Below, piece by piece: positions 1 to 62,478 of a DNA stretch of 62,478 nucleotides (positions are counted from its first letter, which is position 1; every line of letters starts with the position of its first letter). Under the pieces are notes generated by a model. It worked only from the letters and a program-made list of their open reading frames with translations, did not search any database and was not told the origin of the DNA. Where the stretch lies: positions 1-62,478 of the forward strand of contig DASYTD010000139.1 in NCBI GenBank assembly GCA_036002655.1, written 5' to 3'. A program made the position numbers and the translations under genes. Source of the stretch: Gemmatimonadales bacterium. GTDB lineage: Bacteria; Gemmatimonadota; Gemmatimonadetes; Gemmatimonadales; GWC2-71-9.

Positions 1-167
1 CCTTTGAATGACAGTTCCGCAGTAACGATCTGGCCTACGGCAGGTTCGGTGCCTAGAAGGCTCCAAGCAAGACGACAAAGTTCGTCCTCAAGCTGGCTAA
101 AGTAGGCGGTGACCCTACCCAGAGCGGTGAGATGCTTGTCACTAACGGGGCTAGAAAGACTTGCCAT
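1..167 (-). CDS. partial hypothetical protein (first 55 codons; runs off the left window edge); candidate integron cassette ORF
   Basis: Own minus-strand translation: ATG at 165-167, then MASLSSPVSDKHLTALGRVTAYFSQLEDELCRLAWSLLGTEPAVGQIVTAELSFK with no stop to position 3. Missing from the ORF track only because it is truncated. Lies in the lower-GC left edge, co-oriented with intI. The ATG is 10 nt after a GTTAGGC box. Confidence 0.3.
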   Translation of the reverse strand, partial: MASLSSPVSDKHLTALGRVTAYFSQLEDELCRLAWSLLGTEPAVGQIVTAELSFK

Positions 168-177
168 CGTGGCGGCG

Positions 178-277
178 GCCTAACGTGAATTGGACATACC
201 TGTCTAAACTAAACTGCAAGCGTTCGTTCGCTACGTATGCTACATCCCTCAAGCTAGGTGCCTCTGGTTAGACAGGT
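178..277 (-). other. candidate integron recombination site (attI/attC-like)
   Basis: On the minus strand, GTCTAAC (273->267) fits RYYYAAC and GTTAGGC (184->178) fits GTTRRRY. ACCTGTCTAAC (277->267) can pair with GTT-T-AGACAGGT (209->198), leaving one bulged T. Lies 17-116 nt past the intI stop. Confidence 0.3.
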
Positions 278-293
278 CAGCCTAAACAAATTA

Positions 294-1268
294 TTACAGC
301 GTGTCTGCGGGGCTTCTAACGCCCATGCCTCCCCGATTGAGCACGTGCGTGTAAATCATCGTAGTGGCGACGTTGCGATGGCCCAGCAGCTCCTGCACCG
401 TACGGATATCGTAACCCGCTTCAAGCAGGTGAGTTGCAAACGAATGCCGCAGCGTGTGGCAGCTCGCCGCCTTCGGGATGCCGCTGGCCCGTAGCGCCTC
501 CTTGAAGGCCCGCTGCACCACCGTCTCGTGGAGGTGATGACGCCGCCGTTGACCGGTCTGCGGATCCGTGTACATACGACCCGCTGGAAAAACCCATTGC
601 CACGCCCATTCTCGGCCCGCATTCGGGTACTTGAGGAACAACGCCCCCGGCATCTCCACCCAACCGGCACCTGCCGCCAGGTCCCGCTCATGCTCCGTGC
701 GAACCTCGGCTAGGTGCTTCAACAACTGGCCCTTCAACCGCTCGGGCAACATCGTGCGGCGATCCCGATCGCCCTTGCCGCCCCGCACCGTGATCTCGTT
801 CGCCCCGAAGTCCACATCCTTCACCCGTAGGCGCAGCGCTTCGAGCAGGCGCATCCCCGTCCCATACAGTAGGGCGGTAATCAGCGCCGGCGCGCCTCGG
901 CCCCTCATCTGCGCGAACACCTTCCGCACTTCGTCTCGCGTGAATACGACCGGGACACGAACCGACTGCTTCGCCCGCACTAGCGTGGTTAACCAGCCCA
1001 CCGGCACCTGCAATACATCGCGATAGAGAAACATGATCGCCGCGAGCGCCTGGTTCTGCGTCGCTGCGCTGACCTTGCAGTCCACTGCCAAACTCGAGAG
1101 GAAACGGGTGACGTCGCCCACGCCCAGCTCGCGCGGATGACGCGTGCCACAGAAACGAATGAAGCGACGCACCCACTGAACGTACGCCTCCTCCGTCCGC
1201 GAACTGTAATGTCTGGTGCGAATGGCGACGCGCAGCTGCGTGAGTAATGGCGGGGCAGAGGAAGCCAT
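294..1268 (-). CDS. intI: integron integrase IntI (tyrosine recombinase)
   Basis: 324 aa. N-terminal core-binding motif [23 protein letters not shown]. Catalytic boxes [26 protein letters not shown] and [14 protein letters not shown]. Carries the IntI-specific insertion [21 protein letters not shown]...RRRHHLHE that XerC/D lack. Confidence 0.9.
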
Positions 1269-1347
1269 GTCGTACCGTAACCACGCGGGAGGAAAACGCG
1301 GTACCCAAAAAACTCAGCAGCGAGCGCCCCGGATCCTTATCAGCGCG

Positions 1348-1740
1348 TCACAATGTCAGCCCGTCAGCGCCCGTCAGCCCGTCAGCGCCCGTCAGCCGTC
1401 CGCCAGCCCGCCCGTCGGCCGTCCTCCGCAGATCCCACAGGATCGCAATCGGCCCCACAATCGCCAGCGCCAGCAGCGGCGGCGACACGTACAGCGGCCG
1501 CAGCAGGGCGAGCTGGAAATCGCCCGCCAACCGGATCAGCGTCTCGACCACCGCCACGATCGCAACGACCACCATCCTGCCGCGCCGCGTGCTCACCGTG
1601 GTCCGCGGATCGGTCACCATAAAAAACACGAACAGCTGATACATCGGCCCCGTGATCGGCGCCAGCTCGGCGAGCAACGGGCCACCCACGATGACGTCCC
1701 CCCGCGCGCGAAGTTTTCTGCCTGAGCGATAGGGGGTGGG
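1348..1740 (-). pseudogene. 3' fragment of an integral membrane protein gene (N-terminus missing)
   Basis: Only the C-terminal ~115 aa of ORF 1348..1935 look real: TM-like GPLLAELAPITGPMYQLFVFFMVTDPRT...LALAIVGPIAILWDL. The upstream part is Arg-rich and overlaps the integrase fragment. No credible start codon. Confidence 0.4.
1355..1397. repeat. tandem repeat, 18-nt unit GTCAGCCCGTCAGCGCCC x ~2.4
   Basis: Direct reading: gtcagccc gtcagcgccc gtcagccc gtcagcgccc gtcagcc. Encodes the ...TGADGLTGADGLTL tail of the truncated membrane ORF. Confidence 0.85.
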
Positions 1741-1747
1741 CGCCTGA

Positions 1748-2247
1748 CAGGGCAGCGACACCAAGAACCGGGCGGGGCGGACGTTCCCGTTCGCGGTGCT
1801 GCCTGCCCTGGCTAAGCTCCTCGATCGGCAGCGCGCGCTCGTGACGGCGCTCGAGCGGCAGCTCGGCCGCGTCACCCGCATGTGTTCGTCCGCGAGAGCG
1901 GGGCGCGGATCCGCAACTTCTACCACGCCTGGCACTCAGCCTGCGAGCGCGCGGCGGTGAAGCGCCGCGGCGCGATGGAGGTCTTTGAGCGACCCGAACT
2001 GCTCGGGCGGGTGCCTCACGACTTCCGCCGCACGGCCGTGCGGAACCTGGTACGCGCCGGCGTGCCTGAGCGGGTGGCGATGCAGCTGACGGGCCACAAG
2101 ACACGGGCGATCTTCGACCGCTACAACATCGTCAACGAGGCGGACCTGTCGGAGGGCGTGGAGAAGCTGGCCGCGTTCTTCGCGGGCGCCGGGCGGCCGG
2201 CGTCGAGGGGGACAATAGGGGGACAATTCGCCGCGGGAGGCATTTGA
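1748..2247 (+). pseudogene. phage/P4-type tyrosine integrase, N-terminally truncated and frameshifted
   Basis: Frame 2 (1748-1880) reads [43 protein letters not shown]. Frame 1 (1882-2247) continues [18 protein letters not shown]...[39 protein letters not shown] (the H-x-x-R ... Y catalytic end). The frames join only if one C is added to the CCC run at 1875-1877. About 200 N-terminal residues are absent. Ends 30 nt from the tRNA-Sec 3' end. Confidence 0.7.
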
Positions 2248-2277
2248 CCATGTTCAGCGCATTGCTGCAACTCGTTG

Positions 2278-2371
2278 TGGCGGGAGCGTGTAGGAATCGA
2301 ACCTACCGAGCCCCGTTAGGGGCCCAAACAGTTTTGAAGACTGCTCAGGCCACCAGGCCCGATCCACTCCC
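2278..2371 (-). tRNA. selC: tRNA-Sec (selenocysteine, anticodon UCA), CCA encoded
   Basis: Reverse complement: GGGAGTGG AT CGGGCC-TGGT-GGCCTG A GCAGT-CTTCAAA-ACTGT TT GGGCCCC-TAAC-GGGGCTC G GTAGG-TTCGATT-CCTAC ACGCTCCC G CCA. Has a 6-bp D stem with 4-nt loop, a long 7-bp variable arm, an extended acceptor, U33-UCA-A37 and a length of 94 nt. These are bacterial tRNA-Sec hallmarks. Confidence 0.85.
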
Positions 2372-2376
2372 GCGCG

Positions 2377-3405
2377 TTAGAACGGCGGCTTTCCGACCCC
2401 ACCGCCTCCCCGACCCGCCCGCATGCGCTGGAGATTGGGACTGGGCAGCGGTCCGGTATCCACCACCACGAAGGCCCGCTCGGCGAGCGGCACGCCATCG
2501 TTCCGGTACTGCATGCGCCACACCCCCGGTGTCAGGTATCCGGGGATCGCGTGCCAGCCCCACCACCAGCTCAAGCTATAGAACTGCGGCAGGGTATCGG
2601 ACGCCGTAAAAAAGAGCGCACCGTCAGGCCGGTACAGTCGGAACTCCGTCACCGTGCCCGCGGGTGCGTTCATGAGCTCGACCCACATCGTCACCTTTGG
2701 ATCGGCCACCGTGAAGCTCGTGACTTGGGCCGGAGGATCCTTTACGAGATCGAGTGTAAGGTCGGCATCGGTCAGTCCCGACCCGTACAGGGAGAACGCA
2801 TCCTGATAGGATCGCTGCACCGACCAGCGGGATTGCTGCGCGCCGCACGCGCCCACCCAGGGATCGATCAGGGCGTCATCCGCGTCGTGCACCTCGAAGT
2901 GCAGGTGTGGAATGTCGGAAAACCCCGAGCTACCGACGTAGCCCAACACGTCCGACGCCTGCACCTGCTGCCCGACGTTGACTGCGATGGAGTTGTGCTT
3001 GAGATGGAGGTAGCGCGACTGCACGCCGTCCGGATGCCGGAGGACGACGTAGTTCGGGACGGCGCCGGTGATCCAACGTTTCTGGCGGTCGAACTCGCCG
3101 TCGTGGGTCTCCACGACGGTTCCGGGGGCGGCAGCGAGCACCGGAACGCCGGAGTCCATAACCGCGAAATTGGCGAGGGTGATGTCCGTTCCCGCGTGGC
3201 CGTTGTAGGTCTTGACACCACAGGCGTAATCGCGAATGCCGGTCCCCGCCTGCTCGTCCACGTAGTTCAAATAGAAAAACGTCTGATTGAGCGCCCCGGC
3301 GAGCGGCTCGGCGAACTCGGTCGCGACGACCTCCGGACCGGACTTATCGCCGCATCCCAGCGCCAGCGACGCCGCCAGCGCGGCGCTCAGCACTCGCGCC
3401 CTCAT
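2377..3405 (-). CDS. M23 family metallopeptidase lipoprotein
   Basis: Lipobox MRARVLSAALAASLALGCG. M23 motifs GHAGTDI and GSSGFSDIPHLHFEV. ATGA overlap with the ridA stop. Confidence 0.85.
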   Translation of the reverse strand: MRARVLSAALAASLALGCGDKSGPEVVATEFAEPLAGALNQTFFYLNYVDEQAGTGIRDYACGVKTYNGHAGTDITLANFAVMDSGVPVLAAAPGTVVETHDGEFDRQKRWITGAVPNYVVLRHPDGVQSRYLHLKHNSIAVNVGQQVQASDVLGYVGSSGFSDIPHLHFEVHDADDALIDPWVGACGAQQSRWSVQRSYQDAFSLYGSGLTDADLTLDLVKDPPAQVTSFTVADPKVTMWVELMNAPAGTVTEFRLYRPDGALFFTASDTLPQFYSLSWWWGWHAIPGYLTPGVWRMQYRNDGVPLAERAFVVVDTGPLPSPNLQRMRAGRGGGGVGKPPF

Positions 3406-3785
3406 TGCCCCCCCTTGGCGGCGATCACGTCAATTTCCACGCGTGCGCCTTTGGGGAGGCCGGCGGCCTGCACCGTCGAGCGGGCCGGCTTGTGCGCGCC
3501 GAAGTGCTTCGCATACACCTCGTTCATCTGCGCGAAGTCGGCCATGTCCGCCAGGTAGACCGTCGTCTTGATGACGTTGCCGAGCGCGGTGCCCGCGGCG
3601 CTGAGCACCGCCTTCAGGTTGACGAAGACCTGCTCCGTCTGCTCCGCCGTGGTGCGCCCGACCAGGTCGCCGCTCTGCGGATCGAGCGCCACCTGGCCGG
3701 CGGTGAAGATCAAGCTCTCGGTCGCAATCGCCTGGCTGTACGGACCAATCGCCTTGGGCGCGGCATCGGTTGCGATGATACGCAT
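3402..3785 (-). CDS. ridA: RidA/YjgF family reactive-intermediate deaminase
   Basis: 127 aa. Contains APKAIGPYSQAI...IFTAGQVALDP...RVEIDVIA, typical of the YjgF/RidA fold. Confidence 0.85.
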   Translation of the reverse strand: MRIIATDAAPKAIGPYSQAIATESLIFTAGQVALDPQSGDLVGRTTAEQTEQVFVNLKAVLSAAGTALGNVIKTTVYLADMADFAQMNEVYAKHFGAHKPARSTVQAAGLPKGARVEIDVIAAKGGQ

Positions 3786-5476
3786 CAGAACAGTCCCTCG
3801 ATCGTCCCGTCAGGATGGAGGCGGACGCGCTCCGCCGCCGGACTTTTGCCGAGCCCCGGCATCGTCATGATGTCGCCCGCGAGTGCGACGATGAAGCCGG
3901 CGCCCGCCGACGGCAAGATGTCGCGCACGTGGAGTGTGAATCCGGTGGGAGCACCAAGTTGCGTGGCGTCGTCGGTGAAGGAGTATTGCGTCTTGGCCAT
4001 GCACACGGGCGTCTCGCCCAGCCCCAATTTGGGCAGCAGCTCGAGCGCTCGTTCCGCCGGCGGCGCGAACGCGACGGCGGCGGCGCCGTAGATCTCGCGC
4101 GCGATCGTCTCGATTTTCTCGCGGATCGGACGGCGTTCGTCATACAACGGCTTGAACGCCGCCTTGCTCGTCTTGAGCAAACCCAGCAGCGCCTCCGCGA
4201 CCGCAAGCCCACCTTCCCCGCCCTTCTCCCACACATCGCAGCGAACCACTTCGACGCCTTCGGCGGCGCCGACCGCCCGCACGGCTTCCACCTCTTCATC
4301 GGTGTCCGTGATGAACCGGTTCAGGGCGACAACGGCGGGGATTCCAAACTTCTTCACGTTGCGAATGTGACGGCGCAGGTTCTCTGATCCCCGCTGCACG
4401 GCAGCGGCGCTCGCTACCCCAAGTTGATCCTTCTTGACGCCGCCGTGCACTTTCAACGCTCGCACGGTCGCGACGATGATCGCGGCTTCGGGTTTGAGGC
4501 CGGCGAAGCGGCACTTGATGTCGAAGAACTTCTCCGCACCGAGGTCGGCACCGAAACCCGTTTCGGTCAGCACGATGTCCGCGAGCGCCAGTCCGAGCTT
4601 CGTGGCCACGACCGAATTGCATCCGTGCGCGATGTTGCCGAAGGGCCCGCAATGGACCAGCGCCGGACCGCCCTCGAGTGTCTGCACGAGGTTCGGGTTG
4701 ATCGCGTCTTTCAGCAGCAGCGTCATGGCGCCCTGCGCCTTGAGATCGCTGGCGCGCACGGCAGTCTTGTCGCCGCGCAGGCCCACGATGATGCGCGCGA
4801 GGCGCGCTTCGAGATCCTGGAGTCCGGTCGCCAGCGCGAGGATCGCCATGATCTCCGAGCCGGGGATGATGACGAACCGCTCTTCGCGCGGTGGTCCGCC
4901 GTTCAACCCGCCCAGCCCGACGAGGATGCTGCGCAGCGCCCGGTCGTTCATGTCGATGGTCCGGGGCCACGTGATGCGCCGCACGTCAATGCCCAGCGCG
5001 TTGCCGTGGTGGAGATGCGCGTCGAGCAGAGCGGACAGCAGATTGTGCGCGCTGGTGATCGCGTGGAAGTCACCGGTGAAGTGGAGATTGATGTCCTCCA
5101 TCGGCACGACCTGGGAATAGCCACCGCCCGCCGCGCCGCCCTTCACGCCGAACACGGGACCGAGCGACGGCTCCCGTATGGCGAGAATGGCGTTCTTCCC
5201 AAGCCGCCTGAGCGCCTGCGTCACCCCCACCGTGACCGTGGACTTCCCTTCCCCCGCCGGCGTGGGGCTGATGCCGGTGACGAGCACGAGCCGTCCCTTG
5301 GACGCGCGCTGCTCGAGGGCGCGGAGCGAGATCTTCGCTTTGTACTTGCCGTACAGCTCCAGCTCGTCATCCGACAAGCCCAGCTCCGCCGCGACATCCC
5401 GAATGGGCCGAAGCTTCGCAGCCTGTGCGATCGCGATGTCGGACGGAACCTTGATGGCGATCGGGGGGGCGGTCAT
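3785..5476 (-). CDS. fhs: formate--tetrahydrofolate ligase
   Basis: 563 aa. Contains TGISPTPAGEGKSTVTVG and the C-terminal GDIMTMPGL motif of FTHFS. Confidence 0.9.
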   Translation of the reverse strand: MTAPPIAIKVPSDIAIAQAAKLRPIRDVAAELGLSDDELELYGKYKAKISLRALEQRASKGRLVLVTGISPTPAGEGKSTVTVGVTQALRRLGKNAILAIREPSLGPVFGVKGGAAGGGYSQVVPMEDINLHFTGDFHAITSAHNLLSALLDAHLHHGNALGIDVRRITWPRTIDMNDRALRSILVGLGGLNGGPPREERFVIIPGSEIMAILALATGLQDLEARLARIIVGLRGDKTAVRASDLKAQGAMTLLLKDAINPNLVQTLEGGPALVHCGPFGNIAHGCNSVVATKLGLALADIVLTETGFGADLGAEKFFDIKCRFAGLKPEAAIIVATVRALKVHGGVKKDQLGVASAAAVQRGSENLRRHIRNVKKFGIPAVVALNRFITDTDEEVEAVRAVGAAEGVEVVRCDVWEKGGEGGLAVAEALLGLLKTSKAAFKPLYDERRPIREKIETIAREIYGAAAVAFAPPAERALELLPKLGLGETPVCMAKTQYSFTDDATQLGAPTGFTLHVRDILPSAGAGFIVALAGDIMTMPGLGKSPAAERVRLHPDGTIEGLF

Positions 5477-6264
5477 AGCGAGGGCTCGATCCGCGCGCCG
5501 AAGCAGCGTCGCGCGTTCTCGGTGGTGCGCTGCGCGAGCGCCTCGAACGTCTCACCGCGCAGCACCGCCGCCCGCTCGGCCACGTCCCGCACATAGCCGG
5601 GCTCGTTGCGCTTCCCGCGATGCGGCACGGGCGCGAGATAGGGCGCGTCCGTCTCGACCAGCAGGCGGTCGGGCGGACAGGCGGTCAGGCGGTCGCTCAA
5701 TGTCCAGTTCTTGAAAGTGATCATGCCGCTGAAGGAGAAATATGCACCGATGGTCATCCCCGCGTCCCACACCTCGTCGCCCGATGAAAAGCTGTGCAGC
5801 ACCACCACCGGCGGCCGCTGACCCAGCGCCCGCAGCATCGCGGCCATATCGGCGTCGGCTGCGCGCGCGTGGACGACGACGGGCTTCTTTAGCTCCACCG
5901 CGAGGGCGAGTTGCGCCTCGAACGCGCTGCGCTGACTCTCGCGCGGGGAGTGCATGTAATGGAAGTCGAGACCTGTTTCACCCACCGCGACCACTTCGGG
6001 CGCGGCGAGCAGCTCGCGCACGCGCGCGTCTGCTTCGCGCGACCAGGTCCGCGCTTCGTGGGGATGCACGCCAGCCGTCGCAGACAACCCCCGCGCGTTC
6101 CGCGCCAACGCCGCGGCGCGCTCGCTTCCCCGCAGCGACTCTCCGATCACCACGATATGCCCGACGCCGGCGGCGCCGGCCCGCGTGAGCACCGCTTCAC
6201 GATCGGCGTCGAACGCGGCATCGCCGAGATGGCAGTGGGTATCAGTCAGCGCGGGGCGCAGCAC
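5473..6264 (-). CDS. tatD: TatD family metal-dependent hydrolase/DNase
   Basis: 263 aa. GTG start, then LTDTHCHL, and ETDAPYL near the C-terminus. Confidence 0.85.
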   Translation of the reverse strand: MLRPALTDTHCHLGDAAFDADREAVLTRAGAAGVGHIVVIGESLRGSERAAALARNARGLSATAGVHPHEARTWSREADARVRELLAAPEVVAVGETGLDFHYMHSPRESQRSAFEAQLALAVELKKPVVVHARAADADMAAMLRALGQRPPVVVLHSFSSGDEVWDAGMTIGAYFSFSGMITFKNWTLSDRLTACPPDRLLVETDAPYLAPVPHRGKRNEPGYVRDVAERAAVLRGETFEALAQRTTENARRCFGARIEPSL

Positions 6265-6276
6265 GCTGCGCCCCGT
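6251..6276 (-). promoter_or_regulatory. GC hairpin filling the secF-tatD junction with the tatD GTG start in its loop
   Basis: GGGGCGCAG (6253-6261) pairs with CTGCGCCCC (6266-6274) and is extendable by C6252-G6275. The loop 6262-6265 contains the GTG start codon (6262-6264, minus strand). Confidence 0.5.
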
Positions 6277-7299
6277 CTACCGCGTGGGTTGCGTCGCGCG
6301 AGGCGACGGTGAGGACGTCGGAGTCGCGGGGACGAACTGCGGCGTGGGTGCGCGGGACCCGAACGCTCGCGCGCCACGCGCATCCTCACCCGGCCAGCGC
6401 TTCTCGATCCACAGCAGCACGGGGGCCGCGATGTAGATCGACGAGAAGGTGCCGGTGAAGATGCCGAACGACATGACCCAGGCGAACGGCCGGATCACCT
6501 CGCCCGCGAGGAGCAGCAATGACAGCGTCGTCGCGATCGTGGTTCCGTGGGTCAGCACGGAACGCGGCAACGTCTCGCTGATCGAGAGGTTGAGAATCTC
6601 GTAGAGGTTTTGGCGCCGGTACTTGCGCAGGTTTTCGCGCACGCGGTCGAAGATGATGATCGTGTCGTTCAACGAGTAGCCCACGACCGTGAGTACCGCG
6701 CCGACGACGATGAGGCTGACCTCGAGGTGCATGACGCTGATGAACGCGATGGTGGCGACCACGTCGTGCGCCGTCGCGATGACCGCGGCGAGGCCGAAGC
6801 GCCACTCGAACCGGAACGCCAGATAGATCAGGGTGACGACGAAGCTCAGCAGGATCGCCAGCACCGCCTTGCCCTGCAGCTCCTGTCCGACTTTGGGGCT
6901 CACCGCGTCGCGGCGCACGATGGTGTACTGACCCGCCCCGACGCTCTGATCGAGTGCGCGACCGACCGCGGCGGCGACCGCCTGCGTGCTGGTCTCGTCG
7001 CTCGTACCAGCCGAATGCGCCAGACGCGCGCGGATCACATACGACGTATCGGAGCCGAACGTCTGAATTTCGGCGCCATTGAGGCCGACGTTGTCGAGCG
7101 CCGCCCGGATCTCGCCCATCCCGACCTGCTTGTGCGCCTCAACCTGGAGCAGCGTGCCGCCGGTGAACTCGATGCTGTAGTTGACGCCGCGCGTCAGCAG
7201 GAAGCCGAGCCCGACGAGCAGGATGGCGCCCGTGAGCGAGAACGCCCAGCGGCGCCATTTAATGAAGTCGTAGTTCGCGTTCGAAAAGAGTCTGATCAT
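6277..7299 (-). CDS. secF: protein translocase subunit SecF
   Basis: 340 aa. Multi-TM with the SecF pattern NYSIEFTGGT...GYSLNDTIIIFDRVREN. 1-nt TGATG junction with secD. Confidence 0.9.
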   Translation of the reverse strand: MIRLFSNANYDFIKWRRWAFSLTGAILLVGLGFLLTRGVNYSIEFTGGTLLQVEAHKQVGMGEIRAALDNVGLNGAEIQTFGSDTSYVIRARLAHSAGTSDETSTQAVAAAVGRALDQSVGAGQYTIVRRDAVSPKVGQELQGKAVLAILLSFVVTLIYLAFRFEWRFGLAAVIATAHDVVATIAFISVMHLEVSLIVVGAVLTVVGYSLNDTIIIFDRVRENLRKYRRQNLYEILNLSISETLPRSVLTHGTTIATTLSLLLLAGEVIRPFAWVMSFGIFTGTFSSIYIAAPVLLWIEKRWPGEDARGARAFGSRAPTPQFVPATPTSSPSPRATQPTR

Positions 7300-8921
7300 C
7301 AGATACTCAGGGTGACCATGTCGGGCCGCCGGTACAGCCAGATGAGGAACAACGTCTTCACGACGAAGATCGCGGAGATCATCGAGGCGGCGATACCGAT
7401 GATCAGCGTGATGGCGAAGCCCTGCACCGGGCCTGTCCCGACGGCATACAGAATGAGCGCGGTGAGGGCGGTGCTGACGTTCGAGTCCACGATGGCGTTC
7501 ATCGCATGCAGGAAGCCTTCATCGACGGCCAGCCGCAGCGACTTGCCGTGAACCAGCTCTTCACGAATGCGCTCGAAGATCAGCACGTTCGCATCTACCG
7601 CGATGCCGATGGACAGCACGAATCCCGCAAGGCCGGGCAGCGTCAGCGTGAAGCCGAACGCCGCCAATCCCGCCAGCGTGAACAGGCAGTAGAGGGTGAG
7701 TGCCGCGACGGCGAGGGCGCCCGCCATCCGGTAATAGCCGACCATGATCACGATCACCACGACGATGCCGACGACTCCGGCGATGATCCCGTCCTTGATG
7801 GAGTCGGCGCCGAGCGACGGGCCGATCGTGCGCTCTTCGACGATCGTGAGCGGCGCCGGCAGGGCGCCCGCCCGGAGCACCAGCGCCAGGTCGCTCGCTT
7901 CCTGGAGCGGCTTGGTGCCGAGCTCGATCTGCCCATTGGCGCCAATCTGACTGCGGATCACCGGCGGTTGACCCTGCACGCGGCCGTCCAAGATGATCGC
8001 CATGTAATCGCCGATGTGACGTGCGGTCTCCTGGGAGAACACGCGGGCGCCGCGGCGGCTGAGCTGGAAGGCGACGATGGACTGATTGGTCATCTGGTCG
8101 CGCCGGGCGACGGCCTTGATCAGCTCCTCGCCCGTGATGATGGGCCGCGAGTCGACGGCGTAGAGGGCGCGGTACGCGCGCGCCCCGCGCGATTCCGACT
8201 GCGCGCCCCACCGCAGCTCGACCCCGCGCGGCATCGCCGCGCGCACATCAGGCCGCTGAATCAGGCTGTCCACCAGCGGCCACTGCTCTTCGGGCACGAG
8301 GTACTCGCCGGCGAGCTGCCCCTGGAACAAGAGCGACGAGAGGACGCCGGGCGTGTTGGCATCCGCCGCCGAATCGCGAGCCGCTTTGCTCGTGTCGCCG
8401 CCGAACAGCTGGGCGACTGCGGAGGGCGCGGCGGCGCCGCGAGACTTGATGCCGGCGCGCCGCAGCGCGGCATCCATTTGCGGCAACGCGTCCTTGAACT
8501 GGTTCCGCATGTCCGTGATGCGAAACTCGAGGAACGCGGTGCGCTGGACGACGCTCTTGGCGCGCGCGGGATCTTTCTCGCCGGCGAGCTCGACGATAAG
8601 CCGGCAACGGCCCTGGATCTGAACCACAGGCTCCGTCGTGCCGAACTCGTCGATGCGCGTCCGCACCACGCGCTCCGCGCGCTGGATCGCATCGGCGCAA
8701 TCAGGGACCGGACCTTTGGACTGATCGACTTCGAGCGCCAGATGGATGCCGCCCTGGAGATCGAGTCCCAGGTTGATCGGCAGGCGCCGCACCGTCGTGT
8801 CCCGCATCCGGCCGGTGTTGGGGTCAATCACGCGCTGCTTGCTGTTGCGCGGCACGAGCGAGACGATGCTCGCCACGAGCAGTAACCCGATCACATACAG
8901 CCGCCGCCGAATCTTCTCCAT
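7299..8921 (-). CDS. secD: protein translocase subunit SecD
   Basis: 540 aa. Contains LGLDLQGGIHL and the C-terminal TM bundle IGIAVDANVLIFERIREE. Confidence 0.9.
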   Translation of the reverse strand: MEKIRRRLYVIGLLLVASIVSLVPRNSKQRVIDPNTGRMRDTTVRRLPINLGLDLQGGIHLALEVDQSKGPVPDCADAIQRAERVVRTRIDEFGTTEPVVQIQGRCRLIVELAGEKDPARAKSVVQRTAFLEFRITDMRNQFKDALPQMDAALRRAGIKSRGAAAPSAVAQLFGGDTSKAARDSAADANTPGVLSSLLFQGQLAGEYLVPEEQWPLVDSLIQRPDVRAAMPRGVELRWGAQSESRGARAYRALYAVDSRPIITGEELIKAVARRDQMTNQSIVAFQLSRRGARVFSQETARHIGDYMAIILDGRVQGQPPVIRSQIGANGQIELGTKPLQEASDLALVLRAGALPAPLTIVEERTIGPSLGADSIKDGIIAGVVGIVVVIVIMVGYYRMAGALAVAALTLYCLFTLAGLAAFGFTLTLPGLAGFVLSIGIAVDANVLIFERIREELVHGKSLRLAVDEGFLHAMNAIVDSNVSTALTALILYAVGTGPVQGFAITLIIGIAASMISAIFVVKTLFLIWLYRRPDMVTLSI

Positions 8922-8930
8922 CGCCTCTCT

Positions 8931-9842
8931 CTACCGGTTGAGGGTCGCCCGCGCCGCCTGGCGGTCGCGCTCGAGCTGCGCCACCAGCGCTTCGCGGGAC
9001 GGGAACGCCTGCACCGCGCGCAGGCGACGGACCCATTCCACGTCGACGGTCTTTCCGTACAGCTCGCCGTCGAAATCAAATAAATGCACTTCGAGTGTCC
9101 GCGCCTGCTCGCCGAACGTCGGCCGCGGCCCTTGGTTCATCATGCCGCCGTAGCGTTGCCCGTTTCCCGTTTCCGGTTTCCCGATGGTCACGCGCACCGC
9201 ATACACCCCGTCGGGCGGCAACAGTTTCCGGTCATCGGGCGGCTCCAGATTGATCGTCGGGACACCGATCGTCCGACCCCGACCCGCGCCCCGCACCACC
9301 GTGCCGCGGATCCCATAGGGGCGTCCCAACCACCGGGCCGCCGCATCGAGATCTCCGTGCGCCAACGCGGTGCGGATGAGCGTCGACGAGATCGGTTGTC
9401 CGTTCTGGCGGACCGCGTCCACGACCGCCATCGCAAAGCCCTGTGCCCGCGCCAACCGTTGCACCGAGTCCACATCGCCGGCGCGGCCACGGCCGAACCC
9501 GTGATCATACCCCATCACGAGCTCGCGCATCGCGTACTCATCACGCAGCCGGTGCACGAACGCCTCCGCGTCGAGCTGCGCCACCGCCGGCGTAAACGGC
9601 ATCACCACGAACTGCTCGATGCCCTGCGCCGCAACCAGCTCCCGCTTTTCTTCGGGCAGCGTCAGTAGCTTCGGCGCCGCCGCCGGATTCACTACGACGA
9701 GCGGATGCGGCTCGAACGTGACGAGCACGCTCGTCAACCCGTTCGCCCGCGCGCGCCGCGTCACCTCGGCGAGCACCGCCTGGTGCCCGCGGTGCACGCC
9801 ATCGAACGTACCGCATGTCACGACCGCGCCGGGGGGAGACAT
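8931..9842 (-). CDS. ribF: bifunctional riboflavin kinase / FAD synthetase
   Basis: 303 aa. Contains GTFDGVHRGHQ, and GRPYGIRGTVVRGAGRGRTIGVPTINL in the kinase half. Confidence 0.9.
   Translation of the reverse strand: MSPPGAVVTCGTFDGVHRGHQAVLAEVTRRARANGLTSVLVTFEPHPLVVVNPAAAPKLLTLPEEKRELVAAQGIEQFVVMPFTPAVAQLDAEAFVHRLRDEYAMRELVMGYDHGFGRGRAGDVDSVQRLARAQGFAMAVVDAVRQNGQPISSTLIRTALAHGDLDAAARWLGRPYGIRGTVVRGAGRGRTIGVPTINLEPPDDRKLLPPDGVYAVRVTIGKPETGNGQRYGGMMNQGPRPTFGEQARTLEVHLFDFDGELYGKTVDVEWVRRLRAVQAFPSREALVAQLERDRQAARATLNR
9162..9182. repeat. heptamer array GTTTCCC/GTTTCCG/GTTTCCC (3 units) inside ribF
   Basis: Direct reading. Same unit as the arrays at 47601-47737. Encodes GKPETGN in a RibF loop. 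Confidence 0.8.
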
Positions 9843-10684
9843 TAGGCTTCCGCCACCACCACGCGCGGCTTCAGAAGGTCGCCTACCTGCTCCGCCACGG
9901 CCAGCAGCTCAGCACCCGAAAACAGCGCTATCGGGTATCGGCTATCGGCTACGAGGTCGCTCGTGATCGGGCGACCGTGCACCACGGCGTCCCTCTCCTT
10001 CTTATCTAGCTCGCGGCGCGGCAGATGCGCGACCAGGATCGCCGCATCCTGCAACGCGCCCGGCGTGACCGCTTCGGGCGCGACCGCATCTGCCAGGCGA
10101 AGCGGCCCGACGGCGGTGCGCCGCAATGCCGTCAGATGCGCGCCGCATCCCAGCGCGGCGCCGATATCCCGCGCCAGGGACCGGAGGTACGTCCCGGCGC
10201 TCACCGTCGCCCGGAACTGCAGATCGGGCACGGCCGCCTCGACGATCTCGAGCTCCGAGATTTCGACCCGGCGCGGCTCCGGTGCGACCGCTTCGCCGCG
10301 CCGCGCGCGCCGGTACGCGCGCTCGCCCGCGATCTTCACCGCCGAATACGCCGGCGGCCGCTGCTCGTAACCGCCGCGGAAGCTGCCGATCACGGCGGCG
10401 AGCTGCGCCGGCGTGACGCCGGTCCACGGCGCCGTGGCCACCACCGCTCCGGTGGCGTCGTCCGTGTCGGTCGTGACGCCGAGCCGGATCACCCCTTCGT
10501 ACGACTTGGGCCACTCCGCGGCGAACGGCGCGAGCCGCGTCGCCCGTCCCACGACGAGGACCAGCAGTCCTTTGGCGAACGGATCCAGCGTCCCCAGATG
10601 GCCGACGCGCTGTTCGCCGAGCGCGCGACGGACGATGTCCACGACATCATGGGACGTGGGGCCGGCCGGTTTGGCCACCAACAC
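9842..10684 (-). CDS. truB: tRNA pseudouridine(55) synthase TruB
   Basis: 280 aa. GTG start. Contains KPAGPTSHDVV and GHLGTLDPFAKGLLVL. Confidence 0.9.
   Translation of the reverse strand: MLVAKPAGPTSHDVVDIVRRALGEQRVGHLGTLDPFAKGLLVLVVGRATRLAPFAAEWPKSYEGVIRLGVTTDTDDATGAVVATAPWTGVTPAQLAAVIGSFRGGYEQRPPAYSAVKIAGERAYRRARRGEAVAPEPRRVEISELEIVEAAVPDLQFRATVSAGTYLRSLARDIGAALGCGAHLTALRRTAVGPLRLADAVAPEAVTPGALQDAAILVAHLPRRELDKKERDAVVHGRPITSDLVADSRYPIALFSGAELLAVAEQVGDLLKPRVVVAEA
9908..9952. repeat. ~45-nt repeated element with CTATCGG-type heptamers (copy 1, inside the truB 3' part)
   Basis: ctcagcacccgaaaacagcgctatcgggtatcggctatcggctac. About 84% identical (32/38 by hand alignment) to 14010-14055. Confidence 0.7.
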
Positions 10685-10698
10685 GAGTCCCCCGTCCT

Positions 10699-11055
10699 TC
10701 AGTCGTCCGACTCCTTGAGCTCCTTCAGAACGCGGTCGATGCGCTGCGCATGCTCGATGCCGCGGTCCAGATGAAAGTGCAGCTCCGGACTGGTCCGCAG
10801 GTGCAGCTCGTTCGAGAGCTGCGCGCGTAGATAGCGCGCGGCACTCGCCAATCCCTCGAGCGACTTGGCCTTTTCTTCTTCCGAACCCATCACGCTGACC
10901 CGCACGTTGGCGTGCGACAAGTCGGGCGACACCTCGACCCCGATGACCGTCACGAATCCGATCCGCGGGTCTCGGACGTCGCTCGTGAGGAACGCACCGA
11001 CGGCCTGGCGCACCACCTCGCCGACGCGCTCGGGACGATGCCGGTGACGTTTCAT
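10699..11055 (-). CDS. rbfA: ribosome-binding factor A
   Basis: Start trimmed to the internal ATG (MKRHRHRPERVGEVVRQAV...), because the longer ORF overlaps the upstream DUF503 gene. RbfA-like pattern DPRIGFVTVIGVEVSPDLSHANV. Confidence 0.85.
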   Translation of the reverse strand: MKRHRHRPERVGEVVRQAVGAFLTSDVRDPRIGFVTVIGVEVSPDLSHANVRVSVMGSEEEKAKSLEGLASAARYLRAQLSNELHLRTSPELHFHLDRGIEHAQRIDRVLKELKESDD

Positions 11056-11056
11056 C

Positions 11057-11338
11057 TCAGAGATAGCTCGTGCTGGTGTCCACGATGCGCGCGCCATCCG
11101 CTCCGGCGACCAACTGATCCGCCTCGCGCAGCACGCTTTCGGCATGGCGGCGGTCGGTGCTCACGACGGCGGCCGTCAGCTCCGCGCGCTGCCAGAGCTC
11201 GTGATGCCCCGTCTCGGCGACCGACACGTTGAAGCGGTTATGCATCCGATCCTTCAGGCTCTTGACGATCGTGCGCTTGTCCTTGAGTGACTGGCACGCC
11301 GGCAGATGCAGCTCCCACACCATCACACCGACGATCAC
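11057..11338 (-). CDS. DUF503 (YlxP-like) protein
   Basis: 93 aa ([22 protein letters not shown]...). Sits in the conserved position between infB and rbfA. GTGA overlap with the infB stop. Confidence 0.75.
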   Translation of the reverse strand: MIVGVMVWELHLPACQSLKDKRTIVKSLKDRMHNRFNVSVAETGHHELWQRAELTAAVVSTDRRHAESVLREADQLVAGADGARIVDTSTSYL

Positions 11339-14010
11339 GACTCAGCGGCGCTGAGCGAGCGGGCGACCTCCTCGATGCGGTATGATTCGATCAGATCGCT
11401 GACCTTGACGTCGTTGAAGTTCTCGATGCCGATGCCGCACTCGAAGCCCTCGCGGACCTCGCGCACGTCGTCCTTGAACCGTTTCAACGACGACAGCGTG
11501 CCATCGTACACCTCGACACCGTTGCGGATCACGCGCACGCGCCCCGTCCGCGGGATGACACCGCTGCGCACGAAGCATCCGGCGATCGTTCCCACCTTGG
11601 CGATCTTGAACGTCTGGCGCACTTCGGCCTCGCCCAGCACGACTTCCTTCTTCTCGGGCGCGAGCAGGCCTTCCATGGCCGACTTCACCTCTTCGACCGC
11701 CTCGTAGATGATGCGGTAGGTGCGGATTTCCACCCGCTCGCGATCCGCCGCCGCGCGCGCGTTGGAATCGGGGCGCACGTGGAAGCCCACGATGATCGCG
11801 CCCGAAGCCCGCGCCAGCAGCACGTCCGATTCCGTGATCGCGCCGACGCCGCGGTGCACGATCTCGACTTTCACCTCGGCCGTCGAGAGCTGCGCCAGCG
11901 CGTCGGCCAGTGCCTCGGCCGGACCGCCCTGATCGGCCTTGATGATGATGCGCAACGTCGCGACCCCGCCCGCCGCCGCTTCGGACATGAAGTCTTCGAG
12001 CGTCTTGACCCGCCCCGAACGGCGATGCTGCGCTTCGCGCTCGAGCCGCTGGCGCTTCTGCGCGATGTCGCGCGCCGCGGCCGCATCGTCCATCGCGAGG
12101 AAGCTGTCCCCCGCTTCCGGCACACCCTCGAAGCCGAGGATCTGCACCGGCGTGGAGGGTCCGACTTCGGTTTCCGTGCCGCCCCGCTCGTCGTACATGG
12201 CGCGGACGCGGCCGGAGTACTGCCCGCAGATGAAGTCGTCGCCCACGCGCAGCGTGCCGTTCTGAACCAGGATCGTCGCGAGCGCGCCCTTGCCGGGATC
12301 GAGCGACGCCTCGAGCACGGTCCCTTGCGCGCGGCGCTCGGGATTCGCCTTGAGATCGAGCAGCTCGGCTTGGAGCAGGATCTGCTCCTGGAGCTCTTCG
12401 ACGTTCGTGCCCTTCTTGGCGGAGATCGGCGTCGCCAGCGTGGTACCGCCGAACTCCTCGAGCACGACGCCGTGCGACAGGAGATCCTGCTTCACCTTCT
12501 GCACGTTGGCGCTAGGGAGGTCGATCTTGTTGATCGCGACCACGAGGGGCACGCCGGCGTTCTTGGCGTGCGAGATCGCCTCGATCGTCTGCGGCATGAT
12601 CGCGTCGTCGGCGGCCACGACCAGCACGACGATGTCGGTGACCTGCGCGCCGCGGGCGCGCATGGCGGTGAATGCCTCGTGCCCCGGGGTGTCGAGGAAC
12701 GTGATGCGGCGGCCGTCCTTCCGCGTGACCTGATACGCACCGATGTGTTGCGTGATGCCTCCGGCCTCACCGGCGACGACGTTCGTCTTGCGGATGTAGT
12801 CGAGAAGGGAGGTCTTGCCGTGGTCCACGTGACCCATGATCGTGACGACCGGCGGCCGCGGCTTGAGCGTCTCCGCGGCATCCGTGGTCACCTCGGTCTG
12901 GGTGGTGGCGTACTCCTCTTCACGCACGGCCTGGAACCCGAACGCCGACGCGATCAGCTCGATCATGTCGAAGTCGAGCCGCTGGTTGATCGTCACCATC
13001 TGCCCCAGCTCCTTGAAGGCGAAGGTGACGATCTGCGTCGGCGGGACTTTGAGCGTGCTCGCCAGCTCGGAAACGGTGACGAACTCCGTCACGCGCACCA
13101 GCGTCTTTTCGCGCTCGCGCTCCTCGCGGCGGCGCTCTTCCTGAACCTCGCGGAAGGTCGGGCCTTCCTCGCGGCGGTGGACGCCCTTCTTGCCGACCGG
13201 GGCCTTCAGCGTCGCGAGCGTGCGCGAAATGTTTTGCGCGACGGCTTCCTGATCCACCAGGGACTTCTTGCCCTTCTTGCGCTTCTTGCCCTTCTCGCGG
13301 CGCCGCTCGTCGAGCGGCGGTGCGCCAGGCGCGGCGGAGGCGACCGGCCGCGGCGGAACAGCGCCGCCGGGACCTGACGGTGTCGCGCGCGCGACAGGAC
13401 GCGGACGAACGGGCGTCGGAATGAACGGCCGCGGGGGGGGCGCGGACGGTGCGCCGGGGGGCGCCGTAAACGCCGGCGCCGCCGGGGCGGCGGAGGGCGG
13501 CGCCGGAGCGAATGTCAGACTTGCGGCGGGCGCCGGTGCCTCAGCCGGTTCTGCCGGCGCGAGATCCTTGAACAGCGCCGCAGCGCGTTCCTCGAGTGAG
13601 GCGGCGGGACGCTCTTCTTCTTGCTCGCGCGCGGCCGTCTCGAGGGCCAGGCGCGCGATTTCCGCCGCGGCGGCTTCCTCAGCGGCCGCTTCTGCGGCAG
13701 CGGCATCGGCGGCGGCAACTTCGGCGGCGGTGCGGCGGCGGCGCTTCGGACGGCTGTCACCCGCAACGACCGGCTCCGGCACCGGCTCGAGAATCTTGGC
13801 CGCGGCGCGGCGCCGTTTCGGCGGCGTCGACGGCTGTTTCTGCTTGCGCTTGTCGCGCTCCCAGCGCGCGCGCATCAGCGACACTTGCTCGTCCTTGAGC
13901 GGCGTCAGGTGACTGCGCACGAAGATGTCCATCTCCTTGAGCATGCCCATCAGCTGCTCGCTGGAGATCCCGAACTCTGCCGCTAAGTCATGAATCCGCG
14001 TCGTTGCCAC
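11335..14010 (-). CDS. infB: translation initiation factor IF-2
   Basis: 891 aa. Ala/Pro-rich N-terminal region, G domain [12 protein letters not shown]...DTPGHEAF...NKID. GTG start preceded by GGAGGA. Confidence 0.95.
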
Positions 14011-14055
14011 TCATTCCTCCGAAAAAACCGCTATCAGCTATCGGCTCTCGGCTAC
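14010..14055. repeat. ~45-nt repeated element with CTATCGG-type heptamers (copy 2; spans the ylxQ stop and the infB RBS)
   Basis: ctcattcctccgaaaaaaccgctatcagctatcggctctcggctac. Paralogous to 9908-9952. Confidence 0.7.
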
Positions 14056-14337
14056 CAAGCCGCGCGCGAGGGCGGGATCTGAGACTCCGACCGCCTGCAC
14101 CGCGGGCCGTCCAAGTGCCATCCCCAGTTCGGCCGCAGCCGGCCCCCGGAGCATGGGGATTTTCCGTGCTTCCGCGAGCCGCGTCACCTTTTCCATCGTG
14201 CGCTGGCCGGCATCCGCCGCCAGCACCACGCACACCACCTTGCCCCGTTGCAACCCTGCCCGCACACCCGCCACCCCGATCACCACGGTGCCCGCCCGCA
14301 CGCCCAGGCCAAGCAGGCGGGTGATCCTCGTGCTCAC
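14038..14337 (-). CDS. L7Ae/YlxQ family RNA-binding protein
   Basis: 99 aa. Contains LGLGVRAGTVVIG...KVVCVVLAADAG. Sits in the conserved nusA-ylxQ-infB position. GTGA overlap with nusA. Confidence 0.75.
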   Translation of the reverse strand: MSTRITRLLGLGVRAGTVVIGVAGVRAGLQRGKVVCVVLAADAGQRTMEKVTRLAEARKIPMLRGPAAAELGMALGRPAVQAVGVSDPALARGLVAESR

Positions 14338-15665
14338 GCCGAGGCCTTCCCGGCTTCCTCCTCTTCGCCGCCTTCTTCCGTCATCTCATTGAGGAAGGCC
14401 ATCATCTTGTCGGCGAGATCGGCCGTCATGCCCGGGATTTTGTCCACGTCCTCGCGCTCCAAATCGAGGATGTCCTGGAGCGTCTTTTTCCCGGCTTGCT
14501 CGAGGACCGCGACCAGCTCGGGCGACAGCCCTTTCATCTCGGTGAGCGCCACCTGCGTCACGGATGATTGATCGGCCGGCGGCAGCGGCGCGAACAGCGG
14601 CCCTTCACCACCCCTCTCCAGCCATTCGCGGCTCGAATAGAGATCCACCTTCCATCCGGTCAGCTCAGACGCGAGGCGCACGTTCTGGCCGTTGCGTCCG
14701 ATGGCGAGCGAGAGCTGGTCTTCATCCACGATCGCTTGAATCGTCTTCGACTCGGGGTCGGAGAACACACGCGCCACACGTGCGGGTGCGAGCGAGAGCT
14801 TCGCGAACCGCTCCGGATCGGACGACCACGGCACGATATCGATGCGCTCGCCGTTGAGCTCGTTCACGACCGCCTGCACACGCGAGCCCTTGAGGCCGAC
14901 GCACGCGCCGACGGGATCGATGGAATCGTCACGCGACCAGACCGCGATCTTGGTGCGGCTGCCCGCCTCGCGCGCGGTGGCGCGAATCTCGACGATTTGT
15001 TGCTGGATCTCGGGGACTTCGAGCTTGAAGAGCGCCTTCACGAACAGCGGATCGGCACGCGACAGAATGAGGCGCGGGCCTTTCGGCGTTTCCTCGATGC
15101 GCTTCAAGACCGCGCGAATCGTGTCGCCCTGATGGAAGTGCTCGCGATGGTTCTGGTCGCGATACGGGATGATGGCTTCCGCTTCGCGGAACTTGTTGAG
15201 CATCACGACGATCTTGCCGCGCTCGATCTGCTGCACCTCGCCCGAGAGCAGCTCCCCGACCTTGCCGGAGAACTCCTCGCGAATGCGGGTGCGCTCGCCC
15301 TCCCGGACGCGCTGGATGATGCGCTGCTTGGCGGCCTGCACGGCCGTGCGGCCGAACTGCTCGAAGGGGACTTCCTCTTCCAGGACATCGCCGGGCTGGA
15401 ATTCGGGATCTTCGTAGCGGGCCTCTTCGAGCGACACCTGGGTGCCCGGATCCTCGATCGTTTCGACGACGGTCTTGAGAACGACGATCCGGATCGAGCC
15501 CTTCAGCTCGTCAATGCCGATCTCGGCGCGCACGTTGGGACCGTAGCGCTTCACGAGGGCGGCGTGGAGGCCGTCCTTGAGCAGATCGATCAGCTCGCTC
15601 CGCTCCAGCTGCTTGGTGTTTGTGAGCTCTCGGATTGCCGAGACTACATCGGTTGCGTTGGCCAT
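14334..15665 (-). CDS. nusA: transcription termination/antitermination factor NusA
   Basis: 443 aa. N-terminal domain, S1 and KH regions (GSRTKIAVWSRDDSIDPVGACVGLKGSRVQAV; IGRNGQNVRLASELTGWKVDL), and an acidic C-terminus. Confidence 0.95.
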   Translation of the reverse strand: MANATDVVSAIRELTNTKQLERSELIDLLKDGLHAALVKRYGPNVRAEIGIDELKGSIRIVVLKTVVETIEDPGTQVSLEEARYEDPEFQPGDVLEEEVPFEQFGRTAVQAAKQRIIQRVREGERTRIREEFSGKVGELLSGEVQQIERGKIVVMLNKFREAEAIIPYRDQNHREHFHQGDTIRAVLKRIEETPKGPRLILSRADPLFVKALFKLEVPEIQQQIVEIRATAREAGSRTKIAVWSRDDSIDPVGACVGLKGSRVQAVVNELNGERIDIVPWSSDPERFAKLSLAPARVARVFSDPESKTIQAIVDEDQLSLAIGRNGQNVRLASELTGWKVDLYSSREWLERGGEGPLFAPLPPADQSSVTQVALTEMKGLSPELVAVLEQAGKKTLQDILDLEREDVDKIPGMTADLADKMMAFLNEMTEEGGEEEEAGKASA

Positions 15666-15700
15666 TCGGTCCTCGGTCCTCAGTCCTCAGTCATCGGTGC
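15666..15700. repeat. heptamer array TCRGTCC x4-5 (minus-strand GGACYGA) between rimP and nusA
   Basis: tcggtcc tcggtcc tcagtcc tcagtca tcggtgc, starting directly after the nusA start codon. Contains the rimP stop. Confidence 0.85.
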
Positions 15701-16138
15701 CAGCCGCGCATCTTGCAGTTCGGCAAGCCGGTATTGCTGCGCTGGCTTGCCCTCAGGCTCGAGCACCACGGTCTCCGGCGTGGGGACCGACACGATCCGG
15801 GCCCGCACCCGGCCCACCCCCGCCAGCTTTACGTTGACGTCGCGGCCCACGAACTGCGCCCAGTGCCGGTGCCAGCGCACGGGTCGCTCGATCCCCGGGC
15901 TGGAAACTTCCAGCACGTAGCGATTGCCCAAGGGGCCACCCCCGCCGGAGTCGAGCCATTGCTCCAACGCCCGGCTGACCCGGCTGCAGTCTTCGACCGT
16001 GACGTTCCGTGGCGGACAGTCGATGCGGACTTGGACGAGCGGCCGGTTCAGCGTACCGCCGATGCGCAGGTCGGCCAAATCGAAGCCCAGCGCTTCCAGC
16101 CGGGTCCGAAAGGCCTCGACGAGACTCTCAGTAAGCAT
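15680..16138 (-). CDS. rimP: ribosome maturation factor RimP
   Basis: 152 aa. Contains YVLEVSSPGIERPV. First gene of the rimP-nusA-infB unit. Confidence 0.9.
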   Translation of the reverse strand: MLTESLVEAFRTRLEALGFDLADLRIGGTLNRPLVQVRIDCPPRNVTVEDCSRVSRALEQWLDSGGGGPLGNRYVLEVSSPGIERPVRWHRHWAQFVGRDVNVKLAGVGRVRARIVSVPTPETVVLEPEGKPAQQYRLAELQDARLAPMTED

Positions 16139-16140
16139 GC

Positions 16141-16170
16141 AAAAAAAAGCGCGGGCCGAACTTCGCCCGC
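16141..16170 (-). terminator. intrinsic terminator-like hairpin + U8 in the rimP leader (candidate attenuator)
   Basis: Minus-strand RNA reads GCGGGC-GAAGUUCG-GCCCGC-GC-UUUUUUUU-GC-AUG. The stem is 16151-16156/16165-16170 and the A8 run is 16141-16148 on the plus strand. It ends 2 nt before the rimP ATG. Confidence 0.55.
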
Positions 16171-16181
16171 TTCAAGGAGGG

Positions 16182-16209
16182 AATGTAGCCGGGGTCACCC
16201 GAGTGTCAA
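16182..16209 (-). promoter_or_regulatory. sigma70-like promoter of the rimP-nusA-infB operon
   Basis: Minus strand: TTGACA (16209->16204, overlapping the pgeF TGA), 16-nt spacer, TACATT (16187->16182). Confidence 0.5.
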
Positions 16210-16988
16210 CCTAGCGGCAGTCCCAGGTACGCCACCATCCGGCCGTCGCGCCCACCGGACGCGCGATGCGAGAAAAACCGGTCGCGTCCTTCCGCGCTAC
16301 ACCACGGCGAGACCGAGACTTCCTCGATCCCGAGTTCCCGCGCTTGCTGCGCGAGCACCGCTCGCAAATCGAGTTGTACCGAACCGGACAAGCCGAAGCG
16401 CACGGCGACTTCAGAACCTACTTCATAACAATTGCCACAAATACCTACGCCGCAATGCATTACGATATCGCTCGCTTTGGCGAAACCGCGCCACTTCAAG
16501 AGCTCGACGCAGCGCCCTAAGACCCCGGCTGCGGTGCCCCGCCACCCCGCGTGCACCAGGGCGATCGCGCCTTTGTGCGGCACGGTGAGATACACCGGAA
16601 TGCAATCGGCGACGGTGACCGTGAGCAAGACGCCGCGATCGCTCGTCGCGTGGCCGTCCATGCCGTCGAGGATGAGCCATCCCTCGGGCAGCGTTTCGTG
16701 CCACTGCACTTCGGTCCCGTGTACCTGGTGCGACAGGACGATCGCCGGGAACCGGGCGCCAAACGCGGCGTGGAATGCCCGCCAGCGGCCGATGACCTGC
16801 CCGACCGGCTCGTCGCTCCAGAGTCCCAGACTCAACGGCCGGGTCGTAATGCCGGCCACCAAACCGTAGCGCTCGGCCCAGTCCGTCAGCTCGAGACGCG
16901 GGACGGCGGCATCGCCGACGGGGACCTCGGAAAGCGTCGGCACGTTGGAACGTGGGAACGATGGAACGGACTGTGACGTACCCTTCAC
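16206..16988 (-). CDS. pgeF: peptidoglycan editing factor PgeF / YfiH (laccase-domain protein)
   Basis: 260 aa. Contains [45 protein letters not shown] and CGNCYEVG. Confidence 0.85.
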
Positions 16989-17028
16989 GTTCTCCCTTTC
17001 CCACTTTCCATCGTTCCATCGTTCCTCT
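16944..17028. repeat. inverted arrays of GGAAC-containing octamers flanking the murA stop / pgeF start
   Basis: Left arm: gttggaac gtgggaac gatggaac (16944-16967). Right arm: gttctccc tttcccac tttccatc gttccatc gttcctct (16989-17028). The right arm is the approximate reverse complement of the left. Confidence 0.75.
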
Positions 17029-18292
17029 CAATCTGCGCTCCCAATGCCTGGAGCCGCGTGTCGATGTGCTCGTAGCCCCGCTCGATTTGGCCGATGTTCT
17101 GAATCACGGAATCGCCCTGGGCGGCCAGCGCGGCGAGCAGCATGGCCATGCCGGCGCGGATGTCGGGGCTCTCGACCACCTGGCCACGCAATGGCGATGG
17201 GCCCGCGATCACGGCGCGGTGTGGATCGCACAACACGATGCGTGCTCCCATGCCGATCAACTTGTCCACGAAGAAGAGGCGCGACTCGAAGAGCTTTTCG
17301 AAGATGAGCAACAACCCTTCGCACTGCGTCGCGACGACAATAGCAATGGACATGAGGTCCGCGGGGAACGCGGGCCACGGCCCGTCCTCGAGCTTCGGGA
17401 CGTGGCCACCGAGATCCGGGCGGATGCGGCGTTCCTGATCGGCGTCCACGATGAGCTGCGTACCGTCGAGCCGCGGGCGTACCCCGAGTCGCTCGAAGGC
17501 GAGCAGTGTGGACCGCAGGTCGTCGCCGCGTACGCCGTCAATCGTTACCGCGCCACCGGTGACGGCCGCGAGCCCAATGAATGAGCCGATCTCGATGTGA
17601 TCGGGACCCACGGTGTGGGCCGCCGCCTGCAGCGGCCGGCCACCTTCGATCGTGAGCGTATTGGAGCCGACCCCATCGATGGCCGCGCCCAGCGCGACGA
17701 GAAACCGGGCGAGGTCCTGCACGTGGGGCTCCGACGCGGCATTGCGCAGCACCGTCGTGCCGGGAGCGCGCACGGCGGCCATGAGCGCGTTCTCGGTGCC
17801 GGTGACACTCGGCTCGTCGAGAAAGATGTCGGCGCTCTTGAGCTTCCCCTCGAGCTTGTACGCGTCGCCCAGGCTGACGTCCGCCCCGAGCCGCTCGAGC
17901 GCGAGAAAGTGCGTGTCGACGCGCCGGCGGCCGATGACGTCGCCCCCCGGCGGCGGCAGCGTGACTCGGCCGAAGCGCGCCAACATCGGTCCCGCGAGCA
18001 GAATCGACGCGCGGATTTCCTTGCACAGCGCGGGATCGAGCGGCTTCGGCTCGGTGTGACTGGTGTCCACTTCAACGGTGTTCGCGCCATGCCATTGCAC
18101 CGTCGCACCAACGTGCTGCAGCAACGCGAGCATCGTCTCCACGTCGCGAATGCGGGGAACGTTGTCAATGCGGCAGGGGCCGTCGGCGAGCAGCGTCGCC
18201 GCGAGAATCGGAAGGGCCGCGTTCTTGTTGCCTGCGGGGCGGATGGTGCCCGTCAACGGGCGCCCCCCCGTGACACGGAACGACGGTGGCAT
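16985..18292 (-). CDS. murA: UDP-N-acetylglucosamine 1-carboxyvinyltransferase MurA
   Basis: Begins [39 protein letters not shown] prefer the ATG at 18292 to the TTG at 18304 in the track, because that TTG lies inside the predicted -10 box. Confidence 0.9.
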
Positions 18293-18302
18293 AGGTCCGC
18301 CC

Positions 18303-18332
18303 AAGCTACGAGGGCGCTTGCGCCTGCGTCAA
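18303..18332 (-). promoter_or_regulatory. sigma70-like promoter of murA
   Basis: Minus strand: TTGACG (18332->18327), 18 nt, TAGCTT (18308->18303), then 10 nt to the ATG at 18292. Confidence 0.4.
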
Positions 18333-18345
18333 GCGTTCGCGAACG

Positions 18346-19542
18346 TTGGCCCTCGTGCATCCTCTGCTCGCGCTGGCGCTCGTCATCGTCGCCGGCATCG
18401 GCGTCACACGACTGACGCGTCCCTCGCTTCATCATCCGTTGCTCGACGGCATCCTCGAAACCGGGGTACCGTTTGTCCTGCTCGGCGCGCTGCTCGGCCC
18501 CGGACTTGGCGTCTTCGACGCAGCGACGTTGCACGTTCTCGAGCCGGTCATCGCGATCGGCATCGGATGGGTCGGCGCATCGTTCGGGGCCCGACTGGAG
18601 TGGCGCATGCTGCGGCGCGTTTCCGGGCGGACGTGGCTCGTCGGTGCCGCCCTCGCGGTGCCCGTCTTGCTGACCACCGGTGCCACCGCATGGGCGCTGG
18701 CCCGCTCGGTGCGCCCGCTGGGGGACGCATGGGGTCGCCCCTTTGTCGCCATCGCGCTCATCCTGGCCGGGGCCGCAACCACCGCGGCCAGCTGGCGTGG
18801 GCCGAAACTCGGGCGCCGTAACGCGCTGCTCGATACGATGTTTGGAACGGCTGCGGCGGCCGTGGGAGTGGCGTTGTATCACCCGCATCTCGCGCTGCGC
18901 AGCATCGCGTTGACACTGATGGCGAGTGCCGCACTGGGCGGGCTCTTCGCAGGGATCGCGCGTTGGCAGGACAGCTGGAGCGACGTCGGTGTTGCGATTG
19001 CGCTGACCGGTGTGATTGTTTGGGGAGCCGGGTTCAGCTATGCGACGGCATTGTCGCCATTTGTCGTCTGCGCCCTCATCGCGGCCGTCGGCGTCAGCCT
19101 CGCCCCGGCTGCGGTTCGGCTGTCGGCACAGAAGGCGCTGCGCCGCTTGGAGATCCCGCTGTACGCGGCCTTCCTTATTATCGCCGGCGCGTTGCTGGGA
19201 CGTGTCACGATGTGGCTGCTTCCCGCGGCGATCTTGCTGGCCGTCCTCCGCGCCGCGGTCCGGTGGGTCACGGTGCGGTTTGGCCTCGACCAGATGGACC
19301 CGATCTGGAGGTCGCTGCCCTTCCCCGCACCTCGGGAATTCGCCTTTCCCGCCATGCGGCAAGGTGCGGCCGCCGTCGCACTGGCAGCCGGGTTCGACCT
19401 CATGCGCGATCCCGGGGTAGCCGGGGCGGGACCCGGGCGGGGCGCAGTATTGCTGACGATGCTGCTGAGCGTGCTGGCGGCCGAAGCGATTGTGGTGCTG
19501 ACCCCGTTGACAGCCGCGCCGCGTCACGCTGAGGTTACGTGA
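18346..19542 (+). CDS. polytopic membrane protein, cation:proton antiporter-like (family guess)
   Basis: 398 aa, about 11 hydrophobic segments. N-terminus LALVIVAGIGVTRL...PFVLLGALLGPGLGV resembles Na+/H+ exchanger family proteins. TTG start is uncertain (GTG at 18355 is an alternative). Confidence 0.55.
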   Translation: MALVHPLLALALVIVAGIGVTRLTRPSLHHPLLDGILETGVPFVLLGALLGPGLGVFDAATLHVLEPVIAIGIGWVGASFGARLEWRMLRRVSGRTWLVGAALAVPVLLTTGATAWALARSVRPLGDAWGRPFVAIALILAGAATTAASWRGPKLGRRNALLDTMFGTAAAAVGVALYHPHLALRSIALTLMASAALGGLFAGIARWQDSWSDVGVAIALTGVIVWGAGFSYATALSPFVVCALIAAVGVSLAPAAVRLSAQKALRRLEIPLYAAFLIIAGALLGRVTMWLLPAAILLAVLRAAVRWVTVRFGLDQMDPIWRSLPFPAPREFAFPAMRQGAAAVALAAGFDLMRDPGVAGAGPGRGAVLLTMLLSVLAAEAIVVLTPLTAAPRHAEVT

Positions 19543-19955
19543 TGCTCCCGACCTGGGTCGGCGTGGTGTCGGCGCTGAGTCTCGCGATTATCGCGCTCGC
19601 CGCCTTGGTCGCCGCCGGCGCCATCATCGCGGCGGCGCTGGGAATCCGCGCCGCCATCAAAGCGCTGAAGAACTTCGCCGGTCCCGCCATCGCGGATGTG
19701 CGGCAGCTCATCGGCTCGATAAAGACCGAAGCGGATGCCCTGGTGGGGGCTTCCCGCGACGTGCGGCAACGCATTGTGCGCGCGGCAGATGCAGCCGAGG
19801 AACGGCTCACCGACCTCGACGCCCTCGCCGAAGTCATGCAGGACGAGCTGGAGGAAACGGCATTGGACGCGGCCGCCACGATGCGGGACGTGCGCCGCGG
19901 ACTGTCGGTCTGGCGCTGGAGTCGCAAGCTCCTGAAAGGCAAGAAACGACGGTGA
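19539..19955 (+). CDS. membrane-anchored coiled-coil protein (DUF948/YtxH-like guess)
   Basis: 138 aa. One N-terminal TM helix, then an Ala/Glu/Arg-rich helical region. 4-nt overlaps with both neighbours. Confidence 0.5.
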   Translation: MMLPTWVGVVSALSLAIIALAALVAAGAIIAAALGIRAAIKALKNFAGPAIADVRQLIGSIKTEADALVGASRDVRQRIVRAADAAEERLTDLDALAEVMQDELEETALDAAATMRDVRRGLSVWRWSRKLLKGKKRR

Positions 19956-20872
19956 AGCGTCTGGGGGCCGCCGTCGCGCTCGCGCTGGTCGCGTTGGTGC
20001 TCTTCCCTGGCGTCGCCCACGCCTGGACACCGGGGACCCATATCTTTCTCGGCGAGTCGGTGCTCGCGAATCTGCACCAGCTCCCCACGCTCATCGCCGA
20101 CCTGCTGCGCGCGTTCCCCTACGATTTTCTCTACGGCAACATCGCCGCGGACACGTCGATGGCCAAGAAGTACGCCCCCGTCGGCCGGCATTGTCACGCG
20201 TGGCACGTGGGTCAGGAGATCTTCGACCTCGCGCCGAGCGATCCGTTGCGGGCGTTTGGGCTGGGCTACCTCTCGCATCTCGCCGCCGACACGATCGCCC
20301 ACAATTTCTTCGTCCCGCGCCAGCTCGTCCTCACGTCGAGCACGGTGGCGTTGGGCCACTCCTACTGGGAGAGCCGGTTCGAGACGCATCTCGGCGACGC
20401 GTACGCGCGCGAGGCGCGCGACGTCATCATGAAGGACCACGCGGCGAGCGACGCCCACCTCGACGAGATCTTGTCGCCTACGCTGTTCAGCGTCCGGACC
20501 AACCGGCGTCTGTTCCGCGGCATGGTGCACCTCACCGAGAGCCAAAGCTGGCAATGGGTGTTTCAGGTGATCGCCGGGACGAGCCGGTGGGATCTCGCCG
20601 ACTCCGACATCGAGCGGCACATGGCCGTCGCGTTCGAGTACGTCATGGAGACGCTCGGCGCCGACGCGAGCGATGCCGCCGCGCGCCGTCTGGATCCCGC
20701 GGGAGAAAAAGCGCTGGGCTTGGCGAAGCGGATGCGGCGACAGGCACTGCGGGAAGGCGGACGGCACGAGCCTGAGCGCGTCGAGGAAACCGCGCAGCAA
20801 CACTTTGGACTGCCGACGCCGGCGCTCGCGTACTGGAAGCAGTCGCGCGCGCAGCGTCCCTGGGAGAGCTAG
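19952..20872 (+). CDS. zinc-dependent phospholipase C / P1-nuclease-like family protein
   Basis: Signal peptide ending VAHA followed by WTPGTHIFLGE. His-rich motifs GRHCHAWH and YLSHLAADTIAHNFF. Confidence 0.55.
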   Translation: MKRLGAAVALALVALVLFPGVAHAWTPGTHIFLGESVLANLHQLPTLIADLLRAFPYDFLYGNIAADTSMAKKYAPVGRHCHAWHVGQEIFDLAPSDPLRAFGLGYLSHLAADTIAHNFFVPRQLVLTSSTVALGHSYWESRFETHLGDAYAREARDVIMKDHAASDAHLDEILSPTLFSVRTNRRLFRGMVHLTESQSWQWVFQVIAGTSRWDLADSDIERHMAVAFEYVMETLGADASDAAARRLDPAGEKALGLAKRMRRQALREGGRHEPERVEETAQQHFGLPTPALAYWKQSRAQRPWES

Positions 20873-22293
20873 GAGGCGAGCTTCTCCTCGAGGACGCGCT
20901 GGGCCAGCTTCGGATCCGCCTTGCCCTTGGACGCGCGCATCACCTGCCCTAAAAAGAAGGCCATCAACTTCGTTTCGCCGTTCTTGTAGCGCCCGACCTC
21001 CGGCGCATGGGCACCCAGCACGTCCGTCACCCAACCCGCCACGACATTCGTGTCCGCCACCTGAATGAGACCGAGGGATTCCGCGATGGTGCGGGGCTCC
21101 CCGCCTTTCGAGGCCACCTCGGCGAACACCCGCTTCGCCGCCTGATGACTCAGCGTACCGCCTTTGACGAGGGCGATGATTTGCGCGAGCGCCGCCGGGG
21201 GCACGCGGAGCTGCTCCTGATGATCCTTCGCATCCGCGAGCGCCTCCGTCATGACCCAGTTCGCGGATGCTTGCGGCTCGGCGCTGAGGCGCGCGGTGTT
21301 CTCGAAGTACTCGGCGATCGCGCGCGTGGCGGAGACGACCAGGGCGTGCTCGCGGCTGAGCCCGTAGCTCGCGATGAAACGATCGCGTTTGGCGGACGGC
21401 AACTCCGGCAGCTCACTCTGCTGCTCGGCGACGAATTCGGGCGTGAGCACCAGCGGCGGCAGATCGGGCTCCGGGAAGTAGCGGTAGTCGTGGCTCTCTT
21501 CCTTGGAGCGCTGCGGTCGCACCGAGTTCTCGCGCGAGTCGTACAGCATCGTCTGCTGCATCACGGTGCCGCCGGACTCCACGAGGGCGATCTGCCGGTC
21601 GCGTTCGACGCTCAACGCCTTCTCGACGAAGGCGAACGAATTGATGTTCTTCACCTCCGTGCGCGTGTGGAGCTCGGTCTCACCGGCGCGCCGGATCGAC
21701 ACGTTGGCATCGACGCGCAGGCTGCCTTTCTCCATGTCGCAGTCGGAGATGCCGATGTATTCGAGCATCTGCTTCAGCGTTTGCAGATAGGCGCGCGCCT
21801 CCGCCGGCGAGCGCAGATCGGGTCCGCCCACGATCTCGATGAGCGGCACGCCGGAGCGGTTGAGATCCACCGCCGTCGCTTTGGCGAACCGATCGTGAAT
21901 GGACTTGCCGGCGTCCTCCTCGAGGTGCAGCCGCACGATCGTGGCGCTCACGATCCCCAGTTCGGGAGAGACGAACACCAGCGTCCCGTTGGTCGCGAGC
22001 GGTTGATCGAACTGCGAGATCTGGTAGCCTTTCGGCAGGTCGGGATAGAAATAGTTCTTGCGCGCGAAGATGCTTCTGGGATGCACCGTGCAGCCGAGGG
22101 CGAGCGCGCCGCGGACGGCGAGGCCGATCGCCGCGCCGTTGGCAACGGGGAGCGCACCCGGTAACCCCAGGCAGACGGGACAGACCTGCGTGTTGGGTGG
22201 CGCGCCGAACGCGGTGGAGCAGCCGCAAAACATCTTCGAGCGCGTGCGCAGCTGCACGTGCGTCTCGAGCCCGATGATCGTTTCCCAGCTCAT
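20869..22293 (-). CDS. gatB: Asp/Glu-tRNA(Asn/Gln) amidotransferase subunit B
   Basis: 474 aa. Begins WETIIGLETHVQL...KMFCGC and has a C-terminal YqeY-like tail. Confidence 0.95.
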   Translation of the reverse strand: MSWETIIGLETHVQLRTRSKMFCGCSTAFGAPPNTQVCPVCLGLPGALPVANGAAIGLAVRGALALGCTVHPRSIFARKNYFYPDLPKGYQISQFDQPLATNGTLVFVSPELGIVSATIVRLHLEEDAGKSIHDRFAKATAVDLNRSGVPLIEIVGGPDLRSPAEARAYLQTLKQMLEYIGISDCDMEKGSLRVDANVSIRRAGETELHTRTEVKNINSFAFVEKALSVERDRQIALVESGGTVMQQTMLYDSRENSVRPQRSKEESHDYRYFPEPDLPPLVLTPEFVAEQQSELPELPSAKRDRFIASYGLSREHALVVSATRAIAEYFENTARLSAEPQASANWVMTEALADAKDHQEQLRVPPAALAQIIALVKGGTLSHQAAKRVFAEVASKGGEPRTIAESLGLIQVADTNVVAGWVTDVLGAHAPEVGRYKNGETKLMAFFLGQVMRASKGKADPKLAQRVLEEKLAS

Positions 22294-23660
22294 CAGGCTT
22301 CGTCCGTCCCCGGGATGGCACGCTCGAGCGCGTAGGCCGCCTCGATCATTTCGTCTTCGAGAAATGCCTGGCCAATCAGCTGGCCGCCGATCGGCAGGCC
22401 TTTCACGCGTCCGATCGGAACGGAGATCGCCGGCAAGCCGGCGAGGTTCGCCGTCACGGTGAAAATGTCGGAGAGATACATGGCGATCGGATCGTCGAGT
22501 TTTTCCCCCGCTTTGAACGCCGGCGTCGGCGTGGTCGGGGTGAACAGCAGATCCACGCCGCGGTCGAACACGTTCCGGAAATCCTGGGCGATCAGCGCCC
22601 GCATCTGCTGCGCGCGGCGATAGTAGGCGTCGTAGTAGCCGGACGAGAGCACATAGGTACCCACGAGAATGCGCCGCCGCACTTCCGGGCCAAAACCCTC
22701 ACCGCGCGTCGAGCGATACAGCGAGCGGAGATCCGCCGCGCCGTTGAAGCGCGGGCCGTAGCGGACGCCGTCGTAGCGCGCGAGGTTCGACGATGCCTCG
22801 GCAGGCGCGATAACGTAGTACGTGGGAACAGCATAGGGGGTGTGCGGCAGCGACACGTCGCGCACCGCGGCCCCCTGCTCCTTCATGAGGCGCACCGCGC
22901 GCTCACAGGCCCGGCGCACCGCGGGATCGAGCTCCGGCGGGAAATACTCGCGCGGCAGGCCGATCACGAAGCCCTGGAGCGATTCCGGAACCGTCGGCAG
23001 CCGCAACGGATCGCGGTCCTCGCAGGTCGCATCCCGTGGATCGCGGCCGCTGATGACGGAGAGCACGCGCGCGGCGTCGTGCACGCTGCGGCCCAGCACG
23101 CCGATCTGGTCGAGCGATGAGCCGAACGCGACGAGCCCATAGCGGGAGACGCGCCCGTAGGTCGGCTTGATCCCCACGACGCCGCAAAACGACGCGGGCT
23201 GCCGCACCGAACCGCCGGTCTCCGAGCCGAGCGCGGCGGGCAGGACCCCCGCGCCCACGAGTGCGGCCGAACCTCCCGAGGATCCGCCGGGCACCCGCGC
23301 CTTATCCAGGGGATGCAGGACTCGGCCGTAGGCGGAATGCTCCGTGGACGAGCCCATGGCGAATTCGTCGCAGTTGGTCTTTCCCGCGATCAGCGCACCG
23401 GCGGCCTTGAGCTTCGACACCGCCGTCGCCTCATAAGGCGAGCGATACCCTTCGAGAACGCGTGACCCGCAGCTGGTCGTGAATTCCAGCGTGCAGATGT
23501 TGTCCTTCACGGCGACGGGCATGCCGTACAGCACGCCGGTCGGACGCGCGGCGGTTTCCTGCGCGATCAGCGATTTCCGAAGATCCTTGGGAGGGGTGAG
23601 CAGCGCGTTGAGGCGCTTGGCCTTCACCAGGCGGTCCGCGACCGCTTTGGCGTCGCTCAC
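22293..23660 (-). CDS. gatA: Glu-tRNA(Gln) amidotransferase subunit A
   Basis: 455 aa. Amidase signature GGSSGGSAALV. Confidence 0.95.
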   Translation of the reverse strand: MSDAKAVADRLVKAKRLNALLTPPKDLRKSLIAQETAARPTGVLYGMPVAVKDNICTLEFTTSCGSRVLEGYRSPYEATAVSKLKAAGALIAGKTNCDEFAMGSSTEHSAYGRVLHPLDKARVPGGSSGGSAALVGAGVLPAALGSETGGSVRQPASFCGVVGIKPTYGRVSRYGLVAFGSSLDQIGVLGRSVHDAARVLSVISGRDPRDATCEDRDPLRLPTVPESLQGFVIGLPREYFPPELDPAVRRACERAVRLMKEQGAAVRDVSLPHTPYAVPTYYVIAPAEASSNLARYDGVRYGPRFNGAADLRSLYRSTRGEGFGPEVRRRILVGTYVLSSGYYDAYYRRAQQMRALIAQDFRNVFDRGVDLLFTPTTPTPAFKAGEKLDDPIAMYLSDIFTVTANLAGLPAISVPIGRVKGLPIGGQLIGQAFLEDEMIEAAYALERAIPGTDEA

Positions 23661-23950
23661 TCGAACTGGCCGAGCTTCGGCACGACGAAGAAGCCCTCCT
23701 TGAATGCCGGCGCGAACTCCTCCGGGCCGAAGGCGAGTGGGAACGGCGCGACTTCGTCGGGGCGAAACCGGATCGCGTCCGGTCCGGGAACGAACGTCTT
23801 CACCGTTCCATTGGCGGGCACCGCGCTGAGTTGCGCGACGTAGTCGAGGATGCGCGACATCTGTTCAGCCAGCGCCGGCAGCGTCTCTTCGTCCACATCC
23901 AGCTCCGCGAGCTGCGCGATACGGAGTACTTCATCCCGCGTAACGCTCAT
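23657..23950 (-). CDS. gatC: Asp/Glu-tRNA amidotransferase subunit C
   Basis: 97 aa. Contains VLRIAQLAELDVDEETL...ILDYV. Sits in gatCAB order. Confidence 0.9.
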   Translation of the reverse strand: MSVTRDEVLRIAQLAELDVDEETLPALAEQMSRILDYVAQLSAVPANGTVKTFVPGPDAIRFRPDEVAPFPLAFGPEEFAPAFKEGFFVVPKLGQFE

Positions 23951-26208
23951 GCACCCTCTCCCTCCCAGTCGCGCTCGAGGCCCGCGTAGGCCACGAGCAA
24001 TTGCTTTGTCCCGATGTCCGGATCGTCGAAGTCCACGCTCACACGCAGGTCCCGGCCTTCGCCCGAGACTGCGCGGACGATGCCACCGCCAAACTTGCGG
24101 TGGCGAACCCGTTCCCCTTTCACGTAGCGAGGCGCGTCCTGCGACACTTCCTCAGGAAATCCGATGTCCGGCGGCAAGCGCCTCGCCGCGGCGCCACGGG
24201 GGCGTGACGCGCGCGGAGGCATTGCTCCCGACGTCCCTCGTACGGGCCGCCACGACGGCGTCGTACTCCGTTCCTCGACGACGTGCGGCGGCAGTGCATC
24301 GAGAAAGCGCGACGGCTCCGCCAGCTCCAACCGTCCGTTGCGGTAGCGCGTGCGCGCCCATGAGAGATACAACCTTTCGCGCGCGCGCGTGAGACCCACG
24401 TAACAGAGTCGTCGCTCCTCCTCGACGCCGCCCGGCTCGTTGGCCGCGCGACCGAGCGGGAACAATCCATCTTCGAGACCCGCGAGTGCGACGATCGGCC
24501 ACTCGAGACCCTTCGCCATGTGCGCGGTGAGCAGCGTGACGCCCGGCTCGTCGCGATCTTCGTCCGCCGGTGTGACGAGCGCCGCCTGCGTGAGGTAGCG
24601 CTCCACCGGACTGCCGCCGTTTTCGGCGGCATCGGGGTCCTGCACCTCGGCCCACGCCGCCGCGCCGGCCACCAACTCCCGCACGTTTTCGATCCGCTCC
24701 ATCCCCTCCGCGCCTTCCTCGGCCAGATACTGCTCGTAGCCCGTGGTGGCGAGGATGGTCTCGAGTGCGGTGGCGGGGTCCGCCTGCCCCACCGCCTCGC
24801 GCAGCCGGTCCAGCAGCGACGCTACGCCGACGAGCGCCTCGCGCACGTTGGGGCGCAGCTCGGTCATGCTGGGGGCGCGACGCGCGGCCTCCAGCAGCGG
24901 CTTCTGCCACCCCATCGCGGTCCGGCCCACCACCGCGAGCGACGCATCCCCGATTCCGCGCCGGGGCACGTTGACCACTCGGAGGAAGGCCTCATCGTCA
25001 GCCGGGTTGGCGATCAGGCGCAGATAGGCCAGCAGATCCTTGACCTCCCGCCGCTCGTAGAAGCTGATCGCGCCGATCAGGCGGTACGGGATGCCCCGGA
25101 AGCGGAATGCCTCTTCGAGCGGCCGGGACTGGGCATTGGTGCGGTATAAAATCGCCATCTCGTCGTAGGCGACGTCGTCGTCCGCAGCCCGCCTGGTGAA
25201 CTCGTTGGCCAGCCACTCGGCCTCGTCGCGCTCGTCGGCCGTGCTGAGCAGCGTGACCGGGGCTCCGCCTTTCTTCTCGGTGAACAGCGTCTTCCCGAGC
25301 CTAGCGGTGTTCTCCGCAATGATCCCATTGGCGGCGTCGAGGATCACCTGGGTAGACCGGTAGTTCTGCTCGAGCCGGACCAGCTTCGTGCCGGGAAAGT
25401 CCTCCTCAAATGCGAGCATGTGACGCACGTCGGCCCCGCGCCAGCCGTAGATCGCCTGATCGTCGTCTCCCACGACGCAGAGATTGCCGTGCCGCTTGGC
25501 CAGATGCTTCACGAGCAGGTACTGCGCCGCATTCGTGTCCTGAAACTCATCCACGAGGACGTGCTGAAACCGGTCCTGCCAGTAGGCGAGCCGCTCGGGA
25601 TGCTCGCGGAAGAGCGTGAGCGGGTGAAGCAGCAGGTCGTCGAAATCCATCGCATTGGCCTGCTGCAAGGCGGGCCCGAGCGCCGCGTAGATGTCAGCCG
25701 CCACCTTGACGAGCGGGGTGTCCGCTTGCGCGCCCAATTCCTCGGGCAGCAGCATGCGGTTCTTGGCGCTCGAAATCACCGCGTGCACGGTCCGGGGCGG
25801 GTACGCCTTGGGCGATAGCTGGCGCGCCTCGAGGAGGCGCCTGACCAGCGCCTCGGAGTCGTCTGCGTCGTAGATCGTGAAGTTCGGCCCGAATCCCAGC
25901 AGCGGCGACTCGCGGCGCAGCAAGCGGGCCGATAAAGAATGAAACGTGCCGATCCAGAGCCCGCGGGGATCGGAGCCCAGCAGCTGCGCGATGCGGGTGC
26001 GCATCTCCCCCGCCGCTTTGTTCGTGAACGTCACCGCGAAGATCCGCTGCGGCGCGACGCCGAGTTGTGTGATGAGCTGCGCGATTCGCGCCGTGAGCAC
26101 GCGCGTCTTGCCTGATCCGGCTCCGGCGAGCACGAGGAGCGGACCGCCTGGATGCTCCACCGCCTCCCGCTGCGCGGGATTCAACGGCAACGGAGGCGAT
26201 GCCGTCAT
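23947..26208 (-). CDS. ATP-dependent DNA helicase, UvrD/PcrA family
   Basis: Start set to MTASPPLPLNPAQREAV...AGAGSGKT (ATGA overlap with the kinase stop). The 42-codon upstream extension in the track overlaps the kinase gene. Helicase motifs FTNKAAGEM, VDEFQDTN and TAHMAKGLEW. Confidence 0.9.
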   Translation of the reverse strand: MTASPPLPLNPAQREAVEHPGGPLLVLAGAGSGKTRVLTARIAQLITQLGVAPQRIFAVTFTNKAAGEMRTRIAQLLGSDPRGLWIGTFHSLSARLLRRESPLLGFGPNFTIYDADDSEALVRRLLEARQLSPKAYPPRTVHAVISSAKNRMLLPEELGAQADTPLVKVAADIYAALGPALQQANAMDFDDLLLHPLTLFREHPERLAYWQDRFQHVLVDEFQDTNAAQYLLVKHLAKRHGNLCVVGDDDQAIYGWRGADVRHMLAFEEDFPGTKLVRLEQNYRSTQVILDAANGIIAENTARLGKTLFTEKKGGAPVTLLSTADERDEAEWLANEFTRRAADDDVAYDEMAILYRTNAQSRPLEEAFRFRGIPYRLIGAISFYERREVKDLLAYLRLIANPADDEAFLRVVNVPRRGIGDASLAVVGRTAMGWQKPLLEAARRAPSMTELRPNVREALVGVASLLDRLREAVGQADPATALETILATTGYEQYLAEEGAEGMERIENVRELVAGAAAWAEVQDPDAAENGGSPVERYLTQAALVTPADEDRDEPGVTLLTAHMAKGLEWPIVALAGLEDGLFPLGRAANEPGGVEEERRLCYVGLTRARERLYLSWARTRYRNGRLELAEPSRFLDALPPHVVEERSTTPSWRPVRGTSGAMPPRASRPRGAAARRLPPDIGFPEEVSQDAPRYVKGERVRHRKFGGGIVRAVSGEGRDLRVSVDFDDPDIGTKQLLVAYAGLERDWEGEGA

Positions 26209-27389
26209 GTGGTGCTGAGCGGGAATTCGAGCACGAACTCCGAGCCTCGACCCTGCGCGCCGGGCCGGAATCCGACGCGGCCGCCATGCTGCTGCTCGAC
26301 GATGCGCCGGGCGAGCGCGAGGCCAATCCCCCACCCTCCGGTCTTGCTGGAAACGCCGGGCTCAAACAGCTGGCGCTGCATGTCGGGGGCGACACCGGGG
26401 CCGTCGTCCCGCACGCTGACTCGACCGATGGAATCGGTGCCTTCCACCTCGACCTCGATGCGGCCACCCCGGCCGCTCAATGCATCCACCGCGTTTTTCA
26501 CCACGACCTCGAGCGCCCATTCGATGAGGACGGGATCGCCCGTCGCGGTTGGTCCGGCGCCCGGCGACGTGAGGGTGATCGTCACGGAATGCGCGAGCGT
26601 CGGCAACCGCGGCCGGAAGTAAGCGACGACGCGCTCCGCGACAACCCCCAATCCCACCGGCTCGCGGCGCGCCGGCCGCCCAATGCGCTCGAAGCGCTTG
26701 GCGACGCGCTGCAAGCGCTCCGCATCGGCCTCAAGATGCGCGATGAGCTCGCTGCCGGGCGTACCCGGATTCTCCCGCAAGTAATCAATCCACCCCGTCA
26801 GGCTCATCAGCGGTGTGCCGAGCTGGTGCGCCGACTCGCGCGCCATCGCCACCCACAGGCGGTCGCGCGCCGAGCTGACCCGTTCGCGCATCGCCCACGC
26901 GGCGAGCAGCACCAGGCAGAGGAACATGGCGCCTTGGAGGATCGCGAGCCCGGTGAAGGCCCGCGCGGCGGGAAGCGCGCCGTAATGGATCATCCCGACG
27001 CCCGGCTCGATCAGCGGTGGATGAATGCGGTCCAGCTCTTCGATCCAGTTGCGCCGCGTCTCATCGCTTGCATTCGCACCGAATGGTGCGTTGTCGAGCG
27101 CCGTGATGCGGCCGGCGGTGTCGGTAACGGCAATCGGGATGCCGAGGTGTCGCACCTCGTCCGCGAGCGCCAGCAACGCATCGGCCGCCGCGCCTTCGCG
27201 CGGGTCGTTCAAGCCCGCAAAGACCTGCCCCAACAGGCGGCTGGTTTCGCGGGCGTCGTTGCGGAGGTGGCGTGCCACGATCCATGCGTAGCCGACCGAG
27301 AGCACGCCGAACAGCAGAGCGGCGGCGATGAGCGCGGGCGGACCCGCGCGACGCAACCCCCCCCTAGGCAATTCGGTCAGTGCCGACAT
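26205..27389 (-). CDS. sensor histidine kinase (two TM segments, HisKA + HATPase_c)
   Basis: H-box ESAHQLGTPLMSL, N-box VVKNAVDAL, G-boxes VRDDGPGV and GGWGIGLALARRIV. Start chosen at the ATG 27389 (26-nt overlap with the serS end) and is uncertain. Confidence 0.85.
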   Translation of the reverse strand: MSALTELPRGGLRRAGPPALIAAALLFGVLSVGYAWIVARHLRNDARETSRLLGQVFAGLNDPREGAAADALLALADEVRHLGIPIAVTDTAGRITALDNAPFGANASDETRRNWIEELDRIHPPLIEPGVGMIHYGALPAARAFTGLAILQGAMFLCLVLLAAWAMRERVSSARDRLWVAMARESAHQLGTPLMSLTGWIDYLRENPGTPGSELIAHLEADAERLQRVAKRFERIGRPARREPVGLGVVAERVVAYFRPRLPTLAHSVTITLTSPGAGPTATGDPVLIEWALEVVVKNAVDALSGRGGRIEVEVEGTDSIGRVSVRDDGPGVAPDMQRQLFEPGVSSKTGGWGIGLALARRIVEQQHGGRVGFRPGAQGRGSEFVLEFPLSTT

Positions 27390-28623
27390 ACGGCACCAAC
27401 GCCGCCGGGATGGTGACGGAGCCGTCGGACTGCTGGTGCGTCTCGAGGAGAGCCGCAATCGTGCGTGGCAGCGCTACACCCGAGGCGTTCAAGGTGTGCA
27501 CGAATTCCGGTTTTTCTCCCTGGCGCGGGCGGCAGCGGATGTTGGCGCGCCGCGCTTGATAATCGGTGTAGGTGCTCGAGCTCGACACTTCGAGCCATTG
27601 CGCCACGCCGGGCGCCCAGACTTCGAGGTCATACGTCTTGGCCGCCGCGAAGCCGAAGTCGTTCGCCGGGAGGACGTTCACCCGGTACGGGAGCTCGAGC
27701 TGCTGCAACACCGCCTCGGCGTGGCTGGTGAGTTTCTCGTGCTCGGCGGGTGACTCCGCCGCCCGGCAAAAGCGCACCAGCTCGACTTTGTCGAACTGAT
27801 GTACCCGCAACAATCCGCGCGTGTCTTTTCCCGCGGCCCCCGCTTCGCGCCGGAAACAGGGCGTGTACGCCACGTATCCCTTGGGGAGCGTGGCGCCGTC
27901 GAGAATCTCATCGCGGTGCAGGTTCGTCACCGGGACCTCGGCTGTCGGCACGAGAAAGAGATCGTCGGGCACGGTCCGATAGACGTCCTCCTCGAACTTG
28001 GGGAGCTGTCCCGTGCCGGTCATGATCTCGCGCCGCACGAGAAAGGGCGGCTCGACCTCGATGTAGCCGTGCTCGCGCGCGTGCAGCTCGATCATGAAGT
28101 TGATGAGGCCGCGCGCGAGCCGCGCGCCCTTGCCGACCAGCACGGGGAACCCTGAGCCGGCGAGCTTCGCGCCGCGCGGCAGATCGAGAATCCCGAGCTG
28201 CTGCGCCAACTCCCAGTGCGGCTTCCCGCCTTTCGGCGCCGGCGTTCCCCAGCTGCGCAGAATCGTGCTCTCGTCGGGAACTTCGGGCAGCGGCAGGTTG
28301 GGCACGAACAACGCCTTGGCCTCGAGCGTCGTCTCGATCTGCCGCAACTCGGACTCCAAACCGGTAATGCGCTCGCCCAGCTTGCGGCGCGCGGTCGCGG
28401 TGGCCTCCGGCAGCCCGCCCTGCGATTTCGCAACCAGCGCGTCGGCCTTCGCGGCGTCGTTGCGCTCGGCCTTCAGTGTATCGAGCTGCGCCGTGAGCGT
28501 GCGCCGTTTCATGTCGAGCGCTTCGATTTCGTCGAGCAGCCGTGTCAGCGAGGGATCGCCGCGGCGGGCGAGCGCCGCTCGCACCTGGGCGGGGGAGGCG
28601 CGCAACAACTTCAGATCGATCAT
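27364..28623 (-). CDS. serS: serine--tRNA ligase
   Basis: 419 aa. N-terminal coiled coil and class II motifs (FRREAGAAGKDTRGLLRVHQF; SGVALPRT). Confidence 0.95.
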   Translation of the reverse strand: MIDLKLLRASPAQVRAALARRGDPSLTRLLDEIEALDMKRRTLTAQLDTLKAERNDAAKADALVAKSQGGLPEATATARRKLGERITGLESELRQIETTLEAKALFVPNLPLPEVPDESTILRSWGTPAPKGGKPHWELAQQLGILDLPRGAKLAGSGFPVLVGKGARLARGLINFMIELHAREHGYIEVEPPFLVRREIMTGTGQLPKFEEDVYRTVPDDLFLVPTAEVPVTNLHRDEILDGATLPKGYVAYTPCFRREAGAAGKDTRGLLRVHQFDKVELVRFCRAAESPAEHEKLTSHAEAVLQQLELPYRVNVLPANDFGFAAAKTYDLEVWAPGVAQWLEVSSSSTYTDYQARRANIRCRPRQGEKPEFVHTLNASGVALPRTIAALLETHQQSDGSVTIPAALVPYVGTDRIA

Positions 28624-28626
28624 GAA

Positions 28627-29190
28627 TTACCGGTTCGGCAGGCCTTCTTGGAGCCCGCGATAGCCGCAGTTCACATCGGTGAGAATCCGGAGGTCGATCC
28701 GGCGACCGCCGGGTGCGGACGTCGTATCGATGGCCAGCACGTGCAGCTTCCCGTAGAGCACGGCCGAGAGGCCGATTGTGGGGCACCTGAGCGAACGCGA
28801 ATGCACAATCGCCACGCTATTCGAATCGACGACGACGGCGCTGTCCCGCTGGTAGTTGCCACCTGGCGCTACGCGAATCGAATCGAACGGGGTCGTGGTG
28901 AGCAGGATCCCGGATTGACGGCCCAGCTTCAGCGCCCCGGTCGGCAACAGCACCGCACGGCCGGCGCTATCGATGTCGAACGCGAAGTCAAATGCCCCCC
29001 CGGACTGATCGATCCGCACCGCTTGGCGGAGTTCCATCGAGTACGCCGAGGGAGCTGCGACCGGGGTCCCGCTCAAGGCGTAGATCGATACGGTATCCAC
29101 CTCGTTCGGAAACGAGGCTTTCGGCAGAAGCGTCTCACCGCACGCCGCCGTGAGGGCAAGAGCAAGACCGAGCAAGATGATAGAGCGCAT
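28627..29190 (-). CDS. hypothetical lipoprotein
   Basis: 187 aa. Lipobox LALALTAACG. No recognisable domain. First gene of the lipoprotein-serS-kinase-helicase-gatCAB string. Confidence 0.6.
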   Translation of the reverse strand: MRSIILLGLALALTAACGETLLPKASFPNEVDTVSIYALSGTPVAAPSAYSMELRQAVRIDQSGGAFDFAFDIDSAGRAVLLPTGALKLGRQSGILLTTTPFDSIRVAPGGNYQRDSAVVVDSNSVAIVHSRSLRCPTIGLSAVLYGKLHVLAIDTTSAPGGRRIDLRILTDVNCGYRGLQEGLPNR

Positions 29191-29202
29191 GGAGTGCTGG
29201 AG

Positions 29203-29232
29203 AACTTACAGGGACGCGTTCGAGTGGGTCAA
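29203..29232 (-). promoter_or_regulatory. sigma70-like promoter for the lipoprotein-serS string
   Basis: Minus strand: TTGACC (29232->29227), 18 nt, TAAGTT (29208->29203), then 12 nt to the ATG. No Shine-Dalgarno sequence. Confidence 0.4.
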
Positions 29233-29246
29233 CCCACAGTGACTGC

Positions 29247-29275
29247 TTGACTTCGACTTCACGAAAACCTACGTT
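29247..29275 (+). promoter_or_regulatory. sigma70-like promoter for the Roadblock operon (near-leaderless)
   Basis: TTGACT (29247-29252), 17 nt, TACGTT (29270-29275), then 9 nt to the ATG at 29285. No Shine-Dalgarno sequence. Confidence 0.4.
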
Positions 29276-29284
29276 GCCGCGCGT

Positions 29285-29638
29285 ATGGCGACCATCCGCG
29301 ATGTTGTGGAGGCGCTCAGCCGCTCGAACGGCGTGGACGCCGTAGTGGTGGTGGGCCGCGATGGCCTGCCCATCGATTCGCGCGCCGGCAATGGCGTGGA
29401 TTCCGAGAGCGTCGCGGCGCTGCTGCCGTCGGCGATCAAGCATATGGCGCAGCTCGGCGACGCCGGGGGACGCGGGGATTTCTCCACCGCCGTGCTCGAG
29501 TTCGGCAAGGGCCTCGCGATCGTTGCGGTGCTCAACGCCGAAGCGCTGCTCATTGTGCTGGTGAAGCCTGCGACGAACGTGGGCGCCCTGCTGTTCGATC
29601 TTCGCCGCCACCGCCCAGCCATCGCCGGTCTCCTCTAA
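29285..29638 (+). CDS. Roadblock/LC7 (MglB-like) domain protein
   Basis: 117 aa. Contains GVDAVVVVGRDGLPIDS...LEFGKGLAIVAVLNAEALLIVLV, typical of Robl_LC7. Confidence 0.75.
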   Translation: MATIRDVVEALSRSNGVDAVVVVGRDGLPIDSRAGNGVDSESVAALLPSAIKHMAQLGDAGGRGDFSTAVLEFGKGLAIVAVLNAEALLIVLVKPATNVGALLFDLRRHRPAIAGLL

Positions 29639-29653
29639 GCGGACGGTCCGCCG

Positions 29654-30064
29654 TTGACCACCTCGGCGCGGCACCTCCTCGTGGTAGATGACGAGCCTCA
29701 TATCGGGCTCGTGTTGCGCCCCTATCTCGAGCAGCTCGGCTATCGGGTGAGCTTTGCGCGCACGCTCGACGAGGCGCGCTCGGCATTGCGGGCGAAGCCG
29801 CCGACCGATGGCTTGTTGCTGGATCTCCATCTTCCCGACGGCTCAGGGCTCGACTTCCTGCGCGACCTGCGCAAACACGGCGGCACCGCGCGTCTGCCTG
29901 TGCTCGTCCTCACCGCCGAAGGAGAAGATCGGATCCTGCGCGAAGCGCGGCGGCTGGGAGCGGCGCTCGTAACCAAGCCGTTTTCACCCACCAAGCTCAG
30001 CCAACGCATCGCGATGATGTTCGGCGACACGCAGCCGGACGAGCCGGGGAGCGACGCCGAGTGA
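29654..30064 (+). CDS. single-domain response regulator (CheY-like receiver)
   Basis: 136 aa. Contains LLVVDDE, phospho-acceptor LLLDLHLPDGSG, VLVLTA and VTKPF. Confidence 0.85.
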   Translation: MTTSARHLLVVDDEPHIGLVLRPYLEQLGYRVSFARTLDEARSALRAKPPTDGLLLDLHLPDGSGLDFLRDLRKHGGTARLPVLVLTAEGEDRILREARRLGAALVTKPFSPTKLSQRIAMMFGDTQPDEPGSDAE

Positions 30065-31071
30065 GCATCTGGGCGGCGATCCTCGCCGGCGGATCGGGGA
30101 CGCGGTTCTGGCCGCTCTCGACACCGGACCGGCCGAAACAACTGCTGCCGCTGACCGGCGACCGGCCGCTGCTCGCGCAAGCCGTCGCGCGGCTGCGCGG
30201 TCTGGTGCCGCCCGAGCGCATTCTCATCCTCACCGGGCCGTCCCTGGTGGACAGCGTGGCCGCGACCGTGTCCGAGGTGCCGGCGGCGAACATTTTCGCC
30301 GAGCCGCGCGCCGCATCCACGGCGCCGGCGCTCGCGTGGGCCGCGCAGTGGATCGCCAAGCACGATCCCGGCGGACAGATGCTGTCGCTGCACGCGGATT
30401 GGGCGGTGGGCGATGACACCGCGTTCCACGCCGCCGCGACGCATGCGCTGGGCGTCGCGGCCGAGCTGGATGTGCTGGTGACGGTCGGCGTCAAACCGAC
30501 GCGGAATGAGGCGGGATACGGCTACATCATCCCCGGCGACCCCGCGGGCAGTGCGCGGCAGGTCAAACGGTTCATTGAAAAGCCGAGCCCCGCGCGGGCG
30601 GCACTCCTGCGCCGGCGCGGAGCGCTGTGGAATAGCGGTCTGTTCGCGTGGGGCGCCGCTCGCTTTCTCGGCGAGGCGGGCGCCTATGCGGAAGAGCTCG
30701 CGGCCGGGTGGCCCGCGCTCAATGCCGGTGATGCGCCGCGCTTCTTTGCCGCGGTAACGCCTGTCGCCGTGGACGTGGCGGTGCTCGAGCGGACGACCCG
30801 CCTGGCGGTCGTGACGGGCAACTTCCCATGGGATGACATCGGCTCGTGGGACGCGCTGCTCCGGATCCGCAGACGCGATGCGAGCGGCAACGTCACCGTC
30901 GGCAATGTCACGCTCGGGGAGGACGTGCGAGACTCGGTGATCTGGTCGGAGAGTGAGCATATCGCAGTCGCGGGAGTAGAAGACATGGTCGTCGTGCGCG
31001 CCAACGGGCACACGCTCGTCATGCCGACGGGACAGGCGGACAAACTGAAAGCGCTGGTGCAGAACTTGTGA
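30061..31071 (+). CDS. mannose-1-phosphate guanylyltransferase-like sugar nucleotidyltransferase
   Basis: 336 aa. Contains AAILAGGSGTRFWPLS...PKQLLPL and YGYI. GTGA overlap with the regulator stop. Confidence 0.8.
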   Translation: MSIWAAILAGGSGTRFWPLSTPDRPKQLLPLTGDRPLLAQAVARLRGLVPPERILILTGPSLVDSVAATVSEVPAANIFAEPRAASTAPALAWAAQWIAKHDPGGQMLSLHADWAVGDDTAFHAAATHALGVAAELDVLVTVGVKPTRNEAGYGYIIPGDPAGSARQVKRFIEKPSPARAALLRRRGALWNSGLFAWGAARFLGEAGAYAEELAAGWPALNAGDAPRFFAAVTPVAVDVAVLERTTRLAVVTGNFPWDDIGSWDALLRIRRRDASGNVTVGNVTLGEDVRDSVIWSESEHIAVAGVEDMVVVRANGHTLVMPTGQADKLKALVQNL

Positions 31072-32237
31072 CGCTCGCGCTCTATCTCCTCGATCCCGAG
31101 CCGGGACCCGCCTGGATACCCTTTGCCGGTATCCGGCCACTCTCCGAATTGCGCGCCGGTGCTCACCTGGTGCGCGAGCGTTGGGAAACGTTCGTCGGCA
31201 CCGAAGCAACCGCCATTTTCGCGCTCCCGCATCTCGCCGGTTTTCCCGAGCCGGGCGTGCCGAGCGTCGAGGCTCGGCGGCCCGTGGCTGGTCCCGCCGT
31301 CATCGGCTCCTCCACCTTCGCGCCACGCGGCCTCGCCGGTCCCCTCCCCGATGCACCCGCGCGCCTCGTGCACGACGGGATCACAGTGGGCTGGGCGGTC
31401 CCCGCGGGAAGTACGTGGACGGGCCCGGTTTCGAACGCGCAATCGATGAAGGTGGAAGGCGTCGTGCTCCGCGGCGTCTACGATCTGGTCAGCGCCCTGG
31501 AGCAGCTGTTGCGTGACGACGTCCTCAAGCTGCTCGGTGACTCCGACGCCGTGCCCAAAGGCACCATCGTCCTCGGCGATCCGGCGTGGATCTCGTTGCG
31601 CGAGGGGGCCATCGAGCCCGGAGTGGTCTTCGACACCAGGAACGGTCCAGTCGTGCTGGAAAGCGGCGTCGAGGTCCGGTCCGGAACCAGGCTCGAGGGC
31701 CCGCTTTGGGTTGGCGCCAATACGCGCGTCATGGGAGGGGCGGTCCGGACTTCCGCGATTGGGCCGTGGTGCGTCGTCCATGGAGAGATCTCCATGACGG
31801 CCATGCTGGGTTACGCCAACAAGAGCCATCTGGGCTTCCTGGGGCATTCGGTGCTGGGCCGCTGGGTCAATCTTGGCGCCGGCACGACGACCTCCAACCT
31901 CAAGAGCACCTATGGTCCCGTGCGGCTGGAAGTGGCGGGCACGAGGCTGGAAACCGGACACCAGTTCTTGGGTAGTCTATTCGGCGATCACGCCAAGACG
32001 GCGATCGGCACGTTGTTCACTGCCGGGTCCGTCATCGGCGCCGGCGCCAGCGTCTTCGATGATGTGCGCGCACCCAAGTACATCGCGCCCTTCGCCTGGG
32101 GAGGCTCCGCATCCGAGCGGATGACGCAGCAGAAGTTTCTCACGACGGTGGAACGCGTGTTGCCCCGCCGCCACGTCCAGGTGAGCGATTCGATGCGCTC
32201 ATACCTTGGCCGCGCCTTCGACTGGCTGACGCAGTGA
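31068..32237 (+). CDS. GlmU-like putative sugar nucleotidyltransferase with C-terminal left-handed beta-helix
   Basis: 389 aa. Hexapeptide-repeat region GYANKSHLGFLGHSVLGRWVNLGAGTTTSNLKSTYG. GTGA overlaps on both sides. Confidence 0.65.
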   Translation: MTLALYLLDPEPGPAWIPFAGIRPLSELRAGAHLVRERWETFVGTEATAIFALPHLAGFPEPGVPSVEARRPVAGPAVIGSSTFAPRGLAGPLPDAPARLVHDGITVGWAVPAGSTWTGPVSNAQSMKVEGVVLRGVYDLVSALEQLLRDDVLKLLGDSDAVPKGTIVLGDPAWISLREGAIEPGVVFDTRNGPVVLESGVEVRSGTRLEGPLWVGANTRVMGGAVRTSAIGPWCVVHGEISMTAMLGYANKSHLGFLGHSVLGRWVNLGAGTTTSNLKSTYGPVRLEVAGTRLETGHQFLGSLFGDHAKTAIGTLFTAGSVIGAGASVFDDVRAPKYIAPFAWGGSASERMTQQKFLTTVERVLPRRHVQVSDSMRSYLGRAFDWLTQ

Positions 32238-34087
32238 GCGAAGGACAGCAGCGCTACCGCAGGCTCGGAAAATACGAGCTGCATCAGCTGCTCGGTGAAG
32301 GTGCGATGGGCATCGTGTGGAAGTCGTACGACACGGTGCTGCGGCGCTACGTGGCGCTGAAGTTGTTGAGCAGCAGCTTCCGCAAGACGCAGGACATGCA
32401 GGAGCGGTTCCTGCGCGAGGCGCGCGCCGCCGGCGCCATCCAACACGCCAACATCGTCACCGTCTACGACCTCGGCGAGGCCGAAGGACAGCTCTATATC
32501 GCCATGGAGCTAGTCGAGGGTCGCGATCTCGCCGACATGATCGCGCTGCGCGATCCGCTCGCGCTCGAGCGCAAGCTCGACATCACGATCGAAGTCCTGG
32601 CCGGCTTGCACTTCGCCCATCAGCGTGGCGTGATTCATCGCGACGTCAAGCCGTCGAACGTGCGCGTGATGCCGGACGGCCGCGTCAAGATCATGGACTT
32701 CGGCATTGCGCGCCTCCAGAAGGCGGACGCGACCGGCTCCGGCGCGATCGTGGGCACGCCGACGTACATGGCGCCCGAGCAAATCACCAACGGCGCGATC
32801 ACGGCGGCGACAGACGTCTTCTCCGTCGGCTGCATGCTCTACGAGCTGCTGTCCTACCAGCGGCCGTTCGAGGCCGAGTCGGTCCACGGCGTGCTGTATC
32901 AGGTGCTGACAACTGAACCGCGCGCGCTGCGCACGGTGGCCCCGTCCATTCCCGCGGCGCTCGAGCGCGTCGTGGCCAAGGCGATGAACAAGGTGCCGCA
33001 CGAGCGCTACGAGTCCGCGGGCCAGATGATGTCCACGCTGCAGCAGATCCGCTCGGCCTTGTCAGGCGCGGACGACGAGGCCACGCAGCCGCTGGGCCGC
33101 TGGACGCCGCTGCCCAGGCCCGTGCTGAAGCTGATCACTCATGCGTCGATGCGTGCGCGGCTCGCGGTGCTGGGCGCGCTCGCCGCGGTCGTCGTGCTGC
33201 TGCTCTACGCGCCGGGCCAGCCCATCGCCGACGAATCGAGTGAGCTGCGTGCGAATCCTCCGGCCGCGGCGCCCAGCGGCCTCGCCGCGCCGCCGTCTCT
33301 TCCCGATGCAGTGCCGGTTTCCTTGGCGGTCAGCACGCGGCGCGATTCGGCCCTTGCGGCGCGCGACCGCGCCGTCGCGGCCGGAGCACTCAAGAACAGC
33401 GTTCCCGCGATGATCCTCGCGGAGACGATGTTCCAGGCGTCCGAGCAAGCGCTGCAAGCCGGCGACCAGTCGCGCGCGCTGCGCGGCTACTTCGAGGCGG
33501 TGCAGCAGTATGGCCGGGCGCGCGATGAGGCGAGGGCGATGGATCGAGAAGCGCAGCGCATGGTGCAGCGCGTGACGCCGGTCGTGCAGGCCATTCCCAC
33601 GGGACCGGCGGCCGCCAATGCGGCGATTTTCCTGGCGCGCGCCGAATCGCTGCTCCGCGAGCAGGATTTCACGCTCGCCAAAGTCGCCGCGCAGAGTGCC
33701 GAGCAGATCGGCATCGATGTCGGCATGGCCCCGCCCAGCCCGCAGCCGCCGGAGGCGCGCGACGCGGTCACCGTCTTACTCGACGACTTGGGGCGAGCCC
33801 TCGCAAGCCAGCGCATCGCCAATCTGCGGGTGCTGTACCCGGGTCTGACCGACGAGGAGCGGCGCGGCTGGGAGGCGTTCTTCCGCGACTGGAATCAGAT
33901 CACCGCAAAGTTCACGATCGAGGACTTCAAGCTGCAGGGCGCGACCGCCATGGGGAACGTGCGCGCGATGTTTCAGTACGTCCCGGCACGCGGCGGCGCG
34001 CCCCGCCTGGACCGGCGGCGCTTCGCGATGCGCTTCGAGCGGAAAGACGTAGGCTGGAGGCTAGCTGGGGTATCGGAATTGAAATGA
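32234..34087 (+). CDS. Hanks-type serine/threonine protein kinase with TM segment and extracytoplasmic C-terminal region
   Basis: 617 aa. Kinase motifs GEGAMGIV, VALK, HRDVKPSN, DFGIA and GTPTYMAPE. TM segment LAVLGALAAVVVLLLY. The C-terminal end looks NTF2/SnoaL-like. Confidence 0.9.
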   Translation: MSEGQQRYRRLGKYELHQLLGEGAMGIVWKSYDTVLRRYVALKLLSSSFRKTQDMQERFLREARAAGAIQHANIVTVYDLGEAEGQLYIAMELVEGRDLADMIALRDPLALERKLDITIEVLAGLHFAHQRGVIHRDVKPSNVRVMPDGRVKIMDFGIARLQKADATGSGAIVGTPTYMAPEQITNGAITAATDVFSVGCMLYELLSYQRPFEAESVHGVLYQVLTTEPRALRTVAPSIPAALERVVAKAMNKVPHERYESAGQMMSTLQQIRSALSGADDEATQPLGRWTPLPRPVLKLITHASMRARLAVLGALAAVVVLLLYAPGQPIADESSELRANPPAAAPSGLAAPPSLPDAVPVSLAVSTRRDSALAARDRAVAAGALKNSVPAMILAETMFQASEQALQAGDQSRALRGYFEAVQQYGRARDEARAMDREAQRMVQRVTPVVQAIPTGPAAANAAIFLARAESLLREQDFTLAKVAAQSAEQIGIDVGMAPPSPQPPEARDAVTVLLDDLGRALASQRIANLRVLYPGLTDEERRGWEAFFRDWNQITAKFTIEDFKLQGATAMGNVRAMFQYVPARGGAPRLDRRRFAMRFERKDVGWRLAGVSELK

Positions 34088-34098
34088 CGGTGTGCGTT

Positions 34099-34461
34099 TT
34101 ACCAAGCGCGCTGGTTTGCGGGGGGCGGTTCGGGGATGGCGAGTGTATCGGACCGGACGTTGGGAGGGCCAACCCGCCGCAGCGTGACCGGCTTTTCCAG
34201 ATCGCCGCCACTGATCGTGAGTTTGTCGCCGGCGAGCTTCATCGCGTAGACCTGCCAGACGCCGTCACCCAGCGTAATCCAGAGACTGTCCGCAACGACG
34301 CGCCAGCGGGCGACTTCCTCGCCGAACTGCGCGGAGCTATCGCTGCGCACCATGATGTGGCGGATTTCGTCACCCGAGCGCGCCTGCCAGTTCCCCGTCA
34401 GCCGCACCGGTAGCTGCGCCGCGAATACAACGCTTCCCAAGATGATCGTCCAACGCAGCAT
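34099..34461 (-). CDS. small exported hypothetical protein
   Basis: Start trimmed to MLRWTIILGSVVFAAQ (signal-like). The upstream 29 codons of the track ORF are the translated palindrome 34495-34519. Confidence 0.45.
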   Translation of the reverse strand: MLRWTIILGSVVFAAQLPVRLTGNWQARSGDEIRHIMVRSDSSAQFGEEVARWRVVADSLWITLGDGVWQVYAMKLAGDKLTISGGDLEKPVTLRRVGPPNVRSDTLAIPEPPPANQRAW

Positions 34462-34494
34462 TCCATCGCTCCGAAAAAGATCTTTCACCACGTT

Positions 34495-34519
34495 CCCCTC
34501 TCCACGTGGTGGAGAGGGG
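34495..34519. repeat. 10-bp perfect palindromic hairpin CCCCTCTCCA-cgtgg-TGGAGAGGGG
   Basis: Direct reading. Lies 19 nt downstream of the HD-GYP stop. Could be a terminator stem or a REP-like element, but no adjacent U-run. Confidence 0.5.
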
Positions 34520-34537
34520 GTCAGGGGGTGAGGCAAA

Positions 34538-35755
34538 TCATACCCCACCCTGTTCCGGTTTTGCAGCGGGGGCCTCGAGCGGAGGCGCTGCCGCTACCGG
34601 GGCGCGCTCGTCCGAGACGACGGCGACCTGCGGCTCCCACTGCCGCATCATGCGCGTGAAGGCGGAGCACAGCTGCGGATCGAACTCGAGCCCGCTGCGT
34701 TCCTCCAGGTAGCCGAGCGTCTTCTCGAAAGACCACGCTTCGCGATACGGACGCCGCGTGCGCAACGCATCGTACACGTCGCAGACGTGCACCAGCTTGC
34801 TGGCCTGATGGCAGTCACGCGGGTAATGGAGGACCGGATACCCTCCCCCGTTGATCATGATATGGTGCTCGTAGGCCACGACGACGGCGAGATCGAGGTC
34901 CTCCTCGACGTCGAGCAGCAGGCGCGCCCCCGCGGCTGGGTGCGCGTTCATCAGCGCCCGCTCTGCATCGGTCAGTTTGCCGGGCTTGGTGAGGACCTCG
35001 AGTGGGATTTTGATTTTGCCGATGTCGTGCAGCAGCCCGGCGATCCCGAAACCACGCACGTCCGTCGCGGATAGGCCGATGAATTCCGCCAGCGCCATCG
35101 ACAGCACGGCCACGTTCATCGAATGCGTCGTGGTGTACTGATCGAACTCCTTGAGATGCAGCAGCGGTAACATGATCTGGCGGCCGCCGTGCATCGCGAC
35201 GGCGAGCGAGCGCACGACGGCCTCGGCTTCCGCGAGCGGCACCGCGCCCCTCGTCTGCACTTCCCCCTGCAGCCACCGCAGCGTGTCCACCTCTTCGCCC
35301 AGCGAGAAGCTGATCGTGGCCGTCGGCAGCGGCTCGGGCGCCATCTCAGTCTCGCCCTTCAAGCCCACCGCTCCGAAGCGGATGCTGCTGCGCCGCATCT
35401 GGCGGGCCTCCGTGCTGATCGCGGAGAGCGTGAGGCGGGCGAGCACTTCTTCGAGGAAGCCTTCGAAGTCCTCACGGCCCACGACATCCTCGAACTCCAA
35501 CCGCTGGATGCCGGCCTGCGCCAACCGCTTGCCCCAATCCCACGCCTTGAGCTCGCGGAGCGGCGTGCGGCCGAACACGACTTCGTCGCCCAGGAATGTG
35601 AAGAGCGGGCGTGGGGTATCGGCCTGGAGATCGTGCAGCTGCTGGTACGCCAGGTCCACGGCGCGCTCGCGCGCGGGGTGGCTGTCGCGGTACAGCGCCA
35701 TCGCCGCAAGCGCCTGCGCGAACCCGTTGAGGAACCGTCCCGGGTCGCCGCTCAT
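34538..35755 (-). CDS. HD-GYP domain c-di-GMP phosphodiesterase-type protein with uncharacterised N-terminal domain
   Basis: Start set to MSGDPGRF (ATGA overlap with the upstream stop). HD-GYP core HSMNVAVLS...LLHDIGKIKIP...HHIMINGGGYP...VCDVYDALRTRRPYR. Confidence 0.85.
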   Translation of the reverse strand: MSGDPGRFLNGFAQALAAMALYRDSHPARERAVDLAYQQLHDLQADTPRPLFTFLGDEVVFGRTPLRELKAWDWGKRLAQAGIQRLEFEDVVGREDFEGFLEEVLARLTLSAISTEARQMRRSSIRFGAVGLKGETEMAPEPLPTATISFSLGEEVDTLRWLQGEVQTRGAVPLAEAEAVVRSLAVAMHGGRQIMLPLLHLKEFDQYTTTHSMNVAVLSMALAEFIGLSATDVRGFGIAGLLHDIGKIKIPLEVLTKPGKLTDAERALMNAHPAAGARLLLDVEEDLDLAVVVAYEHHIMINGGGYPVLHYPRDCHQASKLVHVCDVYDALRTRRPYREAWSFEKTLGYLEERSGLEFDPQLCSAFTRMMRQWEPQVAVVSDERAPVAAAPPLEAPAAKPEQGGV

Positions 35756-37857
35756 CGGTTGGGAATCGCCGCGGTGACTCGCGGGCTCGCGATGACGGCG
35801 TTGCGCACGTCGGGGTCGTTGGAGCTCCGGGCCAGCGCCAGCAGGGCGGCCACCCGGCCGTCGTTGCGCCATCCGGCCGACAGCGCCATCAACGCGGCGA
35901 GCACTTCGAGCGATCGCGACGCGAGCCTAGGGCGTCCCAACCAGTTCGTGCCCCCGTCCACCAGCTGGAGCAACGCGGTCAGCGCCGCCGCATTGCCCGC
36001 GCGGCCGAGGACCTTGATGGCGAGTACTCGCAGCTCCGATGGGATCGCCGGATCGTGGGCTACCTGCGTGACGAACTGAAGCGCGGCGGGCGGACAGTGC
36101 TCCAATGCGGCGGTTAACGCGAGCCGCACTATCCGAGGGTCGGGATCTCGCAGGGCGCCGAGGAGCGCGACCTCGCGCTCGGCAGGGATCCTGAGCGCGA
36201 GCTTCAATGCCTCCCGGCGCACCCGGGCGTCGTCATGGTAGATGAACGCAGCCGTCGAGAATCCATCGGGAAGACTCGGCAGGCCATCGAGGATCAGCAG
36301 CAGATTGCGCGCGACATACCAGGGGATCGCACCGGAGAGCCGCGCGGCGATGACGGGGCCGAGCTCGCGCGGCGCGCGCGTCAGCCGATCGAGCAGCCCA
36401 CGGCGCGTCGTTCGGGATTCGGACGCGCCAAGCACATCGAGGAGCGGCTCGAAGGCGGCGACGGCCAGGCGGGGCAGCACCCGATCAAGCGTCGCGAAGT
36501 CGGGCGGCTCGGTGCCGGCGAGCTGCCGGACGACGTCCGGCGCCGTGACCCGATCCCACACCGGCACGACGGCGCCAGTGGGCGACGCCTCCAGCGCTTC
36601 CACCAGCCGTCCGACGCCGCCCTCGGCGACCAGACGTTCGACGGCTCGCCAGGCTCCGAATCCGAGCACCCCCGCTTCGATCGCAGTTTGGAGAATGCGC
36701 AACGGCTCCGCCGTTTGGATCGTCTCGCTGCGCTGCTGCGCAGCCGGGGATGCCGCCGCCATCCGGTGGAGCGCGTGTCCATAGGCATCCGGATTTGGAT
36801 CGTCGAGCGTCCAGCCCTGCAGGAGATCGCGTACCTGCTCGCGCAGCGCTTCGTCCGCTTGAGGCCGCACCTCGGCGGTGCCCTGTTCCGCATGTTGCGC
36901 GAGCTTCGACAGCATGCGCACGAGCGGATCGGAGACGGTTTTATGTGAGGCGTCCGCCATCGCGCGCACGACGTCGAGCACGGCATCCACCGCGAGACCA
37001 TGCGTCGCGTCAATGGCGAACTTGGTACGTTGGGCGCTGTCGCCGCCCATTTCGATCAGCCGGCGCAGCGTGCCCGGCTGCAGCGCACCCAGCAGTTTGG
37101 ACGTGCGCCGCCGCAGTGCGGCGGCCTCCGCTCCACCGGTGTGCTTCAGCTCATCCGCGATTTGCAGCAAGTAGCCGACGATCACCTGGTCGTAGGCCGC
37201 ACCGCCCGGATGCTCGTCGATCGCCTTTGCGATCATGGAGGGTTCGGTGGGAGGCGGCGGTGCGTCGTCGCCCGCCAGCGCTTCCGCCGTCAGCGCTGCT
37301 CGCGCCAGACCGACCCAGAGCTGCGCGCTCCGCAGTCCCCGCTGCTTCGCGCCCTTGTCATCCACCGGCGCCTGGTCATCCTTCTGCACCAGCTCGAGAC
37401 GTTCGTAGGTGACCGGATGCAGCCGGATGTGATCCCAGGCGCGGAGCTGTTCGGGAGGTCCCAGACCTATGGGCTGTCCGGTGCGCTCCGCTTCGACGGC
37501 GAGCGTGCGGAGCACGTCCGCCACCTCCGGCGCTCGCAGCCCACGATGGAAGGTCACGGCTCCCAGGTGATGCCGGTGTAAGCGGCCCGCGAGCTCCGCC
37601 AGCACCGGATTCTTCACATCCGTGGCGACGCCTTCGATCACGAGCTGCTGGCGCGCCACACCGAGTGCCAGCGTGGTTCGCTCTTCGAACAGATGCTCGG
37701 CGCGGCGGGTGACGCCCGCGGCGCTGGGGGCAAGCGACGGGTGACCCTCCGGATACATCGCGTGCTTGTGGAGAGCGATGGAGAGCTCGATGAGGAAATC
37801 GGCCAGCTCTCGAGAGAGAGCAGCCCGCTCCGGCTGTCCTGTGGTGGGAGCGCTCAT
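35752..37857 (-). CDS. large HEAT-repeat protein with an N-terminal domain paralogous to the HD-GYP N-terminus
   Basis: 701 aa. N-terminal HKHAMYPEGHPSL... C-terminal HEAT-like repeats (DARVRREALKLAL, DPDPRIVRLALTAAL, SELRVLAIKVLG). Confidence 0.7.
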   Translation of the reverse strand: MSAPTTGQPERAALSRELADFLIELSIALHKHAMYPEGHPSLAPSAAGVTRRAEHLFEERTTLALGVARQQLVIEGVATDVKNPVLAELAGRLHRHHLGAVTFHRGLRAPEVADVLRTLAVEAERTGQPIGLGPPEQLRAWDHIRLHPVTYERLELVQKDDQAPVDDKGAKQRGLRSAQLWVGLARAALTAEALAGDDAPPPPTEPSMIAKAIDEHPGGAAYDQVIVGYLLQIADELKHTGGAEAAALRRRTSKLLGALQPGTLRRLIEMGGDSAQRTKFAIDATHGLAVDAVLDVVRAMADASHKTVSDPLVRMLSKLAQHAEQGTAEVRPQADEALREQVRDLLQGWTLDDPNPDAYGHALHRMAAASPAAQQRSETIQTAEPLRILQTAIEAGVLGFGAWRAVERLVAEGGVGRLVEALEASPTGAVVPVWDRVTAPDVVRQLAGTEPPDFATLDRVLPRLAVAAFEPLLDVLGASESRTTRRGLLDRLTRAPRELGPVIAARLSGAIPWYVARNLLLILDGLPSLPDGFSTAAFIYHDDARVRREALKLALRIPAEREVALLGALRDPDPRIVRLALTAALEHCPPAALQFVTQVAHDPAIPSELRVLAIKVLGRAGNAAALTALLQLVDGGTNWLGRPRLASRSLEVLAALMALSAGWRNDGRVAALLALARSSNDPDVRNAVIASPRVTAAIPNR

Positions 37858-37902
37858 GGGGACCCCAAAATAGCGCTCGCCCCAGTGCGTAAGGTCACTT
37901 TC

Positions 37903-37939
37903 GCAAAACGCAACGCCCTGGGGAGATCCCCAGGGCGTT
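37903..37939 (-). terminator. intrinsic terminator of groESL
   Basis: 12-bp stem AACGCCCTGGGG (37912-37923) / CCCCAGGGCGTT (37928-37939) with a 4-nt loop. On the minus strand it is followed by GCGUUUUGCG. Confidence 0.6.
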
Positions 37940-37962
37940 GTCCAGCCACGACCCGTCGGCCT

Positions 37963-37986
37963 AGGCGTCTGAGCGTCTAGGCGTCT
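37963..37986. repeat. octamer array AGGCGTCT GAGCGTCT AGGCGTCT
   Basis: Direct reading. Lies 7 nt downstream of the groEL stop. Confidence 0.8.
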
Positions 37987-37992
37987 TGATAA

Positions 37993-39648
<1,656 letters not shown>

Positions 39649-39957
39649 TTACGCGAGCTTCGCGATGACGTCGGATTCCTTGATCAGGATGATCTCTTCG
39701 TTGTCCAACTCGACCTGCGTGCCGCTGTACTTCCCGTAGATGACGCGGTCCCCAACTTTCAGCTCCATCGGGACCTGCTCCCCCTTCTCCCGCCGGCCGG
39801 GTCCCACGGCGATGATCTCGCCCTGGATCGGCTTCTCTTTGGCGGTGTCGGGGATGTACAGCCCGCCCTTCATCGTCTCGGTCTCTTCCATGGGGCGGAT
39901 CGCGACGCGATCGGCCAACGGATAGACCTTGTACTTCGCTTTGGTTGCCGTTGCCAT
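39649..39957 (-). CDS. groES: co-chaperonin GroES
   Basis: 102 aa. Contains [10 protein letters not shown]...[12 protein letters not shown]. Confidence 0.95.
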
Positions 39958-39996
39958 GATGCAGTAGCCTCCGTAACTCTTTGAATTGATTAGCTG

Positions 39997-40023
39997 TTAG
40001 CACTCGCAGCAGGTGAGTGCTAA
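39997..40023. promoter_or_regulatory. CIRCE operator (HrcA binding site)
   Basis: TTAGCACTC-gcagcaggt-GAGTGCTAA is a perfect match to the TTAGCACTC-N9-GAGTGCTAA consensus. Lies 40 nt upstream of the groES ATG. Confidence 0.9.
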
Positions 40024-40035
40024 GACTACGGAGGG

Positions 40036-40064
40036 AATCTCGCCTGCGTGCAGCGGCAGGTCAA
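40036..40064 (-). promoter_or_regulatory. putative groESL promoter
   Basis: Minus strand: TTGACC (40064->40059), 17 nt, GAGATT (40041->40036), directly upstream of CIRCE. The -10 box is weak. Confidence 0.35.
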
Positions 40065-40084
40065 GGGGCGGAAAAAACGAGAGG

Positions 40085-40115
40085 CTAAGGGGCTACGAGA
40101 CTAAGGGGCTACGAG
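40085..40115. repeat. tandem duplication of 15 nt (16-nt period) CTAAGGGGCTACGAG containing the lipoprotein stop codon
   Basis: Copy 1 is 40085-40099 and copy 2 is 40101-40115 (identical 15-mers). Copy 2 encodes ...LVAP-stop. Confidence 0.85.
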
Positions 40116-40469
40116 GGCCAGGACCGCAGCGTTGGCACGGGAACGTGGCGAGGTGACTTGCGAGTCGAGCGGGACAGTCGCGGCGCCGACAATGACGCCC
40201 GACCGGGTGTCGGCCAACCGAACATGTAACCAGGACGGCTCTCCCGGGCCAGGATCGCTGAAGGTGAAATAGATGAGGGCGGCTGTCGGCCGGCTCCCGC
40301 CGCGCACCTTCTCGCGTACTCGAAAGCCGTACCCGCGCATCGCCCGCGCCAGTTCGCGGCTCTGCTCGTCCTTGCCCTCTACCAGCACATCATAACCGCG
40401 CAGACTTGCGGGAAGGCGCGACGTCGCACACGCGACCACCAGGAGCGACGTGAGGAGAGCGAATCTCAC
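40101..40469 (-). CDS. hypothetical lipoprotein
   Basis: Start set to the GTG at 40469 (GTGA overlap with the NlpC/P60 stop). Begins VRFALLTSLLVVACAT (lipobox). Confidence 0.55.
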   Translation of the reverse strand: MRFALLTSLLVVACATSRLPASLRGYDVLVEGKDEQSRELARAMRGYGFRVREKVRGGSRPTAALIYFTFSDPGPGEPSWLHVRLADTRSGVIVGAATVPLDSQVTSPRSRANAAVLALVAP

Positions 40470-41437
40470 TGCACGATCCGCCGGACACCGACCCAGCGCG
40501 CCACCCACCACGCTCCATCGGAGTCCTGCTGCTCCAAGCGCGACAATTTCACGCCCGTGCTCGAGCTATGAATGAAGGTCTGCTCGCCGACATACATCCC
40601 GACGTGCGTGATACCGCCGCCGGCCTGCGCCGCGAAGAGGAGAATGTCACCGGGATGCAGCGCCTCGACGAGGGGAGTGACTTCGCTTCCCGAGCTCGCC
40701 TGATCGCGGCTCATCCTCGGCAGCCGGATGCCGTGTTTGCTGTAGGCCCACTGCACGAGCCCCGAACAATCGAATCCATTGGCGGCGGTGCCGCCCCAGA
40801 CGTAGGGAGTGCCGAGCACCTCGAGCGCAGAGCGGACGATCTCCGCCGCGTTGCCGCTGATGGTGCTGGGTGGCTCGGGAGGGGGGCGAGAAGCCCGAGC
40901 GCCTGCTCCGCCCCGCCATGCCCGCTTTCCGATACCGAGCGAGACCGCAAAGGCGACGCCCACCCCATCCCGCCGGTCCGGCGATCTTCGCCAGAAGCCG
41001 CGCGGGCCGATGTCCTGCAGGCGATAGACCGCTTCCATTCCCAGCGCGACCCATGAGATCGGCCGCCATTCGATGCCACCGCCGAGCTTCCACAACGCCG
41101 CGAGAGATTGCTTGGAAGTGTCAGTCGCGAGACCGAGGGCAACGCCGGCAACCGCGTAGGGTCCGAACGTTTGGCGATGCCGCAACGCCTGCAATTCCCA
41201 GCCGGCTCCATAGAACGCGCGCCGCCGCCCGAGGCTGTCATGGATGAGCATGTGGCCGGTGAGACCGTGTCCGAAGATCCCGCCGCCCAGTGGCGTCGTG
41301 GTTCGCAGCTCGTAGGTGGTCGTCTGATTGCCGCGGTACCAGCGGCCGTACAGCAGATCAACATCACGTCCCTGCGCCTCGAGCGAGGGCGCTGCGAGTG
41401 CTACAACGAGAAGTGCGTAGTCAATCCGCGGCCGCAA
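40466..41437 (-). CDS. NlpC/P60 cell-wall hydrolase with N-terminal beta-barrel-like domain
   Basis: C-terminal LGTPYVWGGTAANGFDCSGLV...GDILLF...GGITHVGMYVG. The TTG start at 41437, giving the signal-like MRPRIDYALLVVALAAPSLEAQG, is my choice and is uncertain. Confidence 0.8.
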   Translation of the reverse strand: MRPRIDYALLVVALAAPSLEAQGRDVDLLYGRWYRGNQTTTYELRTTTPLGGGIFGHGLTGHMLIHDSLGRRRAFYGAGWELQALRHRQTFGPYAVAGVALGLATDTSKQSLAALWKLGGGIEWRPISWVALGMEAVYRLQDIGPRGFWRRSPDRRDGVGVAFAVSLGIGKRAWRGGAGARASRPPPEPPSTISGNAAEIVRSALEVLGTPYVWGGTAANGFDCSGLVQWAYSKHGIRLPRMSRDQASSGSEVTPLVEALHPGDILLFAAQAGGGITHVGMYVGEQTFIHSSSTGVKLSRLEQQDSDGAWWVARWVGVRRIVQ

Positions 41438-41705
41438 TCGCGGCGTGCTCCTCGGAGGCGCGAGGCGCCATGTGATGAGAGAGCAGATGCGGCAGATGTC
41501 GCATGAAGCGAACCCACATCCAGAGAACCGCAAAGCCGAATAGCAGCGCACCGGCACCGGCGATGGCGAGCATCAAGAAGGGATTTTCAAACCGCAGCGC
41601 CACCAGCGCGCCGAGCCAGAGGCCGACGTGTGACGCCACCCAGGCCCATCCGGGGGTGAGGAGCCAACCCAGGACGATGAGCAGATGCGCCATCCACCGC
41701 GGCAC
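41421..41705 (-). CDS. small hypothetical membrane protein (3 TM)
   Basis: 94 aa, hydrophobic (LLIVLGWLLTPGWAWVASHVGLWLGALVAL...). Confidence 0.45.
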   Translation of the reverse strand: MPRWMAHLLIVLGWLLTPGWAWVASHVGLWLGALVALRFENPFLMLAIAGAGALLFGFAVLWMWVRFMRHLPHLLSHHMAPRASEEHAAIAAAD

Positions 41706-41711
41706 GGTTCG

Positions 41712-42332
41712 TTATCCCTTGCGGGCGATCGCGGCGACGGCGAACACGATGAGGGTTACCACAAAGCCGGCGCCTGCGGCGACGGGGGCCAACATCACGC
41801 CGCTTATTCCCAGTCCGACCGCAAAACCGACGCCGCCCAACAGCATGGGTAGTGCCAGCGCCCGGATCGAGGGATCGCCGCCGCGCGCCGCGCGCGCCGC
41901 GGTCACGAGCGCACCCAACCAGGCGACGAACGTGCCGAGCATCCACCAGATGGGCAGATACCACCACGTGCTGCCGCCGCCGACGGCATCCCAGGCCCAC
42001 GGATAGGCGTGGAAAGGTCGCAGCAAGATGATGTCGATCGCCATGAACACGATCGTGCCCCACAATCCGATGGCGGCGGCCCCGGCGATGCCCTGCGTCG
42101 TCCGCGCCGTCGCCCACGCGCCAGGGAGCAGCGTCGCCGCGGCGGCCGTGCCGAGCACGACGATCGTCTGCAACAGCGACCGGACAATTCCCGGCGGCAG
42201 CAGGCGCGACACAACGAGAAAGACGACGACGCCCGCGGCCGTCGCGAGGCCCGTCTTGGTGCCGCTGATAAGAATGTGCCGGAAGTCCGACCGATCGACC
42301 GTCGCGGGGGAGGGCGCTGTGCCTGCCGTCAT
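41712..42332 (-). CDS. hypothetical polytopic membrane protein
   Basis: 206 aa, about 6 hydrophobic segments and a Trp-rich loop (WAWDAVGGGSTWWYLPIWWMLG). GGAG lies about 10 nt upstream. Confidence 0.5.
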   Translation of the reverse strand: MTAGTAPSPATVDRSDFRHILISGTKTGLATAAGVVVFLVVSRLLPPGIVRSLLQTIVVLGTAAAATLLPGAWATARTTQGIAGAAAIGLWGTIVFMAIDIILLRPFHAYPWAWDAVGGGSTWWYLPIWWMLGTFVAWLGALVTAARAARGGDPSIRALALPMLLGGVGFAVGLGISGVMLAPVAAGAGFVVTLIVFAVAAIARKG

Positions 42333-42381
42333 TTCGGACTGCTCCGGGAAAGGGCCGTTCAGCTAATCTAAACGCCACACA

Positions 42382-43308
42382 TTACGTGGCAAACACAAAC
42401 AGCACCGTGAGATCGGTTACCGCCCACGCGGCTAGCGCACGGTACATGCCGCGCTGGTGCTGCTTGGAACTCCAGCTCGCATAACCCAATAGCCACGGCA
42501 CGAGCACAGCCAACCACAGCGCCAGCGGAAGCAGCAGCGCGAAGCCCTTCCCCTCAACTCCCACGGTCGCTACCGCCCAGGCGAACAGGGCAAACGCCAG
42601 CAGCGTGGACAGCAGCGCGACCACCAAGCTCACCCGCATCCCCAAAATCAGCGCCAGCGTGCGGTCGCCGCGACGCCGGTCCTCATCGAACTGATACAGC
42701 TGCGTGAGGGGATAGAGCCCAGCGAACAGCGGACAGAACGCAAGCAGCACCAGAGCGTGGCCGGTATCGAGCGGCCGGCCCGTCGCGGCCCAGGCAGCAT
42801 AAGGCGTCAGCGTACCGAACCCCCACATGTTGATGACCCAGTCCACACCGGCGACCGCCTTGAAGCGAAACGGCGGGACCGAATAGAGGATCGACAGCAC
42901 AAAACAGATCGCGTACGCAATCTGAAACCCGGCGGGCAGCGAGAGGGCCAGCAGCTGACCGGCAACAAGCAGTGCCACGCTGAAGTGGAGCAGATACCGG
43001 GGCAGCGGCGGCGGGGTGTTGAGATAACCGATGTCGCCTTCATCGCGGTCGAAGACACTGTTGATCGCCAGCGTCCCGCCGTTCAAGAAGACCACCCAGA
43101 TCACGAGAGCTCTGAGCGCGGTGCCCAACTGCTCCCCGCTCCCTGCTCCCTGCACCCCGACCGCAAGCACATACCCAAGTAGCGTGTGCCCCGCCATGAT
43201 CGGCCACTCGGCGGGACGCAGGTGGAGGATGTAGGAGTAGAGGTCACCGGGCAGCAGGCGGTAGCCCCAGCGCCGCCACGCGTTGAGCGTGCGAGCGTCG
43301 CTTACCAT
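42382..43308 (-). CDS. UbiA family prenyltransferase
   Basis: 308 aa, polytopic. Asp-rich motif INSVFDRDEGDIGY. Confidence 0.75.
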   Translation of the reverse strand: MVSDARTLNAWRRWGYRLLPGDLYSYILHLRPAEWPIMAGHTLLGYVLAVGVQGAGSGEQLGTALRALVIWVVFLNGGTLAINSVFDRDEGDIGYLNTPPPLPRYLLHFSVALLVAGQLLALSLPAGFQIAYAICFVLSILYSVPPFRFKAVAGVDWVINMWGFGTLTPYAAWAATGRPLDTGHALVLLAFCPLFAGLYPLTQLYQFDEDRRRGDRTLALILGMRVSLVVALLSTLLAFALFAWAVATVGVEGKGFALLLPLALWLAVLVPWLLGYASWSSKQHQRGMYRALAAWAVTDLTVLFVFAT

Positions 43309-44093
43309 TTCAGACCGAGCGCCGCCGCCGCTATTCGGAGGCCGATCAGGGTGAGGTCAGCGTGGACCGACTCGATCTCTTTACACAGCGGAGCGACGAG
43401 ACCAACCAGGCCGCCCGTTGCCACGACCATCGGCTGAGTCTGGGACGGCCACTCCGCTTGGATGCGGCGCACCAGCCCGTCTACGGCGTCGGCGGTGCCC
43501 CACAGCACGCCGACACGGATGCAGTCTTCCGTGCGCCGTCCAATCGCGTGCGTGGGCGGCAGCAGCTCCGTTGCCGGCAGCTTCGCCGTCTTGCGCACCA
43601 ATTCGTCCGATGCGGTGCGGATACCGGGCATGATCACGCCGCCGATAAAGCGACCACCTCCACGGCCATCCACAGTAATGCAGTCGAACGTCGTCGCCGT
43701 GCCGAAGTCCACGACGATCGTGTCCTTGTTGAAGAGCTGCACTGCAGCCAACGTGTTGACGATGCGGTCGGCGCCGACCGTCAGCGGCTCATCGACATCC
43801 AGGACGATGGGGAGTTTGGAGCGAGCGTCCACGCGCACCGGCTCCCGCGTGGTCGCCGCCACGATGCCGTCGCACAAGCTCGCCGTTATCTGCGGCGCGA
43901 CGGACGCCACGATCGCGGCGCGGATTTCCTCGGTCGAATGTCCCGCCTGCGTCAGCTGCGCCGTAAACGCGGAGGCCCATTCGTCGGGCGTGCGGTGCGG
44001 CGTCGAATGCAGGCGCCAGTGCGCCTCGAGGCGCTCACCCGCAAACAGCCCGACGGTCGTCTCGGTGTTGCCGATGTCGAAGGCGAGGAGCAT
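43302..44093 (-). CDS. coaX: type III pantothenate kinase
   Basis: Start set to MLLAFDIGNTETTVGLF. The track ORF (505 aa) has a spurious N-terminal extension over birA. Confidence 0.9.
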   Translation of the reverse strand: MLLAFDIGNTETTVGLFAGERLEAHWRLHSTPHRTPDEWASAFTAQLTQAGHSTEEIRAAIVASVAPQITASLCDGIVAATTREPVRVDARSKLPIVLDVDEPLTVGADRIVNTLAAVQLFNKDTIVVDFGTATTFDCITVDGRGGGRFIGGVIMPGIRTASDELVRKTAKLPATELLPPTHAIGRRTEDCIRVGVLWGTADAVDGLVRRIQAEWPSQTQPMVVATGGLVGLVAPLCKEIESVHADLTLIGLRIAAAALGLKW

Positions 44094-44100
44094 GGGGCGG

Positions 44101-44874
44101 CTAAGATAGCTCGACGTGGCCGTCGCGCACCATCGTGGTGCCGGCGCCCGTGTCCACGAGGAGCGCGCCGTCCGGACAAATCCCGGCGGCGCGGCCCGCG
44201 AGCGGCGCGCGGATCTGGCGCCCCCGCAGCCAATCGCGCCGCGCGAACGCCATGCACTCGAACTCCGTGAGCTGCGCGCCGTGCGCCGCGAGCCGCAGCA
44301 GCGCCGGGATGAGCTGGTCCAGCACGTCGATCCGCCGCACGCTCGGCCGGAGCGCGCGCAATGAGACGGCGCGATCGGCCAGCTCCGGAGGGACGTCGTT
44401 CGCCACGTTGATGCCGATCCCCACGCCCAGCCACTGCAACGCGTCGCCCTGCCAGCGACTCTCGCACAAAACCCCCGCGACCTTACGGTCGTCCACGAGT
44501 ACGTCGTTGGGCCACTTGAGTCCGGCACGCGGACCGGACAGCGCCGTGGGCCGGACGCCGAGCACCGCCTCAACGACGTCAGCCACGACGAGTCCGACTC
44601 GCAGGGACAACACGCCGGGCGCCGGCACCGGTGGCCGCAACAGCGTCCCGAGCCACACGCCCCCAGGCGGGGACCGCCAGGTACGGCCGTCGCGTCCCCG
44701 CCCCGCGGTTTGCTCCTCGGCGAGGACGACCGTCCCGGCGGGCGCTTGCTGCGCGCCGAGGTCGTGAATCGCGTCGAGGCTGGAAGAGAGACTGCGAAAG
44801 ACGCCGCATTGCGGCACACCCCAGCGGCGCGCCAGGACAGCCGCGGGAATCCCGTCGATTTCTAGCCGTGCCAC
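44101..44874 (-). CDS. birA: biotin--[acetyl-CoA-carboxylase] ligase
   Basis: GTG start at 44874. Contains EEQTAGRGRDGRTW and LKWPNDVLV. Confidence 0.85.
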   Translation of the reverse strand: MARLEIDGIPAAVLARRWGVPQCGVFRSLSSSLDAIHDLGAQQAPAGTVVLAEEQTAGRGRDGRTWRSPPGGVWLGTLLRPPVPAPGVLSLRVGLVVADVVEAVLGVRPTALSGPRAGLKWPNDVLVDDRKVAGVLCESRWQGDALQWLGVGIGINVANDVPPELADRAVSLRALRPSVRRIDVLDQLIPALLRLAAHGAQLTEFECMAFARRDWLRGRQIRAPLAGRAAGICPDGALLVDTGAGTTMVRDGHVELS

Positions 44875-45653
44875 AGGGCGTAGGCCAGCGTGAAGAGCCC
44901 GATCGCCACGCAATAGGGCGCGAAGACGTGGAAGCGCCCGCGCCTCAGCATGGCGACGAGAAAGCGAATCGCGAAGACGCCCGCGAGAAACGCGACGAGA
45001 CATCCGACGATGAGCGGCACGGCGCCCACCACGGCGATGTCGGCAGACGCGTGCCGCGCCTCGATGAGTCCGGCTCCCGCGATGAGCGGAATCGCCATCA
45101 AGAAGCTGAAATCCGCCGCGGCCACCGCGCCAAGGCCGACCCAGAGCCCGGACGCGATCGTCATCCCGGAGCGCGACACCCCGGGGAGCGGCGCGAGCGC
45201 CTGCGCCAACCCGATGATCAACGCGCCGCCAGGCGTTGGACGGACCGCGGCATCCGGCGCGGCGCCGCTGGCCCTCGTGGACCAGAGCGCCGCGGCGGTG
45301 ACCAGGAACCCGACTCCTGCTGCCCACAGCGAATTGAACGCGCGACCGATGAGATCCTCGAACAGCAAGCCGACGATGCCGGCTGGGATCATGCCGATCA
45401 GCAACAGACCCGCGTAGCGCAAATCGTCGGGCTGGCGGCCCAGGACCCCGAGGGCCAATTGCCAGAAACGACGGCCATAGACGACGAGAATGGACCCGAG
45501 CGTCGCCACATGCAGCGCGACTTCGACGAACACCCCCGGCGTGCGCACGCCGGCGACGTGTCCGATGACGGCGAGATGTCCGTCACTCGAAACGGGGAGG
45601 AACTCGGTCAAGCCTTGGACGAGACCGAGCAGGATTCCTTGCCAGAGGTTCAT
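44862..45653 (-). CDS. uppP: undecaprenyl-diphosphate phosphatase
   Basis: Start set to MNLWQGILLGLVQGLTEFLPVSSDGHL (ATGA overlap). Also contains PGVSRSGMTI. Confidence 0.9.
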   Translation of the reverse strand: MNLWQGILLGLVQGLTEFLPVSSDGHLAVIGHVAGVRTPGVFVEVALHVATLGSILVVYGRRFWQLALGVLGRQPDDLRYAGLLLIGMIPAGIVGLLFEDLIGRAFNSLWAAGVGFLVTAAALWSTRASGAAPDAAVRPTPGGALIIGLAQALAPLPGVSRSGMTIASGLWVGLGAVAAADFSFLMAIPLIAGAGLIEARHASADIAVVGAVPLIVGCLVAFLAGVFAIRFLVAMLRRGRFHVFAPYCVAIGLFTLAYALWHG

Positions 45654-46471
45654 GCGACCTTTCCCGCGACGAGCGCGATCAGCCCAATCACCATGGCGCT
45701 CTTGAGCAGCGCACTCACCCGGTCCACCTTGCCGAGCAGCAACCACGTCGCCGCGAGCAGCATCGCCATTTGCGCGAGCAGCGCGATCACGAAGTACGCG
45801 CCACCGTAGCCGGCGCTGCGCGGCAACAGCAGGCTCGCCGGCACGAACAACAGCCCGGCACCCGCCGCAATCACGAGTGCCGGCCGCCGGCCCACGGCGA
45901 TCGGTAACGTGCGACGCCCGATCGTTCGGTCACCGGGCTCGTCCTCCACGTCTTTGACGACTTCCCGGACGAAATGCAGCCACGCCGCCAAGGTCCACGG
46001 GACGAGGCCCGCCGCGGGGAGACCGACCGCGAGCGCCCCATAGAACGGCGGCGATCCGGCGACGACGGCGACCGCCAGGTTCCCGATCAACGGACGAGGC
46101 TTGAGGAGCGGCGAGTAGAGGAACATGACGGCAAGGGCGGCAAGGGCGGCAAGGAACTGCCGGCCGCTGACCAGACCGGCGAACACGAGACCGATCAACG
46201 CGCCATCGAAGACAATGAAATCGGCGACTCCGCGCCGGATCAGTCCCGCGGCGAGCGGCCGCGCTCCGGGCCGATTTACCCGGTCGGCCGCGACGTCACG
46301 GATGTCGTTCCAGGTGTTGCCCACGGCACCGAGCGCCATTCCGGAGAGTGCGGCGAACACCAACTCCTTGGGAAACCCGATGCGGCCGAGGGCGATCCAT
46401 CCTCCGGCCAAGACGCCCGCGGCAGCAATCAGGAGGTTGGGACCACGAATCAGCCGCAGGACGGGAAGCAC
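45650..46471 (-). CDS. UbiA family prenyltransferase
   Basis: 273 aa, polytopic. Contains NTWNDIRDVAADRVNRP. Confidence 0.75.
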   Translation of the reverse strand: MLPVLRLIRGPNLLIAAAGVLAGGWIALGRIGFPKELVFAALSGMALGAVGNTWNDIRDVAADRVNRPGARPLAAGLIRRGVADFIVFDGALIGLVFAGLVSGRQFLAALAALAVMFLYSPLLKPRPLIGNLAVAVVAGSPPFYGALAVGLPAAGLVPWTLAAWLHFVREVVKDVEDEPGDRTIGRRTLPIAVGRRPALVIAAGAGLLFVPASLLLPRSAGYGGAYFVIALLAQMAMLLAATWLLLGKVDRVSALLKSAMVIGLIALVAGKVA

Positions 46472-47598
46472 TATCCCAGAACCTCTTCATACAATGCTTC
46501 ATAGCGCGGCACCACGCGATCGGCGGAGAACTCGAGCGCTCGCGCGGCCGCGTTGCGCTGCATCCGCTCGTGCTCCGCGGAGTCCTCGAGCAAGCGCAGC
46601 GCACGCTCGGCCATCGTCGCGACGTCACCGGCCGGCGCCAGAAATCCGGTCTTGCCATCCTCGACCACTTCGGGAATCCCGCCCGCGGCGCTCGCGATGA
46701 CGGGAACCGCACAGGCCATCGCCTCGAGCGCCGCGAGCCCGAACGATTCGGTGGCCGAGGGCAGCAGGAACAGGTCCGCCCCGCGCAGCACGTCACCGAC
46801 GCTCTCCACCTTGCCGAGAAAGCGCACATCCTTCCGCAGACCGAGGCCGTCCACCTCGTGCTCGGCGGCATCGCGCTCTGGACCGTCGCCCACCAGCACT
46901 AGCGTCGCCGGAATTTTCTTGCGCACGCCGGCGAAGATTTTGACGACGTCGCCGATGCGTTTGACCGGTCGGAAGTTCGACACATGCACGAGGATGCGGT
47001 GGCCCTTTGGCGCGAGCCGCTTGCGGAACGCGTCGTCGCTGGGGGGATGATAGTCGGCCGTGGAGATGAAGTTCGGAATGACACGCACGTCACAGTGGCC
47101 GCAACCGAACGCGCGATATGTCTCGTCGCGGAGGTAGGCCGACACGGCGGTGACCTTGTCGGACTGTTCGATGGAGAACTTTGTCAGCGTGTAGTACGAC
47201 GGATCCTGACCAACCAGCGTGATGTCCGTGCCGTGCAGCGTCGTGACGATCTTCATGGACAGGTTCTCATGCTCGAGCATCTGCTTCGCGAGCCACGCCG
47301 TCGCGGCGTGCGGGATCGCATAGTGCACGTGCATCAGATCCAATTGTTCGCGTTTCGCGACTTCGTGTTGTTTGACCGCGAGCGCCAGTGCGTACGGGGA
47401 TGACTGCTCGAAGAGCGGATACTCGAACTGGGTCACTTCGTGGAACGTGACCCGCTCGGCAAAGCCCCGCAGGCGAAACGGGCTGGCGTAGGAAATGAAA
47501 TGGACCTCGTGGCCGCGTCGAGCGAGCTCGAGGCCAAGCTCGGTCGCGACGGCACCCGACCCACCATAGGTGGGATAACACGTGATTCCAATTCTCAT
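46471..47598 (-). CDS. bshA: GT4 glycosyltransferase, BshA-type (N-acetyl-alpha-D-glucosaminyl L-malate synthase)
   Basis: Start set to MRIGITCYPTYGGSGAVATELGLELARRGHEVHFI. Also contains HVHYAIPHA, TTLHGTDIT and a C-terminal ESFGLAALEAMA. Closely matches my memory of Bacillus BshA. Confidence 0.75.
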   Translation of the reverse strand: MRIGITCYPTYGGSGAVATELGLELARRGHEVHFISYASPFRLRGFAERVTFHEVTQFEYPLFEQSSPYALALAVKQHEVAKREQLDLMHVHYAIPHAATAWLAKQMLEHENLSMKIVTTLHGTDITLVGQDPSYYTLTKFSIEQSDKVTAVSAYLRDETYRAFGCGHCDVRVIPNFISTADYHPPSDDAFRKRLAPKGHRILVHVSNFRPVKRIGDVVKIFAGVRKKIPATLVLVGDGPERDAAEHEVDGLGLRKDVRFLGKVESVGDVLRGADLFLLPSATESFGLAALEAMACAVPVIASAAGGIPEVVEDGKTGFLAPAGDVATMAERALRLLEDSAEHERMQRNAAARALEFSADRVVPRYEALYEEVLG

Positions 47599-48638
47599 TC
47601 GGGAAACGGGACACGGGAAACGGGAAACGGAAAAGCGCGCCAACGCTCCAGGATCCGTTGCGCAAGGGCTTCAGGCGGTTCAGTCGCGTCCAGAGTCCAC
47701 ACGTTTCCCGTTTCCCGTTTCTCGTTTCCCGTTTTGAGTTGGTTTCGGAACCACGTGTCCTGGCGTTTCGCGTAGCGGCGCGTCGACACCAGAATCGCAT
47801 CGCGCAACGCGGGCTCGGGCAGCTGGCCTCGCAACATGCTCACAACCTCCCGGTAACCGACCCCATCGAGTCCCGGCGCATCGGGCGCGACGCCCGCCGC
47901 GAGCACGCGCTGGACCTCCTCCACGAAGCCGGCAGTGAGCATCGCTTCCACGCGCGCAGCGAGCCGGCGGTGCAACACCTCGCGCGGCACGGTGAGGTGA
48001 ATGTACCAGGGGCGCATCGTGCCGCTTGCGCGCGCTTCCTGCTGCCACCACGAGAGCGCGTGCCCCGTCAGCAACGCGACCTCGACCGCCCGGGCCGCGC
48101 GCTGACGCCCGCCGCCGGGAAAGCGCGGGTCGAGCCGGCCTGCCCAGCGAGCGAGATCGCCTCCTTCCAGCGACTCGGACCAGGCGCGCAGCTGCTCGCG
48201 GCGCTCCGGATCGAACGGTGGCTCGCGAAACAATCCCTCTGCCAGGGCGCGGATATACAGCCCGGTCCCCCCGACGACAATCGGCTGACGCTGCGCCGCG
48301 CGCGTATCGGCAATCCATCCCGCCGCATCGCGTGCGAACCGTCCTGCGCTGTAACGCTCGCCGGGATCGACCAGATCCAGTCCGCGGTGCGGCACGCGCG
48401 CCAGCGTCTCGGGATCGGGTTTGGCGGTGCCGACATCGAGGCCGCGATACACTTGTCGCGCGTCCGCAGAAATCACGGTGATGGGCGTGAGCGCGGCGAG
48501 CGCGACGGCGGTGGCCGTCTTGCCAACGCCCGTGGGGCCTACAATGACAGGTGTCAGGTGCCTGGCGTCAGGTGCGCCCGAAGCGACGCTCAAGCTCTTC
48601 CTTTGGGAGCTGCACCATGCTCGGACGGCCGTGGACAT
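47595..48638 (-). CDS. miaA: tRNA dimethylallyltransferase
   Basis: P-loop VIVGPTGVGKTATA, ARQVYRGLDVGTAKP and YAKRQDTWFRN. Start uncertain: ATG 48638 overlaps mutL by 71 nt, and TTG 48593 is an alternative. Confidence 0.85.
   Translation of the reverse strand: MSTAVRAWCSSQRKSLSVASGAPDARHLTPVIVGPTGVGKTATAVALAALTPITVISADARQVYRGLDVGTAKPDPETLARVPHRGLDLVDPGERYSAGRFARDAAGWIADTRAAQRQPIVVGGTGLYIRALAEGLFREPPFDPERREQLRAWSESLEGGDLARWAGRLDPRFPGGGRQRAARAVEVALLTGHALSWWQQEARASGTMRPWYIHLTVPREVLHRRLAARVEAMLTAGFVEEVQRVLAAGVAPDAPGLDGVGYREVVSMLRGQLPEPALRDAILVSTRRYAKRQDTWFRNQLKTGNEKRETGNVWTLDATEPPEALAQRILERWRAFPFPVSRVPFPE
47601..47737. repeat. inverted pair of GGGAAAC heptamer arrays (5 + 5 units) around the miaA 3' end
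   Basis: Left arm 47601-47635: gggaaac gggacac gggaaac gggaaac ggaaaag. Right arm 47703-47737: gtttccc gtttccc gtttctc gtttccc gttttga. 47601-47628 matches the reverse complement of 47703-47730 at 26/28 positions. Confidence 0.9.
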
Positions 48639-50262
48639 CGTGCGCGGGAAGCGTCGCCGTGAGCAGTCGCACAACCAATTCGCGCATTTCGCCCGCATCG
48701 AGGGTCTGCCCAGCCTTGATGGCCGCGCGACATGCGTAGGTCGCGGCAAACCGTTCCAGCCGGTTCTGCCACCCGCCAAAGCGGCCGCCCGCGAGATCGG
48801 CGACGAGCTCTTGGAGACAGCGCGCCGCTTCGAACCGGGGGTGTGGGTTCGGGGCGGTGTGCACCACGATGCTCCGGCCGGAGAACGGCTCAATCTCGAA
48901 CCCGATGCGGCCGAGCAGCTCGCGATGGGCTTCGATTGCATCGAGCTCTGCCGGCGTGAAGTCGAGAGTGAGGGGAAGCAGCAGCCGTTGGGCGGGGGCG
49001 CCATCGCCCGAGAGCTGGCGCAACACGTCCTCGTACAACACGCGCTCGTGCGCCGAGTGCTGATCCACGATCGCGACGCCGTTATCCGTCTGAAACAGGA
49101 TGTATGTGTCGAAGACTTGAAGCAGAGGCGGGCCTTGGGCCTGGGGATTAGGGCCTAGGGCGGTGGCGGGAAAGAGACTGAGCGGCACACTCATCCCACT
49201 CCAATTCTCCCCAGGCCCCAGCCCCCAGGCCCCAGGCCCACTTCCCAGCGGAGCGGCGGCGGCAAGGGGCGCCAGCGCCTCCCGTACCGCCTCCTCTACC
49301 ACCTTCTCGACGAAAAACTTGTCGCGGAATCGCGCTTCGAGCTTCGCGGGGTGGACGTTCACGTCCACGGCGTCGCTGGGAAGCTCGAGGAACAACAACA
49401 GCGACGGCCGGTCGCCGGGAGCGATCGTCGACCGGTAGCCGGCTTCGGCCGCCCGCAGGATGAACGGATCGCGAATCGGACGGCCGCGCACGAATACATA
49501 GCCCTTGCGTCCCGCGGGACGCGCCTGCGCGGGGCGCTGCACGAGGCCCGTGACCTCGAGCGGGCCCGCGCGGTGCGTGACCGCCAACAGCGTGTCGGCG
49601 AGCTCGATCCCCCACAGCGCGCGCACGCGGTCGATCAAGCGTGCCGCCGGCGGACAGTCGAGCAACGCACGCCCATCACTCGTCAGAGAGAACGCGACGT
49701 CGGGCCGCGTGAGGGCGAGCACCGTGAGTGCCTCCACGGCCGCGCGCGTCTCGGTGGCCGTGGCGCGCAGGAATTTCCGGCGGGCCGGTGTGTTGTAGAA
49801 CAGCCCGCGGACGGTGACGGTGGTGCCGCGCTGGCGGACCGTGTCTTCCACACCGTCCGATTTGCCGCCGGTCACCCGCAGGCGCGTTGCCTCGGCGCCG
49901 TCGCCCGATGTTTCGAGCTCGAAGCGGGAGACGGACGCAATCGCCGGGAGCGCCTCGCCGCGAAATCCGAACGTCGCGACTCCGATGAGATCGGTGACTG
50001 TGCGAATCTTACTGGTGGCGTGGCGCAGTAACGCGAGGCGGGCGTCTTCGGCGTCCATGCCCGCGCCGTCATCGCTCACGCGAATCAGCGTCTTGCCGCC
50101 GTCCTCCAGCTCCACGCGTACGGCGTGCGCGCCGGCATCGAGTGCGTTCTCGACGAGCTCTTTCACGACCGCCGCTGGCCGCTCGACGACTTCGCCGGCG
50201 GCGATCTGATCGGCCACGTTTCCCGCGAGAATCTGAACGCGGGGGCGCGCGAGCACACTCAC
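48568..50262 (-). CDS. mutL: DNA mismatch repair protein MutL
   Basis: GTG start at 50262 (GTGA overlap). Contains NVADQIAAGEVVERPAAVVKELVENALDAG and the C-terminal dimerisation domain DQHSAHERVLYE. Confidence 0.9.
   Translation of the reverse strand: MSVLARPRVQILAGNVADQIAAGEVVERPAAVVKELVENALDAGAHAVRVELEDGGKTLIRVSDDGAGMDAEDARLALLRHATSKIRTVTDLIGVATFGFRGEALPAIASVSRFELETSGDGAEATRLRVTGGKSDGVEDTVRQRGTTVTVRGLFYNTPARRKFLRATATETRAAVEALTVLALTRPDVAFSLTSDGRALLDCPPAARLIDRVRALWGIELADTLLAVTHRAGPLEVTGLVQRPAQARPAGRKGYVFVRGRPIRDPFILRAAEAGYRSTIAPGDRPSLLLFLELPSDAVDVNVHPAKLEARFRDKFFVEKVVEEAVREALAPLAAAAPLGSGPGAWGLGPGENWSGMSVPLSLFPATALGPNPQAQGPPLLQVFDTYILFQTDNGVAIVDQHSAHERVLYEDVLRQLSGDGAPAQRLLLPLTLDFTPAELDAIEAHRELLGRIGFEIEPFSGRSIVVHTAPNPHPRFEAARCLQELVADLAGGRFGGWQNRLERFAATYACRAAIKAGQTLDAGEMRELVVRLLTATLPAHDVHGRPSMVQLPKEELERRFGRT
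49131..49250. repeat. inverted pair of CCTGGGG/CCCCAGG heptamer arrays inside the mutL linker
   Basis: Left arm: ccttggg cctgggg attaggg cctaggg (49133-49160). Right arm: ccccagg ccccagc ccccagg ccccagg (49209-49236), plus degenerate units to 49250. Confidence 0.85.
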
Positions 50263-52643
50263 AATCCGGCGATCTCCGCTCCCAGGACCCAGCCGTGGAT
50301 TCCATCTTTGCGGTGCACTTCCCGCCACGGACCATAACTGCGGCCGGCGAGCAGCGCACCACCCGCCGGAATCGTGGCCGCCGCGCTCGCACCCCCATAG
50401 GGCGCGGCCCGTACGGGCGCCGTCTGCGCGATCACCACGACCAGTGGCCGATCGCGCCGCCGCCATTCGATTCCTCCCAGGATCGCTGAACCGACGACGA
50501 CCGCGCCGAGCAGCACGATCACCACACGCCGCCGGACCCCCAGCGCAATCGCGAGCCACAGCACCACCCATCCGGCGGCACCGATGATCGCCCACTCGGC
50601 CGGTGTGCCCACGCCCACGCGCAACAGCTGTTCGCTCACGGGATCGGGAGGAGGCAGCAGGCGCAACGCCCGCCGGATGGCCGCATCACGCGGCGCCAGG
50701 CGTGCCGCCCGCGTCCAGGCGGCCGTCGCTTTGCCATCAGCGCCGGCCCGGTACAGCGTGGCGCCGAGATTGTACCAGTTGGCGGGATCGCGTGGGTCGC
50801 GGGCGGCGCGCGCCGCGTAGGAATCGGCAGCGGCGCGCAACGCACCCGCTTCGAACAGCGCCTCAGCGCTCGGGGTCTGGGCCTGCGGCGGCGTTTGGGA
50901 TTGCAGGGTCGCAGCAGGCTGCGCCCCTACCAGTGCGAGCAGCACGAGCGACGTGAGGATTGGACGGCGACGGGAGGCGGTGTGCCCCTCCGCGCCCAGC
51001 ACGCGCAGCACCTGCTCGATTTCCGCCGCGAGCTCGGCAGCATCACCCAAGCCCCGTGGCCCATAGCGCGCCGCACGCAGCCGGTCACGCAAGCGCTTCA
51101 CATGGTCCGCCACAGCGCTGTCCACACCCGCCGCCCGCAACGCCTGGGCCAGTCCGTCGCCGTCGCGGGCGAACGGATCGGACACGTGGCTCGCGAGCAC
51201 GGCGAGAAACTCCCGCTCGAGACGCCCCAGTGGCGTGAGCTCAGGACCTCCCCCCGCCGGCGCCGGTTCCGGCGCGGCCGCACCACGCCGGCGCCGTCTC
51301 GCCACCCAGGCGATCAGGGGAGGCGCGAGCAGGATGGCGAGCCACCCCTCCCATCCGACGCGCCGGCTCAGGCGATCAGCCTCGAGCTCTCCCTGGCGCG
51401 CGAGCAGCGGCGGCAGCACGCGCGCTGCGCGCGGCTCGGCGCCAGGTGCGACCGCGAGCGCGCGCGGTCCCGTCGTCCCCACCTCATAGCGGCCTGCCGT
51501 TGGATCGAAGTACGGATAGCGCACTTCCGGTAGGACGAAGTTTCCGGACGAATCGGGCACGGCGAGGAACTGAAACGTCTTGCTACCGGCGATGCGCCCG
51601 GCGTCCGTCGCGACACGCACCTCTGTTTGCGCGGGATACACGCGAAATCCCGTCGGCCATTTCAACACCGGCTCAGGCCACAACGCCACGTTACCCACGC
51701 CGCCGATCGTGACCGACGCCTCCACGGGCTCGCCGACACGAGTCGTCGCGGGATCGACGTGGAGATCGAGACGCAATCCCTGTCCGACCACCGCGGTCCC
51801 AGAATTGGCCGGCGGAAGCGGCAAGACGGTGATCGCAATCGAGTCGCTGCGCAGCGCGTAGCGCTCTTCCCGGCTGAAAAACGAGAACGTGACCGGGAGC
51901 GCGTACTCGACCGAGGCGGGCGGAATGATCAGTCGCCCGGGTATGAGTGGAAACACGACCTGATGCGTGATGAACAAATCCATCCACCGGCCGCTCACCT
52001 GACGCGAGAGCGCAACGCCCGACGACGTCGCGGCGGGATACGCCCACACGCCTTCCGGGGTGACGAGCGTGAGCAGCGGCTGCCGCCGCATCCGTTCCTT
52101 GAGCTCGCGCGGGATCCAGGCGGCAGCGATCACGTCCACCTGTTGTCCGGCGAAGACCGTATCGCTCGGCACCAGCATCGTCAGCGCCACCCGATCGGTG
52201 CGGCGTGAGGCGGGTGCAGGGGCGCTCTCGAGCAACGACCGCGCCAGCGGGCTCAAGGCGATCGCCATGCGGTCCGCCGCACTATCCACGGTCACGAGGA
52301 TCGGATCGGTCGAAACGACGCTCACTCCCTGACGTGCCCGCACGGGACCGATCAGCAGCGCCCCCGCCTGCTGGGCCCGCAACTGGAGCTCGCGAACGGT
52401 CGTGCGGATCGAGCTGGTGCCCCCGCTGATCGCGACCTCCGTCATGTCGCGCGAGCCCACGATCGCGAAGCCGTTCAGCGACGGCAGCATGATCTCCACG
52501 GGGTCCGCCGTGCGCGTGCGCGCGCGCACCGTCAACGTCAGCTGCTCGCCGACCCTGAGGTGCGTGCGATCCACGCCGGCGGTAACCTCGGCGCCGCCTT
52601 GGAGGGCGAGGATGGCCGCGACGAGCGACAGCGCGGGGCTCAC
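50259..52643 (-). CDS. BatD-like protein fused to a BatE-like TPR + SH3b region
   Basis: 794 aa. The N-terminal BatD-type repeats are called on resemblance only (VDRTHLRVGEQLTLTV). Also has a TM region, a TPR-like segment and a C-terminal SH3b-like GPWREVHRKDGIHGWV. Confidence 0.7.
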   Translation of the reverse strand: MSPALSLVAAILALQGGAEVTAGVDRTHLRVGEQLTLTVRARTRTADPVEIMLPSLNGFAIVGSRDMTEVAISGGTSSIRTTVRELQLRAQQAGALLIGPVRARQGVSVVSTDPILVTVDSAADRMAIALSPLARSLLESAPAPASRRTDRVALTMLVPSDTVFAGQQVDVIAAAWIPRELKERMRRQPLLTLVTPEGVWAYPAATSSGVALSRQVSGRWMDLFITHQVVFPLIPGRLIIPPASVEYALPVTFSFFSREERYALRSDSIAITVLPLPPANSGTAVVGQGLRLDLHVDPATTRVGEPVEASVTIGGVGNVALWPEPVLKWPTGFRVYPAQTEVRVATDAGRIAGSKTFQFLAVPDSSGNFVLPEVRYPYFDPTAGRYEVGTTGPRALAVAPGAEPRAARVLPPLLARQGELEADRLSRRVGWEGWLAILLAPPLIAWVARRRRRGAAAPEPAPAGGGPELTPLGRLEREFLAVLASHVSDPFARDGDGLAQALRAAGVDSAVADHVKRLRDRLRAARYGPRGLGDAAELAAEIEQVLRVLGAEGHTASRRRPILTSLVLLALVGAQPAATLQSQTPPQAQTPSAEALFEAGALRAAADSYAARAARDPRDPANWYNLGATLYRAGADGKATAAWTRAARLAPRDAAIRRALRLLPPPDPVSEQLLRVGVGTPAEWAIIGAAGWVVLWLAIALGVRRRVVIVLLGAVVVGSAILGGIEWRRRDRPLVVVIAQTAPVRAAPYGGASAAATIPAGGALLAGRSYGPWREVHRKDGIHGWVLGAEIAGL

Positions 52644-54298
52644 CAGTCTTTCACTCCCGCTCCGGCAGCACGGCGGGTACGACCCGTGCGGTCACGCCGC
52701 GTCCGCAGCTCTTCCTGTCCGATGGACCGCAGCACTTGGTCGGCTTGTGATTGGCTCATCCCACCGGCGTTTCCCGCCTGCGGCGGGGGTGGCGGGGGGG
52801 GCGGGGGTGGCTGTCCGGCGGCGCCACCACCTCCTCCATTCCCCGGAGACGGTGGCGGCGGATTCGACTTGTTCTGTCCACCTCCGCCCCGTAGCCGATT
52901 CACCAGCTCCAGATTCCACTTCGCGCGAAGGTGGTGGGGCTGAAGCAACAGCGCCTCGCGATACGCGCGCTCTGCATCGGCGAGATGCGTCTCGCGATTG
53001 GCGCTGTCGGCCTTCGCCTCGAGCAGCGCGAGGAGACCGAGATTGTAGAGCGCGCGGAACCGCAGCTCGGGATCGAGTGAGGCCGCGGCGCGCGCCAGGC
53101 TCGCCCGGGCGAGCGCGGGATCGCCGGCCGCGAGGCTTGCGGTTCCGGTGTTGTACCACGCCGTGTCATCGTCCTGATGTGCCTTGAGCTCCGCGAGGTA
53201 AGCAGCCGCGGCGCCGCGGACATCGCCCTGGTCCCAAGCTCGCTCGGCCGCGGACCGCGGCCGTTGCGCCTGCGCCGCGGGCGCGATGAGGAGCAGTAGC
53301 CCGACCAACGCGGCCGTCCGGCGCGTGAAGGTCTGGATCGTCAACACAACGCCCGCGAGCAGTAGGGGAATCCACGCGCGTGGCCGCCCGCGCTGGGTGC
53401 GGCTCTCCGTCGCCGTCGCGCGTTTGTACGAGGCCACGAGATCGCGCACCGCGCCCGCTTGGTCCGGGAGCTCGGCCGCGACGATCGTTCCTTGCGCCGC
53501 ATCAGCGACCGCGCCGAGGACGTCCTCGCGCCGGCTGGTCATGATCGGATTCCCCGATTCATCCTGCTGCCAGGCGAGGAGCGTGCCCCGGTCGTCGCGC
53601 ACCGGAATCTTCGCGGGCTCCCGTCCCCCTTCGGCCACGAGAATCAGATGAATGCCGAGCCCCGCAAGGCGCCGGGCTTCCTGCAGCGATCGCTCGAGAG
53701 AATCGTGGGCCTCGCCGTCCGTGAAGATGACCAGGACCCGATCGGCGATCTCGGGGCTGGCGTGCAGCAGCTCGATGCCTTGCGCCAGCGCTGGCGCGAG
53801 AGACGTCCCGCCCTCCGAAGCGATGTCGGGATCGAGCGCGTCGAGATACAGCGTGAGAGCCGACCCATCGACGGAAAGCGGTGACAGGATGTAGCTCGTG
53901 CCCGCGAATGCGGCGAGACCGAGGCGGTCACCATCGAGATCCTGCACCAGGCGCCGCGCTTCCCGCAGCGCCCTCCCCAAGCGGCTCGGCTTCGCGTCTT
54001 CCGCCAACATCGAGCGCGAGATGTCCACGGCCAGCACGAGATTGAGTCCCCGCGTCTCGGTGACGATCCGTTCTTCGCCCCAGCGCGGACCCGAGAGCGC
54101 GACCGCCGCGAGCCCTGCGGCGAGGCCGAGGGCGGGAGCGCCAAAGCGTCCAGCGGCGCGGGCGATGCGCGCGGTGGCTTCGGACCACGCGGCCGCCCGG
54201 CGCAGACGGGAGCGACGCGCCCAGGCGGCCGCGGACCATACCGCGCCCCCGACGATCGGCGCGAGCGCGAAGACGATCGGAGCGTCGAACGCGATCAC
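52640..54298 (-). CDS. BatB-like VWA protein fused to a BatC-like TPR region
   Basis: GTG start at 54298 (GTGA overlap). VWA MIDAS motif LVLAVDISRSM, then TM, then TPR, then a Pro10/Gly-rich tract, then the MSQSQADQVLRSIGQEE tail. Confidence 0.75.
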   Translation of the reverse strand: MIAFDAPIVFALAPIVGGAVWSAAAWARRSRLRRAAAWSEATARIARAAGRFGAPALGLAAGLAAVALSGPRWGEERIVTETRGLNLVLAVDISRSMLAEDAKPSRLGRALREARRLVQDLDGDRLGLAAFAGTSYILSPLSVDGSALTLYLDALDPDIASEGGTSLAPALAQGIELLHASPEIADRVLVIFTDGEAHDSLERSLQEARRLAGLGIHLILVAEGGREPAKIPVRDDRGTLLAWQQDESGNPIMTSRREDVLGAVADAAQGTIVAAELPDQAGAVRDLVASYKRATATESRTQRGRPRAWIPLLLAGVVLTIQTFTRRTAALVGLLLLIAPAAQAQRPRSAAERAWDQGDVRGAAAAYLAELKAHQDDDTAWYNTGTASLAAGDPALARASLARAAASLDPELRFRALYNLGLLALLEAKADSANRETHLADAERAYREALLLQPHHLRAKWNLELVNRLRGGGGQNKSNPPPPSPGNGGGGGAAGQPPPPPPPPPPQAGNAGGMSQSQADQVLRSIGQEELRTRRDRTGRTRRAAGAGVKDW

Positions 54299-55275
54299 GG
54301 CACGCGCACCGCGAACGTGCCAGCGACAACCAACTCGAGCGCGAGGGCGAGCAACCCGATACCCAGCGGCCAACGATAGGCTTCCTCGTAGCGGCGATAC
54401 ACGAGGTGCTGCACCGGCGTTTTCTCGAGCCGATTGATCTCGCCGAAGATGTTGGAAAGCGATGCGGCATCGGTCGCGCGGAAATAGCGGCCGCCGGTCG
54501 TGTGCGCCACTTCGCCGAGCAGCTGCTCGTCGATCTTCACCGGCATCGTCTCGTACCGCAAACCGAGCGGTCCCTGCCCCGTCGGCACCGGCGCTTCGCC
54601 CTGCGTCCCGACGCCGATCGTATAAATCCGGATGCCGAACGTCGCCGCGGCCTGCGCCGCCGTGCGCGGATCCACGGTGCCTTTGTTGTTCTCGCCGTCG
54701 GTCAACAGCACGACGACTTTGCTCTTTCCTGGAGCGCGACGCAAACGGTTCGCGCTCGTGGCGATTGCCGTGCCAATCGCGGTGCCGTCTTCCAGAATGC
54801 CCACCCGCAGCTGGCGGATCGCCTCCTCGAGCACCTGGTAATCCGTCGTGATGGGCACCTGCGTCAGCGCTTGCCCCGCAAAGGCGACGAGCCCGATCCG
54901 ATCCGAGGAACGGGCGCGCACGAATTCCGTCGCCGTCCGGCGAGCGACATCGAGTCGATTGGCGGGAGAGAAATCTTCGGCGAGCATGCTGCTCGAGATG
55001 TCGACGGCGAGGACGATCGAGATGCCCTCGCTGCGCAGCTCGGCGCGCGCTGATCCGAGCCGCGGCCCCGCCGCGGCGATGATCCAGGCGGCCAGGCAGA
55101 GCGAACGCAACGAAACGGGCAGGCGGGCGATCCACAGCCGCTCGGCCGGCCCCAGCGCCGGGCGAACGTCGCTCATCGACGCGCCCGCGAGACGGCTGAG
55201 CCGCTTCGCGCGCCACCACCACCAGAGGGGCAACGCCGCAAGCAAGAGTAGGAGCAGCGGCCGCGCGAACGTCAT
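54295..55275 (-). CDS. batA: BatA-like VWA domain membrane protein
   Basis: Start set to MTFARPLLLLLLAALPLWWWW (ATGA overlap). Contains IVLAVDISSSM and a C-terminal TM. Confidence 0.8.
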   Translation of the reverse strand: MTFARPLLLLLLAALPLWWWWRAKRLSRLAGASMSDVRPALGPAERLWIARLPVSLRSLCLAAWIIAAAGPRLGSARAELRSEGISIVLAVDISSSMLAEDFSPANRLDVARRTATEFVRARSSDRIGLVAFAGQALTQVPITTDYQVLEEAIRQLRVGILEDGTAIGTAIATSANRLRRAPGKSKVVVLLTDGENNKGTVDPRTAAQAAATFGIRIYTIGVGTQGEAPVPTGQGPLGLRYETMPVKIDEQLLGEVAHTTGGRYFRATDAASLSNIFGEINRLEKTPVQHLVYRRYEEAYRWPLGIGLLALALELVVAGTFAVRVP

Positions 55276-56123
55276 CGCTGCCCCGCCCCCCCCGGCTCCC
55301 GCTTCGCTCCGTTGCCGCCGAGCTCGCGCGCGAGGGCGCGCGCGCGCGCGGCCAAGGGCGCGACGTCTACGCCGTGCGCGGTCGCGAAGGCGACCTGATC
55401 GAGCGCTTGGAGCAGCTCCCGCAGATCCCGCAGCGGCGCGTCGGGCCGCGCCCGCTCCACCGCCGCCAGACATTCGGATGTGCTGAGCGCCTCATGGGCG
55501 TCGGGGATCACGCGCGCGACCGCGCTGCGCAACTGATGGGCGGCGCGCGCCGCTACCGCCTTCGGCTCTCCAGCCGCGAGCCAGCGCGCATCCGCCACTT
55601 CGGCATCGACGGGAAGTCCGGGACCCGCCGTCATGACGCGGGGCGAGCGGCGTTTCCAGCCGATCAGGATCAGCAACGCGCCGACGGACAGGAGAACCGC
55701 GGCGAGCACGGGAATCGCGTTGACGCGCGCAAGACGTAATGGGTCAAGCGCGGGCTGTGGCGCGGGTGCCCGCAGTGTATCGGGGATGACGCTGGCGACG
55801 CGGAAGGTCGCGGTGCCGCCCGCGAGGGAGTCCGACGTGCCATCAGGCCCGAGTCGCCAAATGGGCGGCATGTCCACGTCCGCGACACCCGGCACCCACT
55901 CCACGATGAAGTACCGGACTGTCCAGCCACTCGATGTGGGCACCACCGCGACATCACCCAGCTGCTCCACATCCGTATACCCCTCGAGTTTGCCGGCGCG
56001 CACGCGCCACCCGGGCGACGTCGGGATCGTGCGCTCGAGGCGGATGGTGTCGCCGACGGTCGGATGACTCGGCGCCGCGGTCCAGCCGTCGGCCTGCAGC
56101 AAAAGGACGAGCAGCGCGATCAT
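55272..56123 (-). CDS. hypothetical single-TM protein of the MoxR/Bat operon (positional equivalent of DUF4381-type proteins)
   Basis: Start set to MIALLVLLLQADG (ATGA overlap). Has a central TM (IPVLAAVLLSVGALLILIGW). Confidence 0.5.
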   Translation of the reverse strand: MIALLVLLLQADGWTAAPSHPTVGDTIRLERTIPTSPGWRVRAGKLEGYTDVEQLGDVAVVPTSSGWTVRYFIVEWVPGVADVDMPPIWRLGPDGTSDSLAGGTATFRVASVIPDTLRAPAPQPALDPLRLARVNAIPVLAAVLLSVGALLILIGWKRRSPRVMTAGPGLPVDAEVADARWLAAGEPKAVAARAAHQLRSAVARVIPDAHEALSTSECLAAVERARPDAPLRDLRELLQALDQVAFATAHGVDVAPLAARARALARELGGNGAKREPGGAGQR

Positions 56124-56998
56124 CGGCTCAACCGCCGCGCGCGTTCGGCGAAGGCGCGCCGCAGCGGGACGGCGTAGGGAACCGTCGTCTGGAGCGACAC
56201 GCGGTCCACGCCCGCTTGCACCAGCTTGCGAGTACGCTCCTGCTGCATCCGTTCGGCCGCCACGCGGATGCGCGTCCGCGTGGCCGCGTGGCTCGTGTCG
56301 ACGAGCAAGCGCTGACCGGTCTCCGCATCCTCCAGCTCCACCCATCCCGCGTCGGGCAGATCGTACTCGCGCGGATCGTCGATCGTGATCGCGACCACCT
56401 CATGGCGGGCGGCGAGCCGTGCCAGCGGCTCCTCCCACGCCTCTGCGCGGAAATCGGAGAGCACCACGACGATGGCGCGATGCCGGAGCAGCTTGGTCGC
56501 ATAGCCGAGCGCGCCGGCGAGGTTCGTGCCCCGCCCTTTGGGGGTGAAGGCGACGAGGTCGCGGATCACGCGCAGCGCGTGCGCGCGTCCTTTGGCCGGC
56601 CGCACGATCAGCTCCGGCCGGTCGGCAAACAACAGCGCGCCCACGCGGTCGTTGTGACGCGCGGCGGCCAGCGCGAGGACGGCGGCGACTTCGACGGCCA
56701 GGCCCGCCTTCGTGTAGGGACGCCCGAAGTGCAGCGACCCGGATTGGTCGACGATGAGCAGGAGGGTGATCTCCCGCTCTTCCATATATGTCTTGACGAA
56801 GGGGTGCCCCATGCGGGCGGAGACGTTCCAATCGATCGAGCGGAAATCATCGCCCTGTTGATAGGCGCGGACTTCCGCGAACTCGATGCCCTGTCCGCGA
56901 AACACCGAGCGGTATTCGCCCGTGAACAGCGTGTTGACGAGGCTGCGAGTCCGGAGCTCGATCCCCTTGACCAGCCGGAGGACGTCCCGGGTGATCAC
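56120..56998 (-). CDS. DUF58 domain protein
   Basis: GTG start at 56998 (GTGA overlap). Contains GEYRSVFRGQGIEFAEVRAYQQGDDFRSIDW. Confidence 0.85.
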   Translation of the reverse strand: MITRDVLRLVKGIELRTRSLVNTLFTGEYRSVFRGQGIEFAEVRAYQQGDDFRSIDWNVSARMGHPFVKTYMEEREITLLLIVDQSGSLHFGRPYTKAGLAVEVAAVLALAAARHNDRVGALLFADRPELIVRPAKGRAHALRVIRDLVAFTPKGRGTNLAGALGYATKLLRHRAIVVVLSDFRAEAWEEPLARLAARHEVVAITIDDPREYDLPDAGWVELEDAETGQRLLVDTSHAATRTRIRVAAERMQQERTRKLVQAGVDRVSLQTTVPYAVPLRRAFAERARRLSR

Positions 56999-57969
56999 GG
57001 CACTCCCACGGCCTCCAGGATGCGCGCGATGACCTGATCCGCGTCCATGTCTTCCGCTTCCGCTTCGAACGTGAGCAGCACGCGGTGGCGCAGCACGTCG
57101 AACGCCATCGCCTTGACGTCCTCGGGCACGACGAACGCCCGGCCCCGGAGGTAGGCGTGTGCGCGCGCGGCCTGCGCCAGGTAGATCGAGGCGCGCGGCG
57201 ACGCGCCGAAGGCGATCAGCGGCTTCAGCTCCGCCAAGCCGACGGTCTGCGGCTCGCGCGTCGCGCGCACGGCATCGACGATGTAGTCGACGACCTTCTG
57301 GTCCATAAACAGCTCGGCGATCGCGCTGCGCGCCGCGAGAATGTCCTCGGCCTCCGCGACGCGCGTCACCTCGATCGGCCGGCCCGACGCCATGCGACCG
57401 ACGATCTCCTTCTCGGCGTCGCGCGACGGATACCCGACGCGCACCTTGAGCATGAAGCGGTCGAGCTGCGCCTCGGGCAGCGGATAGGTGCCCTCGTGCT
57501 CGATCGGGTTCTGGGTGGCGAGCACCAGGAACGGCTCGCCCAGGAAGAACGTCTCGCCGCCGATCGTGACCTGCTTTTCCTGCATCGCTTCGAGCAGCGC
57601 GGACTGCACCTTGGCGGGCGCGCGGTTGATTTCGTCGGCGAGCACCAGATTCGCGAACAGCGGACCCTTCTTCGGATAGAACTCCTGCGAGCGCTGATCG
57701 AACACCATCGTGCCGATGACGTCGGCGGGCAGCAGGTCGGGCGTGAACTGAATGCGCGAGAAGCTGATGCGCAGACATTCCGCCACCGTCTTCACCGCGA
57801 GCGTCTTGGCGAGGCCGGGCACGCCCTCGAGCAGGATGTGGCCGCCGGTGAGCAGGCCGATCAACAGCCGCTCCACCATGACCTCCTGCCCCACGACACG
57901 TTTCGCGACTTCGCGGGTGATGGTTTGCGTCAGCACCGCGTCGTTCGTCTTCGCCGCCCGTGTCGTCAT
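56995..57969 (-). CDS. moxR: MoxR family AAA+ ATPase
   Basis: 324 aa. Contains GHILLEGVPGLAKT and LADEINRAPAKVQSALLEAMQE. Confidence 0.9.
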   Translation of the reverse strand: MTTRAAKTNDAVLTQTITREVAKRVVGQEVMVERLLIGLLTGGHILLEGVPGLAKTLAVKTVAECLRISFSRIQFTPDLLPADVIGTMVFDQRSQEFYPKKGPLFANLVLADEINRAPAKVQSALLEAMQEKQVTIGGETFFLGEPFLVLATQNPIEHEGTYPLPEAQLDRFMLKVRVGYPSRDAEKEIVGRMASGRPIEVTRVAEAEDILAARSAIAELFMDQKVVDYIVDAVRATREPQTVGLAELKPLIAFGASPRASIYLAQAARAHAYLRGRAFVVPEDVKAMAFDVLRHRVLLTFEAEAEDMDADQVIARILEAVGVP

Positions 57970-59501
57970 CGGAGCGACGCCTCGGCCGCCCGCTTCACCG
58001 TCGGCTCCTTGTCCCGCGCGTAGAGCTCTAACAATGCTTTCGCCTCCACTCGATCCAATCGCGCCAGCCCTTCGATGGCTGCGGCACGCACGAAGGGCGT
58101 GCGGCGCGGCTTGCCACCGGGCTCGGAAAATTTTGCCAGCACTTCCAGCGCCTCGGTGGCGCCGAGCTGGCCGATCGCTTTCAGCAACGCAGCCAATACC
58201 CCCTCGTCTTTCTCCTGCTCCAGCCGCCGTATCAGAACGGTGGTCGCCCCCACGTCGCCGGCCGCCGCAATGGCGCGCGCCGCCGCCGTCCGCACCAGCA
58301 CCGACTCGTCTTTCAGCGCCGGCATGGCCGGCCTGGAGATCTCGCGACCGCCCAGCTCGGCGAGCCCGAGCAGTGCCGCTTCGCGCACGCGCTCGTCGCC
58401 GTGGCGCGTCAGGTTGATGAGCAGCGGCGCAATCTGCGGGCTGCCGCTCAATCCGAGAAACTCGGCCGCCGCGGCAACCACCTCGGGGACCTTGCTCTCG
58501 ACCTGGCTCTGTAACAGCTCGACCGTACGCTCGCCGGCCTCGCGCATCGCCGCCCGGTACGCTTCGCGCAGCTCGGGTGCCGCGTGAAGATAGGCGTCCA
58601 CGACAAGACCAGCAGAGACGGCGCCCAAGGCGCCGACTGCCCGGACGAGATGCGCGCGCTCGGCGGGCGGCACGCGCGGCTCGCCGAGGCGCGTTACCAT
58701 ACGCTCCACGATAGCCTCATCCGCAAGCGCCCCCGCCACCTCACCGATCGCCTCCTGGATCGCGGGATCCTGGATCTTGCCGAGCGAGCGGTCGAGGCCC
58801 GCCACGACCTCCGCGACGGCGCCGATATCGCGTAGGGCGATCACGTCGGGCGCGAGACGTCGCAGCTGCTCGATGCTGGCGCGCTGCTCCTCCGCCGTGG
58901 TGGCCGCCTGCAGCGCCGTGATGGCGCGCCGCGCTTCGACGTCGGCGGGCAGGACGTTAGGACGGAAGACCCCGCTCTGCAGGGGCGGCGAGAGAGGCGG
59001 CAGCGATTGAGGCGGCGGCGCGGGGGCGCCGACAGACGGCGGCGGCGATTGAACCGGTGGCGAAGGGGCGGCGACTTCCCCAAGGGCGCGCGAGGCAGAG
59101 AGCCGCTGCGTTGCGCGCCGGCCCAACAGCACTGTGATCCGCCCGAGCAGCGCGTCATCCGGCGCGACGTTCCCCACCGCCACGCCGAACAAACCGAGCC
59201 AATGCTCCGGCGTTACTCCGGGATTGACCTGGATCGCGCGAATCCCGCGGGCGAACAACAATCCGGCGAGCTCGGCGACCTGCGTGTTGCGTGGCAACAA
59301 GTGCTGCCCGTGCCAGTGCAGCCCCGTCGCCCCGATTTTCCATTCCACCGTGCCGAGTGCCGCGAGCCCGGGCAACGCCGTGGTGACCTGCCGCATGGCC
59401 TCGAGCACCGCCGGATGCGACGGCGGATAGAGCCGCGTCAGCCGGAAGGTCGTCCCGATCGCGCCGAGCGCGCGGTCCACTGCTCCAGTGTCGATCGCCA
59501 T
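57966..59501 (-). CDS. HEAT-repeat protein with N-terminal Y-P-x-x-H-P domain (third paralogue)
   Basis: Start set to MAIDTGAVDRALGAIGTTFRLTRLYPPSHPAV. Has a Pro-rich linker and C-terminal HEAT-like repeats (GDERVREAALLGLAELG, DESVLVRTAAARAIAAAG, EPTVKRAAEASL). Confidence 0.7.
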   Translation of the reverse strand: MAIDTGAVDRALGAIGTTFRLTRLYPPSHPAVLEAMRQVTTALPGLAALGTVEWKIGATGLHWHGQHLLPRNTQVAELAGLLFARGIRAIQVNPGVTPEHWLGLFGVAVGNVAPDDALLGRITVLLGRRATQRLSASRALGEVAAPSPPVQSPPPSVGAPAPPPQSLPPLSPPLQSGVFRPNVLPADVEARRAITALQAATTAEEQRASIEQLRRLAPDVIALRDIGAVAEVVAGLDRSLGKIQDPAIQEAIGEVAGALADEAIVERMVTRLGEPRVPPAERAHLVRAVGALGAVSAGLVVDAYLHAAPELREAYRAAMREAGERTVELLQSQVESKVPEVVAAAAEFLGLSGSPQIAPLLINLTRHGDERVREAALLGLAELGGREISRPAMPALKDESVLVRTAAARAIAAAGDVGATTVLIRRLEQEKDEGVLAALLKAIGQLGATEALEVLAKFSEPGGKPRRTPFVRAAAIEGLARLDRVEAKALLELYARDKEPTVKRAAEASLR

Positions 59502-59503
59502 GG

Positions 59504-60217
59504 TTAGTGCTTGATGCGCTCGATGGCTCCAATCTCTTGCCGGCTCAGCTCGCGCCATTTGCCTTCGGGCAGCTTGCCGAGCCGCACGGGCCCGTATGCG
59601 ACGCGATGTAACCATTCCACTTTGAGATCCAGCGCTTCGGCGATGCGGCGCACGATGCGCTGCCGTCCTTCGGCGAGGGTCAGCTCCACTTCGACCGACT
59701 TGCCCGCCGGGCGGACGCGCGATTCCAGGACGCGCACGGCGCGACCGTCGATCACGATTCGTTGCGCGAGCGCCTCGCGGATGGCGCCCGCGTCCGCACC
59801 GTGGACGCCGAGCCAGTACGTGCGCGGCACCTCGTAGCGCGGATGCATGAGCCGGTGAGCCGCAGCCCCGTCCGTGGTCAGGAGCAGCAGCCCCGATGTC
59901 ATCACGTCCAGCCGCCCAACGTACGTGAGACCGGGCACCTTGGGGAGGAGGCCGAAGACGGTGCGGCGCCCTTCGGGGTCGGAACGGCTCACGACGTAGC
60001 CGATCGGCTTGTTGAGGGCGATCCACGTGGTGCGCGCGGCGCTGCGGACGACGCGGCCGTCCACGGTGATGCGCTGCGTCTCGGGATCGGCGCTCATCCC
60101 GATCGTGGCGATCTGGTTGTCCACCCGCACGCGGCCGGCGCGGATCAAGTCCTCCGCCTTGCGGCGCGATGCGACGCCCGCGCGCGCCAGGGCGCGCTGC
60201 AGGCGCATCAGCGTCAT
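59504..60217 (-). CDS. rluB: pseudouridine synthase, RsuA/RluB family
   Basis: Start set to MTLMRLQRALARAGVASRRKAEDLI (S4 domain; ATGA overlap). Catalytic GRLDVMTSGLLLLT. Confidence 0.8.
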   Translation of the reverse strand: MTLMRLQRALARAGVASRRKAEDLIRAGRVRVDNQIATIGMSADPETQRITVDGRVVRSAARTTWIALNKPIGYVVSRSDPEGRRTVFGLLPKVPGLTYVGRLDVMTSGLLLLTTDGAAAHRLMHPRYEVPRTYWLGVHGADAGAIREALAQRIVIDGRAVRVLESRVRPAGKSVEVELTLAEGRQRIVRRIAEALDLKVEWLHRVAYGPVRLGKLPEGKWRELSRQEIGAIERIKH

Positions 60218-60768
60218 CCGGGTTCGTCGACGGGCGTGGGGGGGGGGCGCCGCAGGGCGACCGACAGCTCCTCGAGCCGCGGCAGATCCTCGAGATCTTT
60301 CAGTCCCAGAATCTCCAAGAACGACGGCGTGGTGCCGTACAACAGCGGGCGGCCCAATCCTTCGCCGCGCGTCACCACTTCGATGAGTCCGCGCTCCACC
60401 AGCTTGTCCATCACCGCGCCGGAGTCCACGCCCCGGATCTCGTCCACTTCGAGCCGGCCCACCGGCTGCCGATACGCGATGATCGCCAGCGTCTCGAGCG
60501 CAGCCGGCGACAGGCGGCGCGGGCGCAGCGCGAACTGCGCGCGTTCGATCGTCTCCGCGTACTCGCGCCGCGTGAGGAATTGCCACCCCTCGGCGATCTC
60601 GACGAGCTCGACCCCGTGTTGGTCACCGTACAGGCCGCGGAGCTCGGCGAGCGCCGCGCGAACGGCGCCCTCCCCCGCCTCCGGCTCGAGCGACGCCAGC
60701 TCCTCGAGCGTCAGCGGGCGCGACGCCGCAAACAGCGCGGCTTCAAGCAGCTTCGCGAGGGGTTGCAC
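60214..60768 (-). CDS. scpB: segregation and condensation protein B
   Basis: 184 aa. Contains LEAALFAASRPLTLEEL and AIIAYRQPV. Confidence 0.85.
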   Translation of the reverse strand: MQPLAKLLEAALFAASRPLTLEELASLEPEAGEGAVRAALAELRGLYGDQHGVELVEIAEGWQFLTRREYAETIERAQFALRPRRLSPAALETLAIIAYRQPVGRLEVDEIRGVDSGAVMDKLVERGLIEVVTRGEGLGRPLLYGTTPSFLEILGLKDLEDLPRLEELSVALRRPPPTPVDEPG

Positions 60769-61480
60769 GCGTAATCACCATCGGGCCGAATGGTTCGGAC
60801 TGCGACAACGTGAGGAAGCTGCGCTTGGCGAGCTCGAGCAGCGCGATGAACGTCGAGAGCACGTCAACTAAGGAGGCGTGCGGCCCCACCGCATCCCGCC
60901 ACCCGAACGTTGCGTGCTCCGCTAGCAGTGCCTGGATGCGCGCCGTCGCGCCCTCCACATCGAGCGGACGCGGCACCACGCGATGGAGCATGGGCTCTGG
61001 AATCAACGCAATCACGCGTTCCGCGGCCGCCAGCAGGTCGTTCAAGTCGATCTGTAACGGTGCCGGAGGCGCATCGGGGGGAGGAGCCTCGTAGCCGCGC
61101 CCGAACCGCTCGGCGCGCACATCGGCGGCGTGGCCCAGCCAGTCCACCAATTCGCGGATCTGCTGGTACTCAAGCAGCCGCCGCACCAGCTCCGCGCGGG
61201 GGTCTTCCCACTCGTCATCGCCCAGCCGCCGCGGCAGCAGCATCTGCGCTTTGATGCGCAGCAGCCGCGCCGCCATCTCGAGATAATCGGCGGCCTGGTT
61301 GAGGCCCAGCTCATTGATCACGGAGAGGAACTGATCGGCGATCTTCGCGATCGGCAGGTCGGTGATGTCGACCTCATCCTCACGAATCAGGTGCAACAGC
61401 AGGTCGAGCGGGCCGGAGAACTTCTCCAGCTCGACGACGAAACCCGATTGCTCGGGCGGACGAACGAGTGGGCTCGTCAT
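60743..61480 (-). CDS. scpA: segregation and condensation protein A
   Basis: Start set to MTSPLVRPPEQSGFVVELEKFSGPLDLLLHLI (ATGA overlap). Confidence 0.85.
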   Translation of the reverse strand: MTSPLVRPPEQSGFVVELEKFSGPLDLLLHLIREDEVDITDLPIAKIADQFLSVINELGLNQAADYLEMAARLLRIKAQMLLPRRLGDDEWEDPRAELVRRLLEYQQIRELVDWLGHAADVRAERFGRGYEAPPPDAPPAPLQIDLNDLLAAAERVIALIPEPMLHRVVPRPLDVEGATARIQALLAEHATFGWRDAVGPHASLVDVLSTFIALLELAKRSFLTLSQSEPFGPMVITRATPREAA

Positions 61481-62172
61481 GTGAGCAGCCACGGGGGAAT
61501 GGATCCCGGGAGGGCGAGCGGATACACGATTCTCATCGCGACACCCAACAGCTTGATGCCGGGCCACATGAAGACGTCGATGACACCCGGGAGGAGCCAC
61601 ATCACCAGCAAAATGGGAATGATGCCCAACGCATAGAGCTGGCGATACTGCATCCCGGCGGCCGGCGGCAAGACCTGCTTGAGCACGTGACTGCCGTCGA
61701 GCGGCGGAATGGGGATCAGGTTGAAGCACGCCAGTACCAGATTGGTCGACATGCCCCAGAAAAACATCCGCTGGAGGAGCCCCAGGCTCGGCGACGTAGT
61801 GGACAGCGCATGCGCCAGTGTCCCGACGAACGCAAACGCGATGGCGCTGAGCACGAACAACGCCAGGTTGGTCGCGATCCCGGCGAGCGAGACGATGATG
61901 TCGCCGCGCACATACTGGCGATAGTTGCGCGGATTCACGGGCACCGGTTTGGCGGCACCGAACACAAACGGCGCGTGGCTGATGATCAGGATCGTCGGGA
62001 GGATGATCGTCATGACCGGATCGATGTGCTTCACCGGATTGAACGTCAGCCGGCCGAGCATATAGGCGGTGGAATCGCCCTGTCGATAGGCTGCTTCAGC
62101 GTGGGCATATTCATGCGCCACGATCGAAAACAACAAGACGGGGATCTGTAGAAGGATATCCTCGACTGGCAC
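61477..62172 (-). CDS. site-2 protease family (M50) zinc metalloprotease
   Basis: 231 aa, polytopic. HEYAHA zinc motif and NLIPIPPLDGSH. Confidence 0.8.
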   Translation of the reverse strand: MPVEDILLQIPVLLFSIVAHEYAHAEAAYRQGDSTAYMLGRLTFNPVKHIDPVMTIILPTILIISHAPFVFGAAKPVPVNPRNYRQYVRGDIIVSLAGIATNLALFVLSAIAFAFVGTLAHALSTTSPSLGLLQRMFFWGMSTNLVLACFNLIPIPPLDGSHVLKQVLPPAAGMQYRQLYALGIIPILLVMWLLPGVIDVFMWPGIKLLGVAMRIVYPLALPGSIPPWLLT

Positions 62173-62177
62173 GTGCT

Positions 62178-62207
62178 AAGATAACGTAGAGCCTTGACCC
62201 CACGCAA
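62178..62207 (-). promoter_or_regulatory. sigma70-like promoter of the M50-scpAB... string (leaderless geometry)
   Basis: Minus strand: TTGCGT (62207->62202), 18 nt, TATCTT (62183->62178), then 5 nt to the GTG at 62172. Confidence 0.35.
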
Positions 62208-62222
62208 CTTACCGTCTAGTTT
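62194..62222 (+). promoter_or_regulatory. sigma70-like promoter of rpsT (leaderless geometry)
   Basis: TTGACC (62194-62199), 17 nt, TAGTTT (62217-62222), then 7 nt to the ATG at 62230. No Shine-Dalgarno sequence. Confidence 0.45.
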
Positions 62223-62229
62223 CCGCGCC

Positions 62230-62478
62230 ATGCCGAAGATTAAATCCGCGAAGAAAGCGCTGCGCCAGGCGCGCACGCGCGCCGTCCGCAACAAAGGCCA
62301 GCGCTCGTCGCTGCGCACCGCGTTGAAGCACGTGCGCGCCGCTGCCACCGCCGATGCGGCCGCGGCCGCGTATGCACTCGCGGCGCGAGTCCTCGATCAG
62401 GCCGCGCGCAAGGGATTGATCCACAAGAACAATGCCGCCCGGCAGAAGTCTCGGCTGGCGGCACTGGTGAAACGGTTG
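62230..62478 (+). CDS. rpsT: 30S ribosomal protein S20 (3' end cut by the window edge)
   Basis: Own translation: MPKIKSAKKALRQARTRAVRNKGQRSSLRTALKHVRAAATADAAAAAYALAARVLDQAARKGLIHKNNAARQKSRLAALVKRL. Not in the ORF track because no stop lies within the window. Confidence 0.9.
   Translation, partial: MPKIKSAKKALRQARTRAVRNKGQRSSLRTALKHVRAAATADAAAAAYALAARVLDQAARKGLIHKNNAARQKSRLAALVKRL

Follow-up and report, generated by a model that had tools for sequence, protein, structure and literature searches.

A further probable reverse integron platform, with a variable first cassette, in an uncultured Gemmatimonadales soil bacterium

The reverse integron tends to be treated as an oddity of Treponema and some few further taxa, and Boucher et al. 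2007 reportedly placed Chlorobi and planctomycetes in the inverted integrase group as well. That group has been reported to be paraphyletic by Cury et al. 2016 (PMC4889954), and the reverse-integron architecture has been described for Treponema denticola (PMC4909258; PMC7691350). In the T. denticola element, as in the locus described here, intI and the cassettes share one direction of transcription, attI follows the 3' end of intI and has an R box with a GTT junction, and the array is chromosomal and made up of small ORFs, most of them without a known function (PMC4909258; PMC7691350). In T. denticola a putative Pc has been annotated in the interval that separates intI from the first cassette, whereas none was recognised here. 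The present host, unlike T. denticola, is a high-G+C soil bacterium, and its integrase clusters with Gemmatimonadales integrases and is 59% identical to a Klebsiella integrase, which we take to be, probably, IntI1.

Class 1 integrons share the recombinase subfamily of this locus, as judged from that identity and from a score of 348 bits against the NF011946 profile, under its 435-bit equivalog cutoff, and GTTAGGC is the recombination box in both. In class 1, attI1 and the cassettes are found on the upstream side of intI1 and diverge from it, with Pc inside intI1, whereas here all lie downstream and are co-directional; a Tn402 or plasmid context is absent here and the attC sites are homogeneous, both unlike class 1. 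The attI1 site and the attI described here have in common a likely L/R simple site and extra direct-repeat boxes (PMC10500605; PMC12614218), the L and R boxes of attI1 being 4-5 bp apart (PMC12614218). The Vibrio cholerae superintegron (VchIntIA, VCR) is likewise chromosomal with highly homogeneous attC sites, has a cassette array (here of at least 6-10 cassettes) that includes an immunity-type gene (here CdiI_3), and encodes an integrase with full-length similarity to the one found here. The present locus differs from it in its reversed orientation, its unconserved location and the lack of the whole segment in a haplotype (L141) of 99.87% identity.

The DNA analysed, referred to as the window, was a whole contig of 62,478 nt, which stops 177 nt into the first cassette. 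We hold with high confidence that it carries a reverse (inverted) integron platform in which the promoter region, intI, attI (293-178) and cassette 1 all lie on one strand. The initial annotation had proposed such a platform, with an att site and a cassette past the 3' end of intI, and this was upheld by a break point at position 178, by the near-identical contig L142 and by the orientation of the cassette ORFs. In all loci of the family, the strand on which attC scored best was that of intI. The layout is already known; this is a further example, in an uncultured soil bacterium, and not a new kind of system.

The intI gene (294..1268, minus strand) encodes a protein of 324 residues that matched the TIGR02249 'integron integrase' profile with 443.6 bits (cutoff 265) and aligned end to end with VchIntIA (PDB 2A3V) with 283 bits. 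The additional domain specific to IntI corresponds to residues 209-229, and the full catalytic set (R140, K165, H271, R274, H297 and Y306) is present in the alignment with VchIntIA, so that the gene is intact, as had been noted from its insertion and catalytic boxes. An identical IntI protein is encoded on five other metagenome contigs.

All five of these contigs lose homology to the window at exactly position 178, and behind one and the same attI stand three different sequences: that of the window, that of L001 (the same as in L142) and that of L003. A 20-mer scan for the last 20 nt of attI identified 54 soil-metagenome loci, and 48 distinct 20-mers were found directly after GTTAGGC in 53 of them. 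An ORF opened within 60 nt in 40 of 46 first cassettes. The GTTAGGC junction is a population-level break point, at the GTTRRRY end of a site that lies beside intI and behind which different cassettes are inserted. GTTRRRY occurs at 0.58 per kb, both strands together, so a single occurrence in 116 nt is not improbable alone; the loss of homology at 178 in five contigs and the 48 continuations in 53 loci take the site beyond chance.

The window itself has no attC site, as the contig stops short of the end of cassette 1. In L142, which shares 99.76% identity with window 2707-175 and encodes an IntI that agrees with that of the window at 322 of 324 residues, the same attI is followed by six cassettes. 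Each is closed by an attC site that lies on the intI strand and scores 76-111 bits; one family attC site is that at L142 2836-2925. The array predicted to lie to the left of the window is thus present in this near-identical contig. Arrays of attC sites lie downstream of intI, on its strand, in L142 and about 35 loci. Among 91 cassettes from related loci (median 543 bp), the longest ORF was co-directional with intI in 79 and opposite in 9, and G+C of the arrays was 0.59-0.60, compared with 0.676 for the genome.

Rfam contains no family matching these attC sites, its sole match in the window being the tRNA-Sec gene, and a covariance model was therefore made from, and trained solely on, the attC sites of this integron family. 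The alignment comprised 46 sites with 23 consensus pairs, 8 of which showed compensatory changes. About 100 attC sites scored 55-113 bits on the intI strand and 24-36 bits on the opposite strand; most reached approximately 105-113 bits, with a mean column identity of 73%. A true attC site folded with z-scores of -5.2 and -5.6 and, in its bottom strand, had two single-base bulges on the 3' arm. Matches to the model elsewhere in the window scored 14-18 bits and were treated as noise. A heuristic attC finder used before the covariance model was discarded as strand-blind, since the R'' and R' boxes are exact complements of each other.

The best explanation of the sequence between intI and the first cassette is a 116-nt double-stranded attI site (293-178). 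The box repeats in attI would serve as binding sites for IntI, which would recombine GTTAGGC (184-178) with an attC site, folded from its bottom strand, on a circular cassette. New cassettes would enter directly after the G of GTTAGGC, and would consequently pile up downstream of intI with co-directional ORFs. We assume cleavage between G184 and T183, a position taken from established integron biochemistry. A scan of positions 1-1600 revealed neither a sigma-70-like promoter nor a terminator-like site in the stretch from the 3' part of intI up to cassette 1, the promoter consensus of this phylum being poorly known; the first cassettes are for this reason most likely co-transcribed with intI, as far as sequence can indicate. 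For the exact cleavage position, present-day activity and the transcription model, this is what we infer.

Whether such an integron is still at work bears on the alternative that survives best, namely that the layout is real and the integron a fossil, with intI silent or inactive and the cassette diversity left by old events and by differences between strains. Of the related loci whose upstream DNA extends far enough, approximately one third have a truncated or lost intI and retain attI and the array, so such platforms do decay; promoter prediction found none here, and the neighbouring island is clearly decayed. Against this, the intI ORF of the window is full length with all catalytic residues, and contigs at least 99.7% identical over the region in common with the window carry three first cassettes behind one identical attI and intI. 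The cassette of the window, moreover, sits behind an attC site in other samples. The three first cassettes and the attC context of this cassette indicate recent movement, and we consider a fossil integron rather improbable.

The first cassette itself is represented by its 5' part (1..177, minus strand) and formally starts with TTAGGC at 183-178. Its ORF opens at an ATG (167-165) 10 nt after GTTAGGC and runs for 55 codons to the contig end, in agreement with the ATG and open-ended ORF first described. No homologue, Pfam family or match in the related loci fetched was found for the 55-residue fragment. G+C was 0.559 in 1..177 and 0.517 in 1-300, the latter close to an earlier hand count of about 52%, compared with 0.676 for the whole window. 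In six runs the sequence of window 1-185 lies within a unitig of 542-615 nt that has an attC-like sequence ahead of the cassette instead of attI and runs approximately 336 nt past window position 1.

None of eight public runs (Logan assemblies) contained the join of attI to this cassette (177|178), so the order found here could represent a minority variant or, with lower probability, an artefact of assembly. If the terminal 177 nt had been mis-joined by the assembler, the window would show intI and attI alone, its first cassette being spurious; the absence of a contig across 177|178 in all eight assemblies, and the continuation of the cassette unitig into attC in six, would fit this. The sequence shared by the two contexts is, however, just 8 nt (GCCTAACG), too little for a k-mer join without spanning reads, and Logan contigs omit rare variants and so show presence, not absence. 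A mis-join is in our view slightly less probable still than a fossil integron, and would leave the main conclusion intact, as L142 and the other loci carry it.

The attI region (178..293, minus strand; G+C 0.457) was delimited by an alignment of 43 variants and spans from the double stop TAATAA of intI to the first cassette. Its R box, GTTAGGC (178..184), is the recombination point marked by the divergence of related contigs at 178, and the same heptamer terminates every attC site of the family. A putative L box, GTCCAAT (189..195), lies 4 nt away and is inverted relative to the R box; by analogy with attI1 the two would make up the 'simple site', the L box falling within the 20-nt search pattern that selected the variants. 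The direct-repeat motifs GTTTAGTTTAGAC(AGG) at 199..214, which resemble IntI boxes, are candidate accessory integrase-binding sites analogous to DR1/DR2, and GGTTAtTTTAGACAGG, which is outside the search pattern, is kept in nearly all 43 variants. The intI-proximal block (266..287, minus strand) consists of GTTTAGGC (287-280), a 6-nt spacer and an inverted GTCTAAC (273-267), and the sequence GTTTAGGCTGACCAGCCTAAy directly 3' of the intI stop is conserved in about 40 of the 43 variants. It is from these motifs that we infer which boxes bind IntI.

The minus-strand boxes reported past the intI stop were located at 273-267 (GTCTAAC) and 184-178 (GTTAGGC), and the inverted repeat reported with them is also present: CCTGTCTAACC (276-266) pairs with GTTTAGACAGG (209-199) with one extra base. 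The GTCTAAC box forms part of the 5' arm, and the motifs at 199-214 include the 3' arm. The attC-like extrahelical fold proposed for this repeat did not hold, pairing being perfect in the window lineage only, with 7-8 of 9 positions paired in 34 of the 43 variants. A conserved hairpin in attI was rejected as a candidate: each arm is conserved independently and compensatory changes are absent.

The remark on extrahelical bases in the initial annotation implied an attC-like site at 178-277. An attC site or decayed attC site, recombining as a folded single strand, would place intI beside an array that has no true attI. The spacing of 96 nt between the RYYYAAC box (GTCTAAC) and the GTTRRRY box is of attC-like size and recurs at 95-96 nt in other variants, and the inverted repeat of 10-11 bp with one extra base could be read in the same way. 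The covariance-model and folding checks that had been suggested for this sequence both argue against it: 178-277 scored 8.1 bits on the minus strand and 7.0 on the plus strand, far from the 55-113 bits of real attC sites, with the end heptamers alone aligning, and its fold z-scores of -1.1 and -0.8 were no better than chance, with the R box left unpaired. The repeat shows no compensatory change among the variants, and 178-277 is fixed beside intI, whereas all sequence beyond it varies. We therefore rejected 178-277 as an attC site, a reading to which we give very little weight, and regard it as part of attI. To have taken the lack of a model score as refuting the platform, as first proposed, would have wrongly rejected the finding.

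Upstream of intI, a putative promoter region (1274..1315, minus strand) was recognised from an alignment of 17 lineages. It contains a conserved GAGTTTTTTGGGTAC at 1315-1301 and a -10-like TACGGT at 1279-1274, 5 nt ahead of the intI ATG, which would imply a leaderless intI mRNA or one with a very short leader; a generic sigma-70 scan of 1274-1315 called no promoter. Homology between lineages stops at window 1244-1315, approximately 45 nt upstream of the ATG, and the promoter region also coincides with the upstream limit of the sequence common to the lineages. GTTRRRY is absent from both strands of 1269-2277, in line with the first inspection of this side. That the locus is what remains of a classical integron, its upstream attI and array having been lost as the tRNA-Sec island decayed, with GTTAGGC there by chance and the ORF an ordinary neighbour, might be thought from the mere fragments upstream and the chance frequency of GTTRRRY, but we regard it as practically negligible given the lack of GTTRRRY upstream, the between-lineage homology that reaches downstream as far as GTTAGGC, the 48 different sequences after that box, the downstream arrays on the intI strand and the absence of upstream, divergent attC sites from the loci of this IntI family.

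The upstream gene fragments derive from an island whose remnants lie at the 3' end of a tRNA-Sec gene (2278..2371, minus strand; ARAGORN; Rfam RF01852, 80.5 bits). The initial annotation had seen gene fragments alone on this side; they comprise an RnfD-like remnant and the C-terminal remnant of a second, island-type tyrosine recombinase (1882..2247, plus strand), which abuts the tRNA 3' end and matches PF00589 over profile positions 110-170 only (E = 6.9e-7). The tRNA-Sec 3' end (2278) is the boundary of a strain-variable segment that carries the integron. Haplotype L141 matches the window at 99.87% as far as 2278, diverges there and lacks the whole integron segment, and L140 stops at 2278; this position is crossed by unitigs in four runs and by L142. 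The location of the integron varies, with tRNA-Sec here and an rtcB/asnS flank in sister lineages, and together with the lack of the segment in L141 this departs from the fixed, vertically inherited location of a sedentary chromosomal integron. The putative island has one boundary, with a truncated integrase, at the tRNA-Sec 3' end, and its far end is off the contig. No second copy of the tRNA-Sec 3' end was found within the window, and no locus joining the array to the right flank of L141 was found among the related loci; that flank holds three ORFs of about 114-119 aa, one of which has a weak zinc-ribbon match, followed by DAGK and murI. It is a tentative possibility, to which we lean less than to the contrary, that the whole reverse integron is cargo of a genomic island that was integrated at the tRNA-Sec 3' end and moved horizontally.

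In a rough neighbour-joining tree, with no outgroup and no support values, IntI grouped with the integrases of Gemmatimonadales MAGs and, on sequence comparison, does not look like an outlier. The best attC match outside the family's own loci was L061 (72.8 bits); this match and the IntI grouping point to a host that is probably a Gemmatimonadota, and no synteny was found between the window and the named MAGs. Gemmatimonadales and Acidobacteriota MAGs show the same succession of intI stop, 85-250 nt and GTTAGGC. In the named relatives, attC matches downstream of intI were all on the plus strand and those upstream all on the minus strand. Among the 80 closest IntI relatives, those with detectable attC sites included approximately 26 with downstream co-directional arrays and 8 with the classical layout, a split that follows the integrase tree, itself unrooted and without support values. 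For Gemmatimonadota, Acidobacteriota and several other phyla, the inverted arrangement may be the norm, in which case the textbook divergent layout would be mainly that of a Proteobacteria/Verrucomicrobia branch.

The attI site of this family is defined at single-nucleotide resolution by population data alone, from 48 alternative first cassettes behind one fixed box. If the split in orientation holds with proper rooting, annotation pipelines and PCR primers that presuppose a divergent intI would systematically miss or mis-orient soil integrons. Where cassettes and intI share a direction, their joint transcription would be a widespread mode of regulation. Should the integron prove to be island cargo, it would have moved horizontally and would not be sedentary, and its host phylum is a non-proteobacterial one from soil. 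Movement of entire integrons from one chromosomal site to another in these phyla is suggested by the tRNA-Sec boundary together with the 'empty' haplotype.

The integrase gene intI occupies positions 294-1268 (-), ends in TAATAA (296-291, -) and encodes a protein of 324 aa. IntI scored 443.6 bits against the TIGR02249 'integron integrase' model (cutoff 265) and, at 348 bits, fell short of the 435-bit cutoff of the class 1 equivalog model; VchIntIA (PDB 2A3V) aligned with it end to end at 283 bits. The protein is intact, as the initial annotation had it, with all six catalytic residues (R140, K165, H271, R274, H297 and Y306) and the IntI-specific insertion (residues 209-229).

The same annotation placed an att-like site and a cassette beyond the 3' end of intI, and its factual points were all correct. 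The boxes GTCTAAC (273-267, -) and GTTAGGC (184-178, -) are present and are followed by the ATG of the first cassette (167-165, -). The G+C content is 0.517 in positions 1-300 and 0.457 in 178-293, compared with 0.676 for the whole window, and GTTRRRY was absent from both strands of 1269-2277, upstream of intI. Since GTTRRRY occurs 0.58 times per kb, a lone copy is not decisive; the decisive evidence for an attI site beyond chance is comparative. Five further metagenome contigs carry an identical IntI, and each of them ceases to resemble the window at exactly position 178: the sequence after GTTAGGC is CGCCGCCACGATGGCAAG in the window, AGCGCGATGGCTCAAT in contig L001 and AGCGCATC in contig L003. 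The last 20 nt of attI were then compared with metagenome contigs, which gave 54 loci from soil metagenomes. Once the loci had been put in one orientation, GTTAGGC was followed in 53 of them by 48 distinct 20-mers, and in 40 of 46 first cassettes an ORF of 50 codons or more opened within 60 nt. Such a variety of continuations is the signature of an attI receiving many different cassettes, and the GTTAGGC of this site is the junction to them. Many first-cassette ORFs in loci L006-L059 begin just 6-16 nt past GTTAGGC, leaving no room for a Shine-Dalgarno sequence, which suggests that their translation may be SD-independent or coupled. In one locus, L012, the attI junction occurs twice in opposite orientations, with mirror-image arrays (3097-3560), probably a palindromic assembly artefact.

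In related loci GTTAGGC repeats every 300-800 bp, each time preceded by a conserved site of ~90 nt with the consensus GCCTAAC-AAGCGCTTGAAGCTGrCGGCGCGCG...CGCGCCGCAGCTTAAGCGCGAtyC-GTTAGGC. An alignment of 46 non-redundant attC sites had a mean column identity of 73%, and compensatory changes occur at 8 of the 23 pairs in the consensus fold. The covariance model derived from this alignment matched ~100 attC sites, with scores of 55-113 bits for the intI strand versus 24-36 bits for the other, and an attC folded as single-stranded DNA gave z = -5.2 and -5.6. On the bottom strand, two single-base bulges lie 6 nt apart in the 3' arm (e.g. in the attC at 2836-2925 of contig L142), at the canonical position of the extrahelical bases, as in attC-aadA7; both bulged bases are C in this family, whereas those of attC-aadA7 are T and G. 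The cassettes (n = 91) have a median length of 543 bp; the longest ORF runs in the direction of intI in 79 of them and against it in 9, and the G+C content of the arrays, 0.59-0.60, is lower than that of the genome. Within the window the model also gave weak matches at 32653-32755, 25839-25929 and 8956-9025 (14-18 bits, E = 0.01-0.2), which lie in G+C-rich DNA far from the integron and were taken as noise.

The window is a complete contig of 62,478 nt and therefore breaks off at position 1, after 177 nt of the first cassette. The array predicted to lie to its left was found in a near-identical strain, on the 5,706-nt contig L142, after the same attI. The IntI of L142 falls in the same 90% IntI cluster as that of the window (322 of 324 residues identical), and L142 matches window positions 2707-175, a stretch spanning the end of an M23 peptidase gene, tRNA-Sec, gene fragments, intI and attI, at 99.76% identity. 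Past GTTAGGC it carries six small co-directional genes, one of them encoding a CdiI_3 immunity protein, and each is followed by an attC site scoring 76-111 bits on the intI strand. In this lineage and in its relatives, co-directional cassettes bounded by attC sites lie downstream of attI.

The hint that 178-277 might itself be attC-like did not hold. The attC model gave only 8.1 bits on the minus strand and 7.0 on the plus strand, with just the terminal heptamers aligned, and the predicted fold (z = -1.1 and -0.8) was no better than that of shuffled sequence and left the R box unpaired. Among 43 attI variants, the arms of the inverted repeat that had been pointed out are fully complementary in the window variant only; they pair at 7-8 of 9 positions in 34 variants, and compensatory changes between them were seen in none of the 43. 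The region is attI, not attC. On the minus strand attI (178-293) also contains GTTTAGGC (287-280), GTTTAGTTTAGACAGG (214-199) and GTCCAAT (195-189), and two blocks, GTTTAGGCTGACCAGCCTAAy and GGTTAtTTTAGACAGG, are both conserved in the alignment of the 43 variants. The blocks look like recurring copies of an IntI-box-like motif, TTAGrC, in direct and inverse form. In attI1 the L and R boxes are accompanied by DR1 and DR2 (PMC10500605; PMC12614218), and on that model the blocks would form a putative L/R simple site with accessory binding sites.

On the basis of established integron biochemistry, IntI would bind attI as duplex DNA and attC as its folded bottom strand, exchange strands between G and TT, and insert cassettes at the attI-proximal position. 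Neither a promoter nor a terminator was detectable between intI and cassette 1, so the first cassettes may be co-transcribed with intI.

In this lineage the integron belongs to a segment that varies among strains and has one boundary precisely at the 3' terminus of tRNA-Sec (2278-2371, -). The related contig L141 matches window 9022-2278 at 99.87% identity and then diverges exactly at this point; beyond tRNA-Sec (6746-12712) it carries core-like genes, three ORFs of ~114-119 aa (one with a weak zinc-ribbon match), a DAGK-family kinase and glutamate racemase, and no attC. Another contig, L140, stops at 2278. The position is spanned by unitigs in four metagenome runs and by L142, so the join is real. 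What remains of a second tyrosine recombinase, its C-terminal part (1882-2247), adjoins the tRNA-Sec 3' end, near which an RnfD-like fragment also lies. The segment fits carriage on a now-decayed island, the far end of which is off the contig. Sister lineages (IntI 75-90% identical) lack tRNA-Sec and have another flank in common, consisting of rtcB, a class II aminoacyl-tRNA synthetase read here as asnS, and a 21-nt tandem array. Moving upstream from the intI start, lineages cease to be similar after ~45 nt, where a conserved GnGTTTTTTsGGTAC lies; a TAYnGT element follows it, 5-10 nt before the start codon. The two together (1274-1315, -) are conserved in 17 lineages and may be a promoter giving a leaderless intI mRNA. 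The limits of similarity define a shared module of ~1.14 kb (178-1315). Just upstream of the putative promoter is a short tandem repeat, (GTCAGCCC)n, of ~8 copies (1355-1420); at the equivalent place the sister-lineage locus L018 has a 21-nt array of 15 copies (2583-2969).

Among species-representative genomes, the best IntI matches were just 65-67% identical and came from Armatimonadota, Gemmatimonadales and Acidobacteria MAGs; a Klebsiella locus, probably IntI1, was 59% identical. The attC model was run on 80 loci of the nearest IntI relatives (L060-L139). Matches downstream of intI were all on the plus strand and those upstream all on the minus strand, except that L132 had plus-strand matches upstream as well; L061 reached 72.8 bits. 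The array was inverted, i.e. downstream and co-directional, in ~26 of the 80 loci (Gemmatimonadales, Acidobacteriota, Eisenbacteria, Coriobacteriia, Chloroflexia and others) and classical, i.e. upstream and divergent, in 8 (Betaproteobacteria, Methylobacter, Gallionella, Crenothrix, Verrucomicrobiae and Calditrichia). Gemmatimonadales MAGs share the same local design of intI stop, 85-250 nt, GTTAGGC, short leader and ATG. In a rough, midpoint-rooted neighbour-joining tree, built without support values or outgroup, the IntI family of the window lies inside a Gemmatimonadales integrase cluster that is inverted wherever orientation could be determined, and the classical loci all group in a single subtree elsewhere; the split follows this rough tree. 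This placement, along with the attC similarity of L061, makes a Gemmatimonadota host probable. Of the related loci that extend 1.2 kb or more upstream, about one third have little or nothing left of intI (L013, L019, L026, L028, L033, L034, L038, L039, L042, L049, L054 and L057), with deletion end points near the intI stop codon, and still have the 3' part of attI and a cassette array.

The reverse-integron architecture itself is already known: intI co-directional with its cassettes defines the 'inverted integrase group' and the 'reverse' or 'unusual' integrons of Treponema denticola (PMC3575428; PMC4909258; PMC7691350; PMC9668308), a group found to be paraphyletic by Cury et al. 2016 (PMC4889954). 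Integrons of Gemmatimonadota and Acidobacteriota are on record (PMC8618304), and a literature search of limited scope, which is weak evidence, found no description of the orientation pattern in these phyla. With an intact IntI, an attI junction and co-directional attC-bounded cassettes downstream, the reading of the locus as an inverted integron platform was essentially right.

The first cassette of the window itself was sought in eight public runs, and an assembled contig spanning 177|178 was found in none of them. In six of the eight (soil runs X1-X6) the sequence of window 1-185 lies within a unitig of 542-615 nt that reaches ~336 nt beyond position 1 on the left and continues on the right into an attC-like GGATGCGCGTAAGCTGCGGCGCGC... 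in place of attI; the attI and attC contexts have only GCCTAACG in common. An artefactual attI-cassette join in the window would mean that the last 177 nt were joined wrongly; the main conclusion is the same either way. If the join is genuine, one cassette occurs both at attI and within an array, which would be direct evidence of cassette movement.

Follow-up and report, generated by a model that had tools for sequence, protein, structure and literature searches.

Introduction

The end of the tRNA dimethylallyltransferase gene miaA in an uncultured soil bacterium of the Gemmatimonadales carries two facing arrays of a short G-rich heptamer, one of which runs up to the start codon of the following gene, bshA. 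Such an arrangement raises the question of what places a long palindrome inside a reading frame and at a gene start at the same time, and whether it serves the protein, the messenger RNA, the DNA or none of these. The original prediction, made from the letters of the sequence, held the palindrome to be a foreign element inserted in frame, which now defines the miaA stop codon and the translational coupling to bshA. Here, we compare this site with those of related genomes and public metagenomes; the window denotes the whole stretch of DNA analysed, 62,478 nucleotides of contig DASYTD010000139.1 (assembly GCA_036002655.1). The hairpin at the end of miaA is probably one copy of a class of palindromic heptamer microsatellites that pervades the Gemmatimonadales, and would then be a by-product at the DNA level and not a mobile insertion. 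The feature is best read as belonging to the nucleic acid rather than to the protein.

The miaA/bshA Junction

The features of the junction are listed below; miaA and bshA are both encoded on the minus strand.

46471–47598, minus strand: bshA, N-acetylglucosaminyl L-malate synthase of the bacillithiol pathway (TIGR03999, 536 bits, aligned over 1–374 of 375)
47595–47598, minus strand: ATGA overlap, with the bshA ATG at 47598–47596 and the miaA TGA at 47597–47595
47595–48593, minus strand: miaA, tRNA dimethylallyltransferase (TIGR00174, 200.7 bits; Pfam IPPT; JGI gene call)
47600–47634, minus strand: 3' arm in mRNA sense, about five GTTTCCC-type units (TRF, sequence)
47635–47701, minus strand: hairpin loop, native miaA coding sequence VWTLDATEPPEALAQRILERWRA, encoding the last beta-strand and the C-terminal helix of MiaA
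47702–47737, minus strand: 5' arm in mRNA sense, about five GGGAAAC-type units (TRF, inverted repeat I1, translation)

The probable start of miaA is a TTG at 48593, which overlaps the end of mutL, and the JGI gene call on an identical contig gives a protein of 332 aa. In the window, the translation of miaA ends in RNQLKTGNEKRETGNVWTLDATEPPEALAQRILERWRAFPFPVSRVPFPE before the stop codon. The profile alignment of BshA begins at residue 1, with the start codon at 47598, and the initiation region of bshA is located at the stem base. Inspection by eye found no Shine-Dalgarno-like sequence ahead of bshA in the window.

The two arrays have a period of 7 nt: TRF reports CGGGAAA at 47600–47634 (5.0 copies, 89% matches) and CGTTTCC at 47702–47734 (4.7 copies, 92%). 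Read as GGGAAAC, the unit runs along the plus strand at 47601–47635 and along the minus strand at 47737–47703, which makes a convergent pair. The inverted repeat I1 joins 47600–47629 to 47702–47731, 30 nt on each side, with 28 of 30 positions paired (93%) across a spacing of 72 nt; the 26 of 28 pairs and the 74-nt loop first proposed were essentially right. The sequence GGGAAACGGGAAAC, with up to two mismatches, occurs at 10 sites in the window where 0.26 are expected. TRF, the inverted repeat and shuffle statistics thus agree that the arrays are real. A structure prediction on 156 nt of sense RNA gives a strong fold of -69.4 kcal/mol against -46.7 +/- 3.8 in shuffled sequences (z -5.9; 0 of 200 equal). 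On the plus strand, the 3' arm reads GGGAAACGGGACACGGGAAACGGG, whose four G3 tracts fit the G-quadruplex sequence motif, and the mRNA-sense 5' arm has only three such tracts (GGG, GAG, GGG, GGG). A terminator scan found no intrinsic terminator-like site at the arms, the 3' arm passing directly into the bshA ATG, and a promoter search at the locus found none. The only Rfam match was to a plant miRNA precursor, a generic long hairpin, at 21.7 bits where 100 are needed.

Both arms are translated in frame as part of miaA, as had been proposed. The 5' arm encodes KTGNEKRETGN, between the ...TWFRNQL helix and the VWTLD strand of MiaA, and the 3' arm encodes the tail FPFPVSRVPFPE, the end of the arm lying 1–2 nt upstream of the bshA ATG. 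In an AlphaFold model of MiaA the arm peptides (model residues 274–280 and 309–317) have pLDDT below 50 and are predicted to be disordered. The loop forms a strand (283–287) and a helix (292–305) whose 10-residue blocks average pLDDT 84–95, which bears out the expectation of a normal MiaA C-terminus between the arms. The MiaA proteins of E. coli and P. aeruginosa can be aligned only as far as ...TWFRN, and the armless relatives L018 and L034 read RNQL-RDAS-VWTLDATE...ERWRS and then stop. With no counterpart in any of these four, the arms are lineage-specific in-frame additions. The proposal that one arm supplies the MiaA tail therefore stands; the part that credits the same arm with the miaA stop and the ATGA overlap does not, because 33 of 79 relatives, some of them armless, have this overlap too. 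Judged by these sequence comparisons, the ATGA overlap is the ancestral feature, ahead of which the 3' arm came in later.

The Same Site across the Gemmatimonadales

We collected 80 related loci, of which 79 could be analysed at miaA/bshA. A stem stands at the same two positions in 63 of the 79, with a median length of 28 bp (range 17–36), and fold energies of the whole junction in these stem-bearing relatives extend from -51 to -96 kcal/mol. The 3' end of the stem lies a median of 6 nt from the bshA ATG, and at most 13 nt in 59 of the 63. All 79 sequences have a loop of 60 nt, measured from the VW.LDA anchor to the RW anchor. Arm complementarity is a property of each locus, its median score being 15.5 within a locus against 5.0 between loci and 5.6 in shuffles.

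The heptamer units vary by species and include GGGAAAC, GGGAGCC, GGGGACG, GGGATGC, CCGTCAG, GGTCGTC, GCTATCG, CAGTCGT and CAGGGGT; many relatives have units without a G3 tract. The G-rich array forms the 5' arm in 45 of 57 pairs and the C-rich array in 10. The aligned sequences show an unchanging position throughout the order, with turnover of the units. Where the complement of the unit holds TGA or TAG, MiaA terminates within the 3' arm (as in QMADG and MTDNR, each followed by the stop), and up to 48 nt of the arm are left non-coding. The miaA stop falls inside the 3' arm in about 40 relatives, which implies that the repeat is not there for the peptide. A function of the repeat at the protein level was considered and rejected, since different species have wholly unlike peptides, and half of all 3' arms go untranslated.

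In nine relatives neither side shows a detectable period-7 array; a further four have only the 3' array and three only the 5' array. In one six-member clade, the 5' arm is found in 0 of 6 and a 3' array in 2 of 6. By these comparisons the hairpin is dispensable, its arms being lost singly or jointly.

Probable Exchange of Modules and Turnover of Arms

Close genome pairs indicate how the site changes. The loci L003 and L008 are 96–98% identical over most of 7 kb and 53% identical across the module, the break extending from RNQL to the bshA ATG, and each of the two modules is about 80% identical to a module of the same type in a more distant genome. Ten further close genome pairs have an equally sharp divergent block. 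Near-identical flanks around fully different modules point, at the level of sequence, to the replacement of whole arm-loop-arm modules as alleles. The 80%-identical counterparts elsewhere led us to reject hypermutation in situ as the only source of the L003/L008 divergence. For the arms of L047 and L055 hypermutation in situ is plausible from the sequences: their units are two substitutions apart, the change is copied through all units, and their loop (67%) is more diverged than their flanks.

Arms paired in register match at 87.1% of positions against 83.9% after the order of units is shuffled, a small gap that stems in part from having selected the best alignment. What makes the arms complementary is therefore mainly the unit they share.

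A Wider Class of Heptamer Repeats

The junction is not the only site of such arrays. With a threshold of 2.8 copies, the window and the 80 loci together (593 kb) contain 190 arrays of period 7, whereas periods 6, 8 and 9 yield 30, 24 and 45; 97 of 217 period-7 arrays stand in inverted pairs. They concentrate at three fixed sites, namely the mutL linker, the mutL/miaA junction and the end of miaA. The interdomain linker of mutL bears this class of repeat in about 40 loci, remote from any start codon. The window by itself has 7 period-7 arrays, where shuffles have 0.1, built from at least six distinct heptamer units. One unit is used at two sites of the same genome in 5 of 32 cases, above chance (permutation p 0.002).

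The recurrence of the unit in ribF, also claimed from the sequence, was confirmed.

9154–9183, minus strand: solitary GGGAAAC-type array in ribF, 4.3 copies, encoding GKPETGNGQR in frame

Three of the ten matches to GGGAAACGGGAAAC in the window fall here (9155–9182), and no inverted partner was found near the array. In an alignment to the RibF of C. ammoniagenes, the array corresponds to a variable surface loop with gaps on both sides.

Reproducibility in Public Metagenomes

Seven public metagenome data sets, comprising four runs and three assemblies, reproduce the arms, so the arrays passed the check by independent sequencing. Contigs from four soil-metagenome runs in Logan span 47600–47729 with zero differences; three JGI assemblies also contain the module, one of them with a single substitution and the other two without any difference. 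No unit-number polymorphism was found among the four Logan runs and three JGI contigs, which is weak evidence since contigs hide rare variants; as far as it goes, it indicates that the arrays are stable over short times. Contigs of public assemblies break at the arrays. Depth over the arms in the metagenomes is 16–42x that of the flanks, and metagenome joints suggest at least four further GGGAAAC hairpins at the depth of this genome. Among RNA runs, none contained the region.

Origin of the Hairpin and Competing Explanations

The palindromic microsatellite that we consider probable would arise as follows. Two short opposite arrays of one 7-nt unit would occupy the only two insertion-tolerant positions near the miaA/bshA junction, namely the surface loop before the last beta-strand of MiaA and its C-terminal tail. 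Replication slippage would lengthen and shorten the arrays, exchange between the arms, for instance by intrastrand template switching in a hairpin with several possible pairing registers, would keep them on the same unit, and homologous recombination over short tracts may swap whole arm-loop-arm modules between lineages. As consequences, MiaA would acquire two disordered segments, and the mRNA a stem of about 30 bp with its base 1–2 nt from the bshA AUG. With its start buried in so long a stem, bshA would depend on translational coupling, and may be translated mainly by ribosomes that terminate miaA at the AUGA. Several observations sit uneasily with this account. Occupancy of the site throughout the order (MiaA identity down to 63%) and the narrow range of stem lengths could mean structural selection; about 87% Watson-Crick pairing despite the turnover of units needs active homogenisation or selection; the seven data sets of the strain differ in no unit number; and the microsatellite account gives no reason for a period of 7.

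One alternative, possible but on balance unlikely, is that the stem in the miaA–bshA mRNA is itself under selection, either to mask the bshA start and enforce strict coupling or as a site of RNase III processing or stability that separates the cistrons. The strength of the predicted fold, the closeness of the stem to the bshA ATG in almost all stem-bearing relatives and the missing Shine-Dalgarno-like sequence would all fit, as would an order-wide site whose sequence shifts in a manner resembling covariation; at about 28 bp, the stem also has sufficient length for cleavage by RNase III. Against it, the 1706 aligned pairs of the 63 stems contain 52 G-U mismatches, 66 A-C mismatches and 113 others (p = 0.23), a test that uses related sequences and is not decisive. 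G-U is thus not in excess over A-C, a result that speaks against selection on the fold of the mRNA, and transversions make up half of the mismatches. Coupling, moreover, cannot explain why the class exists, as the copies in the mutL linker lie far from start codons. The hairpin is also missing from whole clades, and Rfam holds no match.

It is likewise conceivable, though we hold it doubtful, that arm-loop-arm modules are a distinct kind of locus, that is, hairpin cassettes at fixed positions in or between housekeeping genes, kept by a dedicated process templated by or targeted to hairpins or by selection (obligate coupling or RNase III sites, for example) and passed between species as discrete alleles whose breakpoints coincide with the edges of the arms. 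A further proposal, which appears distinctly improbable, is that a cruciform or G-quadruplex palindrome is selected in the DNA as a recombination hot spot, a protein-binding site or a signal for replication or supercoiling, or else that it is the product of a dedicated hairpin-templated process. In 11 close genome pairs the edges of the divergent block match those of the module, the arms are biased in polarity towards a G-rich 5' arm, the spectrum of stem mismatches is strand-symmetric, and the reuse of one unit at two sites of a genome exceeds chance. The arm has four G3 tracts on the plus strand, and related oligonucleotides of Xanthomonas fold as G-quadruplexes in vitro (PMC4692102). However, divergence valleys free of repeats occur in the same loci (for example, about 600 nt at +2200), many units lack G tracts, and mirrored unit order contributes only about 3 points of complementarity. 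Modules of the same type are merely about 80% alike, which suggests old alleles and not freshly written ones.

The foreign mobile palindrome of the original prediction, a MITE or a REP/REPIN-like element inserted in frame, has become very improbable. Its palindromic shape, the return of GGGAAAC in ribF and the raised metagenome depth of the arms would suit such an element, but its interior is the conserved coding sequence of miaA itself, always 60 nt long, and it has neither a fixed terminal sequence nor a target duplication. In addition, its arms consist of plain tandem repeats, the unit of which depends on the species at one and the same site, and single arms occur. For this locus, the native interior and the species-variable arms refute a foreign insert. 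Chance similarity or an assembly artefact can be practically dismissed, for although the source is an uncultured bacterium and public contigs break at the arrays, shuffle statistics speak against chance, independent runs and assemblies return them with at most one base changed, and 62 other genomes have the same architecture.

Relation to Known Repeat Systems

Among published systems, the convergent GGGAATC heptamers described in Xanthomonas campestris and X. axonopodis (Rehm et al. 2015, PLoS One, PMC4692102) come closest, their unit and GGGAAAC being one base apart. These form 70–75 convergent pairs per genome that are capable of stem-loops, prefer about four units and have no known function (PMC4692102). 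The two systems share a G-rich 7-nt unit in at least about four copies (here 5.0 and 4.7), convergent orientation, a location at or overlapping the stop of the upstream ORF, and positions that are largely common to related species. They differ in that Xanthomonas uses essentially one unit genome-wide, whereas in the window and the related loci of Gemmatimonadales the unit varies by locus and species, and in that 89–93% of the Xanthomonas repeats are intergenic (PMC4692102), whereas both arms here are inside the miaA reading frame with the 3' arm abutting the stop. Also unlike Xanthomonas, the loop in Gemmatimonadales is 60 nt of conserved coding sequence and the module behaves as an exchangeable allele. 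The cyanobacterial STRR heptamers, GGGGA(C/T)T of Nostoc and Anabaena, are tandem and dispersed over the genome, 32% of them being intragenic in Anabaena, and few inverted pairs have been reported in Nostoc (PMC4692102). Tandem, dispersed heptamers with a sizeable intragenic share are thus common to both, and the scarcity of inverted pairs in Nostoc, the other phylum and the other units set the cyanobacterial repeats apart.

The masking-stem type of coupling, known from the coat and replicase genes of RNA phage MS2 and from many operon junctions, buries the downstream start in a stem that upstream ribosomes open. The AUGA overlap and the stem at the bshA start resemble it, and coupling here would be a consequence of the repeat. 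REP and REPIN sequences are short extragenic palindromes, often in spaced inverted doublets, which lie at gene ends and are mobilised by RAYT; REPs can stabilise mRNA or bind proteins. REPs are a family of fixed sequence copied around the genome, whereas the miaA arms are locus-specific tandem arrays flanking native sequence. A MITE or REPIN would recur with the same interior and fixed terminal repeats at many loci, and the miaA module does not.

Significance

Such repeats could well be studied at the miaA/bshA site, which combines a fixed position, a constant 60-nt loop, dozens of stem variants and armless natural controls. If selection for coupling or processing, or for a function in the DNA, were at work, the Gemmatimonadales would possess a widespread and unrecognised coupling or processing of neighbouring cistrons, or a marking of recombination boundaries. 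If, instead, the hairpins are by-products of palindromic microsatellites, a simple-sequence process can write disordered segments into essential enzymes (such as MiaA, MutL, RibF and MurA) and can remodel operon junctions across a whole bacterial order, which would matter for gene annotation, for assembly, where contigs break, and for the evolution of protein linkers and tails.

The hairpin at the miaA-bshA junction

The heptamer hairpin at the end of miaA is a real feature and a variant of a known, little-studied kind of repeat. The genes and arrays of the junction are as follows, with the mRNA read from the minus strand.

48568-50595, minus strand: mutL
miaA, ending at 47595, minus strand, with matches to TIGR00174 and Pfam IPPT
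47702-47734: period-7 array of 4.7 copies (TRF), in the 5' arm
47600-47634: period-7 array of 5.0 copies (TRF), the 3' arm
46471-47598, minus strand: bshA (TIGR03999, 536 bits, alignment from residue 1)

An inverted-repeat search of the window returned arms of 30 nt each, 93% complementary and 72 nt apart, and the sense RNA of 47590-47745 is predicted to fold at -69.4 kcal/mol, against -46.7 +/- 3.8 in shuffles (z -5.9). Within an ATGA, the stop codon of miaA overlaps the start codon of bshA. The original prediction described these facing arrays and their structure correctly, and they are no artefact: contigs from four soil-metagenome runs (X1-X4) carry the identical locus with no differences, and three JGI assemblies also hold it, one with a single substitution. 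Its statement that the unit recurs in ribF also holds, as 3 of the 10 two-unit GGGAAAC matches in the window (at most 2 mismatches; 0.26 expected) lie at 9155-9182 in that gene.

The arms are a feature of the nucleic acid and not of the protein. In translation they contribute KTGNEKRETGN and FPFPVSRVPFPE to MiaA; since 7 is not a multiple of 3, a heptamer array is read in three frames by turns, giving a peptide period of 7 residues. Between species the arm peptides have nothing in common. If TGA or TAG occurs in the complement of the 5' unit, MiaA ends inside the 3' arm (QMADG*, MTDNR*), and the remainder of that arm is an untranslated spacer of up to 48 nt. In an AlphaFold2 model of MiaA built with 26 sequences (mean pLDDT 81.6), the strand and the helix encoded by the loop (residues 283-287 and 292-305) are modelled confidently, and both arm peptides (residues 274-280 and 309-317) fall below a pLDDT of 50. 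The ribF array lies in a surface loop, and it is this loop that has gaps in the alignment to C. ammoniagenes RibF.

The same site in related genomes

A scan of species-representative genomes gave 80 related mutL-miaA-bshA loci, all from MAGs of Gemmatimonadales/Gemmatimonadota, in which MiaA identity is 63-83%. The interval between RNQL and the start of bshA was compared in the 79 analysable sequences, in all of which the VW.LDA-to-RW anchor spacing is exactly 60 nt. Nearly every relative has period-7 arrays on both sides of this conserved 60-nt segment, with units that differ by genome: GGGAAAC in the window, and elsewhere GGGAGCC, GGGAGTT, GGGGACG, GGGATGC, GGGAGAC, CCGTCAG, GGTCGTC, GCTATCG, CAGTCGT, CAGGGGT, CAGACGT and others. 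A stem (score of at least 12) is present in 63 of the 79; its median length is 28 aligned bp (range 17-36), and the bshA ATG lies a median of 6 nt beyond the end of the paired 3' arm; whole-junction fold energies in the relatives run from -51 to -96 kcal/mol. Complementarity is specific to the locus: arms of one and the same locus have a median score of 15.5, compared with 5.0 when a 5' arm is set against another locus's 3' arm (shuffles, 5.6).

The stem is absent in 16 relatives. In nine of these, neither side has a detectable period-7 array, and L018, L034 and L026 among the nine lack any extra sequence; four, e.g., L001, L016 and L023, keep a 3' array alone, and three, e.g., L020, a 5' array alone. 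Without the arms, the sequence in relatives is RNQL-RDAS-VWTLDATE...ERWRS*, and the ATGA overlap is present all the same. The alignment to MiaA of E. coli and P. aeruginosa stops at TWFRN, beyond which the E. coli chain has 28 residues and the window's MiaA 48. The arms are thus additions, and both the loop and the stop/start overlap are ancestral. The orthologue alignment that had been proposed as a check therefore sustains one half of the original prediction, that the arms were added, and overturns the other, that a foreign inserted element had created the miaA stop and the coupling to bshA: the enclosed loop is ancestral miaA sequence, the units differ between relatives, and the overlap is already there in relatives without arms.

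A wider class of period-7 arrays

Period-7 arrays of at least 3 copies number 7 in the window, compared with 0.1 in shuffles. With a minimum of 2.8 copies, the 593 kb of the window and the 80 loci contain 190 arrays of period 7, compared with 30, 24 and 45 of periods 6, 8 and 9, respectively; an inverted partner can be detected for 97 of 217 period-7 arrays, across loops of 7-113 nt. Within the 7-kb loci, the period-7 arrays concentrate at three sites: the end of miaA, with 48 loci for one arm and 38 for the other; the mutL interdomain linker, with about 40 loci; and the mutL/miaA junction, with 24. Of 57 pairs, 45 have a G-rich and 10 a C-rich 5' arm. Other arrays of the window are listed here.

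9927-9951: GCTATCG array inside a truB-like ORF upstream of ribF
14030-14054: GCTATCG array between a ylxR-like ORF and infB
15666-15698: single heptamer array (gene-strand unit GGACYGA), filling the rimP/nusA junction
16942-16968 and 17006-17025: inverted octamer pair, GGAACGNN versus CGTTCCAT around a loop of some 37 nt, spanning the stop of murA and the start of the following gene, which overlaps it
37961-37986: octamer array, CTAGGCGT-like, directly downstream of the groEL stop codon
48548-48574: CACCTGA/CAGGTGT-type heptamer array across the mutL stop and the first miaA codons
49130-49161 and 49209-49239: inverted heptamer pair, GGGCCTR-type versus CCCCAGG around a loop of some 47 nt, translated in frame within the linker between the MutL domains

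The MutL-linker arrays of the roughly 40 relatives are of differing units, and 18 are detected inverted pairs; at the mutL/miaA junction, the 24 relatives have arrays or other palindromes. The two GCTATCG arrays lie 4 kb apart, and the same unit builds miaA or mutL hairpins in other species, e.g., at loci L054, L010 and L031. The rimP/nusA array supplies the rimP stop (APMTED*) and places repeated GAGGA Shine-Dalgarno-like motifs directly 5' of the nusA ATG. One arm of the murA pair codes for the MurA tail and the other for the N-terminus of the next protein, a 260-aa ORF which we take to be YfiH/PgeF-like. A separate GC-rich hairpin follows the groEL octamer array at about 37915-37945.

In runs X1-X4, k-mer depth over the arms (window 47597-47731) is 16-42x that of the flanks. 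GGGAAAC arms also flank short loops in metagenome joints (TAAAA, TGGTGCATTTT and a 20-nt spacer), whose depths follow the window's genome in two runs, and a joint with a 30-nt spacer matches its depth in X1; this genome thus probably has several further GGGAAAC hairpins. These soils are very rich in GGGAAAC/GTTTCCC arrays, at which public assemblies break and become fragmented.

Module evolution and exchange

Several neighbours in the MiaA-core tree have unrelated units (L003/L008, L022/L027, L017/L020, L032/L039, L056/L068 and L047/L055). Loci L003 and L008 are 96-98% identical over most of 7 kb, and 62-64% identical in two 100-nt windows over the module, i.e., the two arms with their loop. 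In their alignment, the break begins with the codon that follows RNQL and extends to the bshA ATG, with a module identity of 53% and 82-91% identity in the adjoining 50-120 nt. The L008 module has 79% identity to its L039 counterpart, and the L003 module 81% to its L025 counterpart, with flanks only 70-81% identical in both comparisons. The break, together with counterparts of about 80% identity elsewhere, marks the difference as an allele replacement, in which old module types are exchanged through short-tract homologous recombination. The same sharp divergence block occurs in 10 more close pairs. In the same pairs, a second divergence valley lies at the mutL-linker hairpin. Such valleys are not exclusive to hairpins, since a 600-nt valley without repeats is also present. 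In L003/L008, about 600 nt at positions of about 6000-6700 (roughly window 44850-45550) are 54-60% identical with no tandem repeats; this hypervariable block lies near the start of the second gene downstream of bshA (UbiA-like, then BacA-like). Some arms seem to have diverged in place and in concert: the units of L047 and L055 differ by two substitutions repeated through all units, with flanks 93-96% identical. Neighbouring hairpins of one genome have a common unit in 5 of 32 cases, which is above chance (permutation p 0.002).

Relation to known repeats and possible origin

In Xanthomonas, GGGAATC heptamer repeats favour 4 units and form 70-75 convergent pairs in each genome, located at the stop codon of the upstream ORF or overlapping it; their positions are 83% conserved between two species, and no function was known for them (Rehm et al. 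2015, PMC4692102). In Nostoc, GGGGA(C/T)T arrays have more intragenic copies and few pairs (PMC4692102). The arrays at the window's miaA end resemble those of Xanthomonas in unit length, near-identical unit, pairing and stop-codon placement. They differ in that many units are in use, both arms are translated and enclose a conserved coding loop, and whole modules are swapped as alleles. The hairpin does not qualify as a MITE/REPIN or as an intrinsic terminator, and it has no fitting Rfam family, terminator or promoter.

The relatives show that the miaA end is a permissive and fixed site, and that the arms, which consist of tandem heptamers, turn over, vanish singly and are swapped as whole modules. 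The hairpin is probably a by-product, that is, a palindromic heptamer microsatellite at the DNA level in permissive coding positions. A selected role of the RNA stem is unlikely, for all its predicted stability: selection on the sense strand predicts more G-U than A-C mismatches, and 63 stems (1706 aligned pairs) contain 52 G-U, 66 A-C and 113 other mismatches (binomial p 0.23). Moreover, arm pairing of 87.1% falls only to 83.9% once unit order within the arm is shuffled, so the arms match mainly as arrays of one unit rather than position by position. Among RNA sequencing runs, none contained the locus. We therefore favour a strand-symmetric process at the DNA level, with some room left for an RNA role; a role selected in the DNA itself is less likely still.

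As a by-product, the arrays would be altered by slippage, and exchange between arms pairing in several registers would homogenise both, and selection would remove only those variants in which the miaA frame is broken; stop codons would have to be absent from all three frames of the 5' arm. In the mRNA, the stem would bury the 30 nt preceding the bshA AUG, a stretch without Shine-Dalgarno-like sequence, so that bshA would rely on ribosomes ending miaA and would be read by those terminating at AUGA.
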